A DNA stretch of 43,398 bases from Patescibacteria group bacterium (GTDB lineage Bacteria > Patescibacteriota > Minisyncoccia > Moranbacterales > SCTJ01): NCBI GenBank assembly GCA_004297805.1, contig SCTJ01000079.1, positions 1 to 43,398 on the forward strand, read 5' to 3'. Below are positions 1-43,398 of this stretch, in pieces. Below the pieces are notes generated by a model. It had not been told where the DNA came from. It searched no databases and saw only the letters and a program-made list of their open reading frames with translations. Numbering within the stretch: position 1 is the first letter of the stretch; each line of letters starts with the position of its first letter. The translations under genes were made by a program, and so were the position numbers.

Positions 1-238
1 TTTCACTGCCCGTCCGCCGATCCCAAAGATACAATTTGAAATCACCCGGTCCCACAAACACAAAGCAATCGGATTGTCGCTCGTGTTCATGCGGGCCGCG
101 CACCACCCCCGATTGAGTCACACTCACATAACCCATGGCTGGTTGATATCCGCCTTCGTCGACTCTGTAAATTTCCGTTAACCAGCCTCGGTCATCTTCA
201 AATTTGTCTAATTTTTTTACTATTATGCCTTTAATCAT
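1..238 (-). CDS. rmlC: dTDP-4-dehydrorhamnose 3,5-epimerase family protein (5' part; runs off window)
   Basis: Manual translation from ATG 238 gives MIKGIIVKKLDKFEDDRGWLTEIYR...VVRGPHEH...LYLWDRR, containing the RmlC motifs DxRG and RGxH. Not in the ORF track because it has no stop in the window. Confidence 0.85.
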   Translation of the reverse strand, partial: MIKGIIVKKLDKFEDDRGWLTEIYRVDEGGYQPAMGYVSVTQSGVVRGPHEHERQSDCFVFVGPGDFKLYLWDRRTGSE

Positions 239-307
239 AGATTCACGAGAATTTAAATAATTGTACGTCCATCTTAGCATGCCGGAGTGTCGCCTTCAAG
301 GATATGA

Positions 308-354
308 AGAACGCCAGCCCCCGTCCGGTTTCGGATGGTTGAGGGCTGGCGTTC
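308..354 (-). terminator. Intrinsic terminator-like hairpin ending the ~840->305 transcription unit
   Basis: Minus strand GAACGCCAGCCC...GGGCTGGCGTTC followed by TTCAT. Confidence 0.6.
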
Positions 355-643
355 AGGTACAGCGTTGTGTTGTTGTGTTGGGGTACTCGTCACAGGTTTG
401 TGGGCAACCGAATCGACACGGCGAACGGTCCTAGTTGGACAGTTCAGGTCTTGGCTGCGGCAGTTATTCCTGCTCAAGCAGATGTGTGCGCTGTGTATTC
501 TGCGCCCGGCTTCTTCGGAACGTTTTGGAACAGGTCACAACCTTGCCAGCGGGGGTCATGTGGGAGCCTCTTAGGCATACCCGACCATCCAGCGCTTGAC
601 GCCCCCGAGTGGGAGACTTAGTTGTGAATCTTGAAACGAACCG

Positions 644-697
644 CTACTGATCGCCGTCGATGTGGTAATGCTGTCCGGAACCGGTTCCGATGCGCAT
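644..697 (-). CDS. Putative 17-aa micro-ORF MRIGTGSGQHYHIDGDQ
   Basis: AAAGGAGG lies 9 nt upstream of ATG 697; TAG at 644-646; the ORF is inside a promoter-terminator bounded unit. Confidence 0.35.
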   Translation of the reverse strand: MRIGTGSGQHYHIDGDQ

Positions 698-842
698 CCA
701 GCTACCCCTCCTTTGGGTGTTCGACGGACTCCATAGCCAGTACCGCTCCCTCATTGCAAGGGAGCACCCCATCCGGATTTCCTATCCCTCACCGCGAGGG
801 ACCCTGGTCCGGAAACCAGTCAATCTTGTGAAATATAAATTG

Positions 843-870
843 ATTCTACGCCTGGATTAAAATCCGTCAA
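843..870 (-). promoter_or_regulatory. Sigma70-type promoter
   Basis: TTGACG (870-865), 16-nt spacer, TAGAAT (848-843). Confidence 0.55.
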
Positions 871-1168
871 GCCGCATTCTTGTCGATATAACCAAAATCG
901 TTGAATGAAAATGGGAAGAGGAGCAGGGATGATCACTCGCGTTTGTTGCCGGACCCGGTTGGGTTGTGGGCAACGCGAATGAGCATATGCTCCTCTTGTC
1001 GGTCTTCACCCCCACCGCTGTGAGGGTTTTGTTTCATACTGCCGGGAAAGCCTGCTGGTCCTAGCCCCCGAAGATGGGGGCTTCACAGCACGGGTCTATC
1101 CCGTAGTTCTCCGGGGTTATCCAACCCCGGTCCTGCCGTCGCCCGAGGCCTTGGGGCTAGAGCAGGTC

Positions 1169-1324
1169 CTACACCGCGCCGGTGATCCCGAGGCTGCCGC
1201 CGATCTTGTGGGCCGCCGCGTCGCCGTCCTTGAGGGCCATCGCGTCGCTCTTCTCGCCGCTCTTCTCGTCGATCACGTCCATGAGGGTGAACTTGCGCGC
1301 GTCGGTGTGGGCCGTCAGCTTCAT
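1169..1324 (-). CDS. Small hypothetical protein (51 aa, GC-rich class)
   Basis: GGGAGG RBS before ATG 1324 (MKLTAHTDARKF...); strong GC3 codon bias; upstream TTGACA-17-TAAAGT promoter at ~1456-1484. Confidence 0.6.
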   Translation of the reverse strand: MKLTAHTDARKFTLMDVIDEKSGEKSDAMALKDGDAAAHKIGGSLGITGAV

Positions 1325-1504
1325 CGCGTGTTTCCTCCCTGAGGTTCTGCGTGGGTTGACCTGCATCGGTACGGTGGGATCGCCTCCTCAACTTCCTGCT
1401 TGATTGTGAGCGTCCTCCTTTACGCTCTCCAGGACATTTTGGAAACGTTGGATTTACTTTACTGATTCTTCGTCAGCCTGTCAATATACTACTGAGACCT
1501 CGCG

Positions 1505-1696
1505 CTACCCGGCCAGCACTTCGTCGGCCTGCACGAGCCGGTCCATCTTGAGCGCATTGCATCCCGAGGTCACACACACCTCGGAAACGTCGTTGAGCTC
1601 CTTGCCGCGCGGATCGTTGGTCATGACCCCGCCCTCGCAGACGAACGCCCGGACACAACTCACCTCGATCGTCCCCTTCACGATCAGTTTCTTCAT
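1505..1696 (-). CDS. Small hypothetical protein (63 aa, GC-rich class)
   Basis: AAAGGAGG RBS upstream of ATG; GC3-rich codons; 4 Cys. Confidence 0.6.
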   Translation of the reverse strand: MKKLIVKGTIEVSCVRAFVCEGGVMTNDPRGKELNDVSEVCVTSGCNALKMDRLVQADEVLAG

Positions 1697-1724
1697 GACT
1701 ATTGTGCCTCCTTTCGTCAGTCGA

Positions 1725-3098
1725 CTATTGATTGCCTCCGGGTAACTCGATGTCTTTATTCAATACTACATCAAAATCTTGCTGGCTTCCACTTGGAGCG
1801 ACCACCTGCACTTTCACCGGAACGTCTGCTGTGCCGGGTTGCTTTTGAATCTTTAAACTATATTTATCACTCGAAAAATGATCCGGCAAGGCATACTCGA
1901 GTTCAATCGTTTTGGTTTCCCCCAGCTTCACTGGCACCAAGAAGGCAAAATATTTCTTGCCCAACTCATTGCCATAACGCGCCTCGCCCGCATTTTGCGA
2001 ATTGATGAGCCAACTGCCATCGGGCACGTAGACGCGCACATAGGTCAGATAGTCCTTGGTCATCCAATCACGCTGCATGGCCGTGTGGGTGTAGGTGATT
2101 TTCAAATGCGCTACCGGTTTAGCCTGTGATAAATCGACTGAATAGTTCAACGAGCGTCGCATATAGTAATCGCTTTTGTAGGCCCCGAGATTCGCATCCA
2201 CTACCATCAAATAATCACCCCGCCACGCTTGATCTACTGTGCCCGCCCAGCCAGCCGCTGCCACGGACTGCTGCAAGACTGGATCATGAAAATAAAGCTG
2301 AATGTCTTTGCGATTCAGATCTTCCGCCAAAATCTTGGCTAGCTCAATTTTGCCCGAGACATCCAACTGATAAATCTTGGCAATAATCGCCTGAGCCAAG
2401 GGACTCATGACTGACTTACGATCTCCCTTAGGAATGCCCTGATCGTCATAGCCCTTTTCCACTTGATATTCCAGCGCTAAAATGGCATTCTCGCTACCGT
2501 ATTCGCCGGGATAGCCTTCAATCTGCACCGGGCCAGTCGCTTTCAAAAAAGAGGTCAATACATTGGCATTCACCGCCACCACGCCATCAAATTGCTCCTC
2601 ACCCTTGCCCAGGTAGTAAAAATATTCCGCTTGCTTGGCATTTTCCACGAAATCCGGAGAATAATTTGAATCGCGTAGCTTGAGCGAAGGAATGTGCAGC
2701 GTTTCCGCCATGGGGTAGGGTGGCGGAACCACATCTGGCACGCGCCCATCAAAATTGGACAGATCATGAATTTGGAGAGCAGTCACTTTGCCACTTTTAA
2801 TCTTCACAATGCCAAAGGAGCCGATGTAACCGCCGCCTGGTCGCAACTCCATGTTGTTCTGAAACAGAATTAGAAAAGTTTGTTCGCGACCATCAGATTG
2901 CAAAAAATGATCTGCCAGGGAAGCCAGGGTTTTAAGCTCCTGTTTGGCGTCACTGGCAATTGGCAAAAAACGCACCACCGAGCCAACTGACTGAATGCCA
3001 CGACTTTTGACTTGCCAAAAGAAAAACCAGCCGACCAAAAACAAGGTGGCCGCCACCCAGAAAATTATCCAAAATTTTAGCGAGTATTTTTTGATCAT
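1725..3098 (-). CDS. DUF4012-domain membrane-anchored protein
   Basis: N-terminal TM; LILFQNNMELRPGGGYIGSFG, LRDSNYSPDF and VVDANLGAYKSD motifs typical of DUF4012 proteins in EPS loci. Confidence 0.8.
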   Translation of the reverse strand: MIKKYSLKFWIIFWVAATLFLVGWFFFWQVKSRGIQSVGSVVRFLPIASDAKQELKTLASLADHFLQSDGREQTFLILFQNNMELRPGGGYIGSFGIVKIKSGKVTALQIHDLSNFDGRVPDVVPPPYPMAETLHIPSLKLRDSNYSPDFVENAKQAEYFYYLGKGEEQFDGVVAVNANVLTSFLKATGPVQIEGYPGEYGSENAILALEYQVEKGYDDQGIPKGDRKSVMSPLAQAIIAKIYQLDVSGKIELAKILAEDLNRKDIQLYFHDPVLQQSVAAAGWAGTVDQAWRGDYLMVVDANLGAYKSDYYMRRSLNYSVDLSQAKPVAHLKITYTHTAMQRDWMTKDYLTYVRVYVPDGSWLINSQNAGEARYGNELGKKYFAFLVPVKLGETKTIELEYALPDHFSSDKYSLKIQKQPGTADVPVKVQVVAPSGSQQDFDVVLNKDIELPGGNQ

Positions 3099-3116
3099 AC
3101 TTCCGCAATCCGTAAA

Positions 3117-4061
3117 TTAAAATTCGCCCCGCATCAAAGCATTCAGTCGCCGTCGATATTCCTCTTCACTCGGTTCGCGGTTAGGATCGGAAATTGACTC
3201 AGTCACAATCGGCAAAGCCCCACTTAGTGGCTCTTCCTCTTTAACAGCCACTGCTTCAATTGCCGGGACGGACGATTCATAGTCGTCTGCGATCGGCAGA
3301 TTTTCAGGAGCCGCGCCTGTTTTGCGTGGCCGTGCCAGATCCCTAGACCTAGCTGGCTGTTCACGCCGAATAGGATAATCTGTTTCTTCTAGGCGCACCC
3401 CGAACGGCCGAGAAAAGTTCTGTAGCTGTGCTGCCGCCGGAAGTTGAAAGCGACTATCTGGTTGCATTTTTTCAAAAACGGCAACCACGATATAGTTAAT
3501 CAGCACCGACAGCACATACCCCAGTAACAAACTGACTAACAGTGGCCAATACCAACGAACGACCACGACACTGGCAGTCGGACCTTCAATAATCCGCAGG
3601 TCAATGTCTGTGCGAATATTATAGTAGTGACTGGCCTCGCTGATCAGGGCGAAGGCAGTCTTGCGACTTGCTTCCAAAGCTTCGCTCTGAGTGGCCCGAT
3701 CTACGCTCAACACCAAAATAGTACTGTGATCACTCCGCGAAATATGAAATATTTTGTTCCAATTAGCTTTGCGTGCATCCGGTGATTTTCCAGCAAAAAG
3801 ATCACGCCACTCGGGATTATCTGCCACCAGCCGATCATAGAATGACAGCCGATGCGATATATCCATCAAGTTTTCCAACATCTCATCAGATTGAGCTGCC
3901 ATTGCCTCGCTCTTTGGCACAATCAAGATCGAAACTGACCCGCGATAAACCCGAAAGCTATCGATCAGCACTAAGAAAATAGTCGCCGCCAAAATGATAG
4001 CGACGATCACGACATAGGGACCAGAAAAATTGTATGACTCTCTCCTTTGACGCGTGTCCAT
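3117..4061 (-). CDS. Wzz/YveK-like polysaccharide chain-length/co-polymerase protein
   Basis: Two TM segments flanking an extracytoplasmic domain; polysaccharide-locus context. Confidence 0.55.
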   Translation of the reverse strand: MDTRQRRESYNFSGPYVVIVAIILAATIFLVLIDSFRVYRGSVSILIVPKSEAMAAQSDEMLENLMDISHRLSFYDRLVADNPEWRDLFAGKSPDARKANWNKIFHISRSDHSTILVLSVDRATQSEALEASRKTAFALISEASHYYNIRTDIDLRIIEGPTASVVVVRWYWPLLVSLLLGYVLSVLINYIVVAVFEKMQPDSRFQLPAAAQLQNFSRPFGVRLEETDYPIRREQPARSRDLARPRKTGAAPENLPIADDYESSVPAIEAVAVKEEEPLSGALPIVTESISDPNREPSEEEYRRRLNALMRGEF

Positions 4062-4063
4062 AA

Positions 4064-5206
4064 TTATTTCTTTCGACGTTTGACTTCAATCGTCGACTGA
4101 TAAACTTCCATAATTTGTTTGACAATGGTATCCCAGCCATATTTCTCCTGGGCAGCGCGTTTGGCTGCTTGACCCAATCGCTCAGTTTCATCCGGCTGAT
4201 TAATGACACTGGCCAATTTCTGCTCCAGATCAGCCACATCCTTGGATTTAAAAATAATCCCACTTTCTTTGACAACCTGAGCATTCTCGGGAATATCACT
4301 CACAATCGGCGCCAGACCATAGGCCATGGCTTCTAGGAGCGCCAGCGAAAGACCTTCAGATTCAGATGGTTGCACAAAACAATAAGCATGCGAGAAAAGC
4401 TGTTGGAGTGTTCCGTTGTTTTGGGTGCCTGTGAACACAATGTTTCTCCGTCCTCCGGCCAATCTCTTCAATTCATCCACATAGTCATCCGTGTGAAATC
4501 CATCACCCACAATAACCAATTTGAAGCCATTCGGAATCTTACTGCGATCTTCAAGATGCTTGAAAGCTTCAATCAAATAACGAATCCCCTTGTGACGAAT
4601 GAGTCGCCCCACCGAAAGAATATATTTTTTCTCCTTTAATTCCCAGCGACCCAGGGCCTGGGTTTTGGAAGTCAGCTCCACATCAGCACCATTGGGGATA
4701 CACACTGCTTCACACTGATAAGCCACTCGTGCATAATCCTTCAAAATCTGACTCACCACAATCGTGCGATCAGTCTGAGTGCAAGTCATGCGCTCTCCGA
4801 AACGCAGATAGGCCTGAGCCAGCCAACCCCACTTTTGATGGAAGTAATCCTGACACTGAAAGGTTGCGATAACGGCTGTTCGCGATTTGAACAATTTCAA
4901 AATCCAAGCCAATGAAGTTGGTCCGATAGCTTGATAGTGCACCACGTCGTAACGAGAAAAAAGAGCGTGCATGGTGGCCAAGAATGTGTGAGAGATAGCG
5001 TCTAGGTTCTTGGTAGGGATGCTGGGCAAGTGAACCAATCGCACACCCTTAAACTCACGCAATTTTCGATCGGTATAGTTATTGCGAACATATACAGTGA
5101 CTTCGTGGCCCATCGCCACTAGACGCGTCGAAACTTCCTCGACATATCTTTCGACGCCGCCGGCCACTGTCGGTATTCCTTTTTGACCAATAAACGCAAT
5201 GCGCAT
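4064..5206 (-). CDS. Glycosyltransferase family 4 (GT-B)
   Basis: MRIAFIGQKGIP..GGVE N-terminus; VGRL..HKG and PSESEGLSLALLEAMAYG (ExxxxxxxE) motifs; start moved to ATG 5206. Confidence 0.9.
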   Translation of the reverse strand: MRIAFIGQKGIPTVAGGVERYVEEVSTRLVAMGHEVTVYVRNNYTDRKLREFKGVRLVHLPSIPTKNLDAISHTFLATMHALFSRYDVVHYQAIGPTSLAWILKLFKSRTAVIATFQCQDYFHQKWGWLAQAYLRFGERMTCTQTDRTIVVSQILKDYARVAYQCEAVCIPNGADVELTSKTQALGRWELKEKKYILSVGRLIRHKGIRYLIEAFKHLEDRSKIPNGFKLVIVGDGFHTDDYVDELKRLAGGRRNIVFTGTQNNGTLQQLFSHAYCFVQPSESEGLSLALLEAMAYGLAPIVSDIPENAQVVKESGIIFKSKDVADLEQKLASVINQPDETERLGQAAKRAAQEKYGWDTIVKQIMEVYQSTIEVKRRKK

Positions 5207-5283
5207 AAATTTTGTGATTTCTGACTGAAAATGATTTTGGCGAGTGCCCTGAAAAGTGTTCCAGGACACTTGGCCAACGCCAC

Positions 5284-6243
5284 TTAGTTGACGTTGATAA
5301 TCGGCGAAAGATTGCCGAAGCTATTATCCCAATATGTTACGTTCGATTGAACCGTAAAATTGTTCCAGCGACTGTTGGCCACATTGGCCCGTTCCACCCG
5401 AGCAATTCCATAGCGGTTGTTGCCGTGAACTTTTGAATTCTTGATATCAATGCGTCCGGCAGCTCCATAGGCACTAATTTGAATTCCTTCACGCTTATTG
5501 TCGCCGAAGGAATTGCCGCTAGTCAAAATGTTTGAATAATCCAGTACGGCCACAAATCCACTGCCACCGTTGCTCTTGACTTCATTATCACCCAGCCAGG
5601 CACTCACCCCACTGGCCAGAATGATGCCATCCTTGTGATTGCTGCGAATATCACTCTCGGTAACCACCACCCGATGCGGATCAGAATAAATTCCAGCCTT
5701 GCCATTGTCGCGAACGATAACATGATCAATGGTGACCGCATGATCGTCGTCGATCTTCTTGTGTGAGCGAATGCGAATACCATCGCGATCGTTATCTTCA
5801 ATGGTACATTTGGTGATTGAAACCTTGGCGTCGCGCTCAACCTCAATCCCATTGTTTCCACCCGTGACCTTCACCCCATTCAGTTTGGAGCCGTCTTCCA
5901 TAGAAACAACCGTCGAGTCATCATCATGAGCCTTGATGGTGACCTTGTCCCTGCCGCTTCCATAAAGCTTCACGTCTTCCTTGAGAATGATGTTTTCCTT
6001 GTAGGTTCCAGAAGACACATGCACCTCATCACCGCCATGCGCCTTTTTCAGCGCTTGACCAATGGTTTTGTAGGGATGACTCGAAGATCCATCTTCACTG
6101 CCGGAAGCACTGTCGTCGACGTAAATATTTTTGCCGTGCTTGGCAAAAGTCAGCACTGGCAAGGCAATAATCGCCACGAGCAACAGGCTGCCGATAATCT
6201 CCTTGACCAGTTTTTGGCCCAAATAGGCCTTGATAGTACTCAT
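5284..6243 (-). CDS. Secreted right-handed parallel beta-helix protein (DUF1565-like)
   Basis: Signal/TM segment; IYVD...GS..HPYKTIGQAL...GTYKE; repeated N..DGI beta-helix turns. Confidence 0.8.
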   Translation of the reverse strand: MSTIKAYLGQKLVKEIIGSLLLVAIIALPVLTFAKHGKNIYVDDSASGSEDGSSSHPYKTIGQALKKAHGGDEVHVSSGTYKENIILKEDVKLYGSGRDKVTIKAHDDDSTVVSMEDGSKLNGVKVTGGNNGIEVERDAKVSITKCTIEDNDRDGIRIRSHKKIDDDHAVTIDHVIVRDNGKAGIYSDPHRVVVTESDIRSNHKDGIILASGVSAWLGDNEVKSNGGSGFVAVLDYSNILTSGNSFGDNKREGIQISAYGAAGRIDIKNSKVHGNNRYGIARVERANVANSRWNNFTVQSNVTYWDNSFGNLSPIINVN

Positions 6244-6264
6244 ATAAATCACACTTAATACTAA

Positions 6265-7332
6265 TTAAATTGACCACATATAGTAGCAAGAAAGTGGTTT
6301 CTTGTCAACCCCGTTACAACCCCTAATTTTAGATACTATATTCCCAAGTCCTTTTGCCCGGCAATGCTGCAACATCCCCAAATACGACTGCACCGATTGA
6401 TGAAAGGATTCTTCACTGATTCGTCCTTCGTTCAGATTGATTCTGCCCGCCGCGATTTTTTTGAACATCCGCCGTTTGGTTTTGGTGCGCAGTATCGCAT
6501 GAGTTGGAAAAATGACATAGCCCAAAAAATCAATACCACGATGGAACTTTTTGATGGTTACTTTACGCGGATGGAGGCTGAGCTTCAAATAAGTGCGCAA
6601 AAAATCATCTAGCAGCGGGATCATATTTTCTAGCTCAATTCTGTTATAACTAACAATAGCAAAATCATCCGCGTAGCGGACATAGTGCTTGATTCTCAGT
6701 GTGCGCTTCACGAATTGGTCTAGTTCATTGAGATAGACATTGGCTAATAGTTGACTCGTCAGATTGCCAAGCGGAATACCAATTCCTCTCCCCCTGCCCG
6801 AGGGGGAGATTGAGAGGGGGTGGGAGGGAGAGACAAAACTACAAATAATTTTCTCAATTAGCTGCCTCGTTTTTCCATCCTTTATCCTTTTGGAGATAAT
6901 GTCTATTAAGATGGCATGATCCACCGAATCGAAAAACTTGCGAATATCGCATTGCAGCACCCACACGGTGCGGGTGCGATTGCGGGATAATTTCCAAGCA
7001 AATTGATGGAACCTCTGAATGGCGCGGTGCGTGCCTTTGTCTTGGCGACTGGAATACGAATCAAAAATGAAAGTCCGTTCGAAAATGGGTTCAATTACTC
7101 GCGTAATGGCATGGTGGAGTAGGCGGTCTCGGACACTGGCCTTGTGGATGCGTCTGGGTTTTGGGTCACACACCGAAAATGCGGTATACTGGGAATGTTG
7201 GTACTGATTGCCGACTAAATCGGCATGCAATTCGAAAACTTTTTTTTCCAGATTGAGCGCAAATTCCTGCACATCTCGTTTCTTTTCTTTACCCTTTTTG
7301 AACTCCCGCCAAGCGGCAAACAGGTTTTCCAA
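6265..7332 (-). CDS. DGR reverse transcriptase
   Basis: RDRLLHHA, CDIRKFFDSVDH, GIPLGNLTSQLLAN (DGR-type SQ motif), YVRYADDF, GIDFLGY. The frame stays open upstream to 7419. A likely true start, ATG 7430, needs +1 G in the 7394-7403 tract. Confidence 0.95.
   Translation of the reverse strand: MENLFAAWREFKKGKEKKRDVQEFALNLEKKVFELHADLVGNQYQHSQYTAFSVCDPKPRRIHKASVRDRLLHHAITRVIEPIFERTFIFDSYSSRQDKGTHRAIQRFHQFAWKLSRNRTRTVWVLQCDIRKFFDSVDHAILIDIISKRIKDGKTRQLIEKIICSFVSPSHPLSISPSGRGRGIGIPLGNLTSQLLANVYLNELDQFVKRTLRIKHYVRYADDFAIVSYNRIELENMIPLLDDFLRTYLKLSLHPRKVTIKKFHRGIDFLGYVIFPTHAILRTKTKRRMFKKIAAGRINLNEGRISEESFHQSVQSYLGMLQHCRAKGLGNIVSKIRGCNGVDKKPLSCYYMWSI
6280..6308 (-). promoter_or_regulatory. Sigma70 promoter for the beta-helix gene, inside the RT 3' end
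   Basis: TTGACA (6308-6303), 17 nt, TACTAT (6285-6280). Confidence 0.55.
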
Positions 7333-7393
7333 GGAAATAATTTCATCAAAAATTTTGACATTTGAATTTTTAATTTTGAATTTACTACTATGA

Positions 7394-7403
7394 CCCCCCC
7401 CCC
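7394..7403. repeat. C10/G10 homopolymer shared by the overlapping 5' ends of avd (+) and RT (-)
   Basis: ATGA-CCCCCCCCCC-GG read directly from the sequence; frame analysis in findings. Confidence 0.9.
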
Positions 7404-7442
7404 GGCTTTTCCGAACCTGTCATTTTTCATAAGCTTTCTGTT

Positions 7443-7763
7443 TTGTATCTCGCGACCCACCGGCGCGTGATTGGTTTTTCCAAGCCGTCACGCCATTCGC
7501 TGGGCGTACGCCTGGAAAATACTCTCTTGGAAATTATTGAACTTGGTTATCTCGCTCTTGGGAAACAGGGAACATCGCGGTTAATGATAATTAGCAAGCT
7601 AGACATTAAATTGCGTATCTTTTTCACGCATCTGCGCCTGGCTCACCAAACACGCTGCTTGAACGATGCCGGATACGCCGAACTTTCTCAGCACTCAGTT
7701 GAACTTGGAAAAATGATTGGCCATTGGATCAAGGCAACGAAAACCGCGCTGAATGCGCGGTGA
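7443..7763 (+). CDS. avd: DGR accessory variability determinant (Avd/bAvd-like four-helix bundle protein)
   Basis: Basic ~110-125 aa helical protein: FSKPSRHSLGVRLE...LRLAHQTRCL...ELGKMIGHWIK. The in-frame upstream extension PPPGFSEPVIFHKLSV reaches ATG 7390 only with +1 C. Confidence 0.85.
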   Translation: MYLATHRRVIGFSKPSRHSLGVRLENTLLEIIELGYLALGKQGTSRLMIISKLDIKLRIFFTHLRLAHQTRCLNDAGYAELSQHSVELGKMIGHWIKATKTALNAR

Positions 7764-7775
7764 CGTCTGTTTCTT

Positions 7776-7892
7776 CAAGAGAATACCACCCCGTTGTTCG
7801 ACCACTCATTGTCAGGCTGATTCCTGTTCACGTTCGCTCCAGTCGCATTCGCGTTGCCGAAGTTGAGCAGATTGCCATCGGAAGAGGTGCTG
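7776..7892 (-). repeat. DGR template repeat (TR)
   Basis: 117-nt ungapped alignment to 8170-8286 with 15 mismatches, all at minus-strand A in TR; 10 AAY codons in the target frame. Confidence 0.95.
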
Positions 7893-8074
7893 TATTTGCC
7901 TGATGCCATCCGAAGCTGCACTGGAACGGACGCGGACCAAACCGCATCAGTACCGATTGGTGGGGACACATTATGTGCGCGCTCCTTTCCCCCTGGTCAT
8001 TTTCCCGCGCCAGCACCAGACAAGCAGAAACATTTGGGAGCGTGACGCTTGCGCCACGCTGCATTACCAACTTC

Positions 8075-8083
8075 ATTATATCA
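8075..8083 (-). promoter_or_regulatory. Extended -10 promoter (TGnTATAAT), candidate promoter for the TR RNA/RT transcript
   Basis: Minus strand TGATATAAT about 180 nt upstream of TR. Confidence 0.5.
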
Positions 8084-8099
8084 CAGAAATAACGCGAAA

Positions 8100-8126
8100 C
8101 TCTTTGTCCCTGACCGGGACAAAGAG
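8100..8126 (-). other. DGR target-recognition hairpin/cruciform downstream of VR
   Basis: CTCTTTGTCCC-GGTCA-GGGACAAAGAG, a perfect 11-bp stem about 37 nt after the target stop codon. Confidence 0.75.
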
Positions 8127-8162
8127 AATTGCCAAAAACTCAAAAATTCAAAAATCAAAGAT

Positions 8163-9197
8163 TCAACTGCAAGAGAATACCACCCCGTTGCCCGACCACT
8201 CATTGCCAGGCTGATTCCCGCGCACGCGCGCTCCAGTCGCATTCGCGTCGCCGAAGCGGAGCAGAGCGCCACCGGAAGAGGTGCGGCTTGACCAAGAATA
8301 ATTGCCATCGGTGAAGAGTTGCTGCCCTTTTTTGTGGGCTACTAAATAGCGAAAGATGGTGTTTTGGACCGGTTCGCGCAGGAGTCGGGAAACTTGGAGA
8401 GTGGAAAGAATTTGGGAGGCTTTGATGTAGTCACCTTGCTTGATTAGTTTGGCGATTTCGGGTTTTCTTTTTTTGAATTCAGTTTCAGCGGTTTGATACT
8501 CAACTGGGAGACTTCCGGCAAAAACGTTTTGCTTGGCATATTGGATGAGGAGTTCTGTTTGTTTTAGATAGTCCTTGCCAGTGGAATCTGGCAGGATATT
8601 GGGTGAGACGAATTGCCAACCCGCTTTGGGAGTTTGTTGAATAACCTGAGTTTCATTTTTGAACCAGGCCTCGGTTTTGAGATTACCTTGGTCATCGAAT
8701 TGATCTTTGTATAATAAATATTTGGCGGGATTTCCTTGTTGGTCACGTTCGATGACATTGCTACCAATCTGCGCTATGGCCAGTTTAGCCATGGTTTCAA
8801 TGGTAAGTGGGGTGCCGTCGGGAGCATGGGAGAGATTCAAGACCAGCATGTGGCCCAGTCTTTGGTGGAGTTCCAACTCCTCTTTCTTGAATGGAATGGG
8901 CGGGATGTCCTGGGGTTTGATCTGGAAACCAAAAGCTCGTTCTAGGTCTTGGGGGCCAAGGAATCTTTCTGGTCCCATGATCCTTTCAGCTTGTTCGGGA
9001 GAGACGTGGAATTGTTCGCGGAGACTAGATATTCTAATTTCCAGCTCTCTTTGCAGGCTTTCGGCTTGGTTCAAATGGCCGAGGCTAGTTTCGGTATCTT
9101 GAGTCTTTTCGCCCTGGACTAGCAGCGTGTCAAAATCAGCCTTGAGCTTTTGGATTTCAGAAAGATTGTCGGCTATTTGGTGGCAGTTGGATTGCAT
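8163..9197 (-). CDS. DGR target protein (N-terminal coiled coil, C-terminal CLec-like VR domain), 344 aa
   Basis: Contains the VR; YSWSS...GVVFSCS* ending. Start set at ATG 9197 (MQSNCHQIADNL) by homology to the paralog starts at 28761 and 27777. No signal peptide seen. Confidence 0.9.
   Translation of the reverse strand: MQSNCHQIADNLSEIQKLKADFDTLLVQGEKTQDTETSLGHLNQAESLQRELEIRISSLREQFHVSPEQAERIMGPERFLGPQDLERAFGFQIKPQDIPPIPFKKEELELHQRLGHMLVLNLSHAPDGTPLTIETMAKLAIAQIGSNVIERDQQGNPAKYLLYKDQFDDQGNLKTEAWFKNETQVIQQTPKAGWQFVSPNILPDSTGKDYLKQTELLIQYAKQNVFAGSLPVEYQTAETEFKKRKPEIAKLIKQGDYIKASQILSTLQVSRLLREPVQNTIFRYLVAHKKGQQLFTDGNYSWSSRTSSGGALLRFGDANATGARVRGNQPGNEWSGNGVVFSCS
8170..8286 (-). repeat. DGR variable repeat (VR) at the 3' end of the target gene
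   Basis: Encodes RTSSGGALLRFGDANATGARVRGNQPGNEWSGNGVVFS; 10 A>G and 5 A>C changes relative to TR. Confidence 0.95.
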
Positions 9198-9322
9198 ATG
9201 TTTATATTGTACCAGATTTAGTACGCCCAGCAAAACCAACCACACACAGCCACAATCCGACGCACAACATTCCAACATTCTCAAGAATGTTGGAATGTTT
9301 ATATCACGCGCTATTGGTAAAT

Positions 9323-9379
9323 GTATATACACATGTATATACACGTGTATATACATTAGTATAGCATTGGTACGTACCT
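9323..9379. repeat. 57-bp element with three tandem TGTATATACA palindromes and a TGCTATACT extended -10 (copy 1)
   Basis: 55/57 identical to 28906-28962. Confidence 0.85.
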
Positions 9380-10430
9380 ATCCTTTTCGATAACAACCCT
9401 TGCAATAGTCTGGCACATTGCCCCGCAAAGTGCGCTGACGCAAGTCCTGATAAGCTTGGCCCTGCCAGATATTCTTGAATTTGGTGGAAAGCATATTTCC
9501 CAAATTCGCCACCTGTGGATCAGCCACAATGCAACAAGGCGAGACATCGCCTTCAGTGGTGACATAAAGTGCGCGCCATGGCCATTGGCAACGTGCTCCC
9601 GCGGTCGGCTTCATGCTCCCTACGCCTGACACAAAGAATAATCGTACTCCCAACTTTTTCGCTTCAATCTTGGCCTGCGCTATTGCTTCAGTAACGTGCT
9701 CATTATTTTTTGCTTTCATCCCAGCAATCGTGGCCTTCCAATTCTCCTTGCCGCGATCAGAAACGCTAGTATTCACAATCACCTCATCCACTCCAATCCG
9801 CTTGGCAAATTCCAGCATCGGAATGAGCTGATCAGTATTGTCATTGAAAAGTAGCATCCAAATCCCAATCTCCAGATCACTTTTTTGCTGATTGCGCTCC
9901 TTGACCAACTGTTCCAGATTGCGTTTGACGATGGCCAATTCCCCACCCGGACGATAATGTCGATATTGTTCGGAGTTTTGCGTATCAATCGAAAAATAAA
10001 TCCGATCCAAACCACTGGCCACTGCTGCTTGAATTTTGGCGGCACTCAACAAGTTGCCATTAGTCACTGTCGTCACCGCAATTTCCTTGGATTTGGCATA
10101 GCGCACCATCTGGAAAAAATCAGCGGCCAAAGTTGGCTCCCCCATGCCTTGCAAATTCAATTTCAAAACTGTCGGCAGTTGGTCAATAATTTTTTTGAAG
10201 GTAATCAAGTCCATGGTCAAGCTCTTTCGACGCTCAGCCAATTCCCGCCGATGGCACATCACACAACTCAAATTGCAAGCAATGGTCGGCTCGATATCTA
10301 CACTGACCGGACCAGCCCAGACTTTGGCGCCTAGCGGCAATAGGAATGACAAAGCCGCGTTCAAAACCCGGCTTGGGTGACGCCAGTTATTTTTCAGTAT
10401 TTTTTGGATGAGTTTAGTTCGCCTGTCCAT
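9378..10430 (-). CDS. Radical SAM / SPASM-twitch domain protein
   Basis: CNLSCVMC (CxxxCxxC); GMGEP; C-terminal CQWPW...GDVSPCC...CKGC. Confidence 0.9.
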   Translation of the reverse strand: MDRRTKLIQKILKNNWRHPSRVLNAALSFLLPLGAKVWAGPVSVDIEPTIACNLSCVMCHRRELAERRKSLTMDLITFKKIIDQLPTVLKLNLQGMGEPTLAADFFQMVRYAKSKEIAVTTVTNGNLLSAAKIQAAVASGLDRIYFSIDTQNSEQYRHYRPGGELAIVKRNLEQLVKERNQQKSDLEIGIWMLLFNDNTDQLIPMLEFAKRIGVDEVIVNTSVSDRGKENWKATIAGMKAKNNEHVTEAIAQAKIEAKKLGVRLFFVSGVGSMKPTAGARCQWPWRALYVTTEGDVSPCCIVADPQVANLGNMLSTKFKNIWQGQAYQDLRQRTLRGNVPDYCKGCYRKG

Positions 10431-11604
10431 TTTTTGCTTCCTCAAAAACATTAAGCAACTCTTTCAAATACTTTTCGCTTCCGTATTTTTCTTTGGCAGC
10501 CGCTTGAATAGCCTGCTCATCAAATGGAAGCTCTCGGTTAAATATTTTTTCGATCACTTTTTTCATCTCCGTCGTGTCCTGGCAAATCCAACCATTCACT
10601 CCATTTTCAACCAATTCTGAATAGGCCCCACTGGCTAGGGCCACAAAAGGCTTGCCCTCGGCCAAAGCTTCCATCCCAATCAAGCCAAACGTTTCCGGCA
10701 GACGCGAAGCGGAAACTACCAACGCACTCTTGCGAATGTAGCGCCGCACTTCCCCTGGGGAAAGATGACCCAAATGCACCACGTTGTCGCGTCGGGGAAT
10801 CTTATAACCGTCCTGGGTGCTCCCCGCCAAATACAATTGGCCTCCCTTCAGGTCGCGGAACATCGCAACCAACTGATCGATCCCCTTGCCCGGAATTAGT
10901 CGGCCGAAATAGAAGGCATAGGGGATATTCCCCACTTCCTCACCCTGACGATCAAACGGGATTTCTCGAATAAAATGCGGCCGAACTGAAATTTTGGACT
11001 CAGTAATACCCGCTTTCACCAAGATGCGCTGCAAAAAATAGCTTGGCACAACAAAACGATCAACTAAGCGGTCGATTCGTTGCGGAGAATAAATGTATTT
11101 TTTGACTACCAACAGGAGCCGCTGCAAAAATGAGTATTTTTTCACCATCAGAAATTTCCAGTACTGGGATCCGATCTGTTCATCATAAACTTCGCGATCC
11201 GGAGAAACCAGCTCATAGTCATGCACCGTCATCACAATTGGAATTTTTCTTTGCTTGATAACGCTCAGAATTCCAAAGGAGAGATGGTGATAAATATTGT
11301 GCAGGTGAACGATCTCGGGATGAAAATCATCTAGCAACTCAGCTAGCTTCCGCTTGGCCTCAAAAGAATGAAAAATCCGACCAGTGCCTTTGAGTCGTTG
11401 CCAGAAAGAATACTGACGAGAATAGCCAACCGTGGAAACAAAATATTTCTCCCACCCGCTCGACAAATTGTGGCGATGACGCATGGAAAAAACTGCCACT
11501 TCATGCCCATTGGCTTGCAGTAGATCGATCAGGTCTTGAAAGTGGGTTTCGGCCCCCCCACCTCCCACCAGAAAATTGAATTTATTGATTTCGAGTATTT
11601 TCAT
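10414..11604 (-). CDS. Glycosyltransferase family 4
   Basis: MKILEINKF..GGAE, HLHNIYHHLS, FGRL..GKG, PETFGLIGMEA. Confidence 0.9.
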   Translation of the reverse strand: MKILEINKFNFLVGGGGAETHFQDLIDLLQANGHEVAVFSMRHRHNLSSGWEKYFVSTVGYSRQYSFWQRLKGTGRIFHSFEAKRKLAELLDDFHPEIVHLHNIYHHLSFGILSVIKQRKIPIVMTVHDYELVSPDREVYDEQIGSQYWKFLMVKKYSFLQRLLLVVKKYIYSPQRIDRLVDRFVVPSYFLQRILVKAGITESKISVRPHFIREIPFDRQGEEVGNIPYAFYFGRLIPGKGIDQLVAMFRDLKGGQLYLAGSTQDGYKIPRRDNVVHLGHLSPGEVRRYIRKSALVVSASRLPETFGLIGMEALAEGKPFVALASGAYSELVENGVNGWICQDTTEMKKVIEKIFNRELPFDEQAIQAAAKEKYGSEKYLKELLNVFEEAKNGQAN

Positions 11605-13036
11605 ATGGTTTCGCTTGTTCCGACAATTTTCCTTGTGCCCGAATCAATCCCAGGATGATCCAAAAAAATATTCCCAACAGATTGGCCTCCAAGTACGGTT
11701 GAAACAGAAAGGCCACGCCATAGTAAATCAGAGCGCCCAGGAGTGCGAACGAAACCCAGTCGCGTCGCGCTTGTTTCCAGGCCATTTGCGCAAACGTCCA
11801 ACCCAACCAACCGAACAAACCAAGGCCAGCCAATCCCATTTGGACAAAAATGACTAACGGAGAGTTGTGAACATTCCGCACCTCCACAAGATCCCAATAC
11901 CGCCCGATTTCAATAAAAACAGCTTGTCCGAAACCAATGCCCAATACCGGGCTCTTCGAATATTCCCTAAGCGCCTCTTTCCATACCGTTGCTCGCCACA
12001 GGAAGCTTTCGTCTTCACTGTTTCCCGTTAGCGACGACGCGCGCTGTTCCACCGCGCTTGTCACGCCAGACACCGCCTCGTGAATAGCTGAGCGGGGTAG
12101 CATCAGCGAAAAGTAGAAAATTGTCATCGCAATTCCGATTATCACAACCACATAGGCCGCAATTAGCTTGCCCGTTTTTTGACGTTGCTCCCGCGTGGCC
12201 AGGGCAAGCAAAAATACCAACGCCACGGCCAGGGCAATCCACAGGTGACGCATGAGCGATCCAATCACTCCCACTGCCCAAATCGCCGAAAGAATCAAAA
12301 ACCAAGTTTTGTTTTTCCACTCACCCCCGAGGTAGGCCGCCAGCGATCCAATTAGCGCTAAACCCAAATAGAAAGCGTGACTAAAAGCCAAGATGCGCAC
12401 GCCTTCGGTCGAGAGCGGAGTAAATTCCGTCCAAAGCCCTCCCCCATTGATAATACCGTACGAGATAAAAGCGATGATCGCCACGGCTCCAGCCATGACA
12501 AATTGCAAAGTTTTCTTGATTTTCTCTTGCGAGTTGGCCAGCAGCCAAACCAAAAAATAAACCAATGGATAGAAGGCATAGTTTTTGGCACTACTGAAGG
12601 ACACCGCCATGTCTCCACCCAAGACCCCGACGCTCAGAAAAAAATAAGCAATGGCTAGGACCGCAAATCCGATTACTAGCCAATCAGGCTTCTTGAATTG
12701 CCATTTAATTTTCCCATTCAACATTTGAAAAATCGTCCCCAAAATCACGGCCCCCAAAATCAAATCAATCGGATAGAGTTTCCATTCGTTCCTTCCCCAA
12801 AAAATGGATTGCAAAGTGAAAAAGCGTTCAAAAACGACTGTTAAAAATATCACGGCCCAAACTCCGGACAGCGGATAGAAAAAAGCGATCCCGGCTGCCA
12901 TCAGCATCGTCGCCAGATAGACTGGCAAGCTGAATCCCAAGAATAAATTAGACACCACAAAAATCGCAGCGAAGACAATGATGAAAATCGCGCTAATCAC
13001 CTCTTTTTTGCCTTGTTTTTGGCTAATTTCGAACAT
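11582..13036 (-). CDS. O-antigen ligase / Wzy-like polymerase
   Basis: Many TM helices; R..VW..A......P.LGIGFG...HNSPL Wzy_C motif; upstream TTGATT-17-TATAAT promoter (13064-13092). Confidence 0.8.
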   Translation of the reverse strand: MFEISQKQGKKEVISAIFIIVFAAIFVVSNLFLGFSLPVYLATMLMAAGIAFFYPLSGVWAVIFLTVVFERFFTLQSIFWGRNEWKLYPIDLILGAVILGTIFQMLNGKIKWQFKKPDWLVIGFAVLAIAYFFLSVGVLGGDMAVSFSSAKNYAFYPLVYFLVWLLANSQEKIKKTLQFVMAGAVAIIAFISYGIINGGGLWTEFTPLSTEGVRILAFSHAFYLGLALIGSLAAYLGGEWKNKTWFLILSAIWAVGVIGSLMRHLWIALAVALVFLLALATREQRQKTGKLIAAYVVVIIGIAMTIFYFSLMLPRSAIHEAVSGVTSAVEQRASSLTGNSEDESFLWRATVWKEALREYSKSPVLGIGFGQAVFIEIGRYWDLVEVRNVHNSPLVIFVQMGLAGLGLFGWLGWTFAQMAWKQARRDWVSFALLGALIYYGVAFLFQPYLEANLLGIFFWIILGLIRAQGKLSEQAKPYENTRNQ

Positions 13037-13088
13037 AAACCATTCAATTACTGGAAACGTTCTATTATAGCACAATTCCATAAATAAA

Positions 13089-13125
13089 TCAAGCCCCGGG
13101 TGCATGCTGCACGCGCGGGGCTTGA
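13089..13125 (-). terminator. Terminator of the GC-rich three-gene operon
   Basis: TCAAGCCCCG...CGGGGCTTGA inverted repeat followed by a T-rich tract on the minus strand. Confidence 0.65.
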
Positions 13126-13203
13126 GCTACCTTGCGGTAGACTTTGTACGTTGTACTGTTGGGCACTTGCCTTCGGTCCTCCGCCGAAGGGGTTACCCAG
13201 GAA

Positions 13204-13683
13204 CTACTGCTTGACGATGAGCACGCAGTCCTCGCGCTTCGCTTGGGGGTTGTAGGAGCACTTGGCACCGACCCCGGGACCGAACCAGTCGGGCGGGTCG
13301 GTTTCCATCGCCTTCTCGATGAAGGAGTAGCGCTCGATCCCCTTCTCGTCGCTGAAGGTGATCTGGAACCGCGGGCTGTCGCGCAGGTTGATCGTGATGG
13401 ACGACTTGCCGTTGTAGACCTCCACGGTGGACCAGTTGTAGTGGTGGATCGCGACCAGATTGATCGGCCCGCTCACCGAGATGGTGGCTTTGCCGTCATC
13501 GTAGACGACCGCCGAGACCAGCGTCCCCTTGGGGGGCACCTGGGCCGGGTACTTCGGCTCGGCCATGGCCGTCCCGACGAGGGACAGCACGATGGCGAAG
13601 GTGAAGCACAGCGCGATGACCTTCTGCGCCGCGATGCGGAACAACCCGCGGGCGACGGCACGGAACATCCTGATGGTCTTCAT
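13204..13683 (-). CDS. Secreted hypothetical protein (GC-rich class)
   Basis: AGGAGGAGG RBS; long signal peptide ending TAMA; beta-rich mature part with 2 Cys. Confidence 0.75.
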   Translation of the reverse strand: MKTIRMFRAVARGLFRIAAQKVIALCFTFAIVLSLVGTAMAEPKYPAQVPPKGTLVSAVVYDDGKATISVSGPINLVAIHHYNWSTVEVYNGKSSITINLRDSPRFQITFSDEKGIERYSFIEKAMETDPPDWFGPGVGAKCSYNPQAKREDCVLIVKQ

Positions 13684-13716
13684 GGTGTCCTCCTCCTGTT
13701 TCTGTTGTCGCTGCGG

Positions 13717-14778
13717 CTATTGCACGACGAACGTGCAGCCGCAGCAGGTATCCGTACTGCAATCGAACCCGATCCCCTGGCCGACGAAGTCGACGAGGTC
13801 AGGCGCCATGTCGGGTGTGATCAACGCCCAGTGCTTGTGCCCTTTCGAACACTTGAACTGGAAGTTGAGTCTCATCCCGAGCCAACCCTGAAAACAGGTC
13901 ATGTTCGGGGGACGTTCGATGTGACCGCCCTCCGGATCCTTCTTCCCGGTGATCGGATCGATGGCCGGGATGTAGATCTCCACGTTGACGGGCGCGATCC
14001 CGTCGATGTGGACCATGAACCGCTCGTCCCTCCAGATCCGCACCCCCTTGGGTAGGAGCTGGGGACCATCTCCCTCACCGCAGAGCGGCGGAAGCAGGAT
14101 TTCCCCGTTCACCAGCCGTGGGGATTCCATGAGACGGGGGTTGGGCTTACCGTCCTTACAGTCCCCGCCTTCCGCGCACGGATTCGACGCGCTCATCGCA
14201 GGCTTGAGAGCCGGGGCGGGAGCAGGCGGGGTTGCGGACTCTTCGGCCGCACCCATCTGGGACGGCGGCGCGATGTCCGGTATGGTCGCGATGACCTCAC
14301 CGGTGCTGCCGTTCACCATCTGATGCTCGCCGGTGGCCGCTCCTCCTGGGGCAGGCGTACCGGGCTTTGCTTCGGAATCGGGCTTCGGTCCAGGACCGGG
14401 CTTGTGACCCGACCCTCTGTGCTTGCGCTCGCCGGTGCCCTTCTGGTCGCGGCACTTGGCCAACTCGGCCTTGAGATCCGTGACCTCCTTCTGGCAGTTG
14501 ACGAGCAGCGCACCTGGCTCACCACAGCGCGTGAGCGCCGCAATGAGATTGGTGACGTTGCCCTGACAGCTCGCGAAGGCCGGCTTCATCACCTCGAGCT
14601 CGCCCTTGAGCTTGTCGAGCTCGCCCTGGTTGACCTTGGCAGGTCCACCCTGGTTGTCGACGAACCGCATGTGGAAATGGTTGCTCCCCAACCAGATGCC
14701 ACCGATGATGGCCAGGATGACGAGCAGGGTCACGATGACCCCAGTCTTCCACCCACCATCCCTGTCTCCATTGCTCAT
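13717..14778 (-). CDS. Membrane-anchored coiled-coil / Pro-rich / Cys-rich hypothetical protein
   Basis: GGGAGG RBS; N-terminal TM; Cys-studded coiled coil; PA-rich linker; C-terminal CSTDTCCGC. Confidence 0.75.
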   Translation of the reverse strand: MSNGDRDGGWKTGVIVTLLVILAIIGGIWLGSNHFHMRFVDNQGGPAKVNQGELDKLKGELEVMKPAFASCQGNVTNLIAALTRCGEPGALLVNCQKEVTDLKAELAKCRDQKGTGERKHRGSGHKPGPGPKPDSEAKPGTPAPGGAATGEHQMVNGSTGEVIATIPDIAPPSQMGAAEESATPPAPAPALKPAMSASNPCAEGGDCKDGKPNPRLMESPRLVNGEILLPPLCGEGDGPQLLPKGVRIWRDERFMVHIDGIAPVNVEIYIPAIDPITGKKDPEGGHIERPPNMTCFQGWLGMRLNFQFKCSKGHKHWALITPDMAPDLVDFVGQGIGFDCSTDTCCGCTFVVQ

Positions 14779-14866
14779 GACGATCCTCCCTTCTTGCTTC
14801 GGTGAAGCGGCTCACTGGAATCTTGCGATCCAGCGAGCCGCTCGTTATTGTTCTGTGTTGCCGGCG

Positions 14867-16003
14867 TTAGAACTCAACTCCGACGAACACTCCCTTGACC
14901 ATGAGGTCGCTCTTGCTGTGCCCCTTGTAGTTGTCGGGCAAGTTCAGCGGATAGCTGACCCAGCCTCCCGCCCGCACCGTCTCGGAGAGACGGATCTCTG
15001 CCCGGCCCAGGACGCCCGTGAGGTCGTCCCAGCCCTGATAGAAGAGCTGCCCACCGAACCGCGTCTGCCAGTTGTTGGCCAGACGATACTGCCCGTACAG
15101 GTCGAGGCTCGCCTGGGTGCGACTGTCCGTCTTGTCGTCCTTCCAGGTCGAGTCGAGCTTGGACCAAACTGCGGTCCAGGCATCCACCTGAACTCCGACC
15201 AGCCAGTCCTTGGAGAGCCGCTGGGCGTAGTCGGTCCACAGGCCAACCTTGATGTTGTCCTGCTTACGGCTGTAACCCTCGTCGTTTCTCCCTTTCTGCG
15301 CCTCGTAGACGACGCGCAGCTTGGCGGTGAATGCCTGAGGCTTCTTGGAGCTCTCGCTCACACCGCCGTAGTTGTAGCCGAGCTGGAGACCCCCCTCGGG
15401 AGCATCCCAGCTGTAAGTCGTGTGCTTCGTCTCGCCCTTTTCATAGGCGGCGAAGGCACCCACGCCCCACTGCTTCTCCGGTGCCAGAGGCCGCCAGGGG
15501 ATCACCTCGCCGTCGGCCCACAGGCCCGAAGCCAGGTTGCTCCACCAGTAACCGAGAGCGGCCGTGAGTTCGACATCGCTGCCGCCACCCCCACGGTGCA
15601 CCTCGTCCGGCACAGTCAGGGCCGGCGAAGCCATCACGGCTCCACCAGCGGACGGACCAGCCTGGAAAGTAGTCGACGCCATCGGCGTCGCCTGCATCCC
15701 GTTCCTGCTCCGCAGCTGAAGGTCACCGGAACGCTGGATCCCGTCCTCCACCGGGGCCGGCGCCGTTTGGGCCACCTGCTCCTGCTTCGACGGACGGTCA
15801 ATCCTGGTTCCGATCTTGAGCTGACGGGGATCGGAGATCCCCGCTTCGGACATGACGTACGAAACCGTCACGCCGAGCTTCTTGGCCACCGTCTCCGGGT
15901 TGTCTCCCATGAGGACGACGTAGAACTCTCCTGCCATCGCCGGCGTGGCCACCATGGCCAGCGCCAGTACTGCGAACAACATCACGATCGTCTTGGTCTT
16001 CAT
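14867..16003 (-). CDS. Secreted LysM-domain protein with predicted C-terminal outer-membrane beta-barrel
   Basis: Signal peptide ending PAMA; LysM-like YVVLMGDNPETVAKKLGVTV...ISDPRQLKIG; amphipathic aromatic strands ending GVFVGVEF. Confidence 0.65.
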   Translation of the reverse strand: MKTKTIVMLFAVLALAMVATPAMAGEFYVVLMGDNPETVAKKLGVTVSYVMSEAGISDPRQLKIGTRIDRPSKQEQVAQTAPAPVEDGIQRSGDLQLRSRNGMQATPMASTTFQAGPSAGGAVMASPALTVPDEVHRGGGGSDVELTAALGYWWSNLASGLWADGEVIPWRPLAPEKQWGVGAFAAYEKGETKHTTYSWDAPEGGLQLGYNYGGVSESSKKPQAFTAKLRVVYEAQKGRNDEGYSRKQDNIKVGLWTDYAQRLSKDWLVGVQVDAWTAVWSKLDSTWKDDKTDSRTQASLDLYGQYRLANNWQTRFGGQLFYQGWDDLTGVLGRAEIRLSETVRAGGWVSYPLNLPDNYKGHSKSDLMVKGVFVGVEF

Positions 16004-16218
16004 TGTTCCCTCTCCTTGGATGGTCCCCCAATAGCTTCCGCCACGGGGGAGTTTGTTTTTCCCTTACGATCCCTTATGACCAAAGACCCGGGCTTTCAAA
16101 ACCCAAAGCCTCTAACCTAGAACCTATTACTAACTATGTGCAATTGTAAAGGTTCAAGTCCGCTCGCGACCGCGCCACGGACGTTATCGAAACCATCAAT
16201 CGTCAATGTAATATACTA

Positions 16219-16935
16219 CTACTTTCGGTCGAGATACTGCAAACTTTCCAAATAATCATCCGGGTTGATTGCTGTAGCGCGCGACACACTTGGTCGGCTA
16301 CCAACCGAAACGTAGTGCTGTTTTTTTTCACCCCGATAATACACCAGTACCAAAGAAAGCAGCGCGCCAAAAAGCATCCCACCACCAATCGCCGCTATGA
16401 GTTCCGTCAGTGTTGGGTTCTGTTCAGTGATCGGGCCAGAGATTTTTCGGAATTCAACTTCTTGAGAGCTAGCACGAAACAAATTGCTTTCGCTGTTCAA
16501 AACTTCGTTGATGCCATCGGAAATCGCCAAAGCTTCGCGTTGACTATTGTCATAGACCACCACATCAATAATTCCCAGTTGCGGATTGCGTTGCACGCGA
16601 ATCATTTTGCTCCAAGCCTCCAGGCGATCTTTCTGATTGAACGGCAGAAATTCAGCATTTACTTTGCCGGTTTTGACCAACTCATTCACGAAAAGTTCGC
16701 TATAGATCGCCTCGCTCATCACTTTCCCGGTATATTCCACCGACTTGGAAAGTGAAGAAAAATCTTGGGTTCCTACGCCCTGATTTTGCACAATCAAGTA
16801 TTCAGAAGTCACTCGGAAGTTCTTCTCAATTAGTACCAAAAACAGAAAGGAGAAAGCCCCTATCAAAAGCGCACCCATGAGCACGGATCGCCATTTTTTC
16901 CCTAATACAGCCATAATAGTAGTACCTTGGTTCAT
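16219..16935 (-). CDS. Wzz/YveK (CapA)-like capsular polysaccharide biosynthesis protein
   Basis: Two TMs with an intervening domain, YveK-like layout; polysaccharide context. Confidence 0.65.
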   Translation of the reverse strand: MNQGTTIMAVLGKKWRSVLMGALLIGAFSFLFLVLIEKNFRVTSEYLIVQNQGVGTQDFSSLSKSVEYTGKVMSEAIYSELFVNELVKTGKVNAEFLPFNQKDRLEAWSKMIRVQRNPQLGIIDVVVYDNSQREALAISDGINEVLNSESNLFRASSQEVEFRKISGPITEQNPTLTELIAAIGGGMLFGALLSLVLVYYRGEKKQHYVSVGSRPSVSRATAINPDDYLESLQYLDRK

Positions 16936-17060
16936 ACAAAAATATTCAATGAATTAACGGCACATGATACCAAACAAACGGGTTTTTGTCAAGGACCTTG
17001 TGATAATTCACTGGCCTGGAAATATCAGCAGCTTTAAATAACACTATTTTGAAATAAGAC

Positions 17061-17091
17061 AGCCCCCTCCGGTATCCAACCGAAGGGGGCT
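17061..17091 (-). terminator. Terminator hairpin
   Basis: AGCCCCCT...AGGGGGCT inverted repeat after the 17116 stop. Confidence 0.6.
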
Positions 17092-17115
17092 CTTGAACTT
17101 GACCTGCAGCAGCCG

Positions 17116-18036
17116 CTAGTACGAGATCAGGTCGTAGTTATCGACCATGACCCCGCCATGTGGAACTATGAACCGGAAGTCGGCCCAGAAGATCTTGGTT
17201 CCTCCGTCGACCGTGGCGAGAAAGTACACCATCCCGCCCGAGTCGTGAAGTGGCACCGTGAGGGAAATCGAGTCGGCATTGAAGGCAGCCTGCACTCCCC
17301 CTGGCGGGTCTTCGTCGATCCACCCGCTCTCTGCCCCGTTCCAGACGACCGCGAAAACGTCGCTGAGCGGAACGGATGCCGGACGACCGTCCCCGGCCTC
17401 ATCCTCCTCCAGCACATTGACCAGCATTCCCCCCGAGACCGGTGGAAGGATGGTCATCTGGGCTTCGTCGCCAAATTCGTCATCCCCGATCACGAAGATC
17501 TCCAACATCGGATGATACGACGGGTCCACGGGCGGTGGCGGAAGCGGCGGCGGTGGTGGCGTCGGGGGAAGCAACGTCTTCCAGAAGGACAGCGTGTTCC
17601 CGTTGACGCTCCAGAGAATTCCGGGAGCGGCCGTGATCACAGCCTTCCGCAGATCCAGCTGGAGAATCTTCCTGGACACCCGAAAATTCAAGGTGCCGGC
17701 ATCCTCACTGGGCAGCGACCCGACCACATAGCGTAGATACCGACCGGATTGGTTGCGAAACCGTCTGACGCCAGCCGATTTCGGACATTCGCTGCTGTCC
17801 TGCTCACAGACCTCGTTCTTGAAGAAGACGCTGCCCTTGACCGGGATGGTCTTCTTCTGGTTCCGGAAGCTCTGCGGCTCCAGGAGGTCCCGCCCCTCCT
17901 TCACGACTGCCGGCAAGGTCAGCACCAGCTGACCCTCCTGCAAATTGATCCGGGGCGGCCTTTTCTTGGCCTCCGCGTTCTGCGCGAATGCGCAGACCCA
18001 CACCATCACTGCCAGCAACGACATGAGCTTCTTCAC
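17116..18036 (-). CDS. Secreted two-domain hypothetical protein (basic domain, poly-Pro linker, acidic domain)
   Basis: GGAGG RBS before GTG 18036; signal peptide ending NAEA; PPTPPPPPLPPPP linker. Confidence 0.75.
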   Translation of the reverse strand: MKKLMSLLAVMVWVCAFAQNAEAKKRPPRINLQEGQLVLTLPAVVKEGRDLLEPQSFRNQKKTIPVKGSVFFKNEVCEQDSSECPKSAGVRRFRNQSGRYLRYVVGSLPSEDAGTLNFRVSRKILQLDLRKAVITAAPGILWSVNGNTLSFWKTLLPPTPPPPPLPPPPVDPSYHPMLEIFVIGDDEFGDEAQMTILPPVSGGMLVNVLEEDEAGDGRPASVPLSDVFAVVWNGAESGWIDEDPPGGVQAAFNADSISLTVPLHDSGGMVYFLATVDGGTKIFWADFRFIVPHGGVMVDNYDLISY

Positions 18037-18226
18037 GGCCAGTCCTCCTTGTGTCCCGTGGCCCACACTGATGAGTCCTTGCCACCTTGGCTCGAACTCG
18101 CCTCTTTGCTGCTTATATAGGTTAATTGATTGGCCTTCGGCCAACCAATATAACATTGGAAAGAACTACTCGAACCGGATACTGTATTGCATATGAATAT
18201 TTTTGTAAAGACGAACAGAAATGAAG

Positions 18227-18261
18227 AGACCCCCGCTGCTCGCGTTGAGCATTGGGGGTCT
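18227..18261 (-). terminator. Terminator hairpin
   Basis: GAGACCCCC...GGGGGTCTC inverted repeat. Confidence 0.6.
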
Positions 18262-18293
18262 CATTCTCGTTATTTACTTCGATTCGACTCTCC

Positions 18294-19103
18294 TCAGTCG
18301 AAATCGAAATGGATCAGGTTGTCGGAGCCGATGAACGCGCCCTTGAAGTTCCAGTCGTCATTGTTGAATGGTACGACGTGGCCCTTCCTGGTGACCGCAC
18401 TCAGCGAGCCCCGATCCTCACCCGGCAGCCCACTGATGTGGCACTCGAAGTGTCCGAGCTCGCCGGCCTCGAGGTTGCAGGTCCGAGTTCGCGTCCGGCC
18501 GTTCCACCGGATGAACGCAATGTCATCCGACAGATAGGTCTCAGTGAGACCGAAGATGCCGTTGGACTTCCAACGGATTTTGATCTCGTGATCGCTTGAC
18601 TCGAACTCCACTTCCGGTCGCTGGTAGCTACCGTAAAGGACTAGACCCTCCCGGAAGAGACGCCGACGGGCCAGGCCCGAGAAGCGCAGTCGCCGGATGT
18701 TGAGCCACAGAGGAGGGGCTTGTCCATTACGGTTGACACGCCAGTTACCCTTGTCGTTGTCCAGGGTGTTCGGGATATTGATGACAACCCACAGCTGTCC
18801 CGAACGGTCCCGAACGACCCGACGGTCGGCCGAACGCGCGAGGGACAGAATCCCAAACCCTCCGCGCCGCGCCGAGTGGAACGAAAAGGTCTCCGCCTCG
18901 GAAAGCAGGAGCGGACGCCTCCGTCTGGCAAACACCTGTGGCAGGATGAACACCCGCCCGCAGGAACCTTTGACGGCCGCCAGGAACAGCTCGTGATGGG
19001 AATTGAGAAGCTTCACCCTCGACTCCACCTGCGCCTGGGCCTCCCCCGTCCAGCTCACACCGAACAAGGCGTACAACATGACCAACGCCAGTATCCTCTT
19101 CAC
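18294..19103 (-). CDS. Secreted Arg-rich hypothetical protein
   Basis: GGGAGG RBS before GTG 19103; signal peptide ending AQA; GC3-rich. Confidence 0.75.
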   Translation of the reverse strand: MKRILALVMLYALFGVSWTGEAQAQVESRVKLLNSHHELFLAAVKGSCGRVFILPQVFARRRRPLLLSEAETFSFHSARRGGFGILSLARSADRRVVRDRSGQLWVVINIPNTLDNDKGNWRVNRNGQAPPLWLNIRRLRFSGLARRRLFREGLVLYGSYQRPEVEFESSDHEIKIRWKSNGIFGLTETYLSDDIAFIRWNGRTRTRTCNLEAGELGHFECHISGLPGEDRGSLSAVTRKGHVVPFNNDDWNFKGAFIGSDNLIHFDFD

Positions 19104-19217
19104 GTTCGTACCCTCCCTCTTTCCTTGGTTGATATTTGGCCCAAAGGGCCGCCTCACTTATCTCAACATCGGCAGAAATAGCGCCGATTGGTACTTGATG
19201 CCAAAGAACGACCCACA

Positions 19218-19246
19218 AGTATAGTACAATCAAGTCGGTTTGTCAA
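19218..19246 (-). promoter_or_regulatory. Near-consensus sigma70 promoter
   Basis: TTGACA (19246-19241), 17 nt, TATACT (19223-19218). Confidence 0.75.
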
Positions 19247-19311
19247 TTGCGCTCAACAAAAAAAACGCCGCCTACAGCGCCGTTTTCCCCAAGTCAATGG
19301 ATGTATCTATT

Positions 19312-19611
19312 CTATTTTGCCTCGCGTATTTTATTCAGACTATCGACTCGCGTTGCCATTTCGTTCAACTCAACAATGGTCAGATTGAAATCGCGCTCCC
19401 AATTCAAACCGCCCTTGCTCACTCTCTCTTTCATGCGCGTCGCCATGCCCTTCGGATCTCCCAAAATTAGCGTTCCACCCACAGCTTGACACAACTTATC
19501 AATAGCATATTTAATATCAACCACCAAGTCCTCTTTCGATTTTTGCGCGTCTGGATTCGACTTGGGTTGCGGTCCAAACCCTGGCTTGGATTGGAAAAAA
19601 TCTTTCACCAT
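19312..19611 (-). CDS. Hypothetical protein
   Basis: 99-aa ORF directly downstream of the HtrA-like gene on the same strand. Confidence 0.55.
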   Translation of the reverse strand: MVKDFFQSKPGFGPQPKSNPDAQKSKEDLVVDIKYAIDKLCQAVGGTLILGDPKGMATRMKERVSKGGLNWERDFNLTIVELNEMATRVDSLNKIREAK

Positions 19612-19624
19612 ATATTGGTTCCTG

Positions 19625-20794
19625 TTAGAAACTCACGCGCACCGTCTGCTCCTTACCGTCGCGCAATATCGACAAGTCAACTGATTCCCCGACCGCATGT
19701 TGATGCACCACATTGGACAATGGATTATCCAAATTGATTTCTTGACCGTCCACCGTCAGGATGATGTCATTCACTTTGATTCCTGCCTTCTCAGCCGATG
19801 AGTTGGCCATGACTGCCAAGCCTTGTTTGCCAGATGGCGAAAAAACCAGGGCGCCCTTGTCACGCGACAGGGCGTGTGCCAAAGCATAAGGTTTGGTAAT
19901 TGAGACATAGGAGACACCTAGCGAAGCGCGATTTTTCAACTGATCGGCGATGGTCAGTTCAATGGTGCGTCGCACCACATTGGCCGGAATGGCAAAATAT
20001 TTGTCACGATTGTCCAACCTGACTGAACCGATAATCCCAACGACATCACCGTTATAATCGATAGCCGGACCACCCACAAAATCCGCATTGTTCCCGAAAT
20101 CAACTTCAAATATACTCTCTAGCTTGCCGGAAGAAGCCACTGCTTCGCTGGAAATATTGAAAGCCTTGCTGGTCGCGCTCAAAATCCCCGCTGCATAACG
20201 ATTTTGAAAATCTCCTGGCACAATGCCCACCGCAATCAATTTGCGCCCGGCCGAAAAATCGTCAGAATTGGCAAATGAGACAGCTGTCAAATTGGACGCT
20301 TCAATTTTCAGAAAAGCTAGATTGGAAAAATCATCCACCGCACGCAACGCCGCCGAATAGGTGGCGCCGGTATTGGTGATCACTGAATAGGTGGCACCTG
20401 ATTCGAGCAAAGCATTGCGATAGGTCACAATCAAACCATCATTGGTCACGATTACTCCGGGACTCAATCGGGCGGCATCAGTTTTGACCGAGCCACTCGG
20501 CACTGAAATGATGGTCACAGAGCTAGCTGAGGCTTGTGAAGCCACTTTAGCCACCGACGTATCTTCCTTAACTGTCACCTGCTCAGTCCGCGTGATGACC
20601 GTCACATTCTCTTTGAATTTTTTGAAAATACCGAGATTCTCCAGAGCCGGATAAGTGCTCAATTTCGGCATCAAATAATAATTGGCGAATAGCGCACCGC
20701 CGCTACCGAAAACAAAAACAAAAATTATTTTTCCCAATATGGCTGGGACCGAATTTCCTCGTCGCTTTTCAGTTTGAGCTATTTCGTCTGGCAT
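19625..20794 (-). CDS. HtrA/DegP-like trypsin + PDZ membrane protein (apparently catalytically dead)
   Basis: TM anchor; GVIVTNDGLIVT; GGPAIDYNGDVVGI; PDZ (AEKAGIKVNDIILTVDG). The triad positions read YRN, N and V. Confidence 0.85.
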   Translation of the reverse strand: MPDEIAQTEKRRGNSVPAILGKIIFVFVFGSGGALFANYYLMPKLSTYPALENLGIFKKFKENVTVITRTEQVTVKEDTSVAKVASQASASSVTIISVPSGSVKTDAARLSPGVIVTNDGLIVTYRNALLESGATYSVITNTGATYSAALRAVDDFSNLAFLKIEASNLTAVSFANSDDFSAGRKLIAVGIVPGDFQNRYAAGILSATSKAFNISSEAVASSGKLESIFEVDFGNNADFVGGPAIDYNGDVVGIIGSVRLDNRDKYFAIPANVVRRTIELTIADQLKNRASLGVSYVSITKPYALAHALSRDKGALVFSPSGKQGLAVMANSSAEKAGIKVNDIILTVDGQEINLDNPLSNVVHQHAVGESVDLSILRDGKEQTVRVSF

Positions 20795-20840
20795 ACAAAT
20801 ACGCTTTTATTATAACTAATATTGCCAATAGTGTAGCATA

Positions 20841-21578
20841 CTACACTATTGGAAGCCACTTGGCCGTGACCAGCAGCAACCCGATTAGGACGCCGAAAAA
20901 AATAAGGTTGGCCACAATCCGCTTCTGAGAGAGCGTATTGAGAAAATACATTTGTGTCAAGTCCCAAAAGATGAAGTAAAAAATGACTGTCACCACTCCC
21001 GTGGTCAAATAGCCAAATGGCCAAAAATTAGTCATCCAGGCTATTTCCGACATTGCCATACCCAAAATCAAGCTGTAATTCAAAGCTTTCCGCCTCTCCG
21101 CAGAAACAATTCCGAAGTATTCAAAACTCACCGCAAAAGTAAACCCCAAATAGGCCAGCATCAGCGCCCAGAGCGGAATCGAAAAATTGAGATAAAGACC
21201 ATAGGCCGCCGCATAGAAAAAAAATAAGGCTGCCATGACTGAAGCCGCCATGAGACCCCTCGCCGTTTGATCTTTGCGATAACCGCGCAAACGATAAACC
21301 GCCAAGAGTGAGATGTAAAAAACCAGTGAGCTCAGCGCAATGAATCCCTGTTTTTGTTGCGGCGAGTCAATCAAATACAACAGCATGACTGCCGCCACCG
21401 CGAAAGTAATTGGGATAATTGAAAAAACAGCGCTCTTGCCAATGCGCCGCACGCCAATCACTGTTGACCCAATGAGTAGCACGCTGAGCGCCACAATCCA
21501 ACCACTTTCCGCCACCACAAATTCCAAGACTGCAAAAAAGAGAACCGTGTGAAACAATACTTGAAAGTGGAAAAACAT
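20841..21578 (-). CDS. Multi-pass membrane protein (CPR-type conserved hypothetical)
   Basis: About 8 hydrophobic segments; EIAW...FWPFGY motif. Confidence 0.7.
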   Translation of the reverse strand: MFFHFQVLFHTVLFFAVLEFVVAESGWIVALSVLLIGSTVIGVRRIGKSAVFSIIPITFAVAAVMLLYLIDSPQQKQGFIALSSLVFYISLLAVYRLRGYRKDQTARGLMAASVMAALFFFYAAAYGLYLNFSIPLWALMLAYLGFTFAVSFEYFGIVSAERRKALNYSLILGMAMSEIAWMTNFWPFGYLTTGVVTVIFYFIFWDLTQMYFLNTLSQKRIVANLIFFGVLIGLLLVTAKWLPIV

Positions 21579-21646
21579 TTGATAGATTCTAACCCGAGCG
21601 GAGCGTCTTTAGTCAGAAAGCCCCCAGCCCCAGATTTTTCAGATTT

Positions 21647-24262
21647 CTATTTAAACACAACCTTGCCTTTTTCAAACCCAATGCGCACGCGTCCACCTTC
21701 CCGAACTTTGCCTTCAATAATAAGCAGTGCCAGCTCATCTAGAATATCATTTTGAATGACACGTCGCAATGGGCGCGCGCCATAAATCGGGTCATAGCCC
21801 TTATCCGTCAGATAATCCTTGAGCTTGGCATCAAAGGAGACGTTGATATCACGCTCCACCAAACGTTTCTTGACCAGGCCAAGCTGCAATTCCACCACCT
21901 GTTCCAGAACTGGACGACTAAGGGGATGAAAAATAATCACCTCATCAATTCGATTCAAAAACTCCGGCTTGAAGCGTTCACGCAGTGACTCCATGACTTT
22001 GGTACGCATATCTGCTTCGCTTGGAGCAGTCGCCAATAGTCGATCTTCCTTGAAACCCAAGCCTTGCATTTTATAGATGATGTCCGAACCCACGTTGGAG
22101 GTCATGATGATTACTACATTTTTGAAGTTCACCACGCGCCCCTTGGCATCAGTCAGTCGACCGTCATCCAAAATTTGCAGCAAAATATTGAACACCTGCG
22201 GATGGGCTTTTTCAATTTCATCAAAAAGAATCACGCTGTAGGGGCGACGTCGCACAATCTCCGTGAGCTGCCCCCCCTCATCATAACCCACATAACCCGG
22301 CGGCGAGCCAATCATTTTAGCAATGGAATGCGATTCCATGTATTCACTCATGTCCAGGCGCACCAGCGCTTTTTGATCATCAAACAAGAACTCGGCTAGC
22401 GATTTGGCTAACTCCGTCTTCCCCACGCCAGTTGGGCCCAAAAACATGAAGGAGCCAATGGGCCGTTGCTCTTCGGAAATGCCCGCCCGTGATCGCCGGA
22501 TAGCATTGGCCACAGATTTGATGGCTTCCGCCTGGCCAACCACATGCCGTGAAAGCTCTTCCTCAGCCTGAGCCAGCTTTTGCATCTCACCCTGCATCAT
22601 TTTGGACACCGGAATACCAGTCCAACGCGACACCACTCGGGCGATATCTTCCTCCGTCACTTCTTCCTTGAGAATGGACTTTTCAGTTTGCAGCTTCACC
22701 AACTTACGCTCTTCGCTTTTGACCTTCTTTTCCAAATCCGGAATTTTGCCATAACGAATTTCCGCCACCTTATCCAATTCCCCTTTACGTTCAGCAATCT
22801 CGGCTTCCGACCTGAGCTTTTCCATCTCTTCTTTGTGGGTCCGCATAACTGTGATCAGCTCTTTCTCTGATTTCCATTGTAAAGTCAGCTGCTGTGAACG
22901 TTCTTTCAACTCGGATAGCTCCTTGTTGAGTTGTTGGATTCTCTTTTTTGATTCGGCATTCGTTTCTTTCTGCAAGGCTTTCTTTTCAATTTCCAGCCGG
23001 CGGATACTCCGCCCTAATTGGTCAATCTCAATCGGCATCGATTCAATTTCCATCTTGAGTGAGGAAGCCGCTTCATCGATCAGGTCGACTGCCTTGTCTG
23101 GCAAAAAGCGATCAGAAATATAGCGTTGCGACAATTTGACGGCTGCCTGAATAGCATCGTCCGTAATCTTCACCCCGTGGTGCAGCTCATATTTTTCCTT
23201 GAGTCCCCGCAAAATCGCAACCGAGTCTTCAGTCGATGGCTCGCTCACCATGACCGGTTGAAAACGCCGCTCCAGGGCTGCATCCTTCTCGATATAGCGC
23301 TGATATTCCTTGATGGTGGTAGCGCCTACCGTCCGCATTTGGCCACGGGCCAAAGCCGGCTTGAGCATATTGGAAGCGTCGAGTGCCCCTTCGGTCGCCC
23401 CCGCCCCCACCAAAGTGTGCAATTCATCAATGAACATGATAAACTTGCCTGCCGAATGCTCGACTTCCTTGATGATTGCCTTGAGTCTTTCTTCAAACTC
23501 ACCGCGAAATTTGGCACCCGCCAACAATGATCCCAAATCCAAAGAGATAATTTCTTTATCTTTCAAATTTTCCGGCACGTCCCCCGACACAATGCGCTGC
23601 GCCAAACCTTCCACAATGGCAGTCTTGCCCGTACCGGCCTCCCCAATCAGCACCGGATTATTTTTGGTGCGTCGCGTCAACACTTGCATCACCCGCCGAA
23701 TCTCTTCATCGCGCCCAATTACTGGATCGAGTTTCTCAGCGCGCGCCAAAGCGGTCAGATTGATGGTGTATTTCTCAATGACTTGGAACTTACCCTCTGG
23801 ATCCGGACTATCCACTCGCTGGCTCCCCCGCACCTCCGAAAGCATTTTAAGCACGGCCTCATATTTCACCTGTAATTTTTCCAAGAGCGTCTTCATGCTG
23901 GAAGGCACGGTCAAAATCGCCAACAGCAAATGCTCAGTCGACACAAAGTCGTCTTGAATCTTGTCCATCTCGCGCTCCGCTTGATCCAACACTTGGGCCA
24001 GCGTCGGCGTCACATAAATTTGGCTGACTCCCCCGGCAGGGATTTTGGGACCCCGGCTAACTTCTTCCTTGATTTGTTGATGAAGCTGTTCTGGATCAAC
24101 ACCCAGCTTTCGCAGTACCACCGGTACGGTGGATTCTTCCTGCGTCACTAGTCCAGCCAACAAGTGACCAATATCAATCTGCTGTTGAGAAAGCGACAAC
24201 GCCAACTCTTGAGCCCGTCGCAGCGCATCCTGACTCTTGGTGGTAAATCGATTGATATCCAT
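21647..24262 (-). CDS. clpB: ATP-dependent chaperone ClpB
   Basis: Clp N domain; two AAA+ modules ([16 protein letters not shown]); long coiled-coil M domain; 871 aa. Confidence 0.97.
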
Positions 24263-24447
24263 AAAACTTGGTTTCCTTAGTTATCTCTGGCCAGTATACC
24301 GCGGACTACTTCCGCGCGTCCAGCACCGCCCGAACGCTCTTTGTTTCACCCCAACTGCTGGCTACATGATTGGGAACTCGAAAAAGGCGTATCCTAACCA
24401 TGCATACCTTGATTTACAAACCTAACGGATAAGTATTCGAACGAAAA

Positions 24448-24630
24448 CTAAGCTTCCATCGAAATCGCCCCAACCGGACAGCTATTCACTGCTTCTTCGC
24501 AATTGCAATCTCCGCAATCCTCGGCGATGACCGTTGATTTTCCGTCTTTAAGCTGAAACACTTGCGGACAGAGTGACTCGCAAGTACCGCAACCGATACA
24601 CAAGTCGTGATCTACTTTTGGCTTGGCCAT
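24448..24630 (-). CDS. Ferredoxin (single cluster)
   Basis: CIGCGTC...CPVGAI. Confidence 0.9.
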   Translation of the reverse strand: MAKPKVDHDLCIGCGTCESLCPQVFQLKDGKSTVIAEDCGDCNCEEAVNSCPVGAISMEA

Positions 24631-24730
24631 ATTTTTTATTATGTTTAGTGTTTACTACTTATTACCCTTACTATTGAAAAATATTTCTAACTCACCGTTT
24701 ACTACGCCGCACCCGACCAATCGGACGCAC

Positions 24731-25813
24731 CTAAAACAAAATCGAGGGATCACCGGCCGCATTCTCACGGAGTGTCTTTTCAAATTGCACCATATCCAGA
24801 TCTATAAATTCCACAAACTGCTTGTCAGCCCCCCAACGGAAACCCTTGATGAATATATGCACCGGGATATTCCGCATCTGATCGCCAAGCCAGTCGGCAA
24901 ATTGTTGTTTTTTCACAAATATTTGGCGAATGCGCACCTGTTCGACATCATCTTCAACCTTGCGATCTTCCATCTCAATAACATGAAAACCCAGTGAACT
25001 CTCCAATGGAGCACTGCGCTCACCTTTTTTCAAAGCATAGATGGCTGGTGCAATTTCTGGAGGCAACTGCGATTTAGTAAACCAACCCAGCTCCCCGCCA
25101 GTAGCCACCGTGGCCCCCTCTGAATACTTTGCTACGACTGCCGTGAATTCCTGATCTTGCTGCAAAGCCGCCTCGGCTTCCTTAATTTTAGATTCAGCTG
25201 GCACACGCGTGGCATCTTCCCTTTGAAAAGTCTTGATCAATTCATCTTTATACATTGATGGTCGAACTACTTTTTCTTCAAAATCAGTCACCGTCCAACC
25301 ATACAAGCGCGACAGGTCGGTCGTCACCACCTCGCTGGAACCATTTTCTTCCATCTTGCGCGTCACGCTGTCATGCACCACCTCATCCGCAATCACAATT
25401 CCCCGCTGCCTGGCTAGCACTTCAATGGCCTTGTCTTCGACCATCTTGTTAATCACTTCTCGCGATTTCACTAGCAAGCGTTTCTCACCGTTAGGAGTGG
25501 AGAAGTCAACGCGCCCACCCATTGCTGAAAAGTCCTGATTTTCATAAAACTGTTTGACTGAAGCCACATTCGCATTGTAGTCGCCCAAAGATATCCAAAC
25601 CGACCCAACTTTGGCCGCGGGATATGGCACCACGCGTTCCACTGCCAAAACCAAGCGCCCTTTATTCCCAAAACCATAAGCCGCTATACCCACACCCAAC
25701 ACCACCATGAATAATAGCGCAATCGGAATTCCGATCACCGTGGAAAACTTCACGTGTTTGGGCTCGGATTCAACTTTATCTTTACTCTTTTTAGAACGCC
25801 AGGATGCAACCAT
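24731..25813 (-). CDS. PrsA/SurA-like parvulin peptidyl-prolyl isomerase
   Basis: TM anchor; SurA-like N-domain; KYSE....GGELGWF and S.LGFHVI parvulin motifs. Confidence 0.85.
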   Translation of the reverse strand: MVASWRSKKSKDKVESEPKHVKFSTVIGIPIALLFMVVLGVGIAAYGFGNKGRLVLAVERVVPYPAAKVGSVWISLGDYNANVASVKQFYENQDFSAMGGRVDFSTPNGEKRLLVKSREVINKMVEDKAIEVLARQRGIVIADEVVHDSVTRKMEENGSSEVVTTDLSRLYGWTVTDFEEKVVRPSMYKDELIKTFQREDATRVPAESKIKEAEAALQQDQEFTAVVAKYSEGATVATGGELGWFTKSQLPPEIAPAIYALKKGERSAPLESSLGFHVIEMEDRKVEDDVEQVRIRQIFVKKQQFADWLGDQMRNIPVHIFIKGFRWGADKQFVEFIDLDMVQFEKTLRENAAGDPSILF

Positions 25814-25825
25814 GATACGTAGTTA

Positions 25826-26209
25826 TTAGTATTTGAAAAAATAATCCCACCATTTCTGATAATTGGGCCGGGAATCAACTTGAACCCCCGCCACCGCACT
25901 TGTCGGCTGATTTTCCTCACGTAGCGAGGGACTCAGTTTGATGATCGCCACCTGTTCGCCCTCTCGTTGCAAATTCAATTTGTCTTTAGCGGTTTTCTCT
26001 TGATATTCCGGAGTTTCAAAATAGGCAATCTTGTCTCGCAGTTCCTCATTATTTTTGCGGACTCGCTCGGCTTCCTCGCGCATACCTTGCACTTCCGCCT
26101 GAATCTGATGCGTGCGCTTGGCTTCGCGGAGTGCTCGATAAGCCACATAACCTGAGAGAGGCAAACCGACGAACACAATCAGGATAGAAATGATGGTTTT
26201 GCGTCCCAT
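25826..26209 (-). CDS. Septum formation initiator (FtsB/DivIC family)
   Basis: TM + coiled coil + EKTAKDKLNLQREGE; C-terminal NYQKWWDYFF. Confidence 0.8.
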   Translation of the reverse strand: MGRKTIISILIVFVGLPLSGYVAYRALREAKRTHQIQAEVQGMREEAERVRKNNEELRDKIAYFETPEYQEKTAKDKLNLQREGEQVAIIKLSPSLREENQPTSAVAGVQVDSRPNYQKWWDYFFKY

Positions 26210-26414
26210 GAAGTTAGTATTGCGAGCGGATGAGCGGCGCCAAAGAAAAAGCCACCATCGAAATGACCCCAAGAACTGAGATGATCACCCAGATCACATA
26301 CATTCGCTTTTTGTGTTTGCGTGTACTCATCTCTGACAGTTTAGCAAATTTGTCCACTGAGTACAAGTATAAAAACAACAAGCCCTTGGCCACGGAATTA
26401 CCGTAACCAAGGGC

Positions 26415-26963
26415 TCAGCGAATGGCCGTAAACTGGTCGTGCACAAACTCGTACTGGGTGACGTAGCAGCGTTGGCCGTTGCCATGAAACTGGGCTGAGG
26501 CCGGCAGAGTGACCTTGATCGGGAGGAACGACTGAGTGAGCAGCACCTCCAGCCGCAATCCACCGCCGTCGAGCCTCACTCCCTCAAGTTTCACTCCTGG
26601 TAGGCGCCGCTTGGCCATCGTGATCAGCTGCGACCAGATGAATTCCTGATGCAGCGCGGGGCCACAGAGAGGCAACCGCACTAGCACCGACACCTCGCCG
26701 ATGTGGTCCTTGGGGAACTGCACATCGACCACGAACACCTCAAGTCGCAGCACCTGCTTGCACAGCTTTTCCGAAACCACCTCTGGCCAGTACATCAGGA
26801 TCTGATTGATCTTTTGCCAGGTGAGTCGACGCGTCACGCAGCCAATCCGATGCTCCACCTCCTGAGCAATGGCCACATAGAGCAGGTCGCTGGTTTTCAC
26901 CAATCCCCAACACCTCGGCAGCAGATCCAGAACCGCTCCTCGACGCCTGAGAATCATTGCCAC
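26415..26963 (-). CDS. Hypothetical protein (GC-rich class)
   Basis: AAAGGAGGTGA RBS before GTG; terminator-like AGCCCTTGG...CCAAGGGCT at 26381-26415. Confidence 0.65.
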   Translation of the reverse strand: MAMILRRRGAVLDLLPRCWGLVKTSDLLYVAIAQEVEHRIGCVTRRLTWQKINQILMYWPEVVSEKLCKQVLRLEVFVVDVQFPKDHIGEVSVLVRLPLCGPALHQEFIWSQLITMAKRRLPGVKLEGVRLDGGGLRLEVLLTQSFLPIKVTLPASAQFHGNGQRCYVTQYEFVHDQFTAIR

Positions 26964-27066
26964 GCTCGCCTCACCTCCTTTGGGTTCGTTTTTCCCAAGA
27001 CCATTCTCGGGTTATTCAAAATAACACATCTCCGGAGAGACGTGCAAGGACCGACTATGAGACTAT

Positions 27067-27777
27067 CTACATCCAGTCGCTGTCCGGTGCTGGCAGGCGA
27101 AAAATTAATTTTATTCCGGCGTGCCAGGCTCTGTCTATATTGTAAGAATAAATCCCCAGCCCCATCGCCTCACTACTGGTCACAATAAAACAACTTTGTT
27201 TGTTACCATCAGATAAAGGATTCATGGCGATATGCGTGAGTCCACTAGTTGGATGATCTAGACTCACACTTATGGCGGTATCGGCTGGACAAGTCTTTAG
27301 GCCGAGTTGCTCCGCCCTACGATAGACATCATACATGTCCACATCTGGATCGCTATCTGGATAGGCAAAAAATCCCAGGTCCTCCACGGAAAGACGGACC
27401 AGCCTGATCTTTCTCGGTCTTGGAGCAATGACAAACCCATTATCCTCAATCATTCGCCGAGCGTGTACCTCAATCTCAACTTGATTCTCCTCCAATTCTC
27501 TCAGGAGCAGCTCCTTGCCTTTCCCGCCGACTGTCACCTCAAATGACTCGGCCTTGCCTTCAAGTCCATGTTCTTTGGCCCAATGACGAAACTGAGACAC
27601 CGGATTTTCAATCGCCATGTCCAGCCACGCAATCTTGCTCTCTAGATCACTCTGCAATTTATTCACCGCCTCAAACTCTTTAGTCATCTCCACCCTCGAT
27701 ACCGCCGCGTCAAAATCCGCTTTCATCTTTTGGACAGCACTCAGTTCATCAGCGATTTCTTGGCAATTGGGTTGCAT
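27067..27777 (-). CDS. Paralog sharing the DGR-target N-terminal coiled coil, with a different C-terminal domain (236 aa)
   Basis: MQPNCQEIADELSAVQKMKADF start is near-identical to 28761 and similar to 9197; in the assembly it is fused in frame to the upstream gene. Confidence 0.7.
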   Translation of the reverse strand: MQPNCQEIADELSAVQKMKADFDAAVSRVEMTKEFEAVNKLQSDLESKIAWLDMAIENPVSQFRHWAKEHGLEGKAESFEVTVGGKGKELLLRELEENQVEIEVHARRMIEDNGFVIAPRPRKIRLVRLSVEDLGFFAYPDSDPDVDMYDVYRRAEQLGLKTCPADTAISVSLDHPTSGLTHIAMNPLSDGNKQSCFIVTSSEAMGLGIYSYNIDRAWHAGIKLIFRLPAPDSDWM

Positions 27778-27796
27778 AATATAACTGGCTATAAAA

Positions 27797-28761
27797 TCAG
27801 CTACGGGAAATAACCACGCCCTTAAGCCGGCATTGCCAGGACTCCTCTCAGCGATAGCCGCGCCTGCATCGGTAAAAGCGCCAACACTTACTAGCTTACC
27901 ATTGGCAGCCAACCGATTAGTCCACGTGGCCCCATCAGCCAACAGTCTTTGATCGTTTGTGAGCAGATACACCGCAATATCATATATAGCCTCGGCTGGA
28001 GTCTGTCGCGCAAGCTGGTTGATCTGCAGGGCGGACATTTCCTTGGCATATTTCAATCTGCCCCTGCCATCCAGGATTTCACTCAAACCATCATCATGCA
28101 ACCTGACAAACTCCGGATAAGCGAAAGCATAGTCTTCAAATTCTTTGATGGCCTGCTGATAGCGGAACGGCATGGATTGACCAGCGAATACTTCGTCTCG
28201 AATGTAAGCAACGATATTTTGGGTCTGCCGGAAATAGTTTTGTTCAGCCGAATCGGGAATTGTTTTGGCCGAAACTAATGCCCAACGCGGTTGGATTGGA
28301 TCAGCTTCCCAAAATGGTTCGTTGTATTCCAGACTAAAAGTAACTTTGCCATAACCCGCTTGATCAAATTGTTCCCGGAGCGCATCACGGACATTTCTCG
28401 TAGTAAGTGGCTGGCCATATTTATCTTTTCCAATCCGCAAAATCAAAAACTGCCCGAGTTCTTTGGCACGTTCCAGCTCTGCTTTTTTGAAAGGAATCGG
28501 CGGAATGTCTCGAGTCTCCAATTTGAAACCAAACGCCTTCTCAATCGCCTTGGCACCGAGAAAGTCTTGCCCCAGGATAACCTCAGCCTGCTCAAATGAA
28601 ACCAATATCAAATCATGCAGAGAAATTAAATTAATTTCAATTTCTTGTTGGAGCGTTTTGGCCGCCTCCAAATCACCCGCTTTCAGCACCGCATCAAATG
28701 CAGCTTTCACCTTCTGGACAGCACTCAGCTCATCAGCGATTTGTTGGCAATTGGGTGGCAT
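27797..28761 (-). pseudogene. DGR-target paralog with a frameshift in the VR-equivalent segment (reads through into the next gene)
   Basis: FLGAKAIEKAFGF...IPPIPFKKAELE matches target FLGPQDLERAFGF...IPPIPFKKEELE. The canonical ending GVVISRS* (TGA 27797-27799) is in a shifted frame after PGN. Confidence 0.7.
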
Positions 28762-28905
28762 ATACGATTAGTATATCACATTACCCATTGACTCAAAGAC
28801 TGGCATTTCTTGGCAAAAACCCAGCTCCACACACTCCTCCTCGCATTCACACGAACTCACGGCCGTGAGTTAGTGTGAAATTTGATTTCTGTGGTAATGA
28901 CAAAA

Positions 28906-28962
28906 GTATATACACATGTATATACACGTGTATATACATTAGTATAGCATGAGTACGTACCT
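28906..28962. repeat. 57-bp palindromic upstream element (copy 2)
   Basis: 55/57 identical to 9323-9379. Confidence 0.85.
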
Positions 28963-28963
28963 C

Positions 28964-29314
28964 CTAAAGATACATGCCGACCAACTTCTCATCCACTTTC
29001 AGTCCCGCAAAGTGGCGCGCATAGAGTGTCCCCACTCCCCCTGAAAGATTTTTGATAGTTTTTCCGTGCTGGGCCGCTACCAAATTGGCCATCATGCCAC
29101 TGCGCGAACCGCTGCGGCACACAAAGACCACCTCTTTGTGCCAATCGATTTCGTCGAGTCGTTCTTCCACCTCGTTCATCGGAATCAGTTTTGAACCCTG
29201 AACATGCGCCGCGGCAAATTCTTCCGCTTCACGCACATCAATAATCTCCAGCTTGTCTGCAGCCTTTTCGTATAGTTCCTGGAATTCTTGACTGCTGATA
29301 TTTTGCACTGGCAT
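28964..29314 (-). CDS. Rhodanese-like domain protein
   Basis: IIDVRE..EF...HV.GS and VFVCRSGSRS. Confidence 0.9.
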   Translation of the reverse strand: MPVQNISSQEFQELYEKAADKLEIIDVREAEEFAAAHVQGSKLIPMNEVEERLDEIDWHKEVVFVCRSGSRSGMMANLVAAQHGKTIKNLSGGVGTLYARHFAGLKVDEKLVGMYL

Positions 29315-29395
29315 AAAATTAATTTGAAAAGATTATTTTGTACATTTTCCAAGTATACTCTCAGTTATCCCTGGCTTCAAGCCTAACGACTCTGA

Positions 29396-30295
29396 TTATT
29401 TTTCAAAATACCCACTCACATAGCTAGTCACGGTTTTGTCCTGACTGCCAAAATCATTTGATGATTGATTCCGCAATAGCCTAAAGGTATGTTTGGATTT
29501 GCCCAGAAAACCACTCAGTACCCCCATACAAGCGGGACAATCGCAACCAACTTGAGCGGCGTTTTGCGAATCCAAAGATTGCAGCACGGCCATGCTTTTC
29601 TGATCGCTTCGCTGGGCATCAGCTACTGACAAGTTATGCGAAAAATCGCTGCTCACCACCAAAAGCACCTCATCGCCAGCCAACTCACGCAGTCGCTGCC
29701 CAAAAGCCACATATTTCTCCGCCGTAGCCTCTCTACTGATTATCAGCGGAATAATATTCGCATTAGGTAAAACTTTTTTCAGGAACGGTACTTCGGTGTA
29801 GATCGAATGCTCGGCAAAAAACAATGGATTATCCTCCATAACCCCAGGCTCAGCAATCAACCGTTCGCCCAAATCATGATCGGCATCCACCACGCCAAAG
29901 GGGGTCTCCCACCCCAGCAGCGAGGTGGCCGCCAAAACATTTTTGCCTTGCAAACTCTGGAAATGGTCTGGCCCGATCATGATGACTGTCTTGGCATTTG
30001 TGTTGCCCAGACCCGCAAAAAATTCCGCTATCAGACGCTTGGCCAAAAAGTGATGTGGCACAATGCCGGCACGTACCGGATATCCCACTGAATTATCAAG
30101 CCCCGCAAAGGCTTCCGCATAGTCCTGCGGATTACCGAAAAAACTACGCAGCAACACCGCTCGAGACTCGTTTCTGGCCGGCCGATTTTCTGGACCTAAA
30201 GCAGCCGGCTTGTCATGCCAGCCAGTCCACCAAATCCCCGCGGCCGCAAGTGCAACCAACAACAGCAAACCCCAAAGAAATACTTTCCGTCGCAT
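29396..30295 (-). CDS. AmmeMemoRadiSam protein B / MEMO1-family protein, membrane anchored
   Basis: IVPHH, IGPDH, EHSI and SSDFSH motifs; N-terminal TM. Confidence 0.85.
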   Translation of the reverse strand: MRRKVFLWGLLLLVALAAAGIWWTGWHDKPAALGPENRPARNESRAVLLRSFFGNPQDYAEAFAGLDNSVGYPVRAGIVPHHFLAKRLIAEFFAGLGNTNAKTVIMIGPDHFQSLQGKNVLAATSLLGWETPFGVVDADHDLGERLIAEPGVMEDNPLFFAEHSIYTEVPFLKKVLPNANIIPLIISREATAEKYVAFGQRLRELAGDEVLLVVSSDFSHNLSVADAQRSDQKSMAVLQSLDSQNAAQVGCDCPACMGVLSGFLGKSKHTFRLLRNQSSNDFGSQDKTVTSYVSGYFEK

Positions 30296-32692
30296 CTATT
30301 TCATGAGTGGCGTAGTCCAGGTCGGTGCTGCTGGCATCTTGCCTGCCTCGATGCCATAGACCCAACCGCGCCAATCCTGATCCGTCAAACGCTTGCCCAA
30401 TGGATTAGCAAATTCAAAGTAGGAATAAGTCAGACCCTTGGTCAGCCGCGTCCCGTTGGTGTCTTTCACGGCCACGAAGATATAGTTCGGAATGCCATTA
30501 GCCTCATAGAGAATTTGATTATCCGGCACGTCTGTGTGCACATCTGCAATGAGAGCCGAGCGAGCAGAATCTTCGGTCTGATCCTCGCCGGGCAAAACCG
30601 CCATGACTGACTCCAAGTTTCCCGGGGCCAAACGCAACCATTCGAAATCCTCGTCAGAAATATTTTTATTTTCCAACTCGGCAATCGCAATTTTCCTGAG
30701 ATGCTCCAGACTTTCCAAAAGATAGGTACTGCGTCCATCAAACAAGCTATCCAACAAGCCCCGCTCTTTCAAGCCCTCGTGGGTCATCTTAGCCAGTGGA
30801 ATCAGCCGATCAAAAAATTCGATATTGGGTTCCACATAACCCTTCGGTACTGGTGGTATCTCAGCTTCATCGGGGCCGCCGCCACCCATCTCCGCATAGG
30901 ATTGCTTAGCATAGAGCAAAGTGTCGTGTTTCAACTCAGTCCATGATCCGAGCGCGCCTTGCAGATTTTTGGTATTCCAATCGGATTGTTGCATGAATCC
31001 GGGATAACCCACTTTGGATGAATCCTCTTGAAAAAGTGCGCGCAACGTGTGCAGCCATCCCCAATAGATGTTCTGCGTCCAAACGCTTTCAGGCACCGCT
31101 TGAAAGTATTGCTTCAAGCTGGTCATCCGTTTGGCAATTATTCGCTTGGAATCCGGGGCGTTGGCCGCCACCCATTGGTCCACCAATGGATCGGCGGTTT
31201 TGTTGCCCATCGTCGCCATTACCATGAGTGCGGTCGGCATACTCGGCAACGTTTCTCCTGTTTCCGAATCAGCTGTTTCTTGTCCCTGCGTCAGCGTCGA
31301 AAACACGAACGCATCCGGAGTGAATCGCTGCCCCATAAAACGGAAGCCTTTCATCTGCTGTTGTAGCTCAGACTTGCTAGTACTAGCCACACTTTCTCCG
31401 ACTACTGCCGAAGACATAATTTGCGGATTTCCCACTTCCTTGGATTCCTCCTGAATTTTCTTAACCAACGCTTCTCCCGGCGTTACACCCGGATTGGCCT
31501 CGATTATTTTTTGATATTCATAAATACCCAGGTCATCACTCTCGCCCACGAAGAACGCCGTCGGCGCATAGATATCTTCCCAGTCTTTCATTAAATTCAG
31601 CTGCTTCACCAGGAGCGTAATATTCATAGCGTCCCGCGTTAACTCTGGGCTTTTCACCAACAAATTCTGTCGCCCATACCACATCATCGAACGGAAATAG
31701 GTTCGCAGAATTGGGTTTTTGGCGTAGTGGCTGCGCGGCGTGAACTGAGTGTAATCCTCCTTGTAGGCCATACCGTTCAGCGCCTGCAATTGCAGATCTC
31801 CGAAAATGGGTGAGCTGGTCATGTCCGTGCCTTTCATCACCAGCTCTAATTCCTGTTTAGCCAGATCATAGGAAGTCGCTGGCAACTTATCTTTAAATTT
31901 TTCCAAACTAGCTATCACGGCTTCCTTAGCGTCGTCTTGGTTATCCGAAAAATTCTCGTCTTGAAATGAACGACTAGCTGTGTCGAGTAGCGCTGAAGGT
32001 ACAGCGAAATAAGCCGCCAAACGCTGATAGCTTTCCTTCTTGGCATTATCCGTAGCCGCACTCGCACCTGCTACCGCAGCATCCATGAGCGCCGTGCTCA
32101 TTTTTGAAATTCGCGGATAAAATTCTCGCTGCTCAATATATTCAAACTCTTTCTCTAAAAGCCGATGATAGACATGCAACAAATAATCCGAGGTCACAAA
32201 CACTGAATTTTCTGGTTTGCGTTCTGTCGGCAAACTAGACCCACCAATTTTGCCATACAACTCAGACCAATCATCCACCCTGGATGACGACTCATTCGAA
32301 TCTAGACCAAAAAAATCGTCTTGATTCTTGGTGATAAAGAAGTTGCGCTTGTCCAGAGATTCTTTCTGTACGGCACTAAATTGCCAAGTCTGCGCATTCT
32401 CAAAAGAATTTAGATTCCCCAGTTCGCCAGTCGCAATAGCAGCGGACGGAATACTAGGATTATAGCTAGACTTTTGATACTGATAGGCAGGAAAGCTGAA
32501 GCGCTGCCTGACATTAGGCACCCCAGCTGGCGAACCAGCGATTTGCTGATTATCAGGAGCAACCGCTTGCTTAGTCTTGTCCAAAAAGAATCCTACACCC
32601 CAAAAACCAATCAGAAAAACCAGCACGATTACTGGCACTCCAGCCAATACCACCAGTAGTTTACTTTTCCAATCAATTGGTCCGTTGTTCAT
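30296..32692 (-). CDS. DUF3160-domain protein
   Basis: DYTQFTPRSHY, YFRSMMWYG, FMGQRFTPD, SWTELKHDTLLYAKQ, RLTDQDW. Confidence 0.85.
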   Translation of the reverse strand: MNNGPIDWKSKLLVVLAGVPVIVLVFLIGFWGVGFFLDKTKQAVAPDNQQIAGSPAGVPNVRQRFSFPAYQYQKSSYNPSIPSAAIATGELGNLNSFENAQTWQFSAVQKESLDKRNFFITKNQDDFFGLDSNESSSRVDDWSELYGKIGGSSLPTERKPENSVFVTSDYLLHVYHRLLEKEFEYIEQREFYPRISKMSTALMDAAVAGASAATDNAKKESYQRLAAYFAVPSALLDTASRSFQDENFSDNQDDAKEAVIASLEKFKDKLPATSYDLAKQELELVMKGTDMTSSPIFGDLQLQALNGMAYKEDYTQFTPRSHYAKNPILRTYFRSMMWYGRQNLLVKSPELTRDAMNITLLVKQLNLMKDWEDIYAPTAFFVGESDDLGIYEYQKIIEANPGVTPGEALVKKIQEESKEVGNPQIMSSAVVGESVASTSKSELQQQMKGFRFMGQRFTPDAFVFSTLTQGQETADSETGETLPSMPTALMVMATMGNKTADPLVDQWVAANAPDSKRIIAKRMTSLKQYFQAVPESVWTQNIYWGWLHTLRALFQEDSSKVGYPGFMQQSDWNTKNLQGALGSWTELKHDTLLYAKQSYAEMGGGGPDEAEIPPVPKGYVEPNIEFFDRLIPLAKMTHEGLKERGLLDSLFDGRSTYLLESLEHLRKIAIAELENKNISDEDFEWLRLAPGNLESVMAVLPGEDQTEDSARSALIADVHTDVPDNQILYEANGIPNYIFVAVKDTNGTRLTKGLTYSYFEFANPLGKRLTDQDWRGWVYGIEAGKMPAAPTWTTPLMK

Positions 32693-32743
32693 AACGTTGT
32701 GTTTTTAATAATTGCTAAAATATATAATTATTTTTATGCCCAT

Positions 32744-34537
32744 CTAGACCTGCAGCTTCTTCTGCTGACACTCCACACTATAATTCCGCCAAAGCACTTT
32801 GAAATTTTCGTCGTTCAGAAGCATGTTGAATGTTCCTTCGCCTATAATTTGACTATCCTTGAACATATAGACGTAGTCGAAGTGCTGCAAAAGATGCAAA
32901 CTATGGACAGCTGAAATAACCACCTTATCATCGAAGGCATTGAAGATGTTCTGATAGATTTGCACCTCGTTTTCCACATCCACGCTACTGGTCGGCTCAT
33001 CTAGGAGTAAAAATTGGCTATTAGCAGCCGCCAACAATCCCCGCGCTAAAGCCAGGCGCTGTTTCTCTCCGCCGCTCAAGGACACTCCTCGCTCCAGCAC
33101 ACTGGTCTTTAGGCCCTTTTCCAAGCGACCAATCAATCCTCCGAGGTTGGCCAATTCGATCACCCGCTCGACTTCTTTGTGATCCAGATGAACTCCCAAT
33201 GTGATATTGTATTCAATGGTGTTGTTGAAAATTTCTGATTCCTGAGGAATGAGAGTGCATTGTTCATGAATATGCGCCAGGCCTTTCTCCAGTTTTTTGC
33301 CATCACAATACACACTCACGCTATCTGCCCGGTGGAGACCCCTCAGTAGAGAAAGAATGGTACTCTTGCCCGAGCCACTCACTCCAATCAAGGCAATTTT
33401 TTTGTTGCGTTCGATACTCAACGATGCGTCAATCACCGCTTGTCGCTCTTGCTGATCTCCATCCTCTCCGCGATAGGTGAAATTGAGTTTTTTCAGTTGG
33501 ATCACCTTCCAATCGCGTGGCAATCCCGCGGGCTTCTCGGAACATAGTTTGGCGTGCTCTCGCAAGATGTCCTCAGCGGCCACCATTGCTGCGTTCTGCT
33601 TCACCACTTCGCCATATTTCCAGGTGAAAGTGTAGAAAGAATCCCCCACCCGAGTCAAATACTGATAGAGAATAAACAGCGTGCCAATCACAATCACGCC
33701 CTGATCGCGATAAGAATTGTAGGCATTCCACAATAAAGCCCCCGAGGTCATGATAGAAATCAGGGTATTGGCCGAGAACCATTTCCACTCGTTGATTTTG
33801 CTATTCTCACCAAACACTACGAAGGGCTTCATGGAACGCGTTTCCATTTCTTTGACAGCTTGACCCTTGAGACGCAAGGAGATGATGGTCACATAGTTGC
33901 TGATATAGTCATAGATTCCCGCCGCGATGAAATTTTCTCCTTTGTTGATAGTCCGATACTGTTTGATTAGGCGTGTGTCAAATTTGATAACCATAATGAT
34001 AGATGCCATGGCTGCCAGTAGCACAATGACCAAGGGACGCACGTCATAGAGAGACAGCACAACAATAGACATTACCAATCCGATGGAATTTTGGATCATG
34101 ATAAACAACTCGCTGGAAAAATCAAACAGTCGCTCGCTGGCCTTGTTGATTTTGTCGATAGTGTCACCGGAATGATGATCTTTGTGCCAACTGGTTGGCA
34201 ACTCCATAGTCTTGGCAAATAGAGTCTGCCGATAATTTTTGCGTGCCAGAAAAGCGTTTTTGGTTTCAATCACCCGGGAAACTCCGTGAAAAAACCAACC
34301 CACAGCATTGATCACCACCAGCGCCAGCGCACCCCAAGCCACTAACGTCACCTGTTGGCTGCCGCTTTTTTCAAACTGAATTACATCAAAAATTTTGCCA
34401 ATCACAATGGGACTAAGGAGCCACACCACATTTCCCAAAGCCGAAAGCACGACAAACCACACCACCCGTCGGTGCGCTCCGACCGAGTAGTGCCACAGGT
34501 ATTGCAACAAATTGAGTAATGGATTTTTGGAAAACAT
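32744..34537 (-). CDS. ABC transporter fused permease/ATP-binding protein
   Basis: TM domain plus GVSGSGKS, LSGGEKQR and LLLDEPT. Confidence 0.9.
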   Translation of the reverse strand: MFSKNPLLNLLQYLWHYSVGAHRRVVWFVVLSALGNVVWLLSPIVIGKIFDVIQFEKSGSQQVTLVAWGALALVVINAVGWFFHGVSRVIETKNAFLARKNYRQTLFAKTMELPTSWHKDHHSGDTIDKINKASERLFDFSSELFIMIQNSIGLVMSIVVLSLYDVRPLVIVLLAAMASIIMVIKFDTRLIKQYRTINKGENFIAAGIYDYISNYVTIISLRLKGQAVKEMETRSMKPFVVFGENSKINEWKWFSANTLISIMTSGALLWNAYNSYRDQGVIVIGTLFILYQYLTRVGDSFYTFTWKYGEVVKQNAAMVAAEDILREHAKLCSEKPAGLPRDWKVIQLKKLNFTYRGEDGDQQERQAVIDASLSIERNKKIALIGVSGSGKSTILSLLRGLHRADSVSVYCDGKKLEKGLAHIHEQCTLIPQESEIFNNTIEYNITLGVHLDHKEVERVIELANLGGLIGRLEKGLKTSVLERGVSLSGGEKQRLALARGLLAAANSQFLLLDEPTSSVDVENEVQIYQNIFNAFDDKVVISAVHSLHLLQHFDYVYMFKDSQIIGEGTFNMLLNDENFKVLWRNYSVECQQKKLQV

Positions 34538-34651
34538 ATTCCAACTTGATTCTATCACAAAAACGGGCATATTCCCAAATAATCTGGATGGAAAACCAAA
34601 AGTGCGCCGACAAAGCGTAGCGGCGCACCCCATCGACAAACAAAGCATAGC

Positions 34652-35050
34652 CTACTCCGTTGTCACACCTTCAAACTCAGCTTCATTGGCCACCGCCTCG
34701 GCCTTAGTGGTTCGCACAATCCCATCCTTGTGATGCGCCGGAGAATAGATAGTATAGAGCTTCAAGGCCACGCTTCCAGACACGTTAATGACATTATGCT
34801 GGGCTCCAGAGGGCACCACCACCGCGTCGCCATCACTCACCGTGTATTCATGGCCATCGATGATCACTTGGCCCTCGCCCGATTCAAAACGAAAGAACTG
34901 ATCATTGTCCGGATGCACTTCCATGCCGATTTCTTCATTGGGCGCCAAACTCATCGCCACCAATTGACTGTGCTTGCCGGTATAGAGCACCTGACGAAAA
35001 TTCTCGTTGGCTGTTGTTAGCTTCTCAATGTTGGCTTTATAACCTTTCAT
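34652..35050 (-). CDS. Cupin domain protein
   Basis: EIGMEVH..NDQFFRFESG...VPSGAQHNV...LYTIYSPAHH. Confidence 0.9.
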   Translation of the reverse strand: MKGYKANIEKLTTANENFRQVLYTGKHSQLVAMSLAPNEEIGMEVHPDNDQFFRFESGEGQVIIDGHEYTVSDGDAVVVPSGAQHNVINVSGSVALKLYTIYSPAHHKDGIVRTTKAEAVANEAEFEGVTTE

Positions 35051-35124
35051 AATATTTTTTGAACTTAAAATAATTAACCTACTCTCGTAGTACAACTGAA
35101 ACACAAAAAAACAACGTTATCCCA

Positions 35125-35853
35125 TTAGCGTCGCATCAACATCTCTCGCTGCCTCTTTGACAAACGCTCAATGGCATAACGCAACATGGTCCGCGGCATA
35201 TTATGCCGCCTGGGCAACAAATATTCTAGCAGCACTTTTTCGCCACACTTTTTTCCAACTTCCCGCAGCATCCAACCCGTCGCCTTGTGAATCAAATCAT
35301 GTTTGTCATTCATCAGCCTGTCTGCCATAGCCAGCGCGTCGGAACACTGTCCACAACCAATTTCCGGAAAAGTGGCCAAAATAGCAATCCGGCGTTCCCA
35401 CATATTTTTTGAACGGGCTAATCTTCGTAGAATCCCTTTGGGTTTTCCCAATAGATACGCTCCGACAATGCGCGGCGTTGTGACATCCACCAAATCCCAG
35501 TTGTTGATGAACTGCGTGTTGGATAAATAAAAATCAAAAATCGTTTTACGTTTAGACGTATTGGTTGTTTCAAATTGCGCTACCAACATGAGCAGCGCAC
35601 ACAAGCGCTCTTCGTGTTTACCATGCTTGAGAATATTTTTTATGTCCGACAAAGAGGCTTGCTCCGCATAGCGCGTGACCACGCATCGCGTATCCGGCAC
35701 CATCACGCCCCAAAACTCATCGCCCTCGGCATATTCTCCTTTGCCGGTTTTGAAAAAACCAGCTAGCAATTTGGCTTTTCTTGGATTGGCTAAACGCGCG
35801 AATTCTTTTTTGACCTTACTCGCAACTGACTCAACCCTCCTGCTGTGTAACAT
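35125..35853 (-). CDS. DNA alkylation repair protein (AlkD-like)
   Basis: FFKTGKGEYAEGD, INNWDLVD, WERR, LIHKATGWMLREVGK, MPRTMLRYAIER. Confidence 0.9.
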   Translation of the reverse strand: MLHSRRVESVASKVKKEFARLANPRKAKLLAGFFKTGKGEYAEGDEFWGVMVPDTRCVVTRYAEQASLSDIKNILKHGKHEERLCALLMLVAQFETTNTSKRKTIFDFYLSNTQFINNWDLVDVTTPRIVGAYLLGKPKGILRRLARSKNMWERRIAILATFPEIGCGQCSDALAMADRLMNDKHDLIHKATGWMLREVGKKCGEKVLLEYLLPRRHNMPRTMLRYAIERLSKRQREMLMRR

Positions 35854-35959
35854 AAATCGCTGACCAAATAATAATTCTTTGTGATTATATCTTAAATCCA
35901 AAATGATTGGGCGGCAAATGACCATTGAACAACTAAATAAATTTTTGGGAGAACAAATG

Positions 35960-36036
35960 ATTCAAAAAGTCGAAACCCCCTCCGCTCGCTGAGCAAAGGG
36001 GGTTCGGGTTCGTTGTTGTTGTGGAGTCGCTACTCC
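35960..36036 (-). repeat. 77-bp 3'-end/terminator module, copy 1 (after guaA)
   Basis: Direct repeat of 37721-37800; contains the stop codon, a GGAGT/ACTCC hairpin, a CAA tract and a terminator. Confidence 0.9.
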
Positions 36037-37604
36037 ATCTCGGTTGTGGCCGGCGGCTTCGGGGTATAATCGACGAACACGCGCACGACCTGGCGATGCC
36101 TCCCGACCACGCTGATGATCTCGTCCTCCACCGCCACCGGCAGGTGGAAAGGCTTTGTGGTCATGAAGTCGAAGGTCGTGACCGGCCGCACGACGATGGC
36201 CGACCGATAGACCCGCCCCTCGCCCTTGATGCCGACCGTATCGAGACAGAGCATGGCCACGGGGCACTGAGCGATCTTGTTCCAGAGGTTGTGCTCCTGG
36301 AGAATCTCCCGCACCCGCGCATCCGCCCAGCGCACGACCGTCAGACGCTTCGGAGTGATCGACTTGCCGACCACCCGAATGAACAGCCCAGGTCCCGGGA
36401 ACGGATGCCGATTGACGATCCAGTCCGGCAGCCCCACCGCCGCCGCCAGATCGCGCACCTCGTACTTGAAAAGGTTGCGCAGCGGATGGATCTCCTGATA
36501 GCGGAGCTTGAGGCCGATGTTGTGATGCGACTTGATGAGGGCCGCTTCCCCCACCTTGCCAGACTCGATGAAGTCGGTGGCCAAGCTCCCCTGAGCTACG
36601 AACACCGGCTTCCCAAACCGCTCCGCCAGCCGCTTCGCCTCGCTGTCGAAGGTCCAGGCGTATTCCCCCTTGAAATGCCGGCGCTTGCACTCGGCGTTGA
36701 TCGTCGGGCCGATGGCTTTCCGGAACCGCGCCGCGGCCCGCACCACCTTGAGCTGGACTTTGGCAGCCTGAGCCGCCATACGGATCTCCCGAAGCTCGTT
36801 CTCGCGGAGCGCGCCGTGATCGATGGTCACTGCGTGTAAACGCTTCCCGAGCACCGGTTCCAAAGCGGCCCCCAGGAAACTTGAGTCCACGCCGCCACTC
36901 ATCCCGATGAGCACGTGCGCGTCCCCGATGGCCGCCAGCACTTCCTGCTGGATTGCCTTGATCTCGTCTCCAGACTCCCAGTCCTCGACGCAGCCGCAGA
37001 TGTTCTCACAGAAGTTCTTGAGAATCTGTTTCCCCTCCACGGTTTCCCGCACCTCCGGATGGAACTGCACGCCCCAGATCCGGCGCCGGAGATTGCTCAT
37101 GGCGATGATGACGTTACTCGGCACCGAGAGTCCGGTCATCCCGAAACCCTTGGGCAGAGCCGTCACGCTATCGCCGTGGCTCATCCAGACCGTCGTGGAC
37201 TCGTGGTCCGCGTGGTGCGAGAACAACGGATCCTCGTTCCCGAACGTCGCCTGAGCCGGGCCATACTCCCGACTCCCGGGATGCGCCTTGACCTCGCCGC
37301 CCAACCGCTGCGCCAGCCATTGCATCCCGTAGCAGATGCCGAGGATCGGCACCTTCAGCTTCAGGATCTGCTCCGGCGGCTGCGGCGCGTTCTCCTCGTA
37401 GACACTGGCCACGCCGCCGGAGATGATGATCCCCTTGGGCCGGTTACTCTGGAGCCACTCCTCGGCCTTCCCCGAGGAAAGCACGATCGACCGGTAGCCG
37501 ATCTCGCGGAGCGTCCGATTGATCACCTTGGTGTACTGCGAACTCATGTCGATGACCAGGAGTTGAACCCCAGCCTTTCCCTTCGCCTTCACCTTAGTCT
37601 TCAC
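36030..37604 (-). CDS. guaA: GMP synthase (glutamine-hydrolysing)
   Basis: GATase domain (LGICYGMQ, QFHPEV); SGGVDS; IKSHHN; RHPFPGPGL; KPPAT.E C-terminus. GC3-rich with an AAGGAGG RBS. Confidence 0.95.
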   Translation of the reverse strand: MKTKVKAKGKAGVQLLVIDMSSQYTKVINRTLREIGYRSIVLSSGKAEEWLQSNRPKGIIISGGVASVYEENAPQPPEQILKLKVPILGICYGMQWLAQRLGGEVKAHPGSREYGPAQATFGNEDPLFSHHADHESTTVWMSHGDSVTALPKGFGMTGLSVPSNVIIAMSNLRRRIWGVQFHPEVRETVEGKQILKNFCENICGCVEDWESGDEIKAIQQEVLAAIGDAHVLIGMSGGVDSSFLGAALEPVLGKRLHAVTIDHGALRENELREIRMAAQAAKVQLKVVRAAARFRKAIGPTINAECKRRHFKGEYAWTFDSEAKRLAERFGKPVFVAQGSLATDFIESGKVGEAALIKSHHNIGLKLRYQEIHPLRNLFKYEVRDLAAAVGLPDWIVNRHPFPGPGLFIRVVGKSITPKRLTVVRWADARVREILQEHNLWNKIAQCPVAMLCLDTVGIKGEGRVYRSAIVVRPVTTFDFMTTKPFHLPVAVEDEIISVVGRHRQVVRVFVDYTPKPPATTEME

Positions 37605-37720
37605 CTGCGACCTCCTTCTCCCCTGTGGGGTTTGTCGACGAAAAAAGCATCTCCTTGGAACTCTCCTTGCTCTAACTTATAGCAGCACAATTGCTAGGAC
37701 GTCAATTAGACAAACATATT

Positions 37721-37800
37721 ATTCAAAAAAGTCGAAACCCCCCTCCGCTCGCTGAGCAAAGGGGGGTTCGGGTTCGTTGTTGTTGTGGAGTCGCTACTCC
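37721..37800 (-). repeat. 80-bp 3'-end/terminator module, copy 2
   Basis: Differs from copy 1 only by A6/A5, C6/C5 and G6/G5 run lengths. Confidence 0.9.
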
Positions 37801-38186
37801 GGAGCCTTTGCTCCGCGAAGATACAACCGGGAGAAGAAATCGTAGTCGGTGTCGCCCTGGTTGCGGACCCAGTCAACCTTGGGAGCCAGTTCTTCCACTG
37901 ACATGCGATCATGCAGCCCGCCATAAAGGTTGTAGTAGGCAGTGCCTGCACCCGCACCGCCGCCGGCGACGTACTCGACATGCACCAGCTGGCGATCAAG
38001 GAGTTTCAGGATTGCCCCCGGCTTGGCATCGGAGAGATCCTTGGTCACCTTCTGGATCTCCTCCGCACTCCGGGCCTTCTTCTCGTCCGCTCCTCCTTCG
38101 TGGATGAATAGCCACCAGGCAGTCACAAGGCCCAGAATCAGGATGACGATGTATCCGCCCAGACTGGTGCGTTTACTACTGCTCAT
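37794..38186 (-). CDS. Membrane-anchored hypothetical protein (GC-rich class)
   Basis: N-terminal TM; G-rich RBS; upstream TTGACA-17-CACAAT (38278-38306). Confidence 0.7.
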   Translation of the reverse strand: MSSSKRTSLGGYIVILILGLVTAWWLFIHEGGADEKKARSAEEIQKVTKDLSDAKPGAILKLLDRQLVHVEYVAGGGAGAGTAYYNLYGGLHDRMSVEELAPKVDWVRNQGDTDYDFFSRLYLRGAKAPE

Positions 38187-38368
38187 CTTCCGCCCCCCCC
38201 TCTTGGTAAAAATATGCTATGCCTTGCAGATCCCATTGCGAGACTCTGCGCCTGTTTTCGTCCCCAGAGAACTCGCCATTGTGTTGCGTTTGAGGTAATT
38301 TGTCAAGTCTGTTTTTTCCATTTGAAAACCGGGAGCAACGTTGCCACTCCCGGTCTTCACAAAGGACG

Positions 38369-38554
38369 CTACACTGAACGCCCTTGCCCTTGATTCATCC
38401 CCGAACCGCCGCAGGTCGGACAGACCTCGACGAACTTTCCGTCCGCATCCCGGACAAACTTCAGCCCAGAACACGTTGGGCAGAAGTTCCTGTTCGCCCA
38501 CTCCTTGATGCGACGTTCGGTTATCCCCTCGTTACCCTGCTTTTTCACCGCCAT
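38369..38554 (-). CDS. Small zinc-ribbon protein (CPTC...CPTCGGSG), 61 aa
   Basis: GAGGAGG RBS before ATG 38554; DnaJ-type CxxCxGxG motif; terminator-like hairpin at ~38328-38356. Confidence 0.7.
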   Translation of the reverse strand: MAVKKQGNEGITERRIKEWANRNFCPTCSGLKFVRDADGKFVEVCPTCGGSGMNQGQGRSV

Positions 38555-38702
38555 GACGATTCTTCTGCTCCTCCTCTTTCCGGACACACCTGGGGCACGG
38601 CACCACTCCACCGGCCAGCATGTGCCTGCTATTGAAGCATAGCGGGCAGACTTCCTTCACCTGCGTCTTATCATCTTCCGAAACCTGCGGGACTGCCCCC
38701 AT
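38532..38702 (-). CDS. Small zinc-ribbon protein (CPLC...CPRC), 56 aa, missed by the ORF track
   Basis: CAGGAGG 8 nt before ATG 38702; MGAVPQVSEDDKTQVKEVCPLCFNSRHMLAGGVVPCPRCVRKEEEQKNRHGGEKAG*; overlaps the start of the next gene. Confidence 0.65.
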   Translation of the reverse strand: MGAVPQVSEDDKTQVKEVCPLCFNSRHMLAGGVVPCPRCVRKEEEQKNRHGGEKAG

Positions 38703-38793
38703 GCGGTACCCCTCCTGGTTAGTGAACCGAAAAATTGTAACCCTAAAAAGCCGACCTGTAAAGGTCGGCCCAATAAGTTGCCGACATTCAAAG

Positions 38794-39201
38794 CTACTCT
38801 AGCCCATGCTCCTTGAAACACGGCACGTATTTTTGATCCATCTCCACTACATGTTTAACCAACCAGTAGTCCAGCAGTTCCACTAGTTCACCCGCCAGGC
38901 GTTCCAAGTCATCCTCGCGGAAAAAATGTTTTTTGAATTCAAAAATTTGAGTCCGAAAATCCATGTGCTGCAACAAATGTTCTTCGGCCCCCTCGTATTT
39001 AAACTCATCGAAGTAATTTTCTTCAACTGCAAAATGATAGTCAGCATAATCTGACAGTTCGTGCAAAACGGTGACCAACTTGTCTTTGGCGTCCCCACGC
39101 AAAAACGCATCATAAAGCTCATTAAAAGTTCCGAAGAACTTCTGATGTTGCGCATCAATTATTTTGACGCCCACCGCATACTGAGGTGTCCATTTAATCA
39201 T
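38794..39201 (-). CDS. Bacteriohemerythrin
   Basis: W.....VG...ID.QH, HFAVEE, H...H, WL..H...MD motifs. Confidence 0.92.
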   Translation of the reverse strand: MIKWTPQYAVGVKIIDAQHQKFFGTFNELYDAFLRGDAKDKLVTVLHELSDYADYHFAVEENYFDEFKYEGAEEHLLQHMDFRTQIFEFKKHFFREDDLERLAGELVELLDYWLVKHVVEMDQKYVPCFKEHGLE

Positions 39202-39222
39202 ACATTTATTTTTAAAAACTAA

Positions 39223-41013
39223 TTAGCTTTTGAGTACCGCCAGGAAGGCATCCGGCGGAATATTCACTTTGCCAATATTTTTCATTTTCTTCTTGCCCTT
39301 CTTCTGTTTATCGAGTAGTTTGTTTTTGCGCGTCACGTCACCACCATAGAGCTTAGCAATCACATCCTTGCGAAAAGCACTGATCGTTTCCCGCGCTACC
39401 ACTTTGCCGCCGATCGTGGCTTGCAAAGCAATCGCAAAATTTTGACGCGGAATGGCCTTCTTGAGTTTTTCCACCGTTGATTTGCCTTCAGCAAAAGCGC
39501 GCTCTTTGGGCACAATGCGAGAAAAGGCTTCCACCTTGTCGCCCGCCACCACAATGTCCAATTTCACCAAGTCATAGGGGCGATAGCCGATGAGCTCATA
39601 GTTCATCGAAGCAAAACCGGACGACACGCTTTTCAAATTGTCATGAAAATTGACAATCACATCCATGAGTGGCGCCTCGAATGACAAGAGCACAGTTTCT
39701 TGATTCAAATATTCGGTGTTGGTATAGGTACTGCGAATTTGGCCGGTCAGGTCCATAACTGATCCCAAATAATTGCCAGGGGTAACAATGTCCAATTTCA
39801 CAAACGGTTCAAAGATTTCTTCAATAATCGATGGGTCAGGCAGTTCGGAGGGTGAATAGACTTTAATAATTTCTGCTTGATTGCTGACTTTCACTTCATA
39901 GACCACACTCGGCGTAGTGATGGTCGGATGCATGTTGAATTCGCGCTCCAAGCGCTCTTGGATAATCTCCAAATGCAAGAGTCCCAAAAAGCCACAGCGG
40001 AAACCGCGTCCCAAGGCCTTGTTGCTTTCCGGTTCGAAAGTGAAAGCCGCGTCATTCAATTTCAGCTTCTCCAGCGAGTCGCGCATGACATTGTAGTCTT
40101 CGCCATCCACCGGATAGAGACTGGCATAAACCATCGGTTTCACTTCCTTGTAACCTGGCAGACGTTCGGTGACTGTTTTTTGATTGGCCGCGGTAATCGT
40201 GTCTCCCACCCGGCAAAACGCCACGTCCTTGAAGCCAGTGGCAATATAACCGATGTCTCCAGCTACAATCATAGAATCAGGCACTAGCTTGGGTTTAAAG
40301 TATCCCACCTCCACTACCGGTGTTTCTTTTTCCGTGGCCAGCATGAAAATTTGATCATCGCGTTTAGCCGTGCCATCCACGATGCGCACATAAGCCACCA
40401 CTCCCTTATAAAGATCGTATTTGGAATCAAAAATGAGCGCCCGCAAAGGTTTGTCCGCGTCCCCCACTGGCGCCGGAATGCGTTCCACCACCGCCGCCAA
40501 AATTTCTTCTACTCCGATGCCGGTCTTGCCTGAGGCCAACAAAATATCTTCCTCCTTGCAACCCAAAATGTGCACGATTTCTTTTTTGGTTTTTTCTATT
40601 TGCGCGTTGGGTAAATCAATTTTGTTGACCACGGGAATGATTTCTAACCCCTGCTCGATGGCCAAATATAAATTGGAAAGGGTTTGGGCTTGCACGCCCT
40701 TGGTTGAGTCCACCAACAAAACAGCGCCTTCCACGGCTGCCAAAGACCGCGACACTTCATAGTTGAAATCCACGTGCCCCGGGGTATCGATCAAATTGAG
40801 TACATATTCTGTCCCTTGGTGCACATGATGCATGCGCACCGGTTGCAATTTGATGGTGATGCCTCGCTCACGTTCCAAATCCATCTGATCCAGGAGCTGA
40901 TCCATCATTTTCCTCTTTTCAACAGTCTTGGTGGATTCCAAAAGACGATCAGCCAAAGTCGACTTGCCGTGATCAATATGCGCGATAATACAAAAGTTTC
41001 TGACATTCTGCAT
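39223..41013 (-). CDS. lepA: Elongation factor 4 (LepA)
   Basis: RNFCIIAHIDHGKSTLADR; DTPGHVDF; C-terminal KLYGGDVTRKNKLL.KQKKGK. Confidence 0.97.
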   Translation of the reverse strand: MQNVRNFCIIAHIDHGKSTLADRLLESTKTVEKRKMMDQLLDQMDLERERGITIKLQPVRMHHVHQGTEYVLNLIDTPGHVDFNYEVSRSLAAVEGAVLLVDSTKGVQAQTLSNLYLAIEQGLEIIPVVNKIDLPNAQIEKTKKEIVHILGCKEEDILLASGKTGIGVEEILAAVVERIPAPVGDADKPLRALIFDSKYDLYKGVVAYVRIVDGTAKRDDQIFMLATEKETPVVEVGYFKPKLVPDSMIVAGDIGYIATGFKDVAFCRVGDTITAANQKTVTERLPGYKEVKPMVYASLYPVDGEDYNVMRDSLEKLKLNDAAFTFEPESNKALGRGFRCGFLGLLHLEIIQERLEREFNMHPTITTPSVVYEVKVSNQAEIIKVYSPSELPDPSIIEEIFEPFVKLDIVTPGNYLGSVMDLTGQIRSTYTNTEYLNQETVLLSFEAPLMDVIVNFHDNLKSVSSGFASMNYELIGYRPYDLVKLDIVVAGDKVEAFSRIVPKERAFAEGKSTVEKLKKAIPRQNFAIALQATIGGKVVARETISAFRKDVIAKLYGGDVTRKNKLLDKQKKGKKKMKNIGKVNIPPDAFLAVLKS

Positions 41014-41072
41014 AGTTACTTCATCATAGCGTTTCTAAGCAATCTGGCAACCTGGCCCAATCTGAGTTTGGA

Positions 41073-41101
41073 TTGACTAGCGTATATTTTGATGCTAGCC
41101 T
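41073..41101 (+). promoter_or_regulatory. Sigma70-type promoter
   Basis: TTGACT-17-TAGCCT with extended TG; an equivalent TTGACT-17-TAACCT at 41776-41804 precedes the paralog. Confidence 0.6.
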
Positions 41102-41178
41102 GGCCTATCGCTGGAACAAGTCTCAGCGACACTCAGTTCATCCAACACGCAACCCATCACCAGGAGGAGGTAGATTCG

Positions 41179-41673
41179 ATGGCAAAGCGAGCAACCAAGG
41201 AGTCGTACCAACGGACGGCCAACCGGGTGCTGAAAGCCCTGCTGGCCATGCCCAACAACGGCCTCACGAAGCGCCACCGCGGCGGCTGGTTCAGCCGCCG
41301 CGATCACCGTGGCACGGTCCGAACCTATTTCATGATCGGACACCCACCGTACCGCGATCGGGACAAGTGCCTGAGACTCTCCCTGTATAATGGCCAGCGT
41401 CTGCACTCCCACCCGGAGCACCTCAGCAGCTGGCAGAGTCGCCGCCCGAAGCTCCGCTGGTACGGAGGCGCCATCCGGATGACGGACGGCGGATCGCTCT
41501 CTTTCTGGGGTCTCCCCGAGAAGGCCAACGAGGCGCTGGTGCTCATGGTCGCCTTGATCCGCGGTCGCATCTCCTTCCACGAAGAAATCGGGTTCATCAC
41601 CACCGAAAGCCAGAACGACCTCTTCTTCAAGTTCGGAGAATACCTCTGCAGCCGCCTCGGCTGGTTCAAGTAG
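41179..41673 (+). CDS. Basic hypothetical protein, tandem paralog A (possible GlcG/HbpS-like fold)
   Basis: AGGAGGAGG RBS before ATG 41179; HPEHLSSWQSR...YGGAIR..DGGSLSFWG. Confidence 0.75.
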   Translation: MAKRATKESYQRTANRVLKALLAMPNNGLTKRHRGGWFSRRDHRGTVRTYFMIGHPPYRDRDKCLRLSLYNGQRLHSHPEHLSSWQSRRPKLRWYGGAIRMTDGGSLSFWGLPEKANEALVLMVALIRGRISFHEEIGFITTESQNDLFFKFGEYLCSRLGWFK

Positions 41674-41691
41674 CCGGACCGAGTCTAACAG

Positions 41692-41730
41692 CCCCCTGGG
41701 TCACAACTGACCAGGGGGTTGATCATATCC
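41692..41730 (+). terminator. Terminator, 39 nt identical to 42381-42419
   Basis: CCCCCTGG..CCAGGGGG hairpin duplicated after both paralogs. Confidence 0.75.
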
Positions 41731-41870
41731 CAATCTTTTTATTAAAGTATCCGTACTTTAACATCTGATCTAAGATTGACTGTCAGACTTACTAATGATA
41801 ACCTGTCTAGCGCTGGAATGGGTAATGGAAAAATCGATTCGGTTCGACGCCACAAAGGGAGGGACGTTCA

Positions 41871-42353
41871 ATGGCGACAAGAGCAACCAGAGAGTCGTAC
41901 GAACGAATGGCCAATCGGTTCCTCAAGGAACTGCTGGCCATGCCCAATAACGGGCTCAAGCCTCATCACCTCGGCGGCTATCTCACCCGACGCGGCCCCG
42001 ACGGCAGGATCCGCTTCACCTACGTGATCGGCAACCCGCCGGTCGAGCGACAGAAGGAGTATGGAGAATACTCGCGAGAGAAGGGCCGGCGCCTGAACGT
42101 TCACCCGCACCATTTCAGCAGCTGGTGGAGTCGCCGCAAGCGCCTCAAGCAGTACGGCGGTGCCATCCGAACAGAAGATGGCGGCTCGCTCTCCTTCTCG
42201 GGCACGAACGAAATGGCCGAGGAGGCGCTGGCGCTGCTCATCGCCGACGCCCGTGGCCACATCACCCACGAGAACATGCTGAGGGTCATCAAGAAGAGCC
42301 GCAACCACCTCTTCATCCGGTTCTGCGCCTACTACCACCTCTGCGGGATCTGA
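41871..42353 (+). CDS. Basic hypothetical protein, tandem paralog B
   Basis: MATRATRESYERMANR vs MAKRATKESYQRTANR; GGGAGG RBS. Confidence 0.75.
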   Translation: MATRATRESYERMANRFLKELLAMPNNGLKPHHLGGYLTRRGPDGRIRFTYVIGNPPVERQKEYGEYSREKGRRLNVHPHHFSSWWSRRKRLKQYGGAIRTEDGGSLSFSGTNEMAEEALALLIADARGHITHENMLRVIKKSRNHLFIRFCAYYHLCGI

Positions 42354-42380
42354 CACAACTCGTCAGCCAGAAGAAAACAA

Positions 42381-42419
42381 CCCCCTGGGTCACAACTGAC
42401 CAGGGGGTTGATCATATCC
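42381..42419 (+). terminator. Terminator, copy 2
   Basis: Identical to 41692-41730. Confidence 0.75.
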
Positions 42420-42604
42420 TAATAAATTTAATAAAAGCTGCCTCACCTTAGATAATAAAACAATATTCCGTCCGTACGACCGAGGCGTTGAAAATTGAGC
42501 GAGCGAACGTAAAATTCATCCGCAGATGCGAAGCGCAGCTGAGAATTTTTAGTGAGCGAGTGATAATTTTCCGCTGAGTGGAGTCAGGATCGGCGCTTTC
42601 TTTC

Positions 42605-42638
42605 TGTCCGCTTTCTTTGGCGCCAAAGAAAGCGGACA
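42605..42638. repeat. Perfect 34-bp palindrome in the intergenic region after murJ
   Basis: TGTCCGCTTTCTTTGGC|GCCAAAGAAAGCGGACA. Confidence 0.8.
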
Positions 42639-42656
42639 ACCAATCAAAGTTGGACC

Positions 42657-43398
42657 CTATAGTCCGCTAACCTCGCTCGCATCTTCCTTGATCTGATCGC
42701 GAGCGCGGAAGATTTTGCGCGTGATCGCATCACGCAATTTGTAAAATTCATCGATGCGCAAAAAGACACAAGCAAAGGAAAAAGTGGCAACCCCCAATAG
42801 GGTAGAAATCACTAGCCACAAAAACACCTCGGGAAAAGTATCGGGACTAAATTGCAAACCAATGGCCGCCTTAGCCAGTTGCGCCGCCGTTCCGGCCAAG
42901 AGTGAAGCAATTAAAATCTTCAATGCAAACTTGATCATCCCACTGTCATCCAGATCGCCCACTCGCCGTCGAAGCGCCAGAAACAGAAAACTCATGTTAA
43001 TGATGCTGGCGACTGAAAAAGCCACTGCCAGACCCATCACCTCATAGCGACCAATCAAAATTAGAACCAGACTGATGTTCACCAGCTCGGCAAAAAAAGC
43101 AATATAAAAAGGGGTGCGAGTATTGTGAAAGGCGTAAAAGGCCCGGGTGAAAATAGGAATGAGGCTCTGCGCAAACAAACTAATCGACAGCATGCCTAGC
43201 ACACTCAGGGTCATCTCGGTGTCCTCCCATCCAAACTCTCCCGCACCCAAAATAACCCGCACGATTTGCGCGCGCAACACCAAAATCAAAGCACTAATCG
43301 GCACCACGAAAAAAAGGATTTGCCGTACGGCTTGCGAAAACAATTTGGAAAAGGCGACCTTATCATCTCGCGCGGCCAAAGCACTCAGTGAAGGAAAA
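42657..43398 (-). CDS. murJ: Lipid II flippase MurJ (MviN), 3' part
   Basis: LRAQIVRVILGAGEF.W..T, RAFYAFHNTRTP and GLAVAFS; begins outside the window. Confidence 0.9.
   Translation of the reverse strand, partial: FPSLSALAARDDKVAFSKLFSQAVRQILFFVVPISALILVLRAQIVRVILGAGEFGWEDTEMTLSVLGMLSISLFAQSLIPIFTRAFYAFHNTRTPFYIAFFAELVNISLVLILIGRYEVMGLAVAFSVASIINMSFLFLALRRRVGDLDDSGMIKFALKILIASLLAGTAAQLAKAAIGLQFSPDTFPEVFLWLVISTLLGVATFSFACVFLRIDEFYKLRDAITRKIFRARDQIKEDASEVSGL

Follow-up and report, generated by a model that had tools for sequence, protein, structure and literature searches.

A simple-sequence repeat in the overlap of divergent avd and reverse transcriptase genes, a probable length-dependent switch of Patescibacteria DGRs

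The stretch of Patescibacteria DNA analysed here (43,398 nt, hereafter the window) carries a DGR in which avd and the reverse transcriptase (RT) gene overlap head to head, with a C10/G10 homopolymer lying inside the overlap. An unstable repeat at the avd/RT overlap is a family trait of about 100 related bacteria among the best matches listed, and since a repeat of the same unstable type is found at the same spot in these relatives, slippage of the repeat probably turns the DGR on and off. We consider it rather probable that the tract acts as a slipped-strand contingency locus and switches Avd and RT together, the allele present in the window having an OFF length. The anatomy of the overlap, the conservation of the site across the family, the coupling of the two reading frames, the length polymorphism in relatives and the mostly out-of-frame consensus alleles are all shown by the sequences. 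The coordinates of the features are collected in the table.

Features of the DGR in the window (positions on the forward strand; a dot marks features assigned to neither strand)
Feature	Positions	Strand	Remark
DGR reverse transcriptase frame	6265..7419	-	open from 7419; first canonical start TTG 7332; stop included at 6265
Avd reading frame	7380..7763	+	open from 7380; annotated-style ORF from TTG 7443; stop ends 7763
Candidate true avd start codon	7390..7392	+	off by 2 from Avd body at C10
41-nt head-to-head overlap, avd start codon to RT start codon	7390..7430	.	registers checked from coordinates
C10 (+) / G10 (-) homopolymer	7394..7403	.	simple-sequence repeat within avd/RT overlap
Candidate true RT start codon	7428..7430	-	off by 2 from RT body at G10
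Template repeat (TR)	7773..7890	-	repeat comparison
Variable repeat (VR), 3' end of target gene	8167..8284	-	15 mismatches to TR
DGR target gene, 397 aa	8163..9356	-	no Pfam match

With regard to the identity of the element, the minus-strand ORF scores 81.6 bits against RVT_1, and its best PDB match is the Bordetella phage bRT (8ub7_A, E 1e-45, query residues 22-324), i.e. the RT is of the DGR type. The nearest RT in a collection of 5.8 billion proteins is 61-62% identical. The plus-strand ORF matches the Pfam family bAvd (PF22296) with an E-value of 7.8e-9 and a score of 36.4 bits, which is under the 40-bit cut-off, and Avd had no match among PDB sequences. Over 118 nt, all 15 mismatches between TR and VR fall at TR adenines (A>G 10, A>C 5) and, as the two repeats differ at these adenines only, the element has been active. 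Pseudogene decay was ruled out by these adenine-only VR changes in the window, together with the intact RT bodies in all fetched loci. The order and strands of the genes (target/VR, TR, reversed avd, RT) correspond to architecture B3, TR-(avd)-RT, and are exactly those of the B3 DGRs of Wu et al. 2018 (PMC5758913), according to whom this architecture accounts for 90% of CPR DGRs.

On the plus strand, the avd ATG is followed by A 7393, the C10 tract and GGC, the tract coding for Pro-Pro-Pro in Avd and, on the opposite strand, for Gly-Gly-Gly in RT. The avd ATG lies antisense to the RT codon CAT (His of GGGH), just 3' of the tract, and the RT ATG lies antisense to the Avd codon CAT (His of VIFHK) in Avd helix 1. 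Since the start codon of each gene is antisense to a His codon of the other, both genes need the same tract length class. The same antisense-His arrangement occurs in the relatives inspected, with the motifs GGG..H in RT and (I/V)(I/V)HK in Avd. The distances from start codon to gene body are 53 nt for avd (7443-7390) and 98 nt for RT (7430-7332); both are 2 modulo 3, so that a tract of 11 or 8 bases restores both ATGs and one of 9 does not. Tract length modulo 3 thus decides the start-codon frame of both genes in the window, and the C10, a perfect G/C repeat, is long enough to slip (about 8 bases or more).

As assembled, the frame of ATG 7390 reads MTPPPAFPNLSFF... and stops after 26 codons, and the Avd frame, which opens after TGA 7377-7379, reads IYYYDPPPGFSEPVIFHKLSV-L(TTG 7443)-YLATHRR..., the residues ahead of TTG 7443 being ...DPPPGFSEPVIFHKLSV. 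On the minus strand, the frame of ATG 7430 reads MKNDRFGKAGGGVIVV... (also given as MKNDRFGKAGGGV...), and the RT frame reads QVRKSRGGGHSSKFKIKNSNVKIFDEIIS-L(TTG 7332)-ENLFAAW, with ...RGGGHSSKFKIKNSNVKIFDEIIS ahead of TTG 7332. TTG 7443 for avd and TTG 7332 for RT are the only canonical in-frame starts in this assembly; from an in-frame tract, N-termini of the form MKNDRFGKAGGG... and MTPPPGF... would be expected. The original prediction, made from the letters of the window, had described a divergent avd/RT overlap in which one tract length class sets both frames, with both ATGs out of frame at C10 and restored by 11 or 8 bases, and the coordinates and frames bear this out exactly. It had also claimed that a single slip of one base in either direction toggles both genes. 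This stands for the gain of one base (11), which restores the frames; the loss of one (9) leaves them out of frame, and it is the loss of two that restores them.

The same prediction held that the internal TTG starts cut off conserved N-terminal sequence, with which the bRT alignment, the start of the bAvd profile and the leader pattern of homologues all agree. The alignment with bRT begins at KIFDEIIS, 8 residues ahead of the TTG-7332 codon, and the RT ORF as assembled therefore lacks conserved N-terminal residues. In the bAvd match, profile position 15 falls at residue 27; the start of the profile therefore lies near PVIFHK and ahead of TTG 7443, which implies that helix 1 begins about 9 residues upstream of this codon. 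Most of 120 aligned RT homologues begin with M-(N/D/I)-(N/H/Q)-(R/K)-x-(I/F)..., followed by GGG, H and (K)IFDEIISLENLF, a pattern also summarised as M-x-N-R-x-I...GGG...H...IFDEIISLENLF. The leader in the window, MKNDRFGKA, agrees with the M-x-(N/Q)-(R/D)-x-(I/F) leader of the family and, when the ATG-7430 leader is joined to the RT frame inside the G run, the product fits the homologue pattern. In relatives that are in frame, Avd starts with M..(0-8 aa)..PPP..IP(I/L)(I/V)HK. An internal M/L-ENLF serves as the start in several homologues and in the database entry of the window itself (P0003), as expected of a gene caller faced with a tract that is out of frame.

The C10 tract is the longest homopolymer of the window; the runners-up are 8-mers, and no G run of 7 or more is present. 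Our own rough estimate for a C or G run of at least 10, given 43 kb with an even base composition, is about 0.06, but a chance origin is irrelevant here because of the comparative data on relatives. A promoter scan of positions 7150-7700 was uninformative, with no sigma-70-like site (0.7 in shuffles) and one terminator-like site (1.1 in shuffles). The G10 of the window could be a consensus drawn from a population of mixed tract lengths, or the assembly could be wrong by 1 nt. If such an error were the explanation for the window, the true tract would have 11 (or 8) bases and both genes would be in frame, which we find improbable. Homopolymers are error-prone in sequencing and assembly, and the length of 10 comes solely from the likely source assembly; a run search with the window sequence returned one match, a groundwater metagenome, two runs of the same study yielding next to nothing and no RNA run being among the matches listed. 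However, about three quarters of more than 100 independent tract-bearing assemblies are out of frame, which is too many for consensus errors at 9-10-mers, and the family-wide feature stands even if the window allele was miscalled.

The relatives comprise the best 80 of 594 loci from species-representative genomes, all of them CPR/Patescibacteria MAGs, and the best 80 of 565 loci from metagenome contigs; with the window they amount to 161 loci, of which 9 are exact duplicates and some are truncated by the end of a contig. A divergent Avd ORF adjoins RT in 141 of the 161. Within these best-80 sets plus the window, a run of G7-G17 is found in the 130 nt before the RT motif in 96 of 161 loci, and (AG)n of 5.5-18.5 units occupies the same site in 19, the other 46 having neither repeat. 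The outcome that the original prediction named as refuting it, homologues without the tract or with starts at the TTG codons, is not borne out, the tract being a clade-wide feature. The concentration of such runs at this site is pronounced: 77 G/C runs of at least 9 lie in the 133-nt pre-motif windows of 140 loci (18.6 kb in total), versus 2 in the other 671 kb of the same loci, one of which is 141 nt before the motif. This corresponds to a roughly 1,400-fold difference in density. Of five whole genomes that contain loci of this kind, two (0.9 and 0.5 Mb) have no G/C run of at least 9 other than the DGR tract, both such runs of a third lie in the avd/RT overlaps of two DGRs, and the remaining two genomes have 3 and 6.

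A tree of 138 RT cores requires 18 changes of the repeat label (none, poly-G or (AG)n), compared with a mean of 47.4 after shuffling (0 of 200 shuffles as low). The minimum numbers of changes imposed by the starred, well-supported branches are 9 for poly-G and 3 for (AG)n, these counts being rough as the tree is a quick FastTree one. The changes on the tree indicate that the repeat was gained, lost or exchanged repeatedly. With regard to mismatch repair, MutS domain V and the MutL mismatch-repair domain were detected in 0 of 5 related genomes, the completeness of which is not established, versus 11 of 14 controls. Slippage is probably frequent, because MutS and MutL went undetected in these five genomes; Campylobacter, for its part, is not known to have mismatch repair.

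Several loci show other forms of the repeat. The (AG)n/(CT)n loci (including L021, L022, L039, L042, L052, L054, L057, L059, L061, L065 and L066) belong to a sister group of CPR DGRs and carry the repeat about 30-70 nt before the RT motif, where it reads SLSLSL in Avd and RERERE in RT. Their frame offsets are coupled, being 0/0 in L039 and L054, 1/1 in L052 and L066, and 2/2 in L059 and L022. In L072, about 20-100 nt before the RT motif, the place of the homopolymer is taken by short units of the GTCCT/GTCCTGTCCT type in tandem; they appear in the Avd N-terminus as GQDRT at least three times, and their 15-nt period at the protein level would allow a length change without a frame change. The contig of L078 opens with about 48 C directly before the RT start (L078:1-48), and the database RT P0138 is cut at a contig edge inside the Gly run, so assemblies seem to break at the tract, as expected if it is length-heterogeneous or hard to sequence. 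Furthermore, L098, L118, L122 and L124 were classed as repeat-free, yet have no in-frame Avd ATG before helix 1. As L122 carries a G10 at 141 nt before the motif, just beyond the search window, the repeat census is probably an undercount.

The frames of the two genes are coupled in relatives as they are in the window. Among 105 loci with a simple-sequence repeat (SSR), 39 have a family-type RT leader together with an unambiguous Avd ATG, and the RT offset equals the Avd offset in 38 of these. The sole exception is L024, in which the leader-scoring rule, an ad hoc one, mis-picked MSIWSNPW and not the family-like MRQRNV leader. Eight of the 38 coupled loci are in frame, 17 are off by one and 13 are off by two; with offsets 0, 1 and 2 all present, a single programmed ribosomal frameshift was ruled out. 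The coupling has a limit that counts against a two-gene switch, namely that in 66 of the 105 SSR loci the leader-scoring rule picked no RT leader of the family type on the 5' side of the tract. In several such loci RT apparently starts at an ATG 3' of the tract, and there only the Avd frame is tract-dependent.

The consensus alleles of repeat-bearing loci are mostly out of frame. An in-frame Avd ATG before helix 1 is present in 30/34 repeat-free, 25/80 poly-G and 5/17 (AG)n loci, and an in-frame canonical RT start in 34/34, 59/80 and 13/17, respectively. Both genes have an in-frame ATG in 27/34 repeat-free loci, versus 21/80 with poly-G and 5/17 with (AG)n (Fisher p ~1e-7 for this difference). 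Taken as a share, about a quarter of the repeat-bearing loci are in frame, compared with about 80-90% of the repeat-free relatives. The body-to-body register, phi, was tried as a measure of ON and OFF and dropped, non-overlapping repeat-free genes having no need to be in register; phi is not 0 in 11 of 34 repeat-free loci despite in-frame ATGs in both genes.

These frame states bear on the possibility of a neutral hotspot, in which the N-terminal extensions would be dispensable, translation would start downstream, and the tract would be kept by the antisense GGG/CCC coding constraint. Such an explanation draws on the N-termini of repeat-free relatives, which are much shorter (e.g. M-x-D-x-D-IPIFKK for Avd, and 6 codons before the motif for RT), so that the Gly/Pro stretch itself is not needed. 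We nevertheless judge it quite unlikely. The window has no canonical start between the tract and the conserved helices, and a canonical in-frame Avd start before helix 1 is missing in 38/80 poly-G versus 4/34 repeat-free loci. Moreover, a neutral tract should decay to mixed Gly/Pro codons, whereas pure runs are enriched to the extent given above and recur on the tree.

The claim of a length contingency locus at the DNA level finds support in relatives whose tract varies on identical backgrounds. A MAG locus (L018) has G10 and two metagenome contigs (L094 and L095) have G9, about 600 aligned nt being otherwise identical. In one 90% cluster, which includes the organism of L001, seven proteins share a 342-aa RT body with zero mismatches and differ in their N-termini, namely MNNRSAKTWLGGGGH, MNNRSAKTWLGGGGGGH, MAGGGGH, MKGGGGGGH, a contig-edge GGGGGGGH and a short MA start; identical bodies therefore carry 4, 6 or 7 Gly together with different start frames. 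Two further protein clusters show the same pattern of N-terminal variation. Two observations count against a switch. The three copies of the L018 organism (G10, G9 and G9) all have OFF lengths, the ON lengths G8 and G11 being unseen there, and near-identical SSR pairs from different assemblies are of equal length in 5 of 6 cases, some of which may share reads.

In another pair, L051 and L141, the loci are 85% identical over 1.4 kb and have the RT leader peptide MQQGNFDFTLS in common; L051 has G9 with both genes in frame, and L141 has G11 with both off by two.

The Avd offsets 0, 1 and 2 occur in 25, 38 and 26 of 89 SSR loci (chi-square p = 0.17 versus random), and near-random frames are also the expectation if frame did not matter, e.g. 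with slippage at the RNA level or on the ribosome. In a recoding explanation of this kind, RNA polymerase would gain or lose bases on the homopolymer, or the ribosome would re-pair tRNA-Gly or tRNA-Pro in a different frame; a small share of both proteins would then be in frame whatever the DNA length, and the tract would set a low level of expression, not an ON or OFF state. A perfect homopolymer of 9-13 permits re-pairing in any frame, and recoding would account both for the near-random consensus states and for a majority of alleles being out of frame although the RT bodies are intact. On the other hand, +1 and +2 offsets both occur, which leaves no single programmed ribosomal shift, and the DNA length itself varies on identical backgrounds. 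In addition, the dinucleotide repeat (AG)n, a classical DNA-slippage substrate and, to our knowledge, not a known site of transcriptional or ribosomal slippage, holds the same site in 19 of 161 loci. DNA slippage appears to be the property common to poly-G and (AG)n at this site, which argues for switching at the DNA level. Recoding, the main rival, seems to us unlikely, less so than an assembly error or a neutral hotspot, and DNA switching and recoding could both operate.

Returning to the contingency locus, we can propose the following mechanism. All four frame segments would share one codon register only at the right tract length modulo 3, here 8 or 11. Slipped-strand mispairing during replication would alter the length of the tract, each change presumably shifting both start codons into or out of frame together, and mutagenic retrohoming would be toggled in a heritable yet reversible manner. 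The reversibility and rate of switching and the loss of function in OFF alleles are inferences, and such alleles may be leaky through slippage of RNA polymerase or the ribosome. A broader reading is that the repeat has been repeatedly installed across the Patescibacteria-specific DGR clade, one slip toggling both enzymes, and that it acts as a stochastic and heritable 'mutator of the mutator', with targeted hypermutation ON in a minority of cells and OFF in the others, as a form of bet-hedging; here our confidence is evenly balanced. Roux et al. 2021 (PMC8144416) reported an activity lower than average for DGR clade 2, a clade confined to Patescibacteria, and this fits mostly-OFF populations, though other explanations exist.

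As regards known systems, the tract resembles the poly-G/C contingency genes of Campylobacter, Neisseria and Bordetella, in which a G/C homopolymer of about 8-13 lies near the coding 5' end and its length modulo 3 decides translation. Phase variation in Campylobacter is reported to depend on hypermutable G/C tracts (PMC8355987), and homopolymeric tracts of Bordetella pertussis to behave likewise (PMC1891110). Unlike in these contingency genes, the tract of the window is shared by two genes, one on each strand, and the function under it is a targeted mutagenesis machine, theirs being a surface structure. No report of contingency loci in CPR/Patescibacteria was found in literature searches. The fimbrial switch hifA/hifB of Haemophilus influenzae depends on a (TA)n repeat in overlapping divergent promoters and is similar in that a single repeat tract co-regulates two divergently transcribed genes. 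It differs in acting through promoter spacing on transcription, whereas the window tract is inside both coding regions and would act on the reading frame. In insect endosymbionts, polymerase slippage at poly(A) tracts rescues frameshifted genes, and there too, in reduced genomes, a long homopolymer with an out-of-frame length is the sole interruption of otherwise intact genes. The endosymbiont tracts consist of A/T, occur in many different genes and are interpreted as mutational decay with partial rescue; unlike them, the tract of the window family is G/C or (AG)n, site-specific and conserved in the clade.

Outside classical pathogens, hypermutable repeats in phage genomes have been described to give reversible frameshifts as bet-hedging (10.1101/2025.10.21.683753, PMC12633550), a likeness in repeat-based frameshifting. 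These phage loci concern other genes and hosts, and the abstract of PMC12633550 states no link to DGRs. The main text of PMC5758913 does not contain the word 'homopolymer', its single 'frameshift' concerns VR indels, and neither the overlap of avd and RT nor the repeat within it is described there. Homopolymers, SSRs or phase variation in DGR avd/RT were not found in literature searches or in the main texts of PMC5758913 and PMC8144416. Phase variation by G/C tracts and B3 DGRs are known already, and the feature without a counterpart in the literature searched is a repeat that lies where the 5' ends of avd and RT overlap in antisense and that fixes the frame of both genes.

No natural protein diversifier is more powerful than the DGR, and the question of how cells keep DGRs in check is largely unsettled. 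In CPR bacteria, which form the largest DGR reservoir, a repeat-driven frame switch of two genes, if real, would answer this question in simple genetic terms. It would also account for the apparently low activity of the Patescibacteria DGR clade in metagenomes, and would be evidence that CPR bacteria use contingency loci at all. With regard to annotation, many RT and avd genes of CPR are annotated with truncated or wrong starts, and DGRs regarded as 'inactive' may be in the OFF phase and not dead. The switch claim can be tested directly in existing metagenome reads, and the tract site may serve in engineering as a compact bidirectional switch.

Two further tracts were noticed in the genome of L017 (G002). 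A second DGR RT on contig C3 carries a G10 inside the RT body (L161:1476-1485), just before the motif G-x-P-x-G-N-x-T-S-Q, and its tblastn match switches frame exactly there. On contig C8, an in-frame G11 lies inside a 439-aa ORF with a DPPY motif (L163:1539-1549); this motif resembles that of a DNA methyltransferase, and the ORF may presumably encode a phase-variable methylase.
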